Below, piece after piece: positions 1 through 64,000 of a stretch of DNA of 64,000 nucleotides. The translations under genes were made by a program, and so were the position numbers. Source of the stretch: Monocercomonoides exilis PA203 (taxonomy: Eukaryota > Protista > Preaxostyla); contig LSRY02000043.1 in assembly GCA_001643675.2 (NCBI GenBank), positions 744,001-808,000 on the forward strand, in the 5' to 3' direction. The first letter of the stretch is position 1. Every line of letters starts with the position of its first letter. A model generated the notes under the pieces. The model saw only the letters and a program-made list of their open reading frames with translations, was not told where the DNA came from and did not search any database.

Positions 1-1528
1 GAAGCATCTGTTGGACATTCAAATTTAAGTGCACTTCAGAATTCAGGAACATTTATGGCTTCTTCCTCATCTTCCTCTTCTTCATCTTCTTCATCTTCTT
101 CATCTTCTCAGTCTTCTCCTCCCCTTTCGATCGCTGTTCCATCGAAAGAAGCCAAAAGCCAAAATCTTCCTTCTTCTGCCTTTTTCGACGAGGAACTGAA
201 CGAGTACATCCAGTCAGGCGGGATTATCAGCTCTATTCTGATGAACTCTTCGTTTTCGCTTCCTGATTTCCCGCCGTTCATTTCGTACTCCACAGCCGCA
301 CTCAAAGTGAACAAGGAGGACTCTGCTGAAGGAGAGGGTAAAGACGAAGAAAACAAAGGGAGGAAGGAGAAGGAGAAGGAGAAGGAAAAAGAGAAAGAGA
401 AAGACGAATTTTCGAGTGTTTCCTGCGAACAGCGCTGTGCCACAGAGATGAAGCAGATCAAAACGGGGGTGCTGTCGAAGATTGTCGAGAAGATTACGAA
501 TGGCGAGGCGGAGTGGCTCAACAACATCGACCCTTTTCTGCTCACACACAGAGACGTCGCTTCTTCTGAGGACGTGTTTATGCTGTTGCTGATGCGGTTC
601 CGCGAGCTCGCAGCACATCTGCCGAATGCTTCTTTGAATAAGATGGAGAAAGAGAAAGAGAAAGAGAAGGAGAAGGAGAAGGATGAAAAGGATAGTGAAA
701 ACAAAGAAAGAGATAGAATGCTTGAGAATGAAAAGCAGATGCGAGAAGCGAAAGAAGAGCTCGAAGAAATCGAATTTGAGAAAGAGCTGTGGGAGAAGAT
801 GAAGAAGACACAGAACGAACAAGAACTGTGGCAGACTCCACTGATTCCGTATCCTTCTTTGTCTGCTCGCTTCAGAACATTCACTCCACCCCCACCTCCC
901 TCATCATCCCCTTCTTCTTCTTCCACTTCAGATGAGAATAAACCAACACCCAAGCGCCCTTCTTTTGCTCCCACTTTGATCTCCACAAAGGGAAAAACGA
1001 ATAACAATGAAACAAATCAACAAGTTGCAACTGCATCACCTTCAAATTCTTCCACTTCTTCTACTTCTTCTTCTACATCACCTGTTTTATCTGCTTCTTC
1101 TTCTTCTTCTTCTTCTTCTTCTTCTGATTCTTCATCTCCTCCTGTTTCATCTCCTTCTGTTTCATCTCCTTCTGTCTCTTCAACAACAACAACTACTACT
1201 ACGACCACGCCTTCTTCTCCTTCATCTTCTTCTTCTTCCTCCTCTTCATCATCATCTTCTTCTTCTTCGGGAACATCTTCTCTTCCCACTTTGCGTGTAT
1301 TAACATTCTCCAAACAGAAAGACAAGGCTGAAGCGCCTTTGTCTCCGTCTCACTCACACTCTTTGCCTTCTTCCTCTACTTCATCTTCTTCCTCTTCTGC
1401 TTCATCTCCTCCTCTTTCTCCAAAAGATAAAGTTTCTCCTTCTCAAACTCCTTCCAATGAATCTTCAACATCTCCAGATAACTCCATTTCATCCTCAAGC
1501 AATTCAACATCATCATCTTCCTCTTCCA

Positions 1529-1559
<31 letters not shown>

Positions 1560-3732
1560 TTCTCTTTCTTCCCCTCCTCCCTTTTCCACCCTCTCCTCCT
1601 TCGCCACTCCCACCCGCTCTGTCTGCAGCATCGTTGCCAGATGGCTTCAGCTGCATCCTTCTGACTTCGATTCTGAGGCGATGTCGTTCATCTTCCGCAT
1701 GTTTTTGCGCGAGCTGACGAAAAAGAAAGGATTCGGAAGAGTTTCCGCTGAGCTGCTGAGGCTGTTTGTGTTGGCGATGGATGAAGACGAAGACGAAGAC
1801 GAAGACGAAGGAGGAAGTGATGAAGAAGAACACGATGAAAAAGAAGCAGATGGCGCCGGCTGTGAAAAGAGCCATGTGAAAGAAGGGAAAACGGAAAGGA
1901 ACGCAGCGAAAGAAGAGAGGAAGAGGAAGAGGATGATGAGAGTGTCTGTGAAGAGAGGGATGCCGCTGGGGTGGGTGTGCGACGGGAAAGAGCATCATTG
2001 GACTGAAAATGTGTTTCTTTCATCTGCCCCTTCGTCGGCTTCTTCTTCGACTTTTTCTTCTGCTTCTTCAGAGCCTTCTATTGCTGTTCCGTTGTCTACT
2101 GTTCATCATCCGCTTTCCATCCAAACGCTTATTAGCCTTCCTCTTGTTGTTGTGCCTCTTCCACATTCAATGCATCATTCTCCATCTTCTTCATGTTCTC
2201 CTTCGTATTCTCCTTCTTTGCTTCCTTCTCCTTCTCCCATTTCTCTCTTCGCCCGCTCTTTCTTGACCAACCCAGTTTCGTTGTCTCGGCAGCTGCTTTT
2301 GTTTGAGCTGCAGCTGTTTCAGAACATCAACAGCGCTGAATATTTGAATTCTTTGAGCTCAAACGCATTTCGCTCATTTTCTCATCTTGTTTTCCACCCG
2401 CTCTTTCCGAACCTGAGCCGGCTGGTGTTTCATGTGCGTGTCTTTTCTGCGGCGATGGTGTTTGTGATGATGTTTGGCGAGGAAGTGGCAGAGGTTGAGG
2501 CAGATGAAGGGGCAGAAGATGCAGAGAATGGGACTGGAGAGGGAAGCGATCTGAAGAAAGAAGCAAAAAAACTTGATCTGAAGAGGAATTCGCTGATTAT
2601 TTCTCCGTTTGCGTTAAAAGCGAAGAAGGGAACAGAAAAGGAGAAAGAAGAAGAGAGAGAGAAAGCGAAGCTGACGAAAAAACTGACACTTGGAGAAGTT
2701 TTGAGTGATGTTTTTGTGTTTTTTGATGAAACGATGAAGCTTCGGAATTTCTGTGCAGCAAAAGCGATTGGCGTGTCTTTGGATGTTGTGATGAAGGAGA
2801 TTGAAAAGAAGGAGAAGGAGAAAGAGAAGGAGAAGGAGAAAGAGAAAGAAAAGAAGAATGAATCGTTGAAAGACGATGAAAAAGAAGAAAAAGAGAATAT
2901 TTTGATAATGCTGAAAGGTTGGCTTGAAAAGAATGATGAGGAAGCTAAAGAGAAAGAGAAAGAGAAAGAGAAAGAGAAAGAGAAAGAAAAGGAAAAGGAG
3001 AAAGAAAAAGAGAAAGAAATAAAAAGAAAAGATGATAAGCTGAGGTATGCAAAGAAATACTATTTGAGAGATGTGACAAATGTGACTGAAGAGCAAAAAG
3101 CCAAAATAAAAGACATTTTGAGAATAACTTCTTCAAAGGGAAACTACAAAGAATTGCGAAAATTGATGAAGACCCCTTCGACTGCTGGAACGCCTTTGCT
3201 TTCTTCATCCTCTACCAATCAGCCTTCTTCTGCTGCTTCATCGCTTTCTTCTTCTACTAGTTCTATTTCTTCTATTTCCTCTATTTCTTCTTCTTCATCT
3301 TCTCCTTCTTCTTCTTCCTCCTCCTCCTCCTCAACAACAACATTTTGCTTGCCTTGTGTAGAAGCGTACCTTGCAGACATCAATTTGCTTAGTGATTGTC
3401 TGCCTTCTCTTGTTTCTGCGCCTCTTTCGTCTTCTGTTTCTGGGCTGCCAACATCGCCAACGAGCAACTTCACATCCACATTTTCAACCGCATTGACTTC
3501 TCATGCCACCAATTTCATTACACAAAAAAGCGACACGTCAACATTGGGGCTGATGCTGAACACACTCAACTTTACGAAGCACCGCTCTCTGCACAGCTGC
3601 CTTGTTGAGCTTGTTTCTTTGTATGATTCAAATCAATGGAACAAGGAAATAAAGGAAGATCCTGATACAACGCTTATCATATCATCCATCGAAAATGTTG
3701 AGGATCTTGTCATTCAGGCATTGTTGGAATAA
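1..3732 (+). CDS. RasGEF-like protein (REM + CDC25-like domain, heavily expanded by poly-Ser and EK repeats); 5' end lies outside the window
   Basis: Frame is open from base 1 through the 1225-aa ORF. REM-like FLLTHRDVASSEDVFMLLLMRF and VARWLQLHPSDF; CDC25-like LSRQLLLFELQLFQNI, LRNFCAAKAI, SSKGNYKELR, CLPCVEAYLADI, LNFTK. Confidence 0.8.
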
Positions 3733-4061
3733 GAATTTTTTATATTGAAGGAAAATTTCATTTTATTATTTATCATTGTGAAGCAATTTTTAATCATATC
3801 ATTCATTGTGTATCATTAGTATAGGAGTTTCATTTTATTAATAGATTTTATATGATAAATAATTATGCTTTATCTTAATTATAGTTAAGTTTGTAGTTAT
3901 TATTTAAGCTTTGAAACTTTTTTTTTGAAAGCCTAACAAAAATTCAATAGATAAAATGTGAAATGAATTGGTCATTTCAAGTAATTTGTATTATTTCAAG
4001 TTTCAGCCACCAATTTTGAATTAACCCAGTTATTTTGAAATAACCTTGAAAAACTTAAATC

Positions 4062-4899
4062 GGTTAATCACAACTTTAAGTAACATTCAGAAACTCGTTT
4101 TTTTTCAAATTTTTTGTGATAGAATGATTTAATATCTAAAAATAAAAAATGCTAGGGGTGAATTTTCCATTTTTAGAATACTTTTTTTTCTATGAAAAAA
4201 ATTAAATTTTCGAAAACATTATGGTTATGATCAAACAAATTTCAAAAATTTTTGTTTGAAAATTGAACGATTTTTGGAAATTTCATTATTTGGAACAAAT
4301 TGATTTGTTGGAAAATATATTTCGATTCAATTGAAGTGAATTTAAGATGTTTGAAGTTCTTATTTGAAAGTTTTGAAAATTTTAAAAGAAAAAAATTTTG
4401 TGAAAACGAACTTCTTGGGTTTCGTTCTGCTTTAGGGTTTTCCTTCGAATCGAAATATTAGGTTTTGGATTTGCGTTTAATTTTTGTTTATATTTTTTAT
4501 AAATAGGGTTAGGGTTTAAATCGAAAAATCAATTTTTCACACACAAAAAACGTGTGTTTCAATGATTGCGCTAGATGAAAGGTGAAAATAATAAATATTA
4601 AAATGAATTGAGAACTTTTGTTATTTTTTCTTTGTAAAATAAAAAAAAGAAAGCTTTGAATTATATAAAAAATTTTAAATAATTCTTTCGATAAGTTGAT
4701 TTCAATTAAAATTATTAGTAATTTTTTTGATCATAACCATAATGTTTTCGAAAATTTAATTTTTTTCATAGAAAAAAAAGTATTCTAAAAATGGAAAATT
4801 CACCCCTAGCATTTTTTATTTTTAGATATTAAATCATTCTATCACAAAAAATTTGAAAAAAAACGAGTTTCTGAATGTTACTTAAAGTTGTGACTTGCC
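4062..4899. mobile_element. Non-autonomous TIR element (MITE), Merlin-type ends
   Basis: ~170-bp near-perfect inverted repeats (4068-4240 / 4721-4893), GG...CC termini, 8-bp direct repeat CTTAAATC at 4054-4061 and 4900-4907; no ORF. Confidence 0.85.
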
Positions 4900-5199
4900 C
4901 TTAAATCTACTTGCCGTTTTTAAAAAGCATTGAATATGCATTTTTTGATTGAATAAATGGTTTCAACCATGTTCAGAATTATTTTTGCTTGTTTTGTTTT
5001 ATCAAAAAAATCTGAGATTTATCGTTTTGGGATTTAAAGAAAATTGTTTTAGTTATTTTTGTGAGAAAAATTCAAAAAAAATAAATAAATAAATAAATAA
5101 ATTGTATTTTCATAAGTTGAAATATTTGATGTTTCTCCAATAATACAATTTGAATTTGATTTCTTTGGATAAAAATCTTTTTTAAAAGCTTTCACAAGT

Positions 5200-6080
5200 T
5201 TTGTAATATATAATTCATCGAATGAAAATTGAAAAATTGACAAAGAATTGCAATAACATCTTTTTCATTTCATTTTCAAATATTCGGTTTGTCTTAAACT
5301 GTCAAGCAAATTGATCAGAAAGCTGTGTGAAATTGTGATACTTCTGATGATGAAGATAATCTCTTTGATTTTTTTCAAATACAGTTCTTTTTTCTCTTCC
5401 AATGCAAAAAATAAGAAAATAAAATGAATTTATGAATTTATAAATATATAAAAACACCTCACATCGTTTTATGTTGCTCAAAGCTAGTATGGTTATTTCT
5501 CCTTCCTTCCGAACTTTTTTTCTTTCCTCTTTGTTTAATGCGACTTTCACAAAAGATGACACGCACACAGGATATGGATCCAAAGAACGCAAGCCGTCAA
5601 GTGAAAATAAGCGCTCGTAAAGATCAGTTTGAAGCTTTTCATTCTTTTCTTCTTTTTTCATTTCTTCATTATCAATCATCTTCTCAAATCTTTCGTTCAT
5701 CGAATATTTTTCAAAACTTCCATTCCACTGGTTCAACAGCACATTTAAATATCCAATGCACTTCAGTGACAAAACTGCATTTCCCGCTGAAATTTTCTTT
5801 TCTTCAATCATTTTGAATATTTAGTCTAAAAACAAAATCTTTTGTGAAAGCAGATTTGAATTCTTCTTTATTCATTTCATCAATCACTCCATCTTCTTCA
5901 AGGATTATCAACTTCTTTTCTCTTCATTTCAATCTTCGAAACAAGAAAACAAATCTGCTTTAAAACAATGAAATAAATTCAATCATCATGAATTCATTTC
6001 AATTGCAATTTCACACATGTTATCATTATTGTTTTATTCGCTCTGCAGTATTTTCGCTAAAACTTTTCAACCAGAATGTG
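5200..6080 (-). pseudogene. Decayed member of a repetitive helical-repeat protein family of the type expanded in oxymonads
   Basis: ORF 5302-5811 (ERFEKMID..KKEEKNEKL..DL; VALNKEE..K.RKE.EI.ILALSNI) with frameshifts and stops on both sides. Family recognised from memory only. Confidence 0.5.
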
Positions 6081-6649
6081 TTTAAAAAATATTATTCAAA
6101 TTTTATAAAAGAAAGCTTTTGAAATGAAAATAAAATAACATGAAAACATATAAAACAAACAAAAGAAATTGCTAACAAACTTGTTTTAGCTGCATTTTTG
6201 TTTTCAATAAACAAACGAAAATACGTGAAGAAAATGAATTGATCATTTTCATAGGGTGGTTTTTTTATCCGGACATTTTTTTTTATCCGGACAAAAATTT
6301 TAATTATGAATTATTTCTTCATACTTTTTGGATATTTCTTTATATTTTTGATATATAAGGAAAAGTCAGTAATTAGAATTTCAGATTAAATTACTATACC
6401 TAATCTCTGATGGTGGGGGAGATGGGGGGGTTAGCTCCTCCATCTCTGGATTAGTGCCTCCCGTGAGGAGATTAGGTAATAGCAAGGGGGCTTCCCAAGT
6501 TTGAATTTGATCGAAAAAAATTTTTTGATTTTTTTTCATTTCAAAAAAAATTTTTTTTATAAAAATAAAAAAAGATCATTACCAGAATATTTTTTAATGA
6601 GTGTTGTGAAAAACAAAAGAGAACGTGGACAGTTAATTCTTCGAGAAAA

Positions 6650-7755
6650 AATGATGTCATTTGAATATCGAAGAATTGAAAATCGATTAGAGCGGATTGC
6701 AACTATTATTTTGGATGGAAAGGCAAGGATAGTGGACGCAGTGAATCTACATGAATTCAGCCGTTTAGCCATTAATAGAGCAATAACAGCATTGGAAAAC
6801 AAAAGAAAAGTCGGCAAAATTGGACACCCATAGTTACTAACAGACAAAGAAAAGAAAACAGTAGAGGATGTCATTCGCTGTGAAAGTTCAAGTGGAGTGA
6901 GCATTTCTGTTTCTCAAATGAAACAATTTGTTTCTTTTTTCTTTCACTGATAAACATTGATTTATTGTTATCTTATTATGGATGGAATCTGTCATTTCTG
7001 ACAGACAAGAAAACCTATTCGTGGGAAAATATGGACTTTCAAGCTTTTTATGCACAAAGCATAAAAAAATTTCTTCACTCATAACTTTTGATAGCTTTCT
7101 CATATTTCAAAATTTATTAGTTTTTCTTATTTGCAAATAGCCATCATAGATGTGACGATAAAAAGTTTTGTGACATTCCTTGAATGTCAAGAAATGAACG
7201 CATTTTAATTGAATTTTTTGATCACAAAAAGCTTATCAAAAATGCATAATTTTTTAGTGAAAATGCCTGAAGTCAAATATTTTGTCCCATTCGAAGAAGA
7301 AAAAGAAGGAGTTGAAATTTCGAAGTCATAACCCTACTCATTCATTAAAAGAAATCCACACCTCAAAGTATCTCTTCCAAGAAACGTTGATATTCAACGA
7401 TTAGCTGTTTCAAATAAACAAACCCTCCATCCTTTCTACGAACTTCTTCAACATCTTCATAATACTTATAAATATTCTACTTCATTGATATTTAATACCG
7501 ATGAATCTTCACTTCACCTCTCAGATACCACCAAAAAGCTTGTTGTGCATCCTTCCGATTCACCAGCTGAGTTCAACAAAACACCCATGAACATGTCAAA
7601 CACCATATTGTGCATTAAAGCTGCTGCAGATGGTTATTCTTTGAAAAGCATTGTTTTATCAACTTCAAAGAAAATTCCAGCCGAAGTGCATGTGATGCTC
7701 TGCTCTTCAATAAATATCTGTGAAGACAACGATGGCTAGACGACCGTTACAATAT
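6650..7755 (+). pseudogene. pogo-like transposase, N-terminal part (HTH region + first catalytic Asp)
   Basis: GHP*LLTDKEKK HTH-like segment, IFNTDESSL motif, in-frame stops, probable introns. Confidence 0.75.
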
Positions 7756-8199
7756 GGGTGTTTTTTTTTGACATCGTAAAAAAAGATCAAAAATCGAAAA
7801 AATAAAAGCTATTGTGGTATTAATTGATCATAGAGTTTAATTGATTATTTGCAAGTATTTAGCTTTTATTTCTGTAATATGTATTTGTTTTATTATTATA
7901 TGCAAAAAAACATACCTTTTTCACGTTAAAAGTGAAAAAGGATTTTTTGATCAAGTTTAATAGATATTAACAAAAACAAATAAATGAAACTTCAGAAAAA
8001 AAAAGAAGTTTCAAGACTAACTTTACAATACCGATTATTGGAAAATAAAAATTAAATAGACAGATATAAATATATATAATAAGTTTATTTTAAATTTTAT
8101 AAAACGTGTGTAATATTTATTGAGCTGAAACTTCATAACAAAGTTCCTGTTATTGCTGAGCAGTTCAACAGAGTTTGCAAATAACGTTTCAAAAAATGA

Positions 8200-11100
8200 A
8201 GGAGAAACAATAATTAATGATAACAATTTTCATAAACTCTTCTTTCTCTCTTTATTCTTCGTATTACATCCCCATTTAGCTTCTTTCTTATCCTCCATTC
8301 CTCTTTCTTCCTTTTCCTCTAACATTCATCCAAATTCCCCTTTCGAAACATTGATGATGCAATATTCTTCTTCCTCCAACACTTTTCTCTCCATTCATCT
8401 CATGACATCCTTTTATTTCTCTGATAACTCCTTCAAACCTCTGAAAACACTTTTTTATTCCACATCAAGTTCATCAGCTGCTTTGCCATTCAGGATATAA
8501 GTGAAGGAGCACTTGGAAGAGATGTGTATTTTGTATATAAGTCTCATAACGCTTCTGTAAACGAATCTTCTTTCACTTTATTAAGAATCATCAGTCAAAT
8601 AACGATGCGATTGTTGGAAAATTCAGAGCAGAAGCATTTGGCAACTGGAATTCCGTTTTGTTTGTATTCTTTGAAGGTTTCTTTGCTGACAAGGTGGATG
8701 CGGATGGAACATCTTGCAAAAAGGATGCGTGAAGTGGGGTGTAGAAGGCTCTTTGTTTGAACGTGAATAATGAAATGGAACACTACAAGAGAACACTGAA
8801 TGCAAAACATGAAATTGCTGTATGTTCAAAATTTACGATGAACAGATGTGTGGATGCGAGTGGAATATGCATGAAGGCAAAAGATAAGGTTGTTATGAAG
8901 ATATAATGCCAGACAGAAGTAAGCGATTATGTAGAAGATGAAATTTTGAAAAGGAAGGCAATGGTTTTTTTTTCTATTCGACCTTTCTCTTTCTCTTTCT
9001 CTCAATAACTCCTTCTTTTTAAAATTCTCCTATTTCACTTTCCTGACTCTCTCTTCTTTAAAAATTCAGGCAATCTTAAACAAAAGAGTTTCAAATAACC
9101 CGTTCGATAGAAGTATTCACTCATTAGACTCACAATGCATGCTATTCTTGGGAAACCTAAATTTGCCTCTTCAACAAACTCCTCTTCTTGTGATATGAAC
9201 TGCATCTGCTTGCCAATCACAATCCCATTTGTTCGCATTATCTTCATCTTCATCAGCGCATCTGCCCAACTCGACCTTGATAGCGACAAATCCAATGCAG
9301 AATAACTGATCTTTCTGAAGCTTCCGTTGCTTTCTCTTCCTCCTCTGCAACTTCCGCCACATCAGTTTGTATCTGCTGTGTGCATTATGGATCAAATACA
9401 ACCCCACGATGCAATTATACTCTCTTCCGTTGGGTCTTCCAGACTGCGAGAAAAGTGGAACTTGCGAGAGAACTTCACAATGAAACCCTCACTCAAAATG
9501 AGCTGGTTATTCGTCTCAAATTTTTCATCTGCCGTTTAATACCACTCATGCTCAATTGAGTTGTCGTTCAGTGTGCAGAGCAGGTTCGTGCTCACGTTCA
9601 GAGCTGCACACGAAAAAAACAATTCACATTAGATGTTCACCTACAGAATCAATGCAGGCTACTCCTGCTGCTTCCAGAGCAAGTCCATCGCGCGCTGAGG
9701 GACAGACGATGGCTGCGGGGCAGGCGTGTGTGAAGAGCCTTCGTGATTTACACGCCATGTGTTCCGCACACGTGGTGAGTAATGGAAGATATCAATCTTT
9801 TCCTTTTCGGCATCTGCTCCGTTTCTCCCATCAAACTTCCTCTGTGCCACAGACACTGTAGGCGCACCTTCCTCTCCTTCTCTTCGCGGACTATCGAACA
9901 TTTGTTCTTCTTTTTTCATCTTCTTCAGCAACGAAAGCTTGCGAAAATCTCTTCAACGTCTGTTTCCTTCAGCACCTCAAACAGCACCCACTTCATCTGA
10001 ATTCTCCTTGGACTGAATCAGGCGGAAAGTCCATCTGCCCCATCTGAATTTGCACCAATCGATGTGCCACTTCCATCACTCTCAATCCTGTTCCTATACC
10101 TCCCATGCCACCCAATGTTGATGTCAATCTGCCAAATATCAAATCATTCCCTCCTTCTTCACCTCCATCTCTTCATCTCGAAAGAAGGCTATTGCCCATC
10201 TTCTTCAGCTCTACCATGTCACCTCCATTGCTAAATGTTCCGTTGAGCATCTTCCTTCAATTTTCAGTTCGTATTCTTTAGGATTTGCTATCTTCTCGCA
10301 CCAATGAGCAAGCTTGCTATGTTAATTCTCCAGAGCTGCTCCAAGCTTCACACACTTCTTCAACGTTCGATATTTCTCTTTCTGTTGCTCCTTCCGCATC
10401 TTTCTTCTTTTCTTCTTCTTCCTCTTATCAAACATTGATTCATACTCATTTATGTATATTCATTGCCCCTATTCTCCACAGCTTTGACATTATTTGCCCC
10501 TCTCCGAGTTGTGTTTTCTTTACTCTGTCTTTAACAACGACAGTCGGTTCATGTCTCAATTTGATTCTTTGCGTTCTTATCACTTTTTTTGCCACTTCCT
10601 CTTCTTTAAGCAAGATGTGCAAAACATGAGACGAAGAAGACGATAAAGTTTTCAATTTAGTAGTAGGTGCAGATGCATGTGATGCTGAAAATATTGTTTG
10701 GCGAATTTGAGTGGACGAGACATGGAGGGAGATCGGTAATATGAAGAGGCCGAGGATAGGGGATGAACAGAAGAGTCTTGAAGAGGTGGTGAAAGTGCGT
10801 TTGTCAGCAGAGTAAACAGAAATGCTGTCGCTGGCGAGTTTAAAAAGAGAGTTCATCCATCGATTCCCAATATGTTCTGCAAAGCTTTAAATATCAAATG
10901 CAGTGTAATGCTTGAGTGGAGCAGAAGGTGGGAGCAATGTGAGAAAGGCAAGTGCGCAGGAAAAATGATTGATAATAACAGCTCTTATGTCTCGTTCTCA
11001 CACATACAAGAGAAAAAAAGTTTGCGGTTTCAGACACTTCGAGTATATATTCTGCAAAGATGTTAATTTCATTATCGAGACGATAAAAATTCCAAATATA

Positions 11101-13750
11101 TGTCAAATTGTTTATAGATCTGAAAAAGTGCATGTTGGTGTGAAATATGATTCTCAAAAAAATGCTTTTGAACTGTATGTGCTTAAAAAATTCTCACCTC
11201 TGTCGTTTATATCACATATGTTTCTGTTTCGTTCACTTTGAAATTTCTCCCTTTCTTGCATTGGCATCAGTGTCCTTCTGCCTTCCAGCTTTCCTCTCTT
11301 CTCTCGATGCGATTTCTCAACCCCTTTCACTAGCTCAGGCATTGTTGAAAAACAACCATGAACCCATCACTTCTTCCTGTCTGCTTTCCGCTCGTTCTCT
11401 CTATCCAACGCCGTTGTCCTTATCCTCCTCTTTTCCATCCGTCTAATGTCCCAAAGCCTATTTTCTGTTCCACGCCCAATCCACTTTCACATGAAGTCGA
11501 CGAACCAAATAGAAACGAAGATACTATGGCTGCCGATGGATCTTATCTCATTACAAATGAAAGACTTGATCCCTTCTCGTTGCATGCTTTGTGCCGTACT
11601 GGATGCGGACGGAAGCGATTTTGACAAAGCTCATCCGGTTCTGGTGATCATGGAAGTGTTGCGAACAGCTGCTCCCCTTATCCGTCTCCTGCAGATCCAT
11701 TTTGGGCTTCAGCTTCTCCTTCAATTTCTCTCGCTTTTCCTCTATTTTTTCTTTGTGCCCTTCTTCCTGGTCCTTTTCCTGGCCTTTTTGCTGCATTTCC
11801 TTTTCCACTTATTTCTAGTTTCTGCACTGCCTCGACACACACTGCTTTTCATGCTCCATATTCTCTCTTTTTTGACTTTCTTTTTCGTTTGCAGCTTCTC
11901 CATCTTTGTTTCCACTCTCATATTAATTTTCTGCATTGCTGATCTGCTCATATCTCCAAGGATGATGGCGGTGGCGGTGGTGCGGATGCTGATGGTGGTG
12001 GTGTTGGTGGTGGCGGCTGTGGCAATGTTCATCGTCATCCACTTGCAACGTCTCCTCCTTTTCTCCTGACTGCACAGAATCCCTCAGCACCATCCGCTCC
12101 TCCATTCGGTGCGGATTAACGATGAAAACATTGAATGGCTGCAAATACAGAAATATCATCTCCTTTTGATTTTTCGCAGTCGCAGATGCAGACGACCTTC
12201 CCTCCGCCCATTCTCAAATCCTTCAATTTCTCATCACCTCCTCTCTCTCTCTCTCTCATCTATTCTTCTTCTTTAGAAATCTCATTACTTTCTTCTTCAC
12301 TCTTTTCCTCTTTATCTCCTTCTCCTTCTTTTTATTCTTTCATTATTTCTCCATCTAATTTAATCTTCTTATTGTCATCTTGAAAACTTCAACTCAGCTT
12401 ATTCTTCATTGATTTGCTACAAATCGCATGTTTTTACAATGATAGATAACTTTCGTTTCGCGTTCACATTCCTCACTGAATAATCTTTTCTTGCTCTCAC
12501 TTTCATAAATGAATGAGTTGGAACTTGCAAATATTGTTCATTCACAGTCTGACTTGAATGTTATCTCCCTTCTTCAAATTCAAAAATATGTTTTCAATTT
12601 CTTCCTTCTTTTTCTTCGATTTTTCTTCGATTTTTCTTCGATTATTCTATCACTTTGTCTTTCGATTTTTCCAACATAACAATTATCTTCTCCTTCTTCT
12701 TCCTTTCTTTTCTCAGTGATATCCATCTTTCTCTCTATCTCCTTCATCTTCTGCTGCTTCTTCGCCCGAAGTGATAAATATATAAAAAATGATTCCAACG
12801 ATGGTTGGTACAAGAACACTTCGGCTACGTCGAATGTCCCGCCTGTGTCAGCGCACTCGCATTCCTCCTCTTCCCCTTGACACATGGATCTTAGAACCAA
12901 TCATCGTAGCTCTCTTTCGCGCTCTCATTCCATTCCTCCTCTTCTTTTCCACCAAACAGCGACTTCATCCGCTCTGCCCTCCCCTTCCCTTCTTTCCCTC
13001 CATTTTTCTCCTTCCCTTTATGTTCCCCATTTCCTTTGCTCCCGTTCTTTTGCCCTTTCTTTTCGCTCAAGAAACACCCCTCTCCTTTCTTCAGTAGCGT
13101 CCATCCGATCCCTTCTTCCCCACCCATCCCATTCCTCTTCCTTCCCTCATTTCTGCCTTCTCTTGTTTGTGTTCTGTCATTCCTCGTACCTGTTGAGTCA
13201 TTCACTTTGTTTAATTATTCTTTCCCTTGTGCTTTATTCTTTTCCCTTTCCTTCCTTCAAATCTGTTCTCTTCCGAATCGTTATTCCCATTCCCATTGAT
13301 GCATTTCTCTCTGTTTCGGTTGCTTCACTTATTTCTCTTTTTTCATACTCCTTCTTTTCCTCATCTTTTCCTCCAATTTCCTCCACCCCTTTAACCATCT
13401 CTACCCTCATATTTTCTTTCTCATTTATCCAATACACAATATGATTCAGCAACGCCGACTGAACACGATTGGCTTTCGACAGCTCACACAGTTTCAGCCG
13501 AGGAAGATCCGACGACTTGATATCTTCTGTATGTTATGGATCAATCAAAGAGATGATTGAACGAACAGAAGAATAGAAAGTAGTTGTAGTAGTAGTTACA
13601 GAAGAAGAAGAAGAAGAAAAAGAAGCTAAATGGAGTGGAAGGTGATGAAAATGAAGAATGTTAAATTGAAAACTGACCTGCTTCCCCGTTTTCATGTTGG
13701 CTGTTGCTCTGCCTCAATCCCTTTGGTCTATATCCTTGTGTCATGCTTTG
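8200..13750. pseudogene. Cargo: several decayed host-like coding fragments (His-rich, E/K-rich), function not recognised
   Basis: Higher-GC, codon-like composition with only short broken ORFs (e.g. 11551-12159 minus, HHQHHHHQHPHH). Confidence 0.4.
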
Positions 13751-14193
13751 ATACAAAAAACATATTTATGTGTGAAAATTAAACACATGAAAAGAAAAAT
13801 TTATTTTATAATAATAAAAATATGTGATATGTTTTCCATCTCATCCAAATTTTAATCGTTATTCATTTTTGTCACTTCTCAAACTTTCTAAATAATTCTT
13901 CCTCATTTCCTCGTTTCTCTTCTTTCTTTTCTCTCTATTTTTCTTTAAAACATTCATTTGCTTCAACACCATTCACCAAAAAAATGTTTTCTTTCAGCTC
14001 TGCTACTTGTTCTCAAACCTCTATTCTTCAACCATATTGCTTGCTTGCTGTCAGCACTGAATTATTGCCCATTGAAAAACCCTCAATTTTCGAAAATATT
14101 CTTATCTTAAAAACAAAAATTTGAATAATATGAGTTAACCATAATTATCAACATTATTTGGTTGCATTTGTTGCTCATTTCATATTGAACAAT

Positions 14194-17100
14194 ATGTCAT
14201 CTTTTGTCACTCCAAAATCAACTTTATCCACCAAAGCTTGGCAGGATGGGATTATATCGAAGTGAAATTTTTTCATTTTAAATGTTATCAAACTATTTGA
14301 ATTCATATGTTTTTTCATTATTTTCATGTTTAACGAATAGGAAATTGATGATTTGAAAAAAAATATGAAAATAAAAATTTAATAAAAAAATTCATTTTTG
14401 GGTCATGATGAAAATAAATTTAAAATCAATTAATCGTCGCTCCAATTTGATGCATTAGCACCATCAGAAATCTCATCGCTTGAAGTATTATCATCTTCTG
14501 GAACAGAAATTTCACCTATATCATCTATATCAGGAACATCATTTACGATTTCTTCTTCTTCTTCAATAATTTCTCTCTCATTTTCTCTTCCATAGACGAT
14601 GTATCCCACAATATCCAAAAAAAAAACTTTCACCGTTTTTTTTTCACCATCCAAAAAGAAAGATAGTCTCCAATATATTTCTCCCTTATGCCATGTGTGG
14701 AAAAAAAGATCTCAGATGTGACCACATTCCTTTCACTGTATTTGTGCATGCCTGTGTAATTGGATCCACAAAATTTTTTGGATGATTCACTGTTTGATGG
14801 ATGTGGCCATGATCCTTCAAGCTGCTGTACGCACGCCATTCATCGCTCATTATTGTGGTTCCTGGATGGATATGAGATTTTATTAGAGGAACAAGTGTTT
14901 CGGCACTTCGGTCGGAACATGAAAAACAAATCTTCTTTTTGTATTTTACTTATCTTCATTTCTTTCAATTCCTCCAAATATCCATATCTGCTTTTTTCTT
15001 CTGCCTCTCTTATTCTTTCTTCTTCTCCAAATGCATTCGTCGATTTCAACTGTTTTTCCAAAACCACCTATCATAATAGAGTTTCGATGTATGATATTCA
15101 TGCACTCAACACGTAAAACACTACTCCAATATCCCACAATTAAAAAATCAACTTCTATTATTGAGCTTATCTGAGTTTGCATAAGCCCTTGCCATAGAAA
15201 TAAAACGATTAATAAGAATTTGTCAAGGCCAATTTTGTTATTTTCCAATCTAGTGTTTTTGAAAACTGTCCGTTTTTTAGTGCATTTGTACCACATCCAA
15301 TATCTGTAAGTTCATTTTTCATTCAATAAAGTCAAACTCTTATGGTGAATAGTACACTCTGGATGTTTGTCTTGTAAAAAACAAATTGATAAAACCACTG
15401 CCAAGCCTTTTCTTCACCAGTGAATGTTTTCAAAAGTTCAAAATTATGTTCCTTTTCATCTTCGGGATACGCCATTTACACTGAAGTTTTATTTGTTCAA
15501 ACCCATAAAACGCTTGTTTCACTCAAAATTCTATATTTTCATAAAAAATATACTTGTCATATTCTAGCATTTTTAAAAACATAAAAATTGTTAGAATTCA
15601 CAAACAAATATGTTTCTATAGAAAAATAAAAGTTTTGAGTACTTCGATATAATACCATAATGCCCAAAGCTTCGGCTGCTTGGGAAAGTTTGAAAAAAAT
15701 ATGCGGAGATTCTATTAAGCAAGTGATTATCTACCTCATCAACAGTCACAGAGATGCGTCTGAGGTTATGAACGAAGTTCGTCAAGAGATTGATGGTTTG
15801 TTATTTTTTTGTTTATTTGATATTTATGATATCTGACTATTCTTCAAACAAACTCTTCAAAAAAATTATTTATAATGTTATTGTTATTCATTCACTTTTT
15901 TCGATTTCGAAGAAAATTTAAAAATGTTGATTAGTGATTTGGCGATTATTTACAACACTGCGCAACAGCATACGCAAACAATGCTTCTGCAGGCTCTTTC
16001 TCGATTTTTATCATTAAGGCAGCTTTTAAATAATGAGTTCGACGTTACTCAAGGAAAGTACAGCTATGCGAAAAGTGTCTTGAAGCGCAACCAAGGAATA
16101 ATCGAGCAGCAGCAATAACCAAAAATTCCCGAATGCAAGAAAAGTTTTTTATTTTTTATTCTTTCAAAGTTCAAGTCACAATAAATTTCTTGGATTGACT
16201 GATGGAGAACGGCATGTCGGAAATCAATGGATGATAGAACATTCATCTGAATTATCATCCAGATTATCATTCAGTCAAAAGAAAAAAATCTCTTCATCGG
16301 AAGCCAAGTATCTGGATGAATCTGCATGGAATGATCTGATTTGTTATGGAAGTGAAACCACTGAACAGAATTTCTTTAATGAAAAAGTCCTGAAAGTTGC
16401 TGGAATTATGATTGAATCTCTTCCAGAGCAAGATAAAAAATGCATTAATCATTCGATGGAGAAGAATAAAAGCAAATCGTTTGATTTTTATTCGTAATTT
16501 ATTAATTAAACTCTTCACATTTCTTTTATCAGCAATAACGATTCCAAAAAACAATCCAAGCATCACCCTCAACACCAAATAATCACCATCCATAAAGATT
16601 TGAGTTTACAAAATAAAGCTAATTCCCAGTTACAGACTTCTGGCGTTCAAATGAAATATTCACAAGCAAGTGAAAAATCTTCAATTCATGATTTCAAATG
16701 AAGCATTTCTTTTCCTCCTCTTGTTCCTCATACGTTTTGGTCCACTTTTATAGAGACTAAATTGAGCGATCATCATAATATCGATATTCTGAAAAGCCAG
16801 CAAAGCAATTCGAAATGTTGTTCATCAGGTTCAAGTCAAACAAAAAAATTATCGGAAAAACGAGATAGCTTATCAAATGAAGTCTTCCCATGAAATCAAA
16901 ATCATTCAATACGGAAAGATTTTAATATTCCTTTTAAGCAGATAACAGTGAACGAACAATTTCAAAAATTGTCAGAGTCAAACCTTCAAAACCAGCATCA
17001 TTCATCGAAAGGAGAAATGAATGAAGATTCTTCTCATTGTCTCATTGTGATCAAATTGCAAAAAGAAAAGGTCTCGAAAATCTCGGAAATACCTGTAACT

Positions 17101-19445
17101 TCTCATCATTGCTTCAGTGTTTGTCTTCTTTAACAAGAATGGATTCCACAATTTTTAACAATCAGCAAACAGCAAACAAACTTTCTCACAAGGTCCTTCA
17201 CATCGCAAAGTCATTACATGCAAATGATTTCTCATCTTCACTCTGGAATCCAGATTTCATATTCGAATGGGATAATTATTGCAATCATGGACATTTCAAT
17301 CAACAGAATGTGTCCGAAGCATATTTAAAAATGATTGACCTGTTTAATAAAGAAGGATGCTCAAACATTGACACATTTACAATTCAAGTCTCACACAATG
17401 TGTTATGCAATAACTGTGGAACGTTCCACTCAAAGCAATACAACAATGTGCGAGATATCATTATTTACGATAGCTCAGTTATTGAAGGGTTGAGGAAAGA
17501 ATTTTCTAAAGAAAATTTTACAAAGAATAACAAAATATTTTGTGAACAATGCCAAGGATTTGAAAACTCGAAAAAATGGACAGAAATCAATAAATTTCCA
17601 ACAGTATTGACCATCACTCATGAAACCTAATATGATAATTTTTCAATCCCTCCCAAAAATTTAATATTCAAAATGGACAAGGATTCAAAAACAACTCATT
17701 GTGTTGAAGCAAATGATAAGCTTCATGAGAACGAACTTGTTTATGAAGGAGAATGCATATCATATGATCTGGTCGGTCAAATTTTGTTCAAACAACTTGA
17801 CAATTCAAACGGTCATTATGTTTGCGTGAGCAAAACCGTTTTCAATAAAGTTGATCATTGGTTCGTCTGCAATGACTCCACAACAAACGAAATATCACCA
17901 TCAAAATGGAGAGAAGTTTGGAGACATCTTTTTGATAAAGGTTACGTTCCATCCTTTTCTCTGTATCACAAAAACCAGACAATTGCAGCAAAAACATCAT
18001 TAACAAAAGGCGGAAAAAAAACTGATGAGAATCTTCTATCTGATAATTCTCCTCCAACATTTTCACATGCAGAACTTCTTGGAGCAATGAAAAGGGCAAA
18101 CGACATTTCATCGAACATTTTCCCCACCATTTCATCTTCGACATCTTCTCTCAACAAAAAAATTAAAAATCGAATAAAAGTCTTTTCTCCATTTGAAAGG
18201 CGTTTAATACTCAAATTAAAGACAACTCTATGGAAAGAATTCTCTATTGAAACTGGAATAAAAGTTTCATTGTCCAGTTTCTATAAATTGACTTCTCAAT
18301 TTGTTAGGGCAAAAAAGAGAACTGATGTTTGCGAATTGTGTCACAAATACGAGCATTTAATAATAAAGCAGAGATCACTTCAACAAGGGAAAACTCTTTC
18401 AAACGAAGAAATAAAGGAAATCAAATTTTTGAAGCTGCACAAAGCAATTGCTGATTTACAGCGGAGGCACTTTCATCTCTCAATCGATTCATTGAAGGAT
18501 TATGAAGTCGTTGTGTTATGGGATTTCAAAGAAAAGTGGAAATTGCCTCTTCGAAAAGATCAACTTCAACAGGAGTTTTACAACTATCATCAAGCATCTC
18601 ACCTCTCAATAATCACATATCAGGCTTCAAATTCAAACATATTGAAGAAAACATACAACTTTATTTCAAACAGCATCTCAAACGATCACAATTATAACAT
18701 TGACTGTTTAACCTCTGTACTGAAAAGGAAAGATTACGAAAATGTTACTTCTTTCAAGTTCTTTTGTGATTCTGGGCCTCACAATAGAAACAAATACATA
18801 TTACACTTTGTTCTGAGTCCTCAATCTTCGTTATTCGAAAAGGGCGAATGTGAATTGAACTTTTTCTGTGAACACCACGGAAAAAATGAATGTGATTCTG
18901 AATTCGGCACACTTGTAAATGTTCTTAAAAACAACATTGAATCGGAAGCACTTGTAAGTGAAAAGGATCTGATTGAATTGTTCAAGCGACATTTTGATAA
19001 TGAAAATAACGTTTCCAATCCTCAATGCAACAGCAAAACAAAAACACATTCAAATTACGAACACATGCCAAATAATTTCATTCCAAAAAGCAAAGTCATT
19101 CATAAACGTTTCTTTGAAGAACACATTCCATCGAAAGAAAATACACGATGTGCTTTTGTGATTCCTCATATGAAGAATTATTTGTTTTTTGAACGAAAAG
19201 GCAAATCAATTAGTGGATCAATTGTAGGACATTATTCACAACGTTCATTGATATCAATTAACGGATGCTCAATCAAAGAAAAAATACAAAAAGTTAATAA
19301 ACCAAATTACTCTATCAAAAATTCCCAAAATTCTGTTTCATTTAATTCTTTTTCAAATGTTTTGTATTATAATCGTGCTAATCTTTTGAAAAATGTTTCT
19401 TTATTGTTTGATGATTTCAATAAAAACTGTCGAGATAAAAAATGA
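14194..19445 (+). pseudogene. Sola2-like DDD transposase with inserted USP (peptidase C19) domain, copy 1; interrupted by a Merlin element and stops
   Basis: Exon 1 MSSFVTPKSTLSTKA|SAAWESLKK is restored by removing 14240-15672; GT intron at 15796. USP Cys box GLENLGNTC (Cys 17094), QQNVSE, His box NGHY (17814) and WFVCND. Transposase RTDVCELC, WDFKEKW, FCDSGPHNRN, HHGKNECDSEFG. Single in-frame TAA at 17628. Confidence 0.8.
14240..15664 (-). mobile_element. Merlin/IS1595-like transposon, frameshifted transposase
   Basis: TIRs GGCAGGATGGGATTATATCGAAGT / GGCATTATGGTATTATATCGAAGT; 8-bp TSD CAAAGCTT (14232-14239, 15665-15672); IGGFGKTVEIDE..WRRRK..RGR..WIFGG motif. Confidence 0.9.
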
Positions 19446-19454
19446 CCCAATTAT

Positions 19455-19582
19455 GCTGTGCATGCTTATCTTATATTCAATCGGAAGGATATAAAACTAG
19501 ACAAAACAAATTGACAGCTTAATTTGTCCGGACTTGGATACGTTGTTTTGCCTCCCAGGTGCACAGCTTTCATTTTCCGATT
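19455..19582 (+). ncRNA. Putative structured RNA (unknown family) 3' of USP-transposase, copy 1
   Basis: Conserved with 29201-29347 (minus) in blocks TGTGCATGCTTA, ATCGGAAGG, TCCGGACYTGGATACG, GCCTCCCAGGTGCACA and TCCGAT, with covarying stems between them. Confidence 0.65.
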
Positions 19583-19699
19583 CAAACAATTTCACATAAA
19601 TATAAATTCTTTTTGTAATTTTGGCTTCACCTTTCGATGACATTTAAATAATTAATTTTTAATTTTTTTAACTTTTTTAAAAATTTTCAATTTTAATTA

Positions 19700-19760
19700 A
19701 TTTTTAATTTTTATTTTTATTTTTATTTTTATTTTTATTTTTATTTTTATTTTTATTTTT
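19700..19760. repeat. (TTTTTA)n microsatellite
   Basis: Directly visible tandem units. Confidence 0.85.
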
Positions 19761-21104
19761 TCATATATATGGTTATCCATTGTTTGTGTTATTTGAAATT
19801 GAATTGGGGAAATAAAAGAAAGATATGATTATTTATAAATTATTTTGATTTTTTGTTGTATTGAGAAGATGTTTTTTTGATCAATAATTGAGTGAATGTG
19901 CTCTTTATTGAAACAATTATTGGTTTTCTTTTGTAATTCGAATTCAAAAGTTTTTTGTTTGGGCTTTACAAATTGTGCATCTGAGTTCTTTTATGGAAAA
20001 TATTATTCTAAGAAATTGAGATGGATAATTTTCTTTTTTGAGTAATATTTGAAATGTTTTTTTGTATGTTTGGTGTGGAAAGATTATTTGTCAATGCTTT
20101 TTTGAACTTTTTGGAAAAGATATAGTAATCATTGTTATTCTATCATTTGAAAAAGATAAAAAAGATTTATCGTTTTCTGCCTTACAATTAAGTTTTTTTT
20201 CCTGATTCGTTAACTATAATTTTGTCGTTTTTGAGAAATACAAATTTTTTTTGAACTTTCATTATTCATCCATTCGTTTTCAATCAACTGCAATTTTTCT
20301 GAGTGTTCATAGGAATAAAAGTTTGTTATTTGTCATATTATCTTATTCAGTATTTTCTTCATCCTCTTTTTTCATCAATTTTCCAAAAAGATATCTCGAA
20401 TTTTTTAAAAAAAAGAGAGATACTGTTAGTGATTATGTCGAAAGTATTGCAAAAGTTGTTTATTTAATTTTCGAGTCCAATGTTATTATTTATTGATAAG
20501 GTGAAATGTTCAGTTCAAAAATGGTTGATGATTTTGGTCGAATATTTTCTTTCTTTTTTCATTTGTCTATTTCACTTTAATTTTTGTTGATGTTTTCTTC
20601 ACTATCAACATTGTTTGAATTTTTTGTTCAATTTAATCGAAACAACAATGTTTTTTTCTTATGTCTTCCATTAAACTTTTATTATTTTGTCTTGAAGATA
20701 ATATTTATTTGTTGCATCTGCTATAATTTTGTTTATTAAAAAATAATATAACGAAATAAACACTTCAAATACATTATTATTTTTATTCACATTTTTTTTC
20801 AACGATTTCAAGTTTTGATTTACTCAAAAAACTTAATTGAAGACAATAAATCCTTTTTCATTTTTTGAATTCAAAATATTTTCTTTGATTGTGAATAAGA
20901 TAATGAATGATCAAAAATTTGAATAATCCTTTATTATTCAATTGTTTTTGCTAACGATTAATCAAACAATAAAAATATCGAATTGGTTTTGTATTGTCTT
21001 TATAATTTGCGAAGATTAATAATGAAAATAACCCATTATCTTTTTTTCCATGAAATATAAACTTTCATGAAATTTTTTATGATGTCAAAAAAAATCACCC
21101 ATAT

Positions 21105-21813
21105 TAAGAAGATACGCAGAAGATGCTCTCCTTCCATGAATCATGGGACGACGAACTATTTTAAACAAAGATGAAGAAAGATGCCTTCTCCTGCTGGACT
21201 CTCATCCGTCAAGGGTCCAGTCCGACATTTTACAAATAATACCAAATTCCTCTATCGACATTGTAACATTCCTCTCTCACAGCACACATTTTACTCAGCC
21301 TCTCGACCGAGGAGTATTTGCCGTCTTCAAAAAATGTTTTTACACAAAATATGTCATTCCTTCTTCTTCATCTGTCTCCCTTCGAAGAAAAGCAATTGCC
21401 GATGCCCTTCCTCAGGCTCTGCAAACAGCATTATCTCCTAAAACAATAGTTTCATCGTTTGTCAAAAGTGGAGTGTTATCTATTCAATGGCATGCTGTTC
21501 TTTCCACTTTACCTGATGAGCATTCTGTCACTCTGAAGAAAAAGAACCACAGATTTGTTTTCATGGAAAAATTACAACCGACTAAGATTTTTTGGATAAA
21601 TGGAGAAATCAAAAGAAAATGAAAGAAGAGAAGATTATAAATGATGATTATGAAAAAACTGTGGAAAAAAAATTGTTTGAGAATGAAAAACCAAAGAAAA
21701 GGATAATTCCACGAAAAAAAGTTTATTTTGATGATAATTCTGGAGATGAAAGAAAACAAGAAAATTCCAGAAAAATAATCAAGAGAGAGTTGATTGATTA
21801 TGTTTATTACTAG
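21105..21813 (+). pseudogene. pogo-like transposase, C-terminal part
   Basis: LLLLDSHPSR, HSTHFTQPLDRGVFAVFK, SFVKSGV. Confidence 0.85.
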
Positions 21814-22767
21814 CGAACATTTATTTAGAAACAAACATGCTATAGTGAAATAAAAATTTTTTTATTTTTTCATTCCCATATAAAAAATTATCTGGATAAA
21901 AAAACCACCCTGAATGAATGTTAATCAATTCGAATTTTTCAAAATAGGAATAATAAATATATTATGTAATTTTATGTTGTTTCAAGATTAAAATGGAACC
22001 AGTCGTGAACGATTGTGTTACCGTTTTTAGCAAAAACAAAAACTTCTAAATTCCAAAATTGTGTATTTTAACAAAAGGAAGATAAAACTGACAAATAAAT
22101 AGATTCAATTGTTTGTTGAACGTTTATCTTCATGCTGAAATTCATAATAATTAGAAAACGATTCATTTTCACATTCGATGGAAAATGATCAAAAAAATTA
22201 AAAAAACTCACAAAAAATACTTTGTTAGTAAAAATAATAATTTAATATTTAATGTTGACGTGTTTTTGACTTCAACCTTCAAAACATTGTTTTATGACAA
22301 AAGCAAGACTTTCAGGCCACAATTGAAAAAAACTGGTTTTTCTCAAAAACACTGCCATTTATTTAAAATTACTGGGAAATCTTGAAATAAACAATTTATT
22401 TTGAAATATCTTTTTATTTCACAATTTATATAATAATCCTTTTATTCAAAATCAAAAATAGTTTTCGTCATTGAATCATCACAGAAATAATTCCTGTTAT
22501 GAAAAAAGTCAAAGGAAATAGTCACATGCTACAGATTGATCTATTCGACCGAACGATCTTTGTCGATTGATTGATCTCGACAAAGATTTGTAGATAACCT
22601 ATTTAATTGTATTTTGGGATATTTTATTAGAAAATAATTAAAAAAATAAAAAAGTTGTTTTTCATCAAAATTTGTTTGCAATTTTCAAGAAAAAAATAAA
22701 TTGAATAAAAAAAAAGAGTTTCGCAATAAAAAACATGAAATTATAAATTGGGTGTTTTTCTTTGATA

Positions 22768-23163
22768 CAGATATTGCATAAAATACCGGACATCGCACAA
22801 AGTACCGGACAAGATCGATATCTCAATAACTGTAAGAGAAATAATTCTGACAATTTTCCTCAAAACACACCTCATCAATACAAACTCACGTGACATACAA
22901 AACTTTCAAAGCAGCTTCATTTGTGCTCAGAAAAAATAATAATTAAAATCTCGGAGAAATAGGATTTTGAGTTTCTCCGAGATTTATAAAATTATTTTTT
23001 TCTGAGCACAAATGAAGCTGAAGTGAAGTCTTGTTTTTCAAATGAGTTTGCATTGACAAGGTGTGTTTTGAGGAAAATTGTCAGAATTATTTCTCTTACA
23101 GTTATTGAGATATCGATCTTGTCCGGTACTTTGTGCGATGTCCGGTATTTTATGCAATATCTG
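22768..23163. mobile_element. 396-bp fold-back MITE, CAG...CTG ends, TA TSD (Tc1/pogo type)
   Basis: About 105 bp of perfect inverted repeat, then imperfect symmetry to the centre (~22965); TA at 22766-22767 and 23164-23165. Confidence 0.9.
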
Positions 23164-23869
23164 TATCATTAAAAAATAGCGAAGTTTGATCATAAATTTT
23201 TTTCATAAAGGGATATGTTGAAAAGATTTATTTTATTCGAAATTGAATGCAAATATTGTTTAATATATTGTTATTATTTATTATTTGCTAGTTTTTGTTA
23301 GTTTCAGATTGTTTTTGTTTCATATTTTGATAAAAAACATAATAAAAAAAAAATATCGAAAATTAAATAAACATCATTAAACATGTTATCTTGCTTGAAA
23401 AGCATGATAATGATTGTTTCAATACTCAATAAATCAATTTCTTAAATGAAGAATGTTAAATAATGTATTGAAAAGAAATTTCAAAATGGATGTTGAAGAT
23501 CCAAATAAAAATGTTAAAAAAAAACAATTAGCACAAACACAAAAACAAAAATATGATAGGTATGCAAGATATTTAACAAGAAATTAACAGTTTGTAGTTC
23601 ATTTCGATTTTAAAACAAATAATTCAAAAAAGAACTTTTATAGATTTATTCGTCGAATTCTGTCCAAACAAGTTCATCTTTCTATTAATCTTCATTCTCT
23701 TCATTCGCTTAACAATCTTCTTCTCATATTCAACATGTTTCTTTTTTGGAAAATGCCCTCATTATTCAAAAAAAAATAATATTCATTAGCCAAAAATGAA
23801 GAAATCCGATAAAATGATGTGAGCAATGATAATGAAAAAGTGCAAAATGATGTTTTTGGATATTAAGAA

Positions 23870-26800
23870 GTTAGAAATGAACATGAAGAAGGAGCCTAAA
23901 TATCGGAAAAAGTCGATTGAGAAGAAAAATTATAAAAAATGTCGAAGAAGAAAAAGAAGAGGGTGAAGAAGAGTTTGAAGAGGAAGAAGAGGAAGGAGAA
24001 AAAGAGAACGAAGAAGAATTAGAAGGATAATGAGATGCCGCAGAAGGCAGAAGCGGAGAAGATGAATTAATAAGTATTGGGTTCATCGTGTTTCTCACGG
24101 ATTTGGAGAATTTTATGTCTTCGTTTAAGAGTTTTTGGGATTGGATGAGAGGAAAAAAATAAAGGTGAGAAGAGTGAAAGAAGGTAAAGAGGAGGAAGAT
24201 GAAGAAGAGGAAGAAGATTGAAGCTGCGACATTAACAGAGCAGGGACGAAAGTTGCTGGTGAAGATAAAAGAGCATCCTTTTTAAAATGAGGAAGTGTCC
24301 TTAGAAAAAAGACTCCGCATTGTTGAATTCTCAGGAATTGTTCCAGATGGCTGGGAGAAAAGAAAGAGAAGGAAATGTTTGTTGACGATGCTGAAGTGGA
24401 AGAGAACGAGTCGAAGGAAAAGGAATGTAAATTGAAGATGGAGAATTATTTGTTGTGAATGACGTAAAAGATGGAGAAGGAGAGGGAGAATTCGAAAGAG
24501 AAGAAAAAAGTTACTGAAAGGAGGTGATGCTTGTCTGAAGCTGATGTGGAAGAATTGCTGAGAATTAGTCTTTCTTTATCTGATAGGGAAGTTCTCCTCC
24601 TCATCCACTTGCTGTTCCTGATGCATTTATCGCATGCCAACAGAAGTTGTTTTAGCTCCATCAGCAGCAGAGTTTGAAGACCCATTCATATCCTGTGCAT
24701 TTGTTGTTATATTCCATGCAAATAAAGTAAACTGAGATTCAGATGTCTGCTGAATAGAAGAAGAAGATAAAGCAGAATGTGTGGATTGTTGTGATAATGC
24801 AGCGTTAACAACCTTCAGTCGCTGGATGAGAGAGGCAGAAATGAACATCGAAGGAGAAGAAGAAGGTTTCTGGACATGGTGTGTCTCGAATATGGCTGAT
24901 ATTTTGTGGAGCAAGTCCTTCTTCACCATCAACCAGTGATCAGCGGTGACAACAGCGTTGAGTGCGGTGCGCGTGGCCAGCGGACGAAGCAGCAGGCGAT
25001 TGGATTACGCGGCAGAAGGGCAGAGGGGCTGCGTGGAGAATAAGATGATGGAAGGTGTTGTGATGAAGGATAGCATGGACCGAGAAATGGAAATAGAAAT
25101 GATACAAGAGGTGAAAAGAGAAGGAATTGAAAGCACAGCAGATGAAGAAAAAGGAGCTGAAAGCGGCTTTGAAGGCAAAGTGATTACGATTGGAGTGAGT
25201 GGATGAAAAAGCATGAGAGGACACACGAAGACAAGAGGCACCCATGAAAACTTGAGAGAAAAAGGCAGAATCGAAGGCTACTCTTCTTTATGTGGCTGTT
25301 CAACGCGCAGCGGAGTAACCTTGTGTGTGTTGAATCTGTCAGTTCGAGCAGAGTTTCTCCGATGGATGGGACATATGCTGTTCTTTGAGGAGGAACCAAA
25401 ATTGTATTTTCTGAGGCAGACGGCAATATTTACTTGTCTTTGAAAAGGACAAACGAAGAAAACAAAAGCGGGTCAAGCAGAATATTCGCATTGATTGCAT
25501 ATGACTTTCTTTCCATTGCATACAAAGAGAAGTTATTTTCATCATTCTTTCTATTGATCTTGATCTGCACATCAAAAACAGTTCCAAATGTTTTTCTCTC
25601 TTCGCAGAACAGCTCAACTGTCTCTTACCTCGTCCCCTCCTTCCACAGCTGCCCTTCCTTCTCCTCTCCACACATTCATCTCCTTTCTCATGTTCTCCAC
25701 CAGATGTGCATCTTTCACTGCATCTTTTCCTCCGTAACTGAACAGCCTCGTGCCACACTACAGGCTCAGAAACGAGTTCGCATCATTCACTAATATTCCC
25801 CCTGTTGCACTGGCACGAGATGATGGAATCGTAATGGGCTTTGGAAGCTGAGGTGACCCGAGCTGGTTGAAAAGATGGGATAGCGCCTTTCCGAGTGAAT
25901 AAAGCAAAGCGGCGACTTCTTTCTGCCCTATCTGCTGCATCGACCGCACAAACAGCGTCTCCAGCCCTGACTTCTGTCTGTATTTTCTCCCAAACACAGA
26001 AGGATTTCCATAGTCATCCACTCCTCCTCCTCCTCCTCCTCCGTCTTCTCCATTTACATTGGTATAGCCTGTCTGGATAGACAAACTCGCTAATAAACAA
26101 GCCGCAGCAAACCCATTCGCAACAGCTATTCTGAGGAGTGCCTGCATTGTTCTGCCGAGTACTGCTCTGATGGCAGACAAGATAAGATGCCTTCGTGACA
26201 CAGAAACAGCCAATAAACTGTGGTTGCTGTGCCTTAGGCGCGGGTTCTGCCGGGCTTCTCTGCCTCCGTCTGAGCCAATTGCGTTCTCGTCTTCTTCTTT
26301 TGCATTGTTTTCCTTTGTAGGCTAGGCTCAAGGTAAGGACAGCGGTTGAGAAGTCTGACTGAGCTCTCCGCTGGAGATGGTTGAGGTGTGTGAGAAAGTG
26401 ACATGCGACTTCTTCTGATTGCTTTTTTGGGATGTCGATGAAAACATCTTTGGCTGTTTGTGAGGGAAGCGCAGGGCAGGGCGTGTGTATGAGTCTTCTT
26501 CTCTTTCTGTCGTCTTGTCTGTCTCATCGGCATTTGATGTGTCAGCTGATCGTGTTATATCCAAACAATCTTCGTCATCACTAACGTCACTAACGTAACT
26601 ATCATCGCTATCGTCGTTGTCTTCGTCTTCACTATCTTCTTCTGCTTCTTCAGTGTCTGTTGTACCTGCTCCGTTCACTCACTCTTTCCTCTCTTCATTT
26701 CGAATCAAATAGTTCATGTTCTTCCCTTTCCCTCTCGGCAAGAACTTTCTTTTTTGCTTCTTTGCCTTGCTTTCCTCTTCCTGAACGAGATTTGCATAAA

Positions 26801-28010
26801 GTCTAATATCGGTTGGATTGATTGTTGGAATGATCCTTCCAAGTATCTGCTTCAGTGTGTTCTCCTTCAACTTCGTAAGTGAATCTCTTTTCTCCCTGTC
26901 CTTCATCTCAGTTGTTATAAATGTTGCTTCGATTGAGCTGTTTTCTTTCATTTTTGTTGAGTTGAATGTATTTGAGGTGTCATATTCAAATACAAATCTG
27001 CTCTTTTTCGGTGTCTGCCGGCTGGCTTGTGTGCTTGTCTAAAATATCTTTGCACTGAGTTACTTGTCCAACTCCACATCTTCCTTTTCCTCCTCCTCAT
27101 CATCATCATCCACTTCCTAGCCATATTCATTCCCATCAATGTCACTTTTGCTTCTTCCACTCATTTCACTCGTGTCAGACACAGAAGAGTCAGATGCGAT
27201 GCTGCCTTCTGTCACACCAAGCAGCTCCAGCTCTCTCGAAAGCAGCTCACTCAGTACATCATACGTACTCATCATCGGACTTGTCTTTGATAGGAATGCT
27301 TTTCCTTTCGCTTTTCCTTTCCCTTTCACGCTCGCTTATCCTCTCCGCTTTTCACCTTTTTGCCTTCAAAACTCAAATTCATCTGGAGGAAGCTCGTCAA
27401 ACACAGAAATAATTCTTTCTTTTTTTTCTCCTTTCTTTTTTAACCCTTCTCATCTTTTTTCACTTTCTCTTTGTTTCCAAGTTTCCTCTAACTCTCCAAT
27501 GCAGCAGCTGGCTCCAAACGCCTATCATTCTGCGCTGTCTCATCAGTATTAGCACCTCCTTCGCTCTCCTTCCCCTGCTGACTCAACCACATCTCAGTCA
27601 TCATCCGCTTTCTCTTCATCTTCGGAGGCCTTCCTCTTGGAATAGCCAGCGGCACATGTTCCATCCCCACACGCAACAGCTTCTTCTTCTTGCTGTTATT
27701 ATTGTTATTGCTGTAGTTGCTGCTTCCTCCCATCTTGTTTGTCAGCCTTAGCACTTCTGATTTGAACTCTGGTGGAGCAATTCTTGAACCTGTGTGTGCT
27801 TTCATACAAATTGGCCGTTTGAATGCAGCAAGCGCTTTTCGCCTGTTGCTTCTTTTGAGTGTTCTTCCAAGTGCTGTTGTTGAAACACTCAGCAGTGAAA
27901 CAAATGAAGAAGAAAAGGATGAAGGATTCTTTGTCAAAGTACTTGAATTCTGGCATGACGAAGCTGGAAAACCAGCATTTAACGAAGCAGAAGAAGAAGA
28001 AAATAAAAGA
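23870..28010 (-). pseudogene. Cargo: long frameshifted host-like low-complexity gene
   Basis: Chain of overlapping broken minus-strand ORFs (S-rich, D/E-rich, K-rich); no domain recognised. Confidence 0.5.
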
Positions 28011-29200
28011 CTTGGAAATAAAATTAAAAAATTAAAATAAATAAAATGCCTTGAAGGGCAAACATATAATAATTTGCTTTCTCTCCATAAGAAACGGGAA
28101 ACAGCAAAATTCTACTCAGGATTCAGTTGGATAACAGTGAAAGAATTTCGAATAGGAAAAGAGAAAAAGCATTCGAAATATTAAAAAGAATCTTTCATAA
28201 GTTGCAAAAAATAAGCAAAAATAGAGTATCAAACACAAAATTTCAAACCTTTTTCTTCATTGAAATCCCATTTCAATTTTCAATTATCTTATTGATCTGC
28301 AATTTGCAGAAATGCTTATTAATTGCATTACGACAATATTTATATGTTGTCGAAGTGTTTCATGAGGTTTATAACGATTTCTGCAAATTTCCACGTTATG
28401 AAAAAGTTTTCATGATCATTGAGATCTTTTATTAAAAGCAATAAGTTTTTTGTTGATCTGTTTGTTTAAATTCATTTCTCTCAAATAAATATTTATTGCT
28501 TTTAACGATAATTTTAGTAATATGGAAAAAACTGAAATTGATTTCAAGGAGAAAATGCTTGTTTATTCGAATTTGAGTTTTTTTCGAAAAGGAAAAAATA
28601 TCAGTGAAATGAAAAAAAATTGCGTAAAAAAAAAAACAATCGTTCATAAACCAAAATGACATAAAAAAACAAAAAGAACTTCCTGATATCGATCATAAGT
28701 AAAATTGAAAACGGAAAGAAATTTTCTTATCAGATTCTGAAACTTTCAAAAAAACATAATTCAATCTCATTATCATAAAACAATCACCAAATATCAACTT
28801 AATATCAACAATTTTGAACAATAAAAAATATAAAAAGAAATTGTACTATTTCAATAAATTCATGGTATCAAAGACATTTCCAAATAAAAATGAATATTTT
28901 TATTAATAGTTCAAGTACTAACTTGTCAATTTCCCCTCTGTTTTCCATCCACTCTCCCCTTTCTGAAATTTCTCAAACTTTGACTCAAATAGATCAAATC
29001 CAACAAAAAAAAAAGACAGACACAATGATGAAACAACATTTCACACTCTCAGCTATTCTCCTTTCCTCAAATCTAGTCCAAAGATCAATGAATTCCTTCT
29101 CAATTCTATCTATTAATGAATCCCGATAAATACAATTATTATAGTGACAATAACCAATTACATAATAGGGATTGTATTTGGACAAAAATCTCAAGAAAAC

Positions 29201-29347
29201 AATCGGATTCTAACTATTGTGCACCTGGGAGGCTGTTCGTCGTATCCAGGTCCGGATAAAGCATCCAGGAGGCTGCAGCATCTAATACGAACAGTCATGT
29301 CCAGCACCCTTCCGATAGAGTGCCAGCTAAGCATGCACAACAACTAG
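29201..29347 (-). ncRNA. Putative structured RNA (unknown family) 3' of USP-transposase, copy 2
   Basis: GC-rich island; 14-bp closing stem with G-U pairs only in transposase-sense orientation; same conserved blocks as 19455-19582. Confidence 0.65.
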
Positions 29348-29471
29348 TTTCTTAAAAAAAAACACCATTAATACAATATTAAGATTCATTTAAAGATGTA
29401 GAGTCAAGAAAAAGATCAAATCTTCTTGAAAGAAGATCTTGAGAAGATTGAGAAAGAAGAGAAGAGTTTGA

Positions 29472-32400
29472 TTATGTGAAATCAGAGTTGAAGGTCTTTC
29501 TTGAACGTTGAATTTTTTCTTTCATTGTCGAAGATTCGAGGGCAACCAGAGAGCGTTGAGGAAGATATCCAACAGCTGAAGCAGAGACAAATGAGCCTTT
29601 GCGCTCAAAATACAAGTAATCTTTCATGTGGGGAACTGACAATGATGGCCATGAGATTTGTTGAGATGGTACGTACTCTTCAAAGAACCTCTCATGCACA
29701 CACTCCTTGATAGATGATGACGATGGGGAGTTGTTTGATGATGACGTTGAGAAAATGTTTGATTGAGAAGTTGAAGAAGCAGATGTCGAAGTGTTCATAT
29801 TGTTTTCGAAGAAGCTGATCAAATCATGAAGTGTTGTGATGTGTTCTGTCGAAAGATTGTTGTCGATTGCATTCACTAACGCACCAAATTCACTATCACA
29901 AATGTTTTTTCCATGGTGCTCAGCGAAGAAGTTGAGTTGAGTATTTTTCTTTTTGAGAAGTTTGGATTGTTTAGAGAGGATGAAGTGAAGAAGGAAGCGA
30001 TTTCTGTTGAGTGGACCAGAATCGCAGAAGAACTTAAAAGTGTGAGTGTCTGAGAAGAAGTGTCTTTTGATCACAGATTCCAGACACTCAATAACAAATA
30101 TGTGATCATTTGAGAGGCAGTTGGAGAAGAAGTTGAATGTTCGTTTTATTTGTTGATTATTAATTTTTTGAAGAAAGATGATCGTAAATTGAGTAACCTG
30201 TTGAAAGTTGAAGAATTCCTGTTGAAGTTGGTTCTTTCTGATGGGGAGTTTCCATTTTTCTTTGAAGTCGAAGACAAAGACTGCTTTTCCCTCTTTCAGA
30301 TTATCAACAGTTGATTGATAATGTTTTCGTTGCATTTCTGCAACAAGTCTGTGTTGTCGAAGAAGTTTCAGAGTGTGAAACTCTGCAGGAGAAAGTCCAT
30401 TTTTGTTTTGTGAAGATTTGAGTTTATTCTCCAAATAACTCAACTTCTCACACATGTTACAGAGATTTGTGCGCCTTTTTTACTTTGGAGAAGTTGGTTG
30501 TGAGTTTGTTGAAGTGCGATAATGAAACTTTGATGTTTGTTTCATCTGTAAACTCTTTCCATAATTTCGTCTTAAGCTTGAAGATTAATCTCTATTCGTT
30601 GGGATAAAAGATACCCGTTTTTTTTCTTTTTTCTTTCAAAGCTTCCAATTCATTATTTATTGAAATTAAAAAAGATAGGAAACGAATTGAATTTGAACGA
30701 TGAGGAGGTGTGATGAATGCAGATGATGATAATGATATGCTATTTGAAGTGTTTGAATTTGATGTTTCTGAAGAAGACGAAGAAGAGGAACCACCGAATT
30801 GAATTGTTGAAAACGTTGGATTTGTTTTTCCTTTTGTGTTGAAAGAAAGGGAAGGAGTGTAACCTTGAATGTGAAGATTATTCCATGAAGAACTCCATTT
30901 ATCACTATCGAATTCAGTCACTTCAGCATCATTGCAAATGCACCATTTGATTACGTTTCTATTTATCTTTTTGACAACTGCAATGTAGTGTCCGTTTTGA
31001 TTATCCAAATGTTTAAACAAAACTTGGCCAACAAGATGGAAAATGATCGTTTGCTGATTATCCTTTTGAAAATGTTGAGCATTTTCTTCTGAAAATCCTT
31101 TGCAGAACGTGCGCTGGATAGCACGATCAGTTTCAATCAGAAGCGTTCTCGATGGTACAGAACTAGCAGAATCAGTGCATTCATGACAGAGGGCAAGCAC
31201 TTCTGGAAATGAAACTATTTCCTCTTATCTCTCAGCACAGCATTTATCCTTACACACATCGCAAAAGACACTATTCTTTCCTTCCAAAACTTCTGTGGTA
31301 AAGAGAGATGATAGACCTTTGTGAGGAGAAGATGAATTAATTATTACGTTGCAACAAATTTCAATGATGTGTGATGTGATATTTTGGCATTTTTGACATT
31401 TGAGATGAGTAATGATAACTGGATTGAAGGAATCCTTGTTTATCAACTCATCTTTTTGAAGAAGTCGGTGAAGATTGTCAAATGCCTCAGCTACGTTTTG
31501 CTGCTGTCTGCTACCATATCCACAAAAGTCTTCCCATTTGTTGATCAGTGATGGGACCCATGAACGCACTGCCATTCCATCTTTCGCCAATTGTTGACAA
31601 ACACTCAAAACACGAGAAGACATTGTTTTTATTGCTGTTTGCTTTTTAAATAAGAATGTTTTTGAATAGTTATTGAAGAGAAACATTGAAGAAGAGAAGC
31701 CAAATAGCATGTGTTGCCTAAGTTTGGCAATCCTTTTGCTATTTGTGATGATGTTTTCGAAGAATTTCATGAATTTGAAGAAGTTTAAGAATGAGAATGA
31801 TTTTAAATTGAATTTTCTTTAGCATTCTTTTTTGAAATATTTTTTGAAGAATTATTTTGTTGACATATTTCATTGTTTGGAGATTGAACGCTTTGTTGTT
31901 GATAAGTTATAGTATCATTCTCTTTAGAAAATGATGAAAGAAGATTTTGAAATGCTTGAGGTGGAATAAGATTGGGTGAAATGGTATATTCAACTAATTG
32001 ATCACTCACAAACACATTTCCATTTTGAAATGATGAAGAATTTAATTTTTCTTTCAATTTTTTTGTGATTGAAATTTGCTGAAGATGATTTTTGTTTTGT
32101 TCTGATAAGTTTGTGAATTGGAATTGGAGATGGAGGAGAATAACGTTTGTGACTTGAATTTTGATTTTGATTTTTTGTTGGACCACTTTCTCTCCTAATT
32201 GGAGTACTGATTGGGGCATCAACAGCTTGAGAAGAAGAAGAATTTGAAGAAGGAGAATTTTTTTATGAAATGGTTTTTGAATTTTTATTTTGTTGAGATG
32301 ATGTTGAATAAGAAGAAGAAGATTGTTTTTTTATCTGAAGCAGAATTTTCTTTTATTATTTCTTCATCCCACTCTGCTTCGTTAATGAATCTCGCATAAT

Positions 32401-33061
32401 CTGGCTCAGCTCTCTGGTTTTTCTTTGCTGACTGAAGCGAAGTGAAGGTTTCAGTTAAATGGGTTAACATCCAGCTGTTGCCCTTTTCCCAATCCTGTTC
32501 ATTTAAGCCTAAAATAAACAAAGAAAATTATTCAAAAAAAAAAAAAAAATAAAATAAATTCAAACCACTTTTGCAAGATGGAAGATGAGGTTTCTGAGGC
32601 GGAATGATAAATCCTTGGTTTTTTTTAGCGTTTGTTTCGCATAAATTAATTTTCCTTCTGTTACATCATATCCGTAGTCCAGGAAATCAGATAATGATGT
32701 GTTGCGGGATAGCGCTTGTAGCATTGTTGTCTGAGTGTGCAACGGAGCGTTGTTGTACACCACAGACAGGTCTTCCAGCAGCTTTATGTGATATTCTGTT
32801 TCAAAAAAAATAAATAATTAACAAATCATAAAGAAAAAAATAATCGAGAGAAGAAATAAAATTTTTACTCAATATAAAATAATAAAAAACCAAACCATTC
32901 AAAGACTTCAACAAATCGTTAATAACTGAAGATGATTGCCTGTAGTTGTAAAATAGATAGGCAAGCAACGAATCCACATCATCTCCACCAATTCGTTTAA
33001 TTTCGTTCCAAATAACTTTGCATCGCGAATTAAGAGTTGATTGAGGTTTTGAAAAAGACAT
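29472..33061 (-). pseudogene. Sola2-like DDD transposase with inserted USP domain, copy 2 (frameshifts/stops)
   Basis: Exon 1 MSFSKPQSTLNS...SLNG|GT. Cys box KGLPNLGNTCYLASLLQC (minus strand ~31685-31737, in a frame missed by the ORF track), QQNVAE, NGHY, WCICND; FDFKEKW, FCDSGPLNRN, HHGKNICDSEFG. Confidence 0.85.
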
Positions 33062-33139
33062 TTTTATTTTGAAAGTGTTTTAATAATGGTTTGATGATAT
33101 TAGAAATTAATATGTTATTGTTTGAATTCACAACGCTTT

Positions 33140-33209
33140 TTTATTTATTTATTTTTTTTATTTTATTTTATTTTATTTTATTTTATTTTATTTTATTTTA
33201 TTTTATTTT

Positions 33210-33244
<35 letters not shown>
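33140..33244. repeat. (TTTTA)n plus poly-T tract
   Basis: Directly visible. Confidence 0.85.
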
Positions 33245-33245
<1 letters not shown>

Positions 33246-35014
33246 GTTTTGTGTTTATTCAAAGAAAAATTGACAAATAAAATATTCAAAGAGCTTCCAA
33301 AAATGAATATTTATTATTCAAAATTATCCTTCTAAAATTTGCTGACAAGTCAAAACTGACATGAATCTTATTTCATTTTCCACATCATCTGAAAATAATA
33401 TTAACATTAAACAATAAAATAAAAAATTTATTTAAAAATTGTTAAAAATATCATTTATAAAACAAAAAATCTACATTTTTGTTTCAATCATAATTTTATG
33501 AACATTATAGTTATTTTTGTGTTTATTTAAAAAAATGACTTAAGTCAAAATAGGATTTTTTTAATAATTATTTTTTTTGGAAAATGATAAGTTTTTGCAA
33601 AAATATTTTTTTTCAATAGTGACAAATAAAAAACAATGAAAATTTATTGCATCGATTGAAATTTAAAAATAAAGATTGATTTTTTAAATAAATGTTTCTG
33701 ATAATATTCATTCTGAAAATTGTTCGATTTGATCTTATTGATCAAAGAAAGATTTTAATTACACGGGAATTTGCAGAAATCGTTTTTGCGTATATTTATC
33801 TCTTCTTTATATCATTTACACCATTTGGAACAAAAAGATTATCGATTCTGCAAATTCCCGATCAACATAAAAATGAAAATTCGAAATGGGTTTATGGTCA
33901 AATTAAAAAATTTGATTTTTCGGGAAAGAAACTTTGTTTTTTGAAAGCAAAATTCAAATATGATTCATGTCTTCTTTTATGCTTCTTCTTCCTCGATTTT
34001 TTCAAGCAAACTGTTCTTCATTTCCACCACAAAATAGGAAAAAAAGCATTTATAATTTTTAACCTCTTAATTATCATAATTGTTATTACACCTACAATTA
34101 TGACATCCTTCGTTTCCTTATCTTTCTTTCTTCTTCGCAAATTTCTTCTGCTCCGCAACATTCATCTTTCGACAAGCAAACACAAATTATCTTCTTTTCC
34201 ATCATCTTCGCCAGCGCTTTTATCTTCCCCGAATCCACTCATTCGTTGAATGATCGAGACGATGCTGCTTTCTCCTTCCTCTTCCTTCTCCTTCCCCTTC
34301 TCCACCACCTATCTTTCAACCAATCCCTTCTCCTCGTCATTCCCATCCATTACCACCACCTCTCATCTCCTTCAGCTTCTGGCAGATCTGATGCTTTCTT
34401 CTCAATCTGGCCAGCTCTTCTTCAGCATAGCCATGTTTGTGAAAGAAGTGTAGAGGGAAATGCGGATGAGAAGAGTGGTGAAGAGGATACTAAGGAGAAG
34501 ATGGAAAGAGGGGAGAAGGGAGGGAAGAGAGGGAAGAGGAAGTTGGATGAAGAAAGAAGAGGAAATAATATGGAAGGAGGGCTGTATGGTGTTTGAATAG
34601 AAGAAGAAAATGAAGCTGAAGAGGATAATATGAGAATGGATGAAGGAAAAAGAGAAGAAGAATAAAAAGAATGAAAGATGAGAAGAGAAGAGAAAGCCAA
34701 GAAAGAAGAAAAAGAAGAATCCAAAAGAAGTGAAGAAGAAAGGATTTGAAAAAGAGAGCAGTAGATGGAGAATGAAGGAACGAAGAGCGATGAGCTGCCC
34801 GCAGAAAAGGCAGTCATCGAGTATTGTATGCAAGTACTCACCAACATCGCGAGAATTGGAATAACAACAAATTCTATATTGATCCTGTGCTCCTTGGGCT
34901 GGTTGTGGAATTGATGAGGTTTGCCTTATCTATTTTTCTTTCTATTTATTTGATCAATTTAATTATATTCTTTTTGAACTTTCATTTACATATTCTTCAA
35001 ATATTAATTGTAAT

Positions 35015-35520
35015 ATGAATGACATTTCAAATGAAATGATCATCCCCTTCATTCAAAGTGATTATGTGTCTGTTCTGCGAGTGATGGCGTTCCGCGTCTT
35101 TGTGAACTTCTCGTGCGGCAGCGACGAAGACATCCAGCGTCTTCTGCTGCAGCCCTCTTTCTTCGACGTCTTCGCCTCCCACCTGTCCTCCTCCTCGTCC
35201 TGTCTGCGCCACGAGGCAGCGCTCCTCGCCTGCAACATCAGCGCCGGCACCTCCTCCCAGGCATGCACCCTCCTCCGGCCGAGGTGTGTCTTCGCCCTCT
35301 GCCACATTACCCATACAGACACACACAGCGCCCAGTGCCACGCACTGAGGGCACTGAGTGCACTTAGGAACGTGGGGCTGCTGGGGAAGGAGGCGGCGGG
35401 GGTGATTGTGGAGGCAGCGAGCATAGAGGCGGTGGTGCAGATTCTGAAGAGAGGGAGATATCGGAGTGTGTTGTGTTATGCGATGGGCATGCTGTTTGTG
35501 CAAATGGAGGAGAAGAAGAA
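35015..35520 (+). pseudogene. Armadillo-repeat (importin-alpha-like) fragment
   Basis: RVFVNFSCGSDEDIQRLL and LRHEAALLACNISAGTSSQ resemble importin-alpha ARM repeats; surrounding frames are broken. Confidence 0.6.
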
Positions 35521-35809
35521 GGTGAAAGAGAAAGAGAAGGAGAAAGAGGAGAAGAAGAAGAAGTCAGAGGAAGAGAAGGAAGAGGGATTGCTGATCGGGG
35601 GAGAGTATGTGAAGAAAAGAGGAAGAGGAGGAGGAGGAAGAAGAAGAAGCATAAGAAGATAATGTTAACGAAGAAGGATCCACAATATTTGTCTTTGGAG
35701 GGCATAAAGGTGATAAAAATTGGCTTCGCCACTGTTTGAGAGAAAGTAATAGAATGATGGGTATTTCTTTCTTTTTTTTTTTTTGTTTGCTTGTTGGTTT
35801 GTTGAGAGA

Positions 35810-37873
35810 AAAAAGAGAAAGAAGAAGAAATGAAAGAGAAAGAGGAAGAGCTGGACGAGTTGAAAGAAGCGATGGATGATGAAAGAGACAGGAAAAAACG
35901 GTTTGCATTTCTTTTGATGAACACGTAGATTGCAATGAGAAGCTACAAAGCTAAAGCAATGGTAATGAGGAGTGGAAGCGGCATCACAGAGAATTCAATG
36001 AGAAGGAGAAATTGCTGAGCAAAGCAGAAGAACTGATCTGGAGGCGCCGAATGTCCAGCAGCTGGAGTGTTATGCGGGGCGCGTTTCTCGAACAGCAGCA
36101 GCAGGAGAACAGGGCAGCCGAGATGTGGAAGTTGAAAAGAGTTAAGTCTCTGTTCTGCCAGTGGAGGAGGAGCATTCAGGAGCGAAAGGATAGAAAAACG
36201 CACAACATGCAAATTGTGGCGCTTTAGCAGCGGCTAGCGGACATCCGGCTGGTGCATTGGGTGTTCTTTGCGTGGCATTCCGCACACAAAGAGAGGAGCG
36301 AGGAATGCTTGCGGTGGAAGGCAGCAGAGCAGAAGAAAAAGAGGCTGGCACCACGCAACTTCTTTTTCCGATCGCGTGTTTCGTATCTGGAGAAAGAGAA
36401 GATTCGCGCTGAAGGGATCAAAGAAGAGCTGTCGCAGATGACGTCTGTAACGGCGGAGGCGAACATTGCAGCGTCACCCAGAAGCCAAAGCACGAATACA
36501 CAGGAGCCTTTCTCTGGGGTGCCATTTGCAGAGGAGAAGGGGAAGCAGCTGGATGCTGAGCCACTTGGCGGAGGAGGATACGATTCACTCCGGACATTCA
36601 CTGCGAATAACACAGTGAGAACGAACATGCCTCAAAGCGCTTCTCACCCCACAACACTGCAAACTCCCTCCGCTTCGCCCAGTTTGACTGCAGCTCAGAC
36701 GCTGTCGCTGTCCAGCCTGCCTGTGCTGTTCCAACAGCAGAGCGGCAACAGCGCTCTTGTCGACCAGATCCACCGCCTGTCCGCAGAAAATGCGTCTCTT
36801 ATTCTGCAGCTGAAGGAATGCGATGAGCACATAGCAGATCTTGAGAGGGCGCTGGCAGAGGTGCTGGTGAAGCAGGAGTCGCTGCAGGCACAGGCTGCTG
36901 AAGCGAAGGCAGATATCAAGCGCTTCGAGCATATCAAAACAGAACTGGAAGAGCAAGTGGAGTCGCTTATGTCGAGCCAGTCGGAGGAGCAAGTGGAATG
37001 GCTGATGGCGAAGCAGAAGATGGAGAAAGAAGTGGAGGAGCTTAGAGAAAAAGCAGAGCAGGCAGAAGAATTGAAGCTGAAAGCGTAAGAAAGAGAGGCG
37101 CAGTTGAGTGAAGCGAGAGACAAAGATGCCGTTGAGACAGCACAGCGGATGAGGGAGACTACAGAACTGGCAGCGCAGCAGAGGGCGATGCTGCAGGAGA
37201 AAGAGTCGCAGAATGCTGAGCTGAAAAGGGAGAAAGAAGAGCTGGAAAAATTGCTGGAAGGCAAAGACACGACAGTGCGGACAACGATCGAAGGGACGAA
37301 GGAGTATGAAGAGCAGATGGCTGCTTTCAGAAGTCAGATTGAGAAGCTGAGCGAGGAGAATGCGGAGCTGAAGCGCCGGATTTCGGATGCAGTAGATATG
37401 AATGCGGAGAAGGAGCGATGCTGCTGCAGCTGAACTACGAAGTAGAGCTGCTGCGGAAAAGAGAGAGTCTGAAAGTGGAGAAGTTCATTTCTTCTGTTGC
37501 CTCGCATGCGCGTGTGGCGTCAGTGAAGCAGGACAGAAAGATGGAAGAGCAAGAAAACAAAGAGGAAGAGAACAAGACAGAAGTAGTTGAAGGGTTAAAT
37601 TTGAAAACGAATGAGCAGAACATCAATGGAGACGAAATGGAAGCAGAAGCAAGCAACCCACAGCAGCAGTCGTCATCAACCAATTTGGCATCTTCTCTGC
37701 TTAATCCACTTTCAACTGTTAATTTAGCAACAACTTCTTCCTCATCAACACTGTCATCTTCATTATCATCTTCATCATTGTCATCATCATCATCTTCTTC
37801 TTCTCCTCTACCTCCTCCTTTTTCTTCTTCTTCTTCTTCTTCCTCTTCTTCCTCTTTTTTTTCTTCTTCTTAG
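35810..37873 (+). pseudogene. Coiled-coil protein with Trp-spaced (Sfi1-like) repeats, disrupted
   Basis: KSLFCQWR, WVFFAWH, LRWK followed by long E/K/Q heptads; in-frame stops (36225, 37086) and a frameshift. Confidence 0.45.
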
Positions 37874-38177
37874 ATAAACAATAAAAAATTGCAATTTCAA
37901 TTTCATTCAACTTTCGTTAAATTCAGGGCTAAGCGTCATCTTTTATTTTCTTTTCGGAAGCACAAACCGTATGTTTATTTTATCACAGAATATCAGCTGA
38001 AATTATGAAGCAATGCAAGCGATGTTATTTGTCATTTTGTTTAAAATATAACTTTTTGAAGAAGTGTGATATTTATTAAATATCTATTGTTTTAATTTAT
38101 TTCAGGTTTTTTTTTTCTGAAAAGATTGAATTTACCATTATAATTGTTCTCACAAAAATTTTTTAATATAATTTTTC

Positions 38178-39532
38178 ATGTTTCGCACTTCCAAAGTGCA
38201 TTATAGTTTAGACAGAAAAGTAATAAAACTTGAAGTAGCTCATATTTCTGGCATATTTCAAAAAAAGCCATATGAAAGAGCTTTGTTCATTCTTCGAGCT
38301 TTTATGCTTGAAGACTCTTACGGATCGCAGTTATTCAACGATTTTATCAAATCGTGTTTATGTTCGTTTATTTTTTATTTGCTTTTTAATGTTTATTTTA
38401 ATTATTAATTATTGTTTTTTAATTTTTTTATACGACAATTTATATTTTAACATTATTATAATAATAACAACATGTTTATTAACTAGCAACTGTTATTCAA
38501 AAAATCAATGATGTGGAACATTTATCAAATTCTGCTCTTTTTTTACCTCTCGTTTTCTCCTCACAACAAGCACAGACACAATCTTTTCTTCAGCAGCAGC
38601 AGCAGTCTCAAGGGCAGCCATCTCTTCCAGGCAGCACACAGCTCAATCCTCAGGTGGGCGGTGCTTCTCTGCCACAGCCCCAGCTGCAGCCAAATATCCC
38701 CTTGCATCGCACCCAAGTCCCGCAGTCAGCGTAACAACAGAATCAGCTGCAGATGTCTGTGCAGCCTCAGGGGCAAGTCTGTGCAGATCAGCAATCTTCT
38801 CTTCTTCAACTGCAACAGCAACAGCAACAGCAACAGACAATGCAAATGTTTTCTGCGCAATTACCTTCTCAGACTCAACCTCAAAATCAACCTCAACCTC
38901 AAAATCAAAATCAACCTCAATCTCTTCTTCAATCACAGCAACAGTAACAAACTTCTTCTTCAAACTTCACAAACATCAATACAGAAAATGAAGAAAAAAG
39001 GTCATCCACAAATTCACATCATTTCGATAATTTTTGTATTTCTTTAAAAGCTAATTCTTCATTTTACATAAATATTAAAAAAGCAAAGAAATACATGAAG
39101 AATTCGTCTTTTTCTTCTTGAAATAACAAAACAATCAAATAAGCAATATTCATTATCATCATCATCTTCTTCTTCTTCTTCATTATCTTTGAAATTAAAT
39201 TCAAGATCCTGCGTTATCATGCTTCTTTCTTCTCAAAGAGGCTTGAAAAGCAATGGCAGTGTGTGCCCTCTTTCTGCCATTTGTTAATACATGGCTTCAT
39301 TTGGTCTAAAATTAAAAGACATTTCTTCAATGAACAGAATGCAAAAAACATTCATGCATCTGTTTCATCTTCTTCGAATCTCTTCGTTTAATTTTGATGA
39401 GTGGGATGGAGGATAAATAAATAAATTTAACGACACTTATCTTGGATCTAAGAATCAGCCAAAAGAATTGTCTGTTGTTTTTGAAAGACTTCTCAAAGAT
39501 CTTTTTAAAAATTGCAAAGAAATAAATGATAT
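38178..39532 (+). pseudogene. Stand-alone USP-like gene, 5' part (possible exon 1, Q-rich linker, Cys box)
   Basis: RGLKSNGSVCPLSAIC*YM at 39237-39293 aligns with GLENLGNTCNFSSLLQCL; the frame continues at 50188 across the ATAT junction. Linkage of 38178-38950 is less certain. Confidence 0.6.
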
Positions 39533-39785
39533 GGGTCACTCTTTTTGAAAAGTCGCAAATGTTTAATATTTGGGTTTTAAAAAATTGTTCATTATTTGAT
39601 CATTTTATGCTTTAAATGCAGAAAACTTTGTAACATATTCAATTAGAATTCACAAACCTATTTGATGAGAGAATAAGTGCATGTTGGAGAAATCTGATTG
39701 ATTGATCACAAAAAATAATCAAATAAGGATCATTTTTATTGAACCAAAAAATTATTCATTTGCAACTTTTCAAAAAGAATGACCC
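39533..39785. mobile_element. 253-bp GGG...CCC MITE with ATAT TSD
   Basis: GGGTCACTCTTTTTGAAAAGTCGCAAATG / CATTTGCAACTTTTCAAAAAGAATGACCC; ATAT at 39529-39532 and 39786-39789. Confidence 0.88.
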
Positions 39786-40506
39786 ATATGGGAGAAAATT
39801 TTTGAAAAATCACCACAGATCAAAAATGAGATACCATAATAATATTATTTTTCAATTTTTCTTCCATTAAAATGCTATATATTCGTATTTTTTGATGAGT
39901 AAAATTTTATTCGAATATATCATGATAATGTTTGAAGACTTGAAAAAAATTAAATTTTTATTGCATATTTTGATCAAAAAAATTATGATTTTATTGAAAT
40001 TTACGAATACTAGAAGATGTGAATTTCAGAAGAAAACCTCTTCACAGAATTTACAAAAGACAGTGTGCTTTACCAAAGTACCTCAATTAAAGTGTGTTTC
40101 AATTGATTCAAATTACTCATTTTTTGCATTTTGTGTGTTTAATATGAATTGTTTTATACGTTGAAAAAATATTTGTCTTTTCTTATGATAATAACTACAA
40201 ACAAATCAATGCTTATGCAGAATTCTTGTTTTTTCCACAATAAATTCACATCTCCAATTCATTTTCAAAGTATGTTTATCTTCCTGCAAACACATTTTTA
40301 ATCCTCCAAAAGAATGTTTGTTCTTCTAATCTTAAATTTTCATATAATGATTCATATTTTAACGTTTGAATAGAATCCATCAATTCAGATCTTACTGTTT
40401 CATCACCTGACTATTTTTTTTGTAAAGAAAGAGCCAAAGTGAAGAGATTTCAAGTGGTGCCTTCAGGAACATGTCTGTGAAATTAGACAATTAAAGTAAT
40501 TGTAAC

Positions 40507-43500
40507 ATGAAACATTCCTGCTTGTTAAGTTCAATGGAAAACACACTCATTTATTTTTCTGTCAATATATTTGAAGGAGAAATCTCAGGTGGATCTTATT
40601 CTTCACATGAATTCATCTACAAAAACACAACGATAAGCAACGGGAAAAGAGAAATGAATGCTCTTCAGAAAAATGGTCAGATGAATTTGACAGTTAGCCA
40701 ATCCTTTTCGTTGTGTGAATGGACTGATTGCACAGCACCACAAGGAGGAGTGCTTTATGCGCATGACAATGGAAGTGACATTCTCACAGTTGATAATTCT
40801 TTATTCACAAGATGCAGTGCTTCCTCGTCAAGAGGTGGAGGAATATATGCTTTGAAAATTGCTGAATGCATTGTGCATCATTCAACATTTGATCAATGTG
40901 TTACATATGGTTCTTCAGATTGGGGTGGAGGAGGGATTCAGTTTGAGACAATTTATGTTCAGCCAATGGTTGACGATTGTTTGTTTAATAACTGCTCTGC
41001 TGCGAATGATGGAGGAGGAATTGGTTTTTATCAAGAAACTGCTCAAAAACAAAAAAAATGTGTGATAAACTCGTTTTTTTAATTTTGTCAAGCATCTAAC
41101 TCTACAAATTCTATTGGAGGTGCAATTATTCATTGGGATGGAACAATGCAAGTTTTATTCTCAAATTGTTTATTTTATCATTGCTCATCGCTTTCAGGAG
41201 GAGCAGTTTTCTTGTTACTGAATGCAAATAACAAAAGAGTTTTGTTTTATTATTGTTATTTCCACAATAACACATGCACAAGGTGTGGCTACGATATGTT
41301 GCTTCATGGTTCAACCTCAAATAATATTGATCCAACCTGCTATTCAACCGGCCAAACATCATACAGAGTTTGTATAAATTTTAATTCATATGCCTATCGG
41401 AGTGATTGGCTTCGCAATGATTTTGGAAATGTGAGATTTGTCTCATCAACTGATTCACAACCAAAAGGCATTGATTCATATGCATGTGGGCTGGATAAAT
41501 CTTATCCATGCAGCACGATCAGCCGTTGCCTTTCGCAATTGATTCCAGACTTGGTTCCCAATGTCGAAATATTTTCTGGAACGATAATCGAAACAAATAG
41601 TTTTGATTGTGGGACAAACACTTTTACTGTTTATGGTCAAAGCAATATGAACACAGCAATCCATACAGAATTTGAAACATCTGGGCTGTCTCTGTTTTCA
41701 GTCTCGACAGGCACATTGACTGCCAGGGACTTTGTTCTTGTGCATGATTCAATACATCCGAACAATCGTGATTCAAGACTGTTTGAGGTCACAGGAGCAG
41801 GAGGAATGAGCATCAGCAGACTGAACATTTCAACGGGAAGCGGGCACTCAACAGAAACAGCTTTCACGAGAGAGTTTATAAATGTTCAGGGAGGATTTTT
41901 TCAAATGGAACATGTGAACTGGGCAAAGACAATCTCCACAACTTCGTTATTTTCGCTTTCTTCGACAAATGAAGTTTCATTGACTCTTTCAGAGTGCATC
42001 TTTGATGAGATTGAAAGAACAACAAGCGGAGCAGCTGTGATGTCCTTTTCCAATTACAAGGTGAACATCGATCTGGCCTCTTGCTCATTTTCGGGATGCG
42101 GAAGCACAACATCGGCTGATGGAGGCTCGATGATGCTGTGTGTTGGGAATGAAAATGAAGTGAAAGTGAAAGGCGGATCTTTTGATGGGTGCTATTGCTC
42201 GGCATTGTATGGGCTCGGGGGCGGTATTCTTCTTCGGCTGATGAACGACAGCCCCAATTTCCTCATTTCTTCTTCCTTTGGCACAAACACAGCCAAGTGG
42301 GGAAGAGACATCTTTGTCATTTCACCCAATCTGGAAGAAACTGCAACTTCAAGAAAAATTGCATGTGTGACAGCCTCTTTGGATTCTTTTGACAAAGTTC
42401 GAGGATACGACAATGGAAACACCGACACACCAATCCCGCTCTGCGTCTATCTCCTTCCCACCCCAGCTGAAATATATGTGAGCAGCACAGAAGCATCTGA
42501 CCATCCTTGTTACGGAATCGTCCAGTTCCCTTGCTTGACTTTGAAGCACTTTCTCACGTAGCAGCAAGACTCAAAATGTGTTGTTGTGAGTGGAACGATC
42601 CAGATGAGCGACGAGATTATCTTTGCCAATCAGAAGTACAAAATTCAGGGAAACGACGAACTCAGCGGCTGGGCAGCCTCTGATGCCAGCTCGTCATTAA
42701 ACCCAGCGGTGATAACAGCAAGCGCCGAAACAGAATTGTTAAAGCTCATCTTCTCTCTTCCTCCTTCTCTCTCTTCACACTCCATTTTCATTTCTTCTCC
42801 TTCCTCTTCTTTGAATCTCTCCCACTGTTCTCTTTCCCTGCAGCATCCTTCATCAGCATTGCCATTTCTGTTTTTATCAGTTGAATCAGGAATCCTGATA
42901 ATCGGCAATTTCTCTGCTTCATCGATTAATTTAAGTGATTATCCATTGATCTCGTTGTCAGGAAGCAGCGCCGAGGCTGAATTGATGAGCGCTCCCTGGT
43001 TGAACATGGCGAAATGCTATTTCACAGAAATGGAAAGAGTGACCGGAAGCGGAGGCTGTGTGAGTATCGATAACAGCAACGACGAACATTCAAAAGCAGA
43101 AATTGATATAAAGGATGCGTATTTGAGGGGTGTTCTGTGCTGGCTGATGGGAGCAGAGGCCGCACTATTGATGCACAGATGAAGGGGAATGCCCAATTGA
43201 ATATTATTTCATGCACGTTTACAGGATGCACAGCACCAGCTGAAGAAGACAAGACTGGCTTTGGAGGAGGAATATCGCTGAATCTGGTTGATGATTATTC
43301 TTTATTTGTGATCTCATCACCTATTTTTGAGGAAGACAAACCAAATGTTGCAAAATGTGGAAATGATGTTTTTGTTGAATCATCTGACTTGACAAAGAGC
43401 ATCACAAACATTTCTCTTTTATTTGTGTCAGAGAATCTGGATGATATTTCATTGAATTCCATGAAAGGCTTTGATGGGAATGACACAACGAATGCCATTC

Positions 43501-43886
43501 CATTGGTGTATTTCTGGAGAGCAATTGGCTAAGAGGCATTTGTTGGCAGCGAAGGGAAAGATATGGGTGTTTGTGGATTCTCAGATTATCCATGCTTGTC
43601 CATCGATTATTCGTTAACGAGATTTCCTGAAGGAAATAAAAAGAATATATCCATTTTTGGAAAAGGTGTCCTTCAGAAACATGTTGAACTCAGAGGAATT
43701 TCAATAAAATCGAATGACGGTGAAACGTGCTCTTTGAAATGCGCATCATCGCTTGAAGGAGCAGAAGGAGCATCAATGAAGATTAAGGGCATTACCAATT
43801 TCGAACAGATCAAGTTTGTGTTTCCTTCTTCATTCACAAGTGTTGAGAATATTTTGATATTTATTCACAAAGTGATGGGTTGTTGA
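40507..43886 (+). pseudogene. Cargo: pectin-lyase-like/beta-helix surface-protein family fragment
   Basis: Repeated F..C....GG(G/A)I motifs and CG....PC.T(I/L) motifs across ORFs 40507-41082, 41146-42561, 42586-43886; several frameshifts and stops. Confidence 0.7.
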
Positions 43887-44299
43887 CTGTGAAAAACTAC
43901 ATGTTAACTGAAATTTTCAATGAAGAAGATGTTATCGATATTTCAATGATTAAAATTTGAATAGAATGGAATAAATAAGAATTTTTGCTGAATCAAACGT
44001 AATATCTTCGTTCAGCATGATGCTCACTTATTTTTCTGCGACCCATCTAACAAATTTTTCAGGGAAGAGAAGTCAAGACGGATGAAATATAGTATTTGTA
44101 ACCTTTTGAAAAATGCTTCTGTTACGCAATGAGCGCAACACCAAATTCATTCCCGCGTTTTTGAAAAGCAGTGTGTATTCGAGGCAATGGCACAGAGCAT
44201 AGAAGAAAGCGTCCTCGTCACTTAAGATAAAAGTGATTTCATAATTGGGATGTAGATCTAAAAAAATCAAGATGAAAAAGTGCTGGATCAGATGGGGAA

Positions 44300-46130
44300 A
44301 TAATAAAATTTATATGAAAACAGCAGGACAGGTTTAAGAAACAGCGACAGCTTCAATTACATCTTCTGGAGTTTAAATTTTGCTTTCTCTATCTTCAATC
44401 TTTGCATCCAAAAAACTTGGCTCATCACATTTATCTATTTGTTCGGACATCTTTATTGGCTTAATATTGTCTTTGACACTGCTGTTATCACTCGAAATAT
44501 TGACTCTGCAATCTTCATCACAATTTCCATCATCTTTTCCCAGGTACATTGATTGAATATATGCTTCAACTTCTTGCAGGCGCTTAATAGGCCTACACAG
44601 ATGTTCGTCGAAGAGATGGTCAGCGTATTTTGTGATTGAATCCTTGAACTTGGCAGAGAAAGGAGAGTTGCTGTAAGTGAATGATGTGATGGCTTCACTA
44701 CCGAGGGATTCAATAACAAGCAGACGAAGAACATCAGAAAGCCAATGGAGTGTTGGAAATGGAGTGGAAGAAATAAGAACAGATGCAGATGATTTGCAAT
44801 TGCATTTCCAGCAGCATTCAAGATATAAACTTTATTTGATGTATTGTTTTCAAGTGATTCTGGATTTTCTGATGAAGTGGCAGCTATATTCGAAGTTGAA
44901 GCATTGAATGAATGAGAAGAAGAAGAAGAAGTAGAAGAGATACTTGGGGATGAAAGCTGAGTTTGCTCGTCGTCTAGTGCATGATCGCGTTAGCATTCAG
45001 CCATCCAATCAGCGCATAAAAAAGCAACTTCTGAGGAACAGGCCCATAAAGATTGAAGAGTCCCTTTAAAAAATCTATCGATTTGAGCTTCCTGAAATTC
45101 TTCGTCTGTCATGCTATTTGACTCAGGATGTTGAGATAAGGAGGAGCTCATTGAAGAAGAAGAAGAAGAAAAAGAATAAGAAGAAGAAGAAGAAGAAAGA
45201 GAAGAAGAAAGAGAAAAAGAAGAAGAAGAAGAAGAAAAAGGGAAAGATTAATATTATTGAATAGTTGTTGTTCTCCTTTATCATCTTTTATTTGTATTTC
45301 AAGTTTTCTAATTCCTCACTCCACGAGTAGTCTTCCAACAGTACTTTTCCAAAATGCAGGATAGCTGAAGTTTCTCGTTCATTTCCTTAGCCTATTCCAC
45401 CTTCTTCTTTCTCATCATCATCTTCTTCTTCTTCTCCTCATACCTCAGAGCATTCGTCTTCTTGCTCCTCGTATCCATATACTCTGTCCAGAACAGAAGG
45501 AAGATAAGAAGACTCGCTCTTAACAGACCGCTCATCATCTTGTCTTGTAGGATACACCCCACAAAAAGGAAACACGCTATGAAACACATAGCTGCAATGG
45601 AAGATATCTGAAGCAAAGTGAAGCTTTTCCACTTTTTTTCAACTGCTTTGTGGCATGACGATAGCCAAGTTGACAGAACGCTTTGAATCAAGAGAGTTGG
45701 AAATTCTAATAATGAGGTAATAAGCAGAACAAATAAGTTTTTAATTGATCGAAGTTATCGAGAGAAATGAAGCGATTGAGGTCAAGAAAGTTTATATTCA
45801 TATTCTGTTAATGGGAGAAGATAAGCCTACGTATGCTGCAATGAAACCGCTTAATGATTATGTTGAATCATATCGAGAATATTTTCAAAAAGCTTTAAAG
45901 CTTCCAAAATGTTTTCAGCGAATTCTGACGAAAAAGACTTCTTTCTAGCTTTGTTGACCTTCGGGGCTGAGAGGATGAAGTTATCCTTTGGGCTATCATT
46001 ATTGTATTCTGCAAATTCTGTATCCATTTAGCACATAAACAGCTGTCCCATTCATCTGTTGATTTCTTATCGTCTTCAGCATTAAGCAGCATTCGATTTA
46101 TCACTCTTTCCTATAAATCACTGAGCAAAG
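44300..46130 (-). pseudogene. Cargo: decayed host-like coding fragment
   Basis: Broken minus-strand ORFs with a poly-Ser tract; no domain recognised. Confidence 0.35.
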
Positions 46131-46341
46131 AAAAAGGAATTCTTCATGTTTACAACTTCTCAGTACAATTCCTCTCGTTATTGAAACATTCTTATGTGCT
46201 GAATGGAGATTAGATATCATCGGCGAAAGCAAAAAGGATAATATTACAGCAATGGAAAATGTATTTGTGAAGTTTTGATTGATTCATGTTTATTTTCTGG
46301 AGGGCTTCCAAAAGAACTTGAAAAAGAAAGAATAAATACTT

Positions 46342-47245
46342 TTGGAAAAAATACGTGAATGGAATGGATCACTTATCCATTCGTTAGATTCAACAAGAGC
46401 AATGAAACATGATACAATGTTTATTTCTTCATCAGGTGGATTTTCAATGTCCGCTAACGATGCGACAATCGAGAAAGGAGAATTATTGAACAATAATCCA
46501 TCAATTGAAGGATATCCATCAGTGAGAAGAAACATTCTCCGCTCTGATTCTGGAATATTGAATGTGATGAGTTTGAAAGGAGGAGATGGATTGAAGGATG
46601 GTTCATCATTGTGGATGTTGAATGATGGGTGCAGTTTTGAAGGAATTGTTTCTGAGAGAGATTCATCATTTTTCATTCCTGTTCTGGAGAGTATAGAAGC
46701 CAAAGAAGATACAGATAGAATGAAGCTGACATTCAAAGGGATGCTTCTTCTTCCATGCAATCTGTCATTCTCCGTTGAGAAGAGGAAAGGAGAAGAGAAA
46801 GAGATTGAAAAACATGATTTTGATGCAAGTGGGTTTTTATCAGAAAGAGAAGTTGAGGGAAGTGTGGCAAAAGATCTCCTCAGCAGTTGTGGAAATGAAA
46901 TCGAAGTGAGTGCTTCAATTTTGTTTGGGAATTCAAATTCTCCATCTTCAACAAATTCATTCATCCTGAAGAATGCAAGTGAAACAAATGCAAATGGAAA
47001 TGAAAGAATTGTCGAGGGAGAGATTGAAATCCTGTGGAGTTTGTTCACCTTTATTGGGTGTATTGTTGTTATTGCGATTCAATTATTGATGATTGTGATG
47101 GTTGTGCTTTTGAGAAAGAAACTGAAGGAAGCGGAAAAGAAAGCAAAGGCAGCAGATTTAGAAGCAAAACTAATAATGGAAAAGATTGAGAGAAGATGTG
47201 AAAACAAAGGATAAAGCTTTCAGATGATTGAAATTCTATCAACAT
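46342..47245 (+). pseudogene. Cargo: C-terminal ectodomain + transmembrane segment of the same surface-protein family
   Basis: 290-aa ORF ending in hydrophobic WSLFTFIGCIVVIAIQLLMIVMVVLL-RKK; truncated next to the transposase 3' end. Confidence 0.65.
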
Positions 47246-47266
47246 TGTTTAAAAAAGATAACCATG

Positions 47267-50079
47267 CTAAATGCGGCTTGGGCTAAAAGAAATGTTCGAG
47301 AATGAGTTGCCTGAGCTGCCTGAGCTGCCTGAGCTGTGTGAGCTGCCTGAGCTGCCTGAGCTGTTAGAGATGACTGAGCTGCCTGAGCTGCCTGAGCTGC
47401 CTGAGCTGCCTGAGCTGCCTGAGCTGCCTGAGCTGTGTGAGCTGCCTGAGCTGTGTGAGCTGTGTGAGCTGCCTGAGCTGCCTGAGCTGTGTGAGCTGCC
47501 TGAGCTGTGTGAGCTGTGTGAGCTGCCTGAGCTGCCTGAGCTGTGTGAGCTGAATTCATCATTTTTTGGAGAAATGAGAAATTGTGAATCGAGTGATTTG
47601 GATTTGCTTTCACGGTTATGAGTGCTATCTGCTTTTTTGCTATCTTCGAACTCATTATCTATTGCTGCATCGTCACATTCTGTTGTTTCATTGTAAATAT
47701 CATTCTCAATTGATGCTTCGAATCTCCTTTCAATGAGATCCAGCGATTGAATTCCAGTTTCTTTTCTCAATCCACAATAAAACATACGGCTTGCTGATTG
47801 TTTGGAGAATATCTTGTTCTCAGTGGAAATATCTGCTTTCTTCCATTCCATCGAATTGTGATGATGAAATGGAGCAAAGAGAATATCATCTTTATCTCTT
47901 CGCCAACATAAATTCAACTTCATTGACTGCACACATAGCTTTGGAAGAGTTTTTTTTCTTAAAATCGGAGAATATGGAAGAAAATGTCTCATAACATGAG
48001 CATTTTCCATTTCCCATTCTGAGGAACTTAATCTTCTGTCGAAGAAGGATCTAAGTTCCTCGAGTGAAGAAATGTCTTCACAAGAGTTTTTCAAAACTCT
48101 TGTGAGGAATCCAAATTCGGAATCCACCTCGCTTTTTCCATGCCCTTCAGCAAAAAAGGAAAGCGAGGTGGATTCAAAGAGAAGATGAAGGGAGGATGAT
48201 GAGTGTAGGATGAAATGGAGAAATGCTCCATTTCTAAAGTGTGGTCCACATTCTGACCAAACTTTCAGATATGTGAAATGCTTGGAATTTCTTTTTGTAA
48301 TGATTGATACGACTGTTTGAAGACAGTCAATAGAATATCTGCTATCTTTCGAAAGTACTTCAGAAAAGAAATGAAAGCAATGTTTCATCTTTGTTTTGTT
48401 TTTGATGAAATGGGCAATTATTCCAAGGTGAGAGTTTTCTTTTTTTTCATAATAATCTCGAGAAATCTGGGAATAATAATAAGGAAGTGCCCAATTTTGT
48501 TTGAAATCCATAATTAAAAGAATCTCATTTTGTTTCAATTCATCGAGATCTTTGTGAAATGAAGTTCTTTGAATTTTTTGTATAATGAAGTGCTTGTTAA
48601 GAGTGTGCATTTCTTGAATTTCTTTAGCTTCCAGATTTTTCACCTTCTTTTTGTTAATTAATTGTTTTCTTCTTTCACATAAATTACACACATCAGTTCT
48701 TCTTTCCGCCTTTTCTATGTTTTGCGAAAGTTTATAAAAAGTTGACAAACACATTTTTACGTTTGTTTCTTTCATCATTTTTTTCCAAACGCACTTTTTC
48801 GAATCAAATATAATTCTTCTTTCATTCTCGAACCAGATTTTATTATCTTTAAGTTCAGTTTTTGTTTCTAAATCATTCCACACTTCTTTTTCAAACAGAA
48901 TTTTGTTGTATTTAACAATATTTGAAGAATTCGAATTGTTTCCATTTTCATCTTCTTTATTTGATTTCAATAAATTTATTCTGCAAAAATCTTCAATATT
49001 TTTTTCTATTATTGCTGATGTTGTGGATTTAATGAATTGATCAAAATTTAATTGTTGTATTTCACAATCATCTGAAGTGATTGTATTTTTTTCTTTCTTT
49101 TCATCCGATGAAGTGTGTTGATCAGTTTGCGAATGATGTTGGGGAGTTGAAGAATTTTTATGAGATAATATATGAGAAGAAATAGGAGGTGAATGAAATG
49201 AATTTTCTTTTTGAGATAAAATGTTAGATGGTGTTGTCAGTGGATTGAATGTTGTTTGAGAAGAAATAGGAGGTGTATGAAATGAATTTGTAAATATCGG
49301 CATCAATAATGGAGATGTTGCATTTCTTGATATTGACAAAAGCAAATCGTCATTTTGTTGATTTGTATTTATTCTTAATAATTTTTGACTATTGGTTTTA
49401 TTGATGTGTGGTGAACATTTGTTATCCTTTGTGACTGATTTAGACAGAAATTCAATATCATCTTCACTTAAATCTAAAGTTTTGGATTTTTTACAGATCG
49501 TTTGGCATTTGCTGCTATCATCTGAATTTCTTTCCAACCACCATTGGCAAAATAAAAAATTGGAAGTGCTTAGAGCTATAAAAATGTTATTGAATAATAA
49601 ATAATTAATAAAACATACGCTGCTTACACGTTGGAATGGAATGTTTATCCGGCTTTTTTACTTCGTAGTTATGTTTTTTCAAAATGCGATTTGCATGCAC
49701 CAGATTATTTTTGGAACAATTCCAACCTGCTTTAAGCAATTCTCGAAAATCAAACACTTTCAGAAATGTTTGAAGGAGAAGAATTCGATTATTTTTATCT
49801 AATAAATCATATAGAAATCCAGCCTGCAAAAGAATTTTATCAACTTTATCTTATCATTAATGGAAAATATAAACGAAAATTTATTTTACCAAATATTATT
49901 CTACGCATACCATTAAAGTCTTGAACCAAATAACTAAAAATTTCTTTTCCTTTTTCCGTATGCTTGAAATAATAAGAAAGCAACTGTTCTTCTTCATTTT
50001 CTGCGTAATATTTAAGAAAATCTGATAGATTGTGGCATATCTGAGACAGTCGACCAACGGAATGATCTTTAATTGTCAT
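47267..50079 (-). CDS. Sola2-like transposase, copy 3 (no USP domain; probably 3 exons)
   Basis: Exon 1 MTIKDHS...QDFNG|GT, exon 2 ILLLQTFLKVF, then a 756-aa open exon with RTDVCNLC, MDFKQNW, WSECGPHFRN, GHGKSEVDSEFG. Confidence 0.8.
47304..47552. repeat. 9-bp minisatellite (GAGCTGCCT/GAGCTGTGT) encoding an SGS/SHS tail of transposase copy 3
   Basis: About 27 tandem units with two alternating variants. Confidence 0.95.
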
Positions 50080-50187
50080 TTCAAAACTTTAAAAAACTTT
50101 ATTCTGGTAATTCGAAAAACCATGTTGATTTTTTTTGGGACAGATCAGGCTAAAAAAAAGTGATTTTTCAAAAATTTTCACCCATAT

Positions 50188-50824
50188 GTTTGCTATCATT
50201 GAACAAAATGTTTCAATGCGTATTCATTGTAATGATTACTCTATTTCGAGAAGGAATGTTAAGTTTTTTGTGACAAATAGAGGATCAGATGTTGTTTCTG
50301 GTCTTCAAGATTTAAAAACTTGTTATTCATTTTTAGTTGAGAAGAGAGAAGGAGAGTGTGTATCATGTCACAAAGATTGACAGTTTTCGAAATATGTTCG
50401 TTTTTTGTATTTTCCAAAAGTGTTAAGTGTTTTGTTCAACGTTAGTGATTTTTTCACTGTAATTGTTCCTCCTTTTTCTATTCATTTTGTTGATTCAGTA
50501 TTAGGGCCTGAGGATTTATAAATATTTGATCCAAAGGTTTTTTCTGAAGATTCATTCTTATCTTCTTGTTCTGTTGATGATGTTGTTGTTTATGAATTTG
50601 TTGGATGTGTTATTCATTCAAATGTTCTTTATAAGCAAGGGCATTTTTTTGCCGTTGTGAAAGAAAATGTTTCTAAACCTAGTTCCATTTCAAAGTTTAT
50701 TGAGTGTAATGATCATATTGTTTCAGAAATTATTCCTGAAAAATGGAATGATTATTGGAACCATCTCGCTTTGGAAAATTGGCATCCTTCTATTTGTTTT
50801 TTCAAAAAAATTGAAAAATCATAA
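50188..50824 (+). pseudogene. Stand-alone USP-like gene, 3' part (His box)
   Basis: YEFVGCVIHSNVLYKQGHFFAVVK...FIECNDHIVSEIIPEKWNDYWNHL..WHPSICFF, homologous to the transposase-embedded USP; stop at 50822-50824. Confidence 0.75.
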
Positions 50825-51699
50825 TTCTTATCATTTTTTTTTTTTGATTTTAATTTTTTAAGAATTTTCTTGATTGCAAAAATAACAAAATTAACTTTTC
50901 AATTTATTTTTTTTCTTTCTCTTTATTTTCCAAATAATAATAATAAATCATTGTTTGAATATTTATTTTATGACTATTATTTTTAAAAAAAATGATAATT
51001 CAATTGCTGTGAATAATTGTTTATAATTTGTTTATTCCTTGATTAATAATAATGCAAGGTTATTTGTTGTTTTCAAAAAAATATTTTCTTCAAAGAGTAC
51101 TAACATGAAAGAAAAATTGATTTTTAATGAATATACATTTTTTAACTTAAAAAATATATATCTATGAAAGAAGAAAGAATAAATTTATAAATAATGTCAT
51201 ATTTTGTTCATTAAAAAACATCTTTTGAAAAACAATAAATGATAAAAAAATTTGTGAACCATTCTTTTCGAAAAAAATATTTTATTGTTCTTTTTTAATA
51301 AAATAATAATCATTTAAAAATGTTCAGGAAAAATATATGTAACTTAAAAATAATGAAAAAAGAACATTTTGTTGATATTTTAATAAATTTTCGAAAAACA
51401 ATTTATCCTTACAAAAAAATTGATTGATCACAACTAACCATTGTTTAATTTTTTTTTCGATTTTTGATCTTTTTTTATGATATCAAAAAAATCTCCCAAA
51501 TTCAGAAATTTTGTGATTTTTTTGTCGGTCGACTTGTCGAGATCTTTCGTGAAAAGTCGGTTTATCGCAAAGGCCTACTAAGATATTTCTGTGTTTATTT
51601 AATAAAAGATTGTATGTTGTATGTTCTGAAATATTCATAAACGCATTAATTCAAAGAATTATTTATGAGTTAATCTTCATTTATTCTATTAGTGTTTGA

Positions 51700-52780
51700 A
51701 TTAATTCAGACGGAAAAACTTTATTGAAATCGATTTGTTGATTGATGCTGAAGAGTGTATTCTGTCCAAAACAAGAGATAAATGAATTGAACACAATATT
51801 TTCATGCAAAAAATGTTCATTCAACAGGTTTATCAAAAATGTCCTCAATGTGGATAAAGAAAACTGTCCAAATTGTGGCTCGAAAATGAATGATTATGAA
51901 AGATCCGACAAGAAGATAATTATAATCCTCAAATTGAGGCAAATCAATTTTAATATATCACAACATTTGCTTTTAAAGATCAAAATTCCTCTTAGCAAAT
52001 TATTGTCTGCTCTTCTGTATAACTGTCAAAAAATGAATATCTCTCATGAGAGCTTGTTGATTGATCTTGTAAGAAAAACAATTTCATTTTAGTATGGCCA
52101 TAACAGAACATCTTCCATTAAAAATTTATTTGAAGATTTCGCAGCGATCGGAAGCGAGGAGAGAATTGTTAAAATCTATGAAGCCCTATCGAGAAGAAGG
52201 AAATTTCACAAAGCAAGGAGAAAGCCCCAAATTTGGTTATTTTGAGGAATTAAAAGAACTGACAAAGAAATAGAGTGCAGATTTTTTATAGAAAGAGTAG
52301 AAAAAAGAAATAAAAGAGTATTATTTTAGTTAATCCTATCAAATAAAAAGCCAAAAACAACATTTTATACGGAAGAATGGTCAATCGACAAGTGTTTGCT
52401 GGAGAAGAACTTCATTCATTGAACAATGTGTCATATGTTTCACTTCGTAGATCTAATCACAAATAATTCCACTAACAGAATGAAAAGCTTATGTGAGAAA
52501 TTTCGGTATTTTTTTCAAAAATCAGGAGTGAGAGACAAACATATTGACTATGGCCTTGCTAAGTTTAAGTTTCTGGAATTCAAAAAATTTAATTGAATTC
52601 ATTCTCCAAAAAAATTTTGCATTCACTTCCGTAGGCAGAAAAAACAGATGAAGATCCAAAATATAAATCAGAAGATGAGTCAGTTTCACCTTTTTAATGA
52701 AGAATCATCAGAAGATACAGATGAAGATGAGTTTGGAGCAGGAGATGGAGAATCAGCATCAGAATATCAAAATGATTAAA
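51700..52780 (+). pseudogene. Highly decayed Merlin/IS1595-like transposase
   Basis: CPNCG Zn finger, IGSEERIVKIYEA..RRRKFHKARRK..IWLF, acidic tail; many stops; TIR/TSD not confidently found. Confidence 0.7.
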
Positions 52781-52999
52781 AATTTTATCCCACAGATTTT
52801 TTTATCGTTTTACATATCATTATTAGAACAACATTGTTTCAAACTTGAAATATAAGAAATTTGCTGAAGCGAGATGCTTTATAACTCATTTTTTTTTCAA
52901 TTTTTTAACTGGCCGTGGGAACTCCAATTGCTAGAATTGGTTATTCTTTAACCTCCTCATGATATTGTAAGTCCCAATATAAATGTTTCATTAACTTTT

Positions 53000-55700
53000 T
53001 TGTTAAGAATCAAAGCTGCAAATAAGGAAATACTCATTTTATTATGTGTCAGTGTGGAATAGATGATGTTTCTTGAAGAGAAGCTGGCTTTAGGGATTTT
53101 TCTCAATTTTTTGTTATCAAATGTGATCTGATAATGAATTGTTTAATCTTCACATTTTTTTTCTCAAAAATTTTGTAAATCAACAAATCTATTTGAAAGC
53201 AGGCAAAACTCTCTAACTTCTTAAACAACATTGAAAGAAGGGGTCACTGAATCTTTCATCAATATCTTTATCCATAGTAATATTTCTTTTTTTTCTGTTG
53301 CAACAAATGTGTTCAATGATTTAATAACAGCATTAATAAAGTTATCACAAGCGAATCCACGCATGAGCAGATAAGATATTTTCCCTCGCTCAACAGAAAG
53401 AAATGTGAGTAGACTGCTTCATGAAACGAATTCAAAGAAAATTGAAAAAGCGATTTCAATAATTTCTAACAATCCACTAGGAGTGGTCATAAACAAAGCA
53501 GTTGCTGGAAGAGCAGTCAACACTGCAGTGGGCATTACAACAATGGATCAATTATCAAAACCTATCTTTTGGAAGTTGTTTATAAGCTGTTAATCAGGAT
53601 ACGATAATTACAATTTGGGAACAGAAATAATTATGGAATATAGCACTCACGGATGTTCTGATAAAACTTTGTGCAAAGATGGGTTCATTACACAATTTTT
53701 GTCATTGAATAGAATATCGACAAATGATTGGACGGAATTGTGTGGTTCGTATCTAATATATAATTATCCCAGAAAAGTTTTTAAAAGATGTCTTCATCAT
53801 TTATCAATTAAGTTGTCTGTCTCACTTATTCTAAAAATGTTAAACTTGAGCAAATGAAGGTATTGATAATTAAATTATGTCAACAAGCTCTTTTGTCAAT
53901 TTTCATTAATAGTTTGAAAAAAAGATTCCCATCATTCATTGCAGCGAGATGGATATGTTTGTTCAATATTTGTTTCTTCATTATGCAGAATCAATCAATA
54001 AAAAACAAAAACAGCATGCTTTCAGACAACGAAATATTTGAAAATGCACTTACTGAATTGTTGTTGTATCCACTTTATTCGATGCATCTGATTTTTGAAA
54101 AAGAATCGACAAAACTTGGAGATGCCTTTCCTGTTGTTATTCAAGTAATGAATCTGTTTTATTCTTTTTCAACAAATGCATATTTCGTTGATGGAGAATG
54201 GCATAACGCATTGACAGGTATTGTTATTCTGTTATGTAATTACACACTTTGTGATTTTTCTGGACAACTCATAGCAACATCATACGCACAAACACCGATT
54301 GGATCACATAAGCATAGAACTCATAAATTCACTTGCGACCCAAGAGAACGTTTGCATTCCAAAGAAAAACATATGTTTTTATTAATCAATTATAATTTAT
54401 CTTTTTTCTTGATTTTTTTTTTTATTAAGTTTCAGAAACTATTATTGATGAAGCCAAATAATCAAGCGAATCTCGATCACATTATAGCGGGAAAGATTCA
54501 TCTGAATCAATGTGTCAGAATCAAAACTTATCTATTCATTCTTCTTTTTCGTCGTCATTTTCGTCATCGTCATCGTCATCGTCTTCTTCATCTTCATCAT
54601 CATCATCTTCTTCCCCATCCTCCTCAAATATTTCCTCATTCCTTACGTTTTCCATTTTCCATGATTCAACACCATTTCTGTCAATACAAAATCCTAATAT
54701 CAAAACATTATCGGATCATCTTTTTCAAGACATTTCATTTCTTTCTACAGAAAAACTGCAAAAGGCTTTTGAAAACTCTGAAAAAGTGGATGAGGAATTA
54801 AGTGAGACTGGAACTGTTTCAGCTTTCACTGCTTCTGATGCAACAAACTGCGCGAAAATTAAAAAAATGTTGAGTTTTCAAATTCAAAGCTTCAAGAATT
54901 ATATTGTTTCATATCAACTCTTGATTCGAATTCTCAAGAGAAAACAGAAGAATTTGAAGAACATTACGAAATCGAGGATTTTGAAGAACAAGATTTGTTT
55001 GAGTTGATTTTAACGGAGGAGGAAGAAAAGGATGATGAATATCAACACTAATCCAATGAAACGAATTATATCAATTTCTTCTTGACTAGAAAAACAACTC
55101 AGCATGATGAAGTGTTAGAAAGTTTGTCAACAGACATTACTAAAAAATCACAAACTGAAAAAGAAATTTCAAGCAATGAAAAAGAACCAACGAATAATGA
55201 AGAAAACAACGAAAATGAAAACGAAAGCGATAGTGATGTGGATTTCATATGCAATTTTTCTCGTTTCAGAAGAATCGAAGAATGTAATGTTGATTTAGAA
55301 AATCAAACTTTGAAAAATATTTGGAAATATAAATTTTCGGATTGATTTGGCGGGATTGTTACATGCAACAGAGCTATGTTGGATCACATGTTGTATGAAA
55401 AATAACATATAAAGAAGAGTCAGTGTCTTAGATTACTCAAAGAATATTTTTTTTTAAAAATATAAGGATGATGTCGTTGAGGAAGATGGTTACATTTTCT
55501 ACCAGGATTTTTGTTTATATAGCGAAATGCAGAAAATATTTTATCTCATCGCTGACTGCATTATAACTTTTCATTACAGTGAATCATTTTGTGAGAGTGT
55601 ATTTTCAAAAGCCTGTGGAATAATTGGAGATCTTCGTCACAAATTGTCTGACAGAACACTGAATGCTCTTCTTTGTCTCTGATATCTGGAGGATGAAAAC
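53000..55700 (+). pseudogene. Decayed hAT-like transposase
   Basis: AARWICLF (TRW-like), LYPLY...STKLGDAFP, and C-terminal dimerisation-like SESFCESVFSKACGIIGDLRHKLSDRTLNALL at ~55578-55675. Confidence 0.65.
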
Positions 55701-56699
55701 ATTATATAAATGCGAACACATTCTAATCAATCATTTTCTGTTATTTATTTAACATTTCTTTTTTCTGTTTTCCCTAACCTAGTTTTTTCTTTTCCAAAAA
55801 GCAGAAAAACAGCATGAGAATTCTGCAATTTTCTGTTTTGAAAGAAAAAGGAAGTTCATACGCTGGATAATGAGTGAACAAAAGCTAAAAGAAAAAATGT
55901 AATATATGATTAGAGGAGAATGGAATCTGAGTGGAATGAAGATAAGAAAAAGAGTTTTATTTCTTGGAGCGGGTTTGGAATGGGAGAAAGAGGACTAGCG
56001 GATGGTGTGCTGCTTTCTGGAAGCAGTAGAGGAAGCAGAATTCCAGTTTGTGCGTAAAATAGATGTGAATCTTAAAGATGGAAGCACCAGCAACATATTG
56101 AAGAATGCAGAGAGTGTATTTTATGAGTCTGTGAAAGAGATAACATGGATGTCATATATGTTTGTCAGTGCCAATGCATAGAGCATCAAAAGGCTAAAAA
56201 GTAAAGAAGCTGTCATTGTTGCATTAGTGAGTTTTCTTGTGTATTTAATGGAATTGCTGAATGGTGATGCGCACATGTTTTAAGCAGAACGGTTGAAGAT
56301 TCTATGGAAAGGATGTTTAATGATGTTGCGTGTTTCTTATGAACAGGAAGTTGTGAGCTTGTCAGAAAAGTTAAGTTGGCTGACGATGAATGAATTGCGG
56401 ATGTATAAAGGTGGCGAGTGTGTGCGATGGATTTTGTTTATCAAAAAGAAAAAATATTTCTCACTTCCTTCTCTTTGAGAATGAGAAAAGACACATTAAT
56501 GTGCGTTTTATGAAATTTTTCACAATTTATTTTATCGTTATTCATCAAGTTGAACAATATTTTTTTGTTGTTTTTTTCATTGCAAAAGTGTACGAACCGA
56601 TAGTTGGATTGTTTTTTCTTGCACACTTTGAACTGACAAATTAAAATCTTTCGAACAATCCTTTTTCTTTGTACTAAGAAATGACATTTTCAACTCTTG

Positions 56700-59600
56700 A
56701 TTGTCAGGCTCCTTATCCTCTTTCCAGTTCTCTCTCTCGGATGAGAATACACAGGGAGTGTTTCTGTTTGATGAATCATATAAAATGATTCTCTGTTTCT
56801 GGGAAGCACAAGATGATGCTGCTGGTATTTCGTTTTCGAGTTGTAAATGGCTATATTCCAGTGACGTTGCATTTGTGTTGCATGCAATGGTTTTTGCACA
56901 ACACATTGTTTCGTTGAAACTATTGTTGAGTATTGAAATAATATCACTATTTGGAGAAAGCCTTGCGAATCATGCAACTTGAGCCACTGAAACTCCGGAA
57001 ATCGTTAAAAAAAAAAGAAGAATGTTTCAATGAATGTGGATCAAAGCATTTTGGAACTCCTACTTTATTTAGGAAATCTTTTGCAAGTTTTCTCAATGAC
57101 CTTGCTGATAAGGCGTTCATTTGGTCTTTTCAAATAAAAAATGGACTGGATAGGTTTGTGTCGAATTGAGTCCATCCAACAACTCTATGACTACAGATGA
57201 GGTACATATTATTGGGGAGTTAAGGAAGAAGGGAATGATGTTGTTTGTTTGTCCGAGAGTTGTTTTTACCAAGGAGTCCCATACAATTGGATCTTTTCTA
57301 ATTGAGGATTCGTAGAGATCAATTCTTTCAATCTCGGTAAACTTTCATGCAGAAAAAAGTGTAAACAAGCAGGTTGTTTTCTTTGTTTTGTTGTCGCAAT
57401 AGAAACTTTGTATTTTCCCCAAGTATTTTGATGAAGTTTGACATCATCTTTGGATTCCAGATCTGCGGCTTATCTTTCTTCTTTCTCCTTTCTGCTCTTT
57501 TGAACGAGCGAAACAACATTTTTATGAGCGGAAACTCACCCAAACATCTGTCAAATAATAGCTGAGTTAGCATAGAAACTGCAGATCTCATTTGGCACAG
57601 TGATGACACCTTCATTCCCCTATCGCGAAGAGTGATGAAAAAATCGGAGCATTTTCCAACCCAATCGCTCCACTCATCCGAAGGTGGGCCATATCCACGT
57701 TGAGCCCATTCCGATCCAAAACAAGACAGACCCCACACGTACCCATCCCACGTTGTTTGTGCAAAACTGGATTTACAAATTTCCATAACCTTGTTTGAGA
57801 AATCTTTCACATCGAGGATAGCCTTGAATTAAACTTCACCAGAGATTATTACGTCTTAAGGATAACAACTCTTATTTTCCCTGGTGGAAGGTTGGCTTCT
57901 GTTCGTTTCATCCATATCCCCGGCTTAAGCAGATCCTCCTGGTTCCTCCACGTCCATTCGAATGTCCTCATTCTGTTCAAGATTGGCTCCCAAATCTGTC
58001 CTTTCCAGTCTGGCATGAGGAGCAAAACACGCGTTTTCTCTTTTATTGCTTTCATGAGAACTGGGACAATCAGAGGGATTAATGTATGGGCTAGAACTGT
58101 TTCTCCTTCCCATGGATGTTGAAGCCAGTCTTCGTACACAGGGCTTCCTGGACCTCACTGGCGCTTCTCCTTTTGATTGTATCTTGTTGCGAATACATGA
58201 AGAGTGAATTTCAGATTTTCTATCTTCTTCAGCAATTGGAGTGCTTCCGGTTTGATTGTGTTATCTCCTCCCCTTTCCAGCCTTGATACAAAGTCTGCTC
58301 TGGTGTTCCTTATTCTTGGGATTAGTCGCGCTTTCAATTGAATTTGATTCTCGTTTGTTAACCTTCAAATCCTTTTTTACAAAGATCCCATTCCAATCCT
58401 GCATTCCATCAGTTGACGTTGAATATTGATGTTGAATTGCTTGATTTGATAATAAGTTTTCTAATGTCCCTTTTTTTAAAAATTGACAAAAAATTGCTTC
58501 ATATTTTCCACATTGCCAATAACTCTCGAAAATTTGAACTTTTCTTTTCTTTCTGTGGAGGGAGAGTGTGAAGATAGTCCTGTGTTGTGTTTCTATTTTT
58601 TTAAGGCAAGTCCACATAGCTCTTTTGGAAGCAACTGTTATATAAGTTTCATTGAACTGAAACACATTGCTAAGAAAATACGACAAATTCATAAAAAGTT
58701 TCAATCAACATTGTTGAAGACTAATCGTAGTTGGCCGAGTTATTTTCATCTGTAATGTTTATGCGTTGATTCGAATACTCTTGTTTTAACCTCTGCACAT
58801 CTGTGTGAGGAAAGTGGATGTTTCCTTGTTAGCGAATCTTATTGCATTGAGTTTTCCGATAAAGGTGGACAAATCTTTTACCCGCATATGACTAATGCGA
58901 ATTGCTCTTTTTTTCCATTTGCTGCGCTCCGAGATTAGTTCCTTCGCCTTTTCTTCTTGCAGTCGTACCGTGAAATTTCTTGCGTCCCACATAAAGCCGA
59001 AACACGAAAATGTCTGAGAGGTGCATAATTAATCTTTTTCTTTGTTTGAAAGAAGTCCAAACCTATTGAAAAGACTTTCAACTTCCTGTGCTGTGTGATG
59101 AAGCAAGTCTGGATCTTTGTGGAAAAGTTTCACATCGTCGAGGAGTGCGATGATTTTTATTTTGGGTTTTTGTCGAATAAATTTGATGACTATCCTCGTT
59201 ATTTTTGTTTATAGCATCAAAGCATCTTTGAAGCCAAAAGATATTCCGTTGAAACAATTGAAATTTCCGTACAAATTTGAATGAAAGATAGGGCGAAAGG
59301 GAGAGATCCACCTTTATTAAATTAAAAGCCTGATAAAGACCGATCGAAGCAGAAATGTATCACTTCTGCGATTATTTCCAACGTTCTTCAGTCTTCAAAT
59401 TTGTATTGGACAGATTTGATTGTTTTGCCAAGTTCCGTGCGGTCTATTATCTGTCTCCATCCTCCCATTTTCATTTTCACGACAAATGCTGGATTTTTAT
59501 TCTGGATTTCTTATTGTTGTGTAGGTTGGATAATTTTAATTTGCTATTGTTGTTGAATCGGCTCACTCATTTCCTCCACTATTCTTTGAATTGGAGAGAA

Positions 59601-60200
59601 TTGGCTTTGAACTTTTTTAAGTTGGACCGCTTCTTCCATGCTTTTTTTTTCTTGTATATTGAGAATGAACCTTTTTTCACAAGCTTTACGTTTCAGATTT
59701 TTGACTATTCTTTAAAATGACCTGCAGTTCCCAATCCAACAATGTCTGCATTCATTTTTTATTTTGTGTATATCCCCTGGATCGTTGACTTGAGAGGCAA
59801 CTGCTGTTGAAAACGATCGAGCTTCTCTTTCTGGTAAACGTCCGTTGATCTGAATAAAAAGGCTATATCTTTGAGCTTTTTGATGAAAACTGTTTCGTTT
59901 ATTTTTTTCGAACACTTGGATTGCTTGTGAGAATTTGAGAATTTCAAAAAGGAAGATATTATTCTTTCGTTTATTGTTTTTTTTATTCTTTAAGAAGCTC
60001 CGGATGACTAACTTAAAAAAGGAGCAATGTGAAAAATTCATCATTCTTATTTAACGTATACTCAAAGTCAATCTCTTCCTTCCTCCTCTTTTCTTTCATT
60101 TCTTCCAAACAATGAGATTTGCTCCTTTTTCCTTTTTTTGCGAAACTTTCTTCTCCTCAAAATAGCTTTACCTGCTTCGATAGAACGAACTTCTCCATCA
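56700..60200 (-). mobile_element. Decayed DIRS-like tyrosine-recombinase retrotransposon (RT, RNase H, methyltransferase-like, YR)
   Basis: RT-thumb-like RLQEEKAKEL/VKDLSTFIGKLN; RNase H TSTDG..WNG and IP...NTRADFVSR; MTase-like VFATRYN, PW..E...H...LI..VL.K...LLMPDWKGQIW; integrase N-terminal FFITL..G....L...RSAVS. Boundaries approximate. Confidence 0.75.
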
Positions 60201-61490
60201 ATTGATTAGAAATCCTCCATTTCTTTTTTTAAAAAAAATAGAACATTTTTTTGAGAACTGAAAATTAATAGTTTTTCCATTTTTTTTCAAAAAAATTTCA
60301 GATCGTATTCGTTCAATTTTTCAGAAATATTTATAAAAACGAGAAGATGTCTGTTAATTGTTTCAAACAACAACTGAAAAAATATTTCATTAAATAATGT
60401 GAAACTAGGTAATAATCACATTTCATTTTGCACGTTTTATTGTGTTTTCAACCGAGGTGGTTATAACAAAGCTTCACCGTATTATTAATAACACTCACAT
60501 TTTGATTTTTAATAATTGCAAATTGTAACTGATTTGTTGTTTGAATTCATTTTCTTCTTTCATCATATTTTTTGTTTTTTCTTCATTTTCAAAATGAACT
60601 CAAGAAACTCTTTTAAAAAATAATAATATTTCAAATATAATAATAAAACTCTTTTTCTTCCTTTTTCCGAAATAAAACAAATTTGACCAATTTCACAATT
60701 TTTATTTATTGTTCAACCTAACAAAAAATAACAATAAAAAAAATAAAATGTTAATGATATTTGAACAAATTATATCTAATATAATAAATCAAATCTAAAA
60801 TATATTAAAAAAATCTTCTTTTCAATTATAATCACCAAATCTTCAAAAAAATAAAAAAAATTATACCATAACTTTTCTCCATTTCACATATTTATAACAT
60901 AATAATCAATTTTGAAATGATTCTTATCAAAAAATACTTTTATATAATAATAATAAAAACATTTACTAAATATTAGTGCATGATATAAGAAATAATATTT
61001 ATCATTAACAAAATAGAAGTTATACAAACACAACATTACAAATTCTAGATATATATAATGTTTTATCATTTCTTTTGAAATTGCGATTTTTATAAATTAT
61101 GTTAATACTATTAAAATTGTTTTAATTGAAAATTAACATAAAAATAGTCGAAATATGATGCCTGTTGAAATTAATAAATCTTATCTTTACAAAATTAATT
61201 ACATTGAAAATAATATTGATATTAGAACAAAGACAGTTATTTTAAATAATTTAAAGAACAATTGCAAAATTTTTTTATTTTTTATTAAACTTTATTTTTT
61301 TGAAGAAATACAAAAATATTTTTAATTATTTGAAAGAAAAGTGTGAATTGATTTTTTTTTGTGATTGTTAGAAAGATGGATATATTTAAAAAAGGAAATG
61401 TTTTATGAAATGAATATTCGGAGAAATAATGTGTTTTTTCAGTCAAGTTTATGAACTTTGCTGAAACGATTTGAATATGTAATTGAACTA

Positions 61491-62938
61491 GGCATAATGA
61501 TACAATATGGAATGAAAGGAAAATGAAAATAAACCACACACGATGAAAACACATTATTTATAATTTGCATTTGTGCAAGAAATTCTGTGAGGAAACCTCT
61601 CATTGAAAAAATAAAATATTTAGAAAAATCTATTGATTTCACATATTTATGGGTTTTGATCAAAAAATATTTTAATGCAAATAATAGCGGAAAATGAGGA
61701 TCTTGGTATTTCAAAGTAAAATAAGCTCTTTTACAACGAGGATATGACGTGGAGCTGATTTTTGGAGAAAGTGTTACACAACAAAGTTCCGAAATGCAGA
61801 TATCACAGAACACAAAAAAGATGTCACACTGTTTTCCCCTATTACAGATACTGGAAATGTCCCAAATGCATTGAAAGAAAATAAGTTTATCATGGAACTT
61901 TATTTGCGAACATGAAAATTTACTTGGGCTCAACTTTGTTGATTTGTTTGTATTATTGGGTGAAAATACCAATTAAAACAATTTCTTCTTTGCTCAAAAT
62001 TTCTCAAAAGACTGTGGGTTTTTGGTGCAGTGTTGAAAGAGTCTGTTGTGCAAAAGAATGGAATGACAAACAGCAAACAATTGGAGGTCTAGGAAAAACT
62101 GTTGAAATCGATGAAGCTGTCTGGCGGAAGAGAAAATTTGGAAGAGGACGGAGAAAAGACCACGTTTGGATATTTGGAGGAGTGGAGCGTCTCGAAGGAG
62201 GAGGAGCTGGCAAAAGATTTATGACAATTGTACCTAATAGAACCAAGAAAACATTAATTCCGTTGATTCAGCGTTTCATTATGCCCGGAACGACCGTTGT
62301 CTCAGACGAATGGAAGGCGTATACTTCGTTGGAGGAGCTGGGTTATCAACATTTAACGGTCTGTCACAAAAGAAACTTTGTTAATTCTGAAACTGGAGCA
62401 TGTACGAACACAATAGAAGGATTGTGGTCCCATTTGAGGTCATCTTTTCCGCGATTTGGTACCAGAAAGAAGTATATTTTGGATCATGTTGCAATGTTTC
62501 TAGCCAAAACCTCTCTCAAATTATCTTTTGAAGACCTTATGAATAAAATTGCAGAATACAAAGAAGAAGAAGAAAAAGAAGAAGAAAATGAAATGAAAGA
62601 AGATGAAGAAGAAGAAGTTGATGAAGAAGTGCCATTTTTTGAAGATATTATTCCCAACGAAGATGAATTGCTTGAAGATGATGATTAAGGAGCTGGAGAC
62701 GGTGAAAGCGCTTTAGAATATACATCATAGAAGACGATTTTTCACATTTGCATTTCAAAATTTTCTTGATCATGAAAAAAAATAATAAAAAATTTGAAAT
62801 TTTTAATTTTTTTTTATTTTTTCTCAAAACGCATTTCCGCACGTTTTTAACATGTCATATGTTCATTAAACAACATATGCAACGTTATCATTGATATATT
62901 TATTGAGTTTGAAAAATGCTATATTGTACTATTATGCC
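61491..62938 (+). mobile_element. Merlin/IS1595-like transposon
   Basis: TIRs GGCATAATGATACAATAT / GGCATAATAGTACAATAT; 8-bp TSD TTGAACTA / TTGACCTA (1 mismatch). Confidence 0.9.
61912..62688 (+). CDS. Merlin/IS1595 (ISXO2-like) DDE transposase core; N-terminus frameshifted
   Basis: VEIDE, WIFGG, VSDEWKAY, VCHKRNFV, TNTIEGLWS with intact D-D-E; acidic tail. Confidence 0.88.
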   Translation: MKIYLGSTLLICLYYWVKIPIKTISSLLKISQKTVGFWCSVERVCCAKEWNDKQQTIGGLGKTVEIDEAVWRKRKFGRGRRKDHVWIFGGVERLEGGGAGKRFMTIVPNRTKKTLIPLIQRFIMPGTTVVSDEWKAYTSLEELGYQHLTVCHKRNFVNSETGACTNTIEGLWSHLRSSFPRFGTRKKYILDHVAMFLAKTSLKLSFEDLMNKIAEYKEEEEKEEENEMKEDEEEEVDEEVPFFEDIIPNEDELLEDDD

Positions 62939-64000
62939 TTGACCTATTTTCTTTCGTAAGAAGTTTTCAGGAAATAATATAAATTAAAATAATTTTCAGT
63001 TTTTTTAATTAATCAATCAAAATTCAAAAACAATATAAACATTACCATTTTATTTGGTGTTTTTTAATTTTTTTATAATTTTTGATAATTAATGATTGTT
63101 ATGATCATAAAGGTGGTATTAATAAAAACATGTGGATGGAGGAAGGATTTGAGAGATAAAGCATTTTTGGAACAAAAACCGAAGAATTGAATTTGGTTTG
63201 TTTCTGACTCAGGTTATTAATTAAGATGCTTGTGGAATAGCTAGTTGTTGATGCATTTGGTGAATGGAAGTTTAAGTTGGAGCACAGCAACTGGAAGGGG
63301 AAGTGCGAAACAGAGTCATACGGTAAGGTGGAGTTACATCTCGTGAAGTGCACAGGAGTGACACTGAGGATGAGGAACAAGAGCTTTGTGTGGGAATACG
63401 TTGAAAGTGTGAATTAGTCAGTTGTGTTGGATGCAGCGGAGATGGTGTATGAGCTTGTGGGAGTGAACGAAAAAAAATTTGGAAAACCGGAGATATGGAA
63501 AGGAGGAAGGATGGCTGTGGATTTTGAAGTTGAGGAATTATTTAGGAAGAACAATGGAGCAAGTTGAGTTGAAGAGGTTGTGTGTTTGTGTGGTGTGTGT
63601 GCATTGGAGAACGATTAATAGTGAGGTTTTTTTTGATAAAAAATTCAGCTCATTGAGTGCAGATATAGAGATGGATGCGATTCGGTCCTGTTTGAATGAG
63701 GTGAATTTATAGAAGAATATGAATGTTCGGGCAAGGAATATGCAGGAGGTGATAAATTGGGAGCGGAAATTCGTTTTGTGAGAGTTGCGGATGAATGAAT
63801 ATGAGGAGTTCTGAGGGAAAGAAGCTGGAGAACTGGGTAAACTCGTTGAACATACGGATGCAGAAGCTGGTATATGAATAATGAAGGGAAGAGGAGAGCA
63901 AGCGAGAAAAAGAGAAGAAGAATAAGGAAGAGGGGTAGAGGATGAAGGAAGAGGAAGCATCTTTTGCGAAAAAGAAAGGAGATGAAAATTTTCTTTTCAC

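Follow-up and report, generated by a model that had tools for sequence, protein, structure and literature searches.

Two transposase genes in a stretch of the genome of the gut protist Monocercomonoides exilis PA203 are each followed by a similar short segment, raising the question of what this segment is and what it could do for the element that carries it. The stretch, here called the window, is the whole 64-kb piece of DNA that was analysed, and searches were extended to the complete genome of 82.3 Mb in 101 contigs. The sequence-only reading of the window had placed the segment behind both genes, at positions that we found to be correct on re-reading (Table 1), and had interpreted it as a structured RNA encoded on the transposase-sense strand, belonging to a new family and tied to a transposase lineage that bears a USP domain. 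These parts of the interpretation hold; one conserved hairpin that it included does not. As possible functions it had suggested a ribozyme, a 3'-end stability element or an RNA cofactor.

Fold, covariation and sequence constraint of the module

The module is 130-165 nt long and folds around a three-way junction. Helix P1 closes the junction and is joined there by hairpin P2 and helix P3, and P3 encloses a further long hairpin, P3a. A conserved U-G pair closes P1 at its junction end. The modules of the two window copies, A and B, share 77% column identity when aligned, with their differences concentrated in the stems, and P3a is degraded in copy B of the window specifically.

Table 1. Positions of the module, its structural parts, the associated genes and nearby repeats in the window
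Feature	Position	Strand	Remarks
Copy A UCH/USP exon or ORF	17037-17630	+	Pfam UCH 8.9e-9
Copy A 590-aa ORF with DDD core	17673-19445	+	stop TGA 19443-19445
Copy A module	19455-19582	+	
Copy A P1 5' strand (GCUGUGCAU)	19455-19463	+	starts 9 nt past stop codon; covariation
Copy A junction J1/2 (UGCUUAUC)	19463-19470	+	UGCUYA near-invariant in family, common to metagenome relatives
Copy A P2 hairpin	19471-19494	+	8-bp stem, 19471-19478 with 19487-19494
Copy A P2 loop (AAUCGGAA)	19479-19486	+	5' half of pseudoknot
Copy A junction J2/3	19495-19501	+	family consensus GGACAWGA
Copy A P3 domain	19502-19550	+	P3 stem, 19502-19509 with 19543-19550
Copy A P3a, GACA/UGUC	19513-19516 with 19525-19528	+	short in A; at least 10 bp in other subfamilies
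Copy A invariant single strand (CGGACUUGGAUACG)	19529-19542	+	inside P3 domain
Copy A J3/1 (CCUCCCAGG)	19551-19559	+	followed by P1 3' strand, up to 19567
Copy A pseudoknot 3' half (UUCCGAUU)	19575-19582	+	8 bp with P2 loop
Microsatellite behind copy A module	19655-19750		(T5-6 A)n
178-nt inverted repeat, arms	22728-22905 and 23026-23203		87% complementary, arms 120 nt apart
Repeated region beside copy B	26500-28250		collinear in about 11 other copies
Copy B inverted repeats	28264-28311 and 33846-33893		
Copy B inverted repeats, two pairs	28264-28426 and 33731-33893		share the word ATTTGCAGAA
Copy B module (subfamily B)	29201-29347	-	covariance model score 165.5 bits
Copy B P1	29347-29334 with 29223-29210	-	
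Copy B J1/2	29333-29327	-	
Copy B P2	29326-29319 with 29308-29301	-	loop 29318-29309
Copy B P3	29294-29287 with 29240-29233	-	
Copy B invariant single strand	29254-29241	-	
Copy B J3/1	29232-29224	-	
Copy B pseudoknot tail	29207-29202	-	
Copy B transposase gene, broken	29352-32222	-	pieces 31803-32222, 31225-31770, 30592-31200, 29472-30455
Normal stop (TAA) of the copy B family	29354-29352	-	4 nt before P1
Copy 3 tandem coding repeat	47300-47560	-	CAGCTCAGG and CAGCTCACA units
Copy 3 (USP-less)	47951-48841	-	no module

Compensatory changes, claimed earlier for three stems, are found in P1, P2 and P3 in both of the larger sets of copies that were examined. RNAalifold recovered the three helices from a MAFFT alignment of 17 copies, with compensatory changes at 20 of the 31 pairs. 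On 29 diverse copies the initial structural model leaves 87% of cells paired, compared with 32-46% when the partners are slid against each other. A revised model, lacking the helix P3b and with P3a lengthened to 10 bp, raises this to 88.1% (35-46% slid) and contains 300 double-change cells against 51-85 in the slid controls. All eight pairs of P2 are doubly changed, with 95% of cells paired; double changes are likewise present at 8/8 pairs of P3 and at 9/10 pairs of P3a, where 91.5% of cells are paired. The case is much stronger than the two window copies had suggested.

The helix that was removed, P3b, is the supposedly conserved hairpin TRTCC/GGATA, in which we observed solely one-sided changes and mismatches. 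A scan for additional covarying columns identified the neighboring 'variable hairpin' as a genuine helix, and P3b was dropped in favor of an extended P3a in which UAUC pairs upstream with GAUA and not downstream with GGAUA. The extension pairs differ between subfamilies, being GACA/UGUC in A, AAUA/UAUU in E, AAUG/CAUU in F and GAAA/UUUC in G. With UAUC paired upstream, CGGACYUGGAUAYG is left as an invariant single strand of 14 nt. Together with UGCUYAGC, GGACAWGA and CUCCCAGG it makes up four junction strands containing about 40 near-invariant nucleotides. Two linkers in this set that had been singled out as invariant in the sequence-only reading, UGCUYA and CUCCCAGG, are at least 90% invariant across the family. 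ACYUGG of the 14-nt strand could pair with CCAGGU in J3/1, as it does in the predicted minimum-energy fold of copy A; both sides never vary.

A pseudoknot between the P2 loop and the tail beyond P1 had been predicted from the window copies and is retained by eight subfamilies, three of which show compensatory changes. In subfamilies A, B, D and F the partner of the P2 loop lies 6-9 nt past P1. Both sides have changed in G (UGUUGGA/UUCAACA) and K, which have UGUUGG paired with UCAACA, and in H (UCGGUU/AACCGA). The pairing is weak in C, absent in E and unclear in I and J. For copy A the pseudoknot duplex has an energy of -9.9 kcal/mol, a value equalled by 0 of 300 shuffles.

Several observations support a structured RNA on the transposase-sense strand. 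G-U cells number 129 and A-C cells 36, which favors the transposase-sense strand and backs the earlier preference for RNA over a DNA cruciform. Stops occur in most frames of both strands, and the indels that distinguish subfamilies, for example a 13-nt gap in A, do not preserve a triplet phase; a small coding exon was rejected on these grounds. The family had not been recognized on first reading, and no match to Rfam 15 (4227 models, including ribozymes, xrRNAs, riboswitches and snRNAs) was obtained for the whole window at gathering thresholds; at E<=10 the modules of copy A, copy B and a metagenome relative (L084, described below) gave chance-level matches alone, far below gathering. ARAGORN detected no tRNA-like gene in the module. 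The module is a previously undescribed structured RNA domain under strong constraint.

The strength of this constraint is evident within subfamily B, for which about 54 copies were compared with the window copy. Identity to that copy is 97.7% and 98.4% for the two conserved module halves, mostly 78-97% for windows of the ORF and 77-78% for the immediate flanks. The module is therefore kept more strictly than the transposase gene and must be important to its carrier. In a set of 43 distinct B sequences, the small number of stem positions that are polymorphic have C or U facing G, and the P3a loop varies freely. Conservation starts at P1 and stops about 10 nt after the pseudoknot, where a U-rich run follows in subfamily B.

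Copies, host element and relatives

The module is abundant in M. exilis. Its 3' signature motif (GGAYAYG, a gap of 4-14 nt, CTCCCAGGTGCA) occurs 86 times genome-wide, compared with 0 occurrences of the reversed control. A covariance model, R1, built from 17 copies, yielded 142 matches in the 82-Mb genome at a threshold of E<=0.01. The copies sort into at least 11 diverged subfamilies, labelled A to K. The majority of the 142 belong to one young subfamily, B, the type of copy B, with 95-97% identity, and the remainder represent at least ten further subfamilies (A, C to K). At one locus two modules lie in tandem about 30 nt apart (L003:1469-1776; G000:C1:333987-334294, minus strand), the second without the usual P2 loop and without a pseudoknot partner. 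A single chimeric copy, L008, combines the 5' part of the first with the 3' part of the second tandem module, as if produced by recombination between them.

At all 21 loci whose upstream sequence was read, covering 11 subfamilies, the module immediately follows, on the same strand, an ORF whose product is homologous to the copy A protein (31-51% protein identity). The earlier proposal of a link to the USP-bearing transposase lineage is well supported. In the nine subfamilies with intact ORFs, P1 starts 4-16 nt past the stop codon, and 13-23 nt separate the end of the stop codon from a GCAUGCU anchor (A 14, B 15, C 23, D 14, E 17, F 14, G 16, I 13, J 14). In most M. exilis subfamilies about 9-11 nt lie between the stop and the conserved inner part of P1, and 18 nt in C; the sequence between stop and P1 is not alignable across subfamilies. 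We found no ORF downstream of the module, and a role in translating a downstream ORF, as an IRES, was rejected on this basis. Extension of the protein by stop-codon read-through was likewise rejected: the frame closes after about 20 codons, and its register relative to the module varies by subfamily because spacings of 13-17 nt are not congruent modulo 3. The host uses the poly(A) hexamers AAUAAA and AAAUAA (PMC8767320). Behind the module such hexamers occur at no fixed distance, from 8 to >700 nt. Microsatellites of the form (T5-6 A)n lie 50-130 nt after the module in subfamilies A, C and F, not in B (the window copy A, L002, L003 and L011), and may be just AT-rich background.

The element that carries copy A has the features of a DNA transposon. 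Homologues of its 590-aa ORF were limited to M. exilis proteins and one metagenome protein. Three aspartates (D, D, D) and an HGK motif are invariant in 36 homologues, and the best PDB matches of the predicted fold (pLDDT 85) are IstA, Hermes and other DDE transposases. Pfam returned a weak DUF7869 signal only. On the strength of the predicted structure, the copy A protein is a DDD transposase with an RNase H-like fold. Copy A is flanked by inverted repeats beginning GGGTG, with ATAT on either side. Sola2 elements are characterized by short terminal inverted repeats and by an AT-rich target duplication of 4 bp, AWWT (PMC3627910), and the apparent ATAT duplication and GGGTG repeats of copy A fit this description. 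The module sits 1.5 kb from the end of copy A.

Copy B, whose transposase gene is broken, and its module are bracketed by two pairs of inverted repeats that share the word ATTTGCAGAA. They may delimit a unit of 5.6 kb or lie inside a larger element; other copies are collinear for 2.7 kb past them, and the adjoining region is also repeated. Between the two transposon copies lies a 178-nt inverted repeat, which may be a hairpin-forming small element. A third, USP-less transposase copy had been described as lacking the module, and we found none behind it. The core of this copy 3 continues into a long coding stretch of tandemly repeated CAGCTCAGG and CAGCTCACA units that encodes a Ser/Gly/His-rich tail, with no RNA module behind it.

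Outside M. exilis, the module was recognized behind two metagenome relatives. Protein P0006 on contig L084 (JGI sample 3300010163) shows 38-40% identity. Behind its stop, a closing helix and UGCUUACC precede a long hairpin; an 8-bp helix around a further hairpin, then UUCCCAGG and finally the closing strand complete the layout. The L084 module has a folding z-score of -5.0; R1 missed this type of module, which was recognized by eye and by folding. Contig L089 from the same sample encodes P0161, 54% identical to P0006, and has the same module layout. The two modules covary in P1, P2 and P3a. The presence of the same architecture in both relatives indicates that the module is older than the species M. 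exilis. Their called stops lie 30-58 nt before the module, and the tight stop spacing may therefore be lineage-specific. L084 and L089 come from an AT-rich eukaryote whose transposases are the closest relatives of the USP-transposase lineage outside M. exilis. R1 and reading by eye revealed no convincing module behind the more distant homologues on L085 (Blattamonas; 27-29% identity) and on L086, L087 and L088 (three metagenome contigs; 27-32%); the module-less copy 3 is 33-36% identical. Metagenome scans with the protein pattern and with the exact motif found nothing.

Possible functions

We tentatively propose that the module is a cis-acting 3'-UTR domain of the USP-transposase mRNA, most likely fixing the fate of its 3' end. 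The module would form the start of the 3' UTR of this mRNA in Sola2-like DNA transposons and would act in cis on its own message, at or just after translation termination. A terminating ribosome covers roughly 9-11 nt of downstream RNA. At the observed spacing it would come up against P1 or unwind it. The domain probably decides the fate of the transcript 3' end. It could block decay, or it could define a 3' end where a canonical poly(A) signal is not conserved close by, and could in this way set the transposase dose.

The junction strands raise a broader alternative. Some 40 invariant junction nucleotides are more than a stability element or a protein site usually needs and would better fit a catalytic or ligand-binding core. 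That the module is an active RNA component of the element, whether as a self-cleaving ribozyme of a new class or as an RNA bound and required by the transposase, is accordingly a possibility we take seriously, albeit one we hold to be less probable than its negation.

As a new class of self-cleaving ribozyme, the module would use its junction core to cut the transcript just after the transposase ORF, freeing the message from cargo read-through or limiting transposase output. Hammerhead, HDV-like and twister ribozymes are known from other mobile elements. The compactness of the pseudoknotted multi-helix junction, its many invariant single-stranded nucleotides, the conserved U-G pair at P1 and the lack of a conserved poly(A) signal behind the module are all consistent with such an activity, but no Rfam ribozyme model matches even at E<=10 and no cleavage site can be inferred from the sequence. 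Moreover, five helices in 130-165 nt exceed the size of most small ribozymes, and a 3' cut would leave an unadenylated message. We consider self-cleavage rather unlikely.

Binding by the transposase, on its own message or on a processed fragment, is a comparably doubtful and, in our estimation, unlikely role for the module. By analogy with bacterial insertion sequences and non-LTR retrotransposons, such a partnership would serve autoregulation, cis-preference or assembly. It would account for the strict co-inheritance of module and transposase lineage down to 31-51% protein identity, the absence of the module behind homologues of 27-36% identity and its position immediately 3' of the ORF, and the invariant single strands could provide a protein-binding surface. 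Against it, the transposase has no recognized RNA-binding domain, and the module, 1.5 kb from the end of copy A, is placed unlike a TnpB-type guide. No guide-like variable segment matching the copy A ends was seen by eye; matches between P3a and the end sequences were 6-7-mers, a chance level at which we rejected the guide hypothesis. A TnpB or Fanzor partner was rejected as well, since a search of the genome for their zinc ribbon (PF07282) gave no match.

An independent small non-coding RNA gene (a Pol III gene, for example) that travels with the transposon and has a product acting in trans appears very improbable. Although the sharp edges of conservation, from P1 to about 10 nt after the pseudoknot, with the U-rich run in subfamily B and T-runs 10-45 nt downstream in several subfamilies, resemble those of such a gene, T-runs are common in this AT-rich genome and absent in H and K. 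No internal promoter boxes were recognized, ARAGORN was negative and no stand-alone copy occurs among the 21 loci of 11 subfamilies or the approximately 54 B-type loci.

Readings in which the module is not RNA (a DNA cruciform or protein-binding site, a small coding exon) or is a recoding signal are already largely refuted and deserve hardly any weight: structure a few nucleotides past a stop is the geometry of read-through pseudoknots, and the module starts 4-16 nt past one, but in DNA or on the opposite strand the G-U pairs would be A-C mismatches, and the stops, non-triplet indels and closure of the frame after about 20 codons argue against coding and recoding.

Comparison with known systems

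The putative 3'-UTR domain shares features with several known RNAs. The 3' UTRs of non-LTR retrotransposons such as R2 are structured and bound by the element's own protein. Like the M. exilis module, they carry a conserved pseudoknotted fold after the ORF that is co-inherited with it and in which structure outlasts sequence drift. They have no similarity to the module in sequence or model, however, and the M. exilis element belongs to the cut-and-paste DDD transposons, having terminal inverted repeats and an ATAT target duplication of 4 bp. We know of no RNA template step in elements of this kind. Flavivirus-type xrRNAs are similar in being 3'-UTR three-way junctions in which a hairpin loop pairs with a strand just 3' of the closing helix. 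In contrast, the module has no Rfam xrRNA match and forms its pseudoknot with the first hairpin; by eye, the 5' flanks of copies A and B showed no complementarity to J2/3 or J3/1 that would correspond to the second xrRNA pseudoknot. A U-rich internal loop between G-C pairs, which together with an A-rich tract downstream characterizes the ENE-type triple helices that stabilize transposon RNAs, is not present in any consensus helix.

The ribozymes of mobile elements (hammerhead, HDV-like, twister, pistol, hatchet) share with the module a junction, a pseudoknot and many invariant unpaired nucleotides, whereas the M. exilis fold is larger, has different core sequences and matches none of their models at E<=10. 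The omega RNAs of TnpB and IscB and the bridge or seek RNAs of IS110/IS1111 are, similarly, structured RNAs beside an enzyme gene with which they are co-inherited. The M. exilis enzyme is a predicted eukaryotic DDD transposase and not a RuvC or DEDD nuclease, and its module is internal to the element, 1.5 kb from the copy A end, with no evident guide. Retroviral read-through and frameshift pseudoknots also lie a few nucleotides past a stop codon, and the P1 spacing of 4-16 nt is in line with the 5-10 nt of read-through signals; unlike these, the module is not followed by a conserved frame, the extension ending after some 20 codons.

What is novel is the RNA family and its setting; the mechanism is still a proposal. 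A literature search returned no conserved structured RNA described for eukaryotic cut-and-paste transposons, which have been described, as far as we found, as systems of a protein and DNA ends. A fold kept by compensatory evolution that is also the best-conserved part of subfamily B points to an RNA-level step important to the success of the element. With its rich covariation and about 40 invariant junction nucleotides, the motif is a candidate for catalysis, exonuclease resistance or protein binding. Conserved structured RNAs have so far been found in retrotransposons, viruses and bacterial insertion sequences, and if the module is indeed an active RNA component, its carriers would be, as far as we found, the first family of eukaryotic DNA transposons to depend on a structured RNA as an obligate partner.
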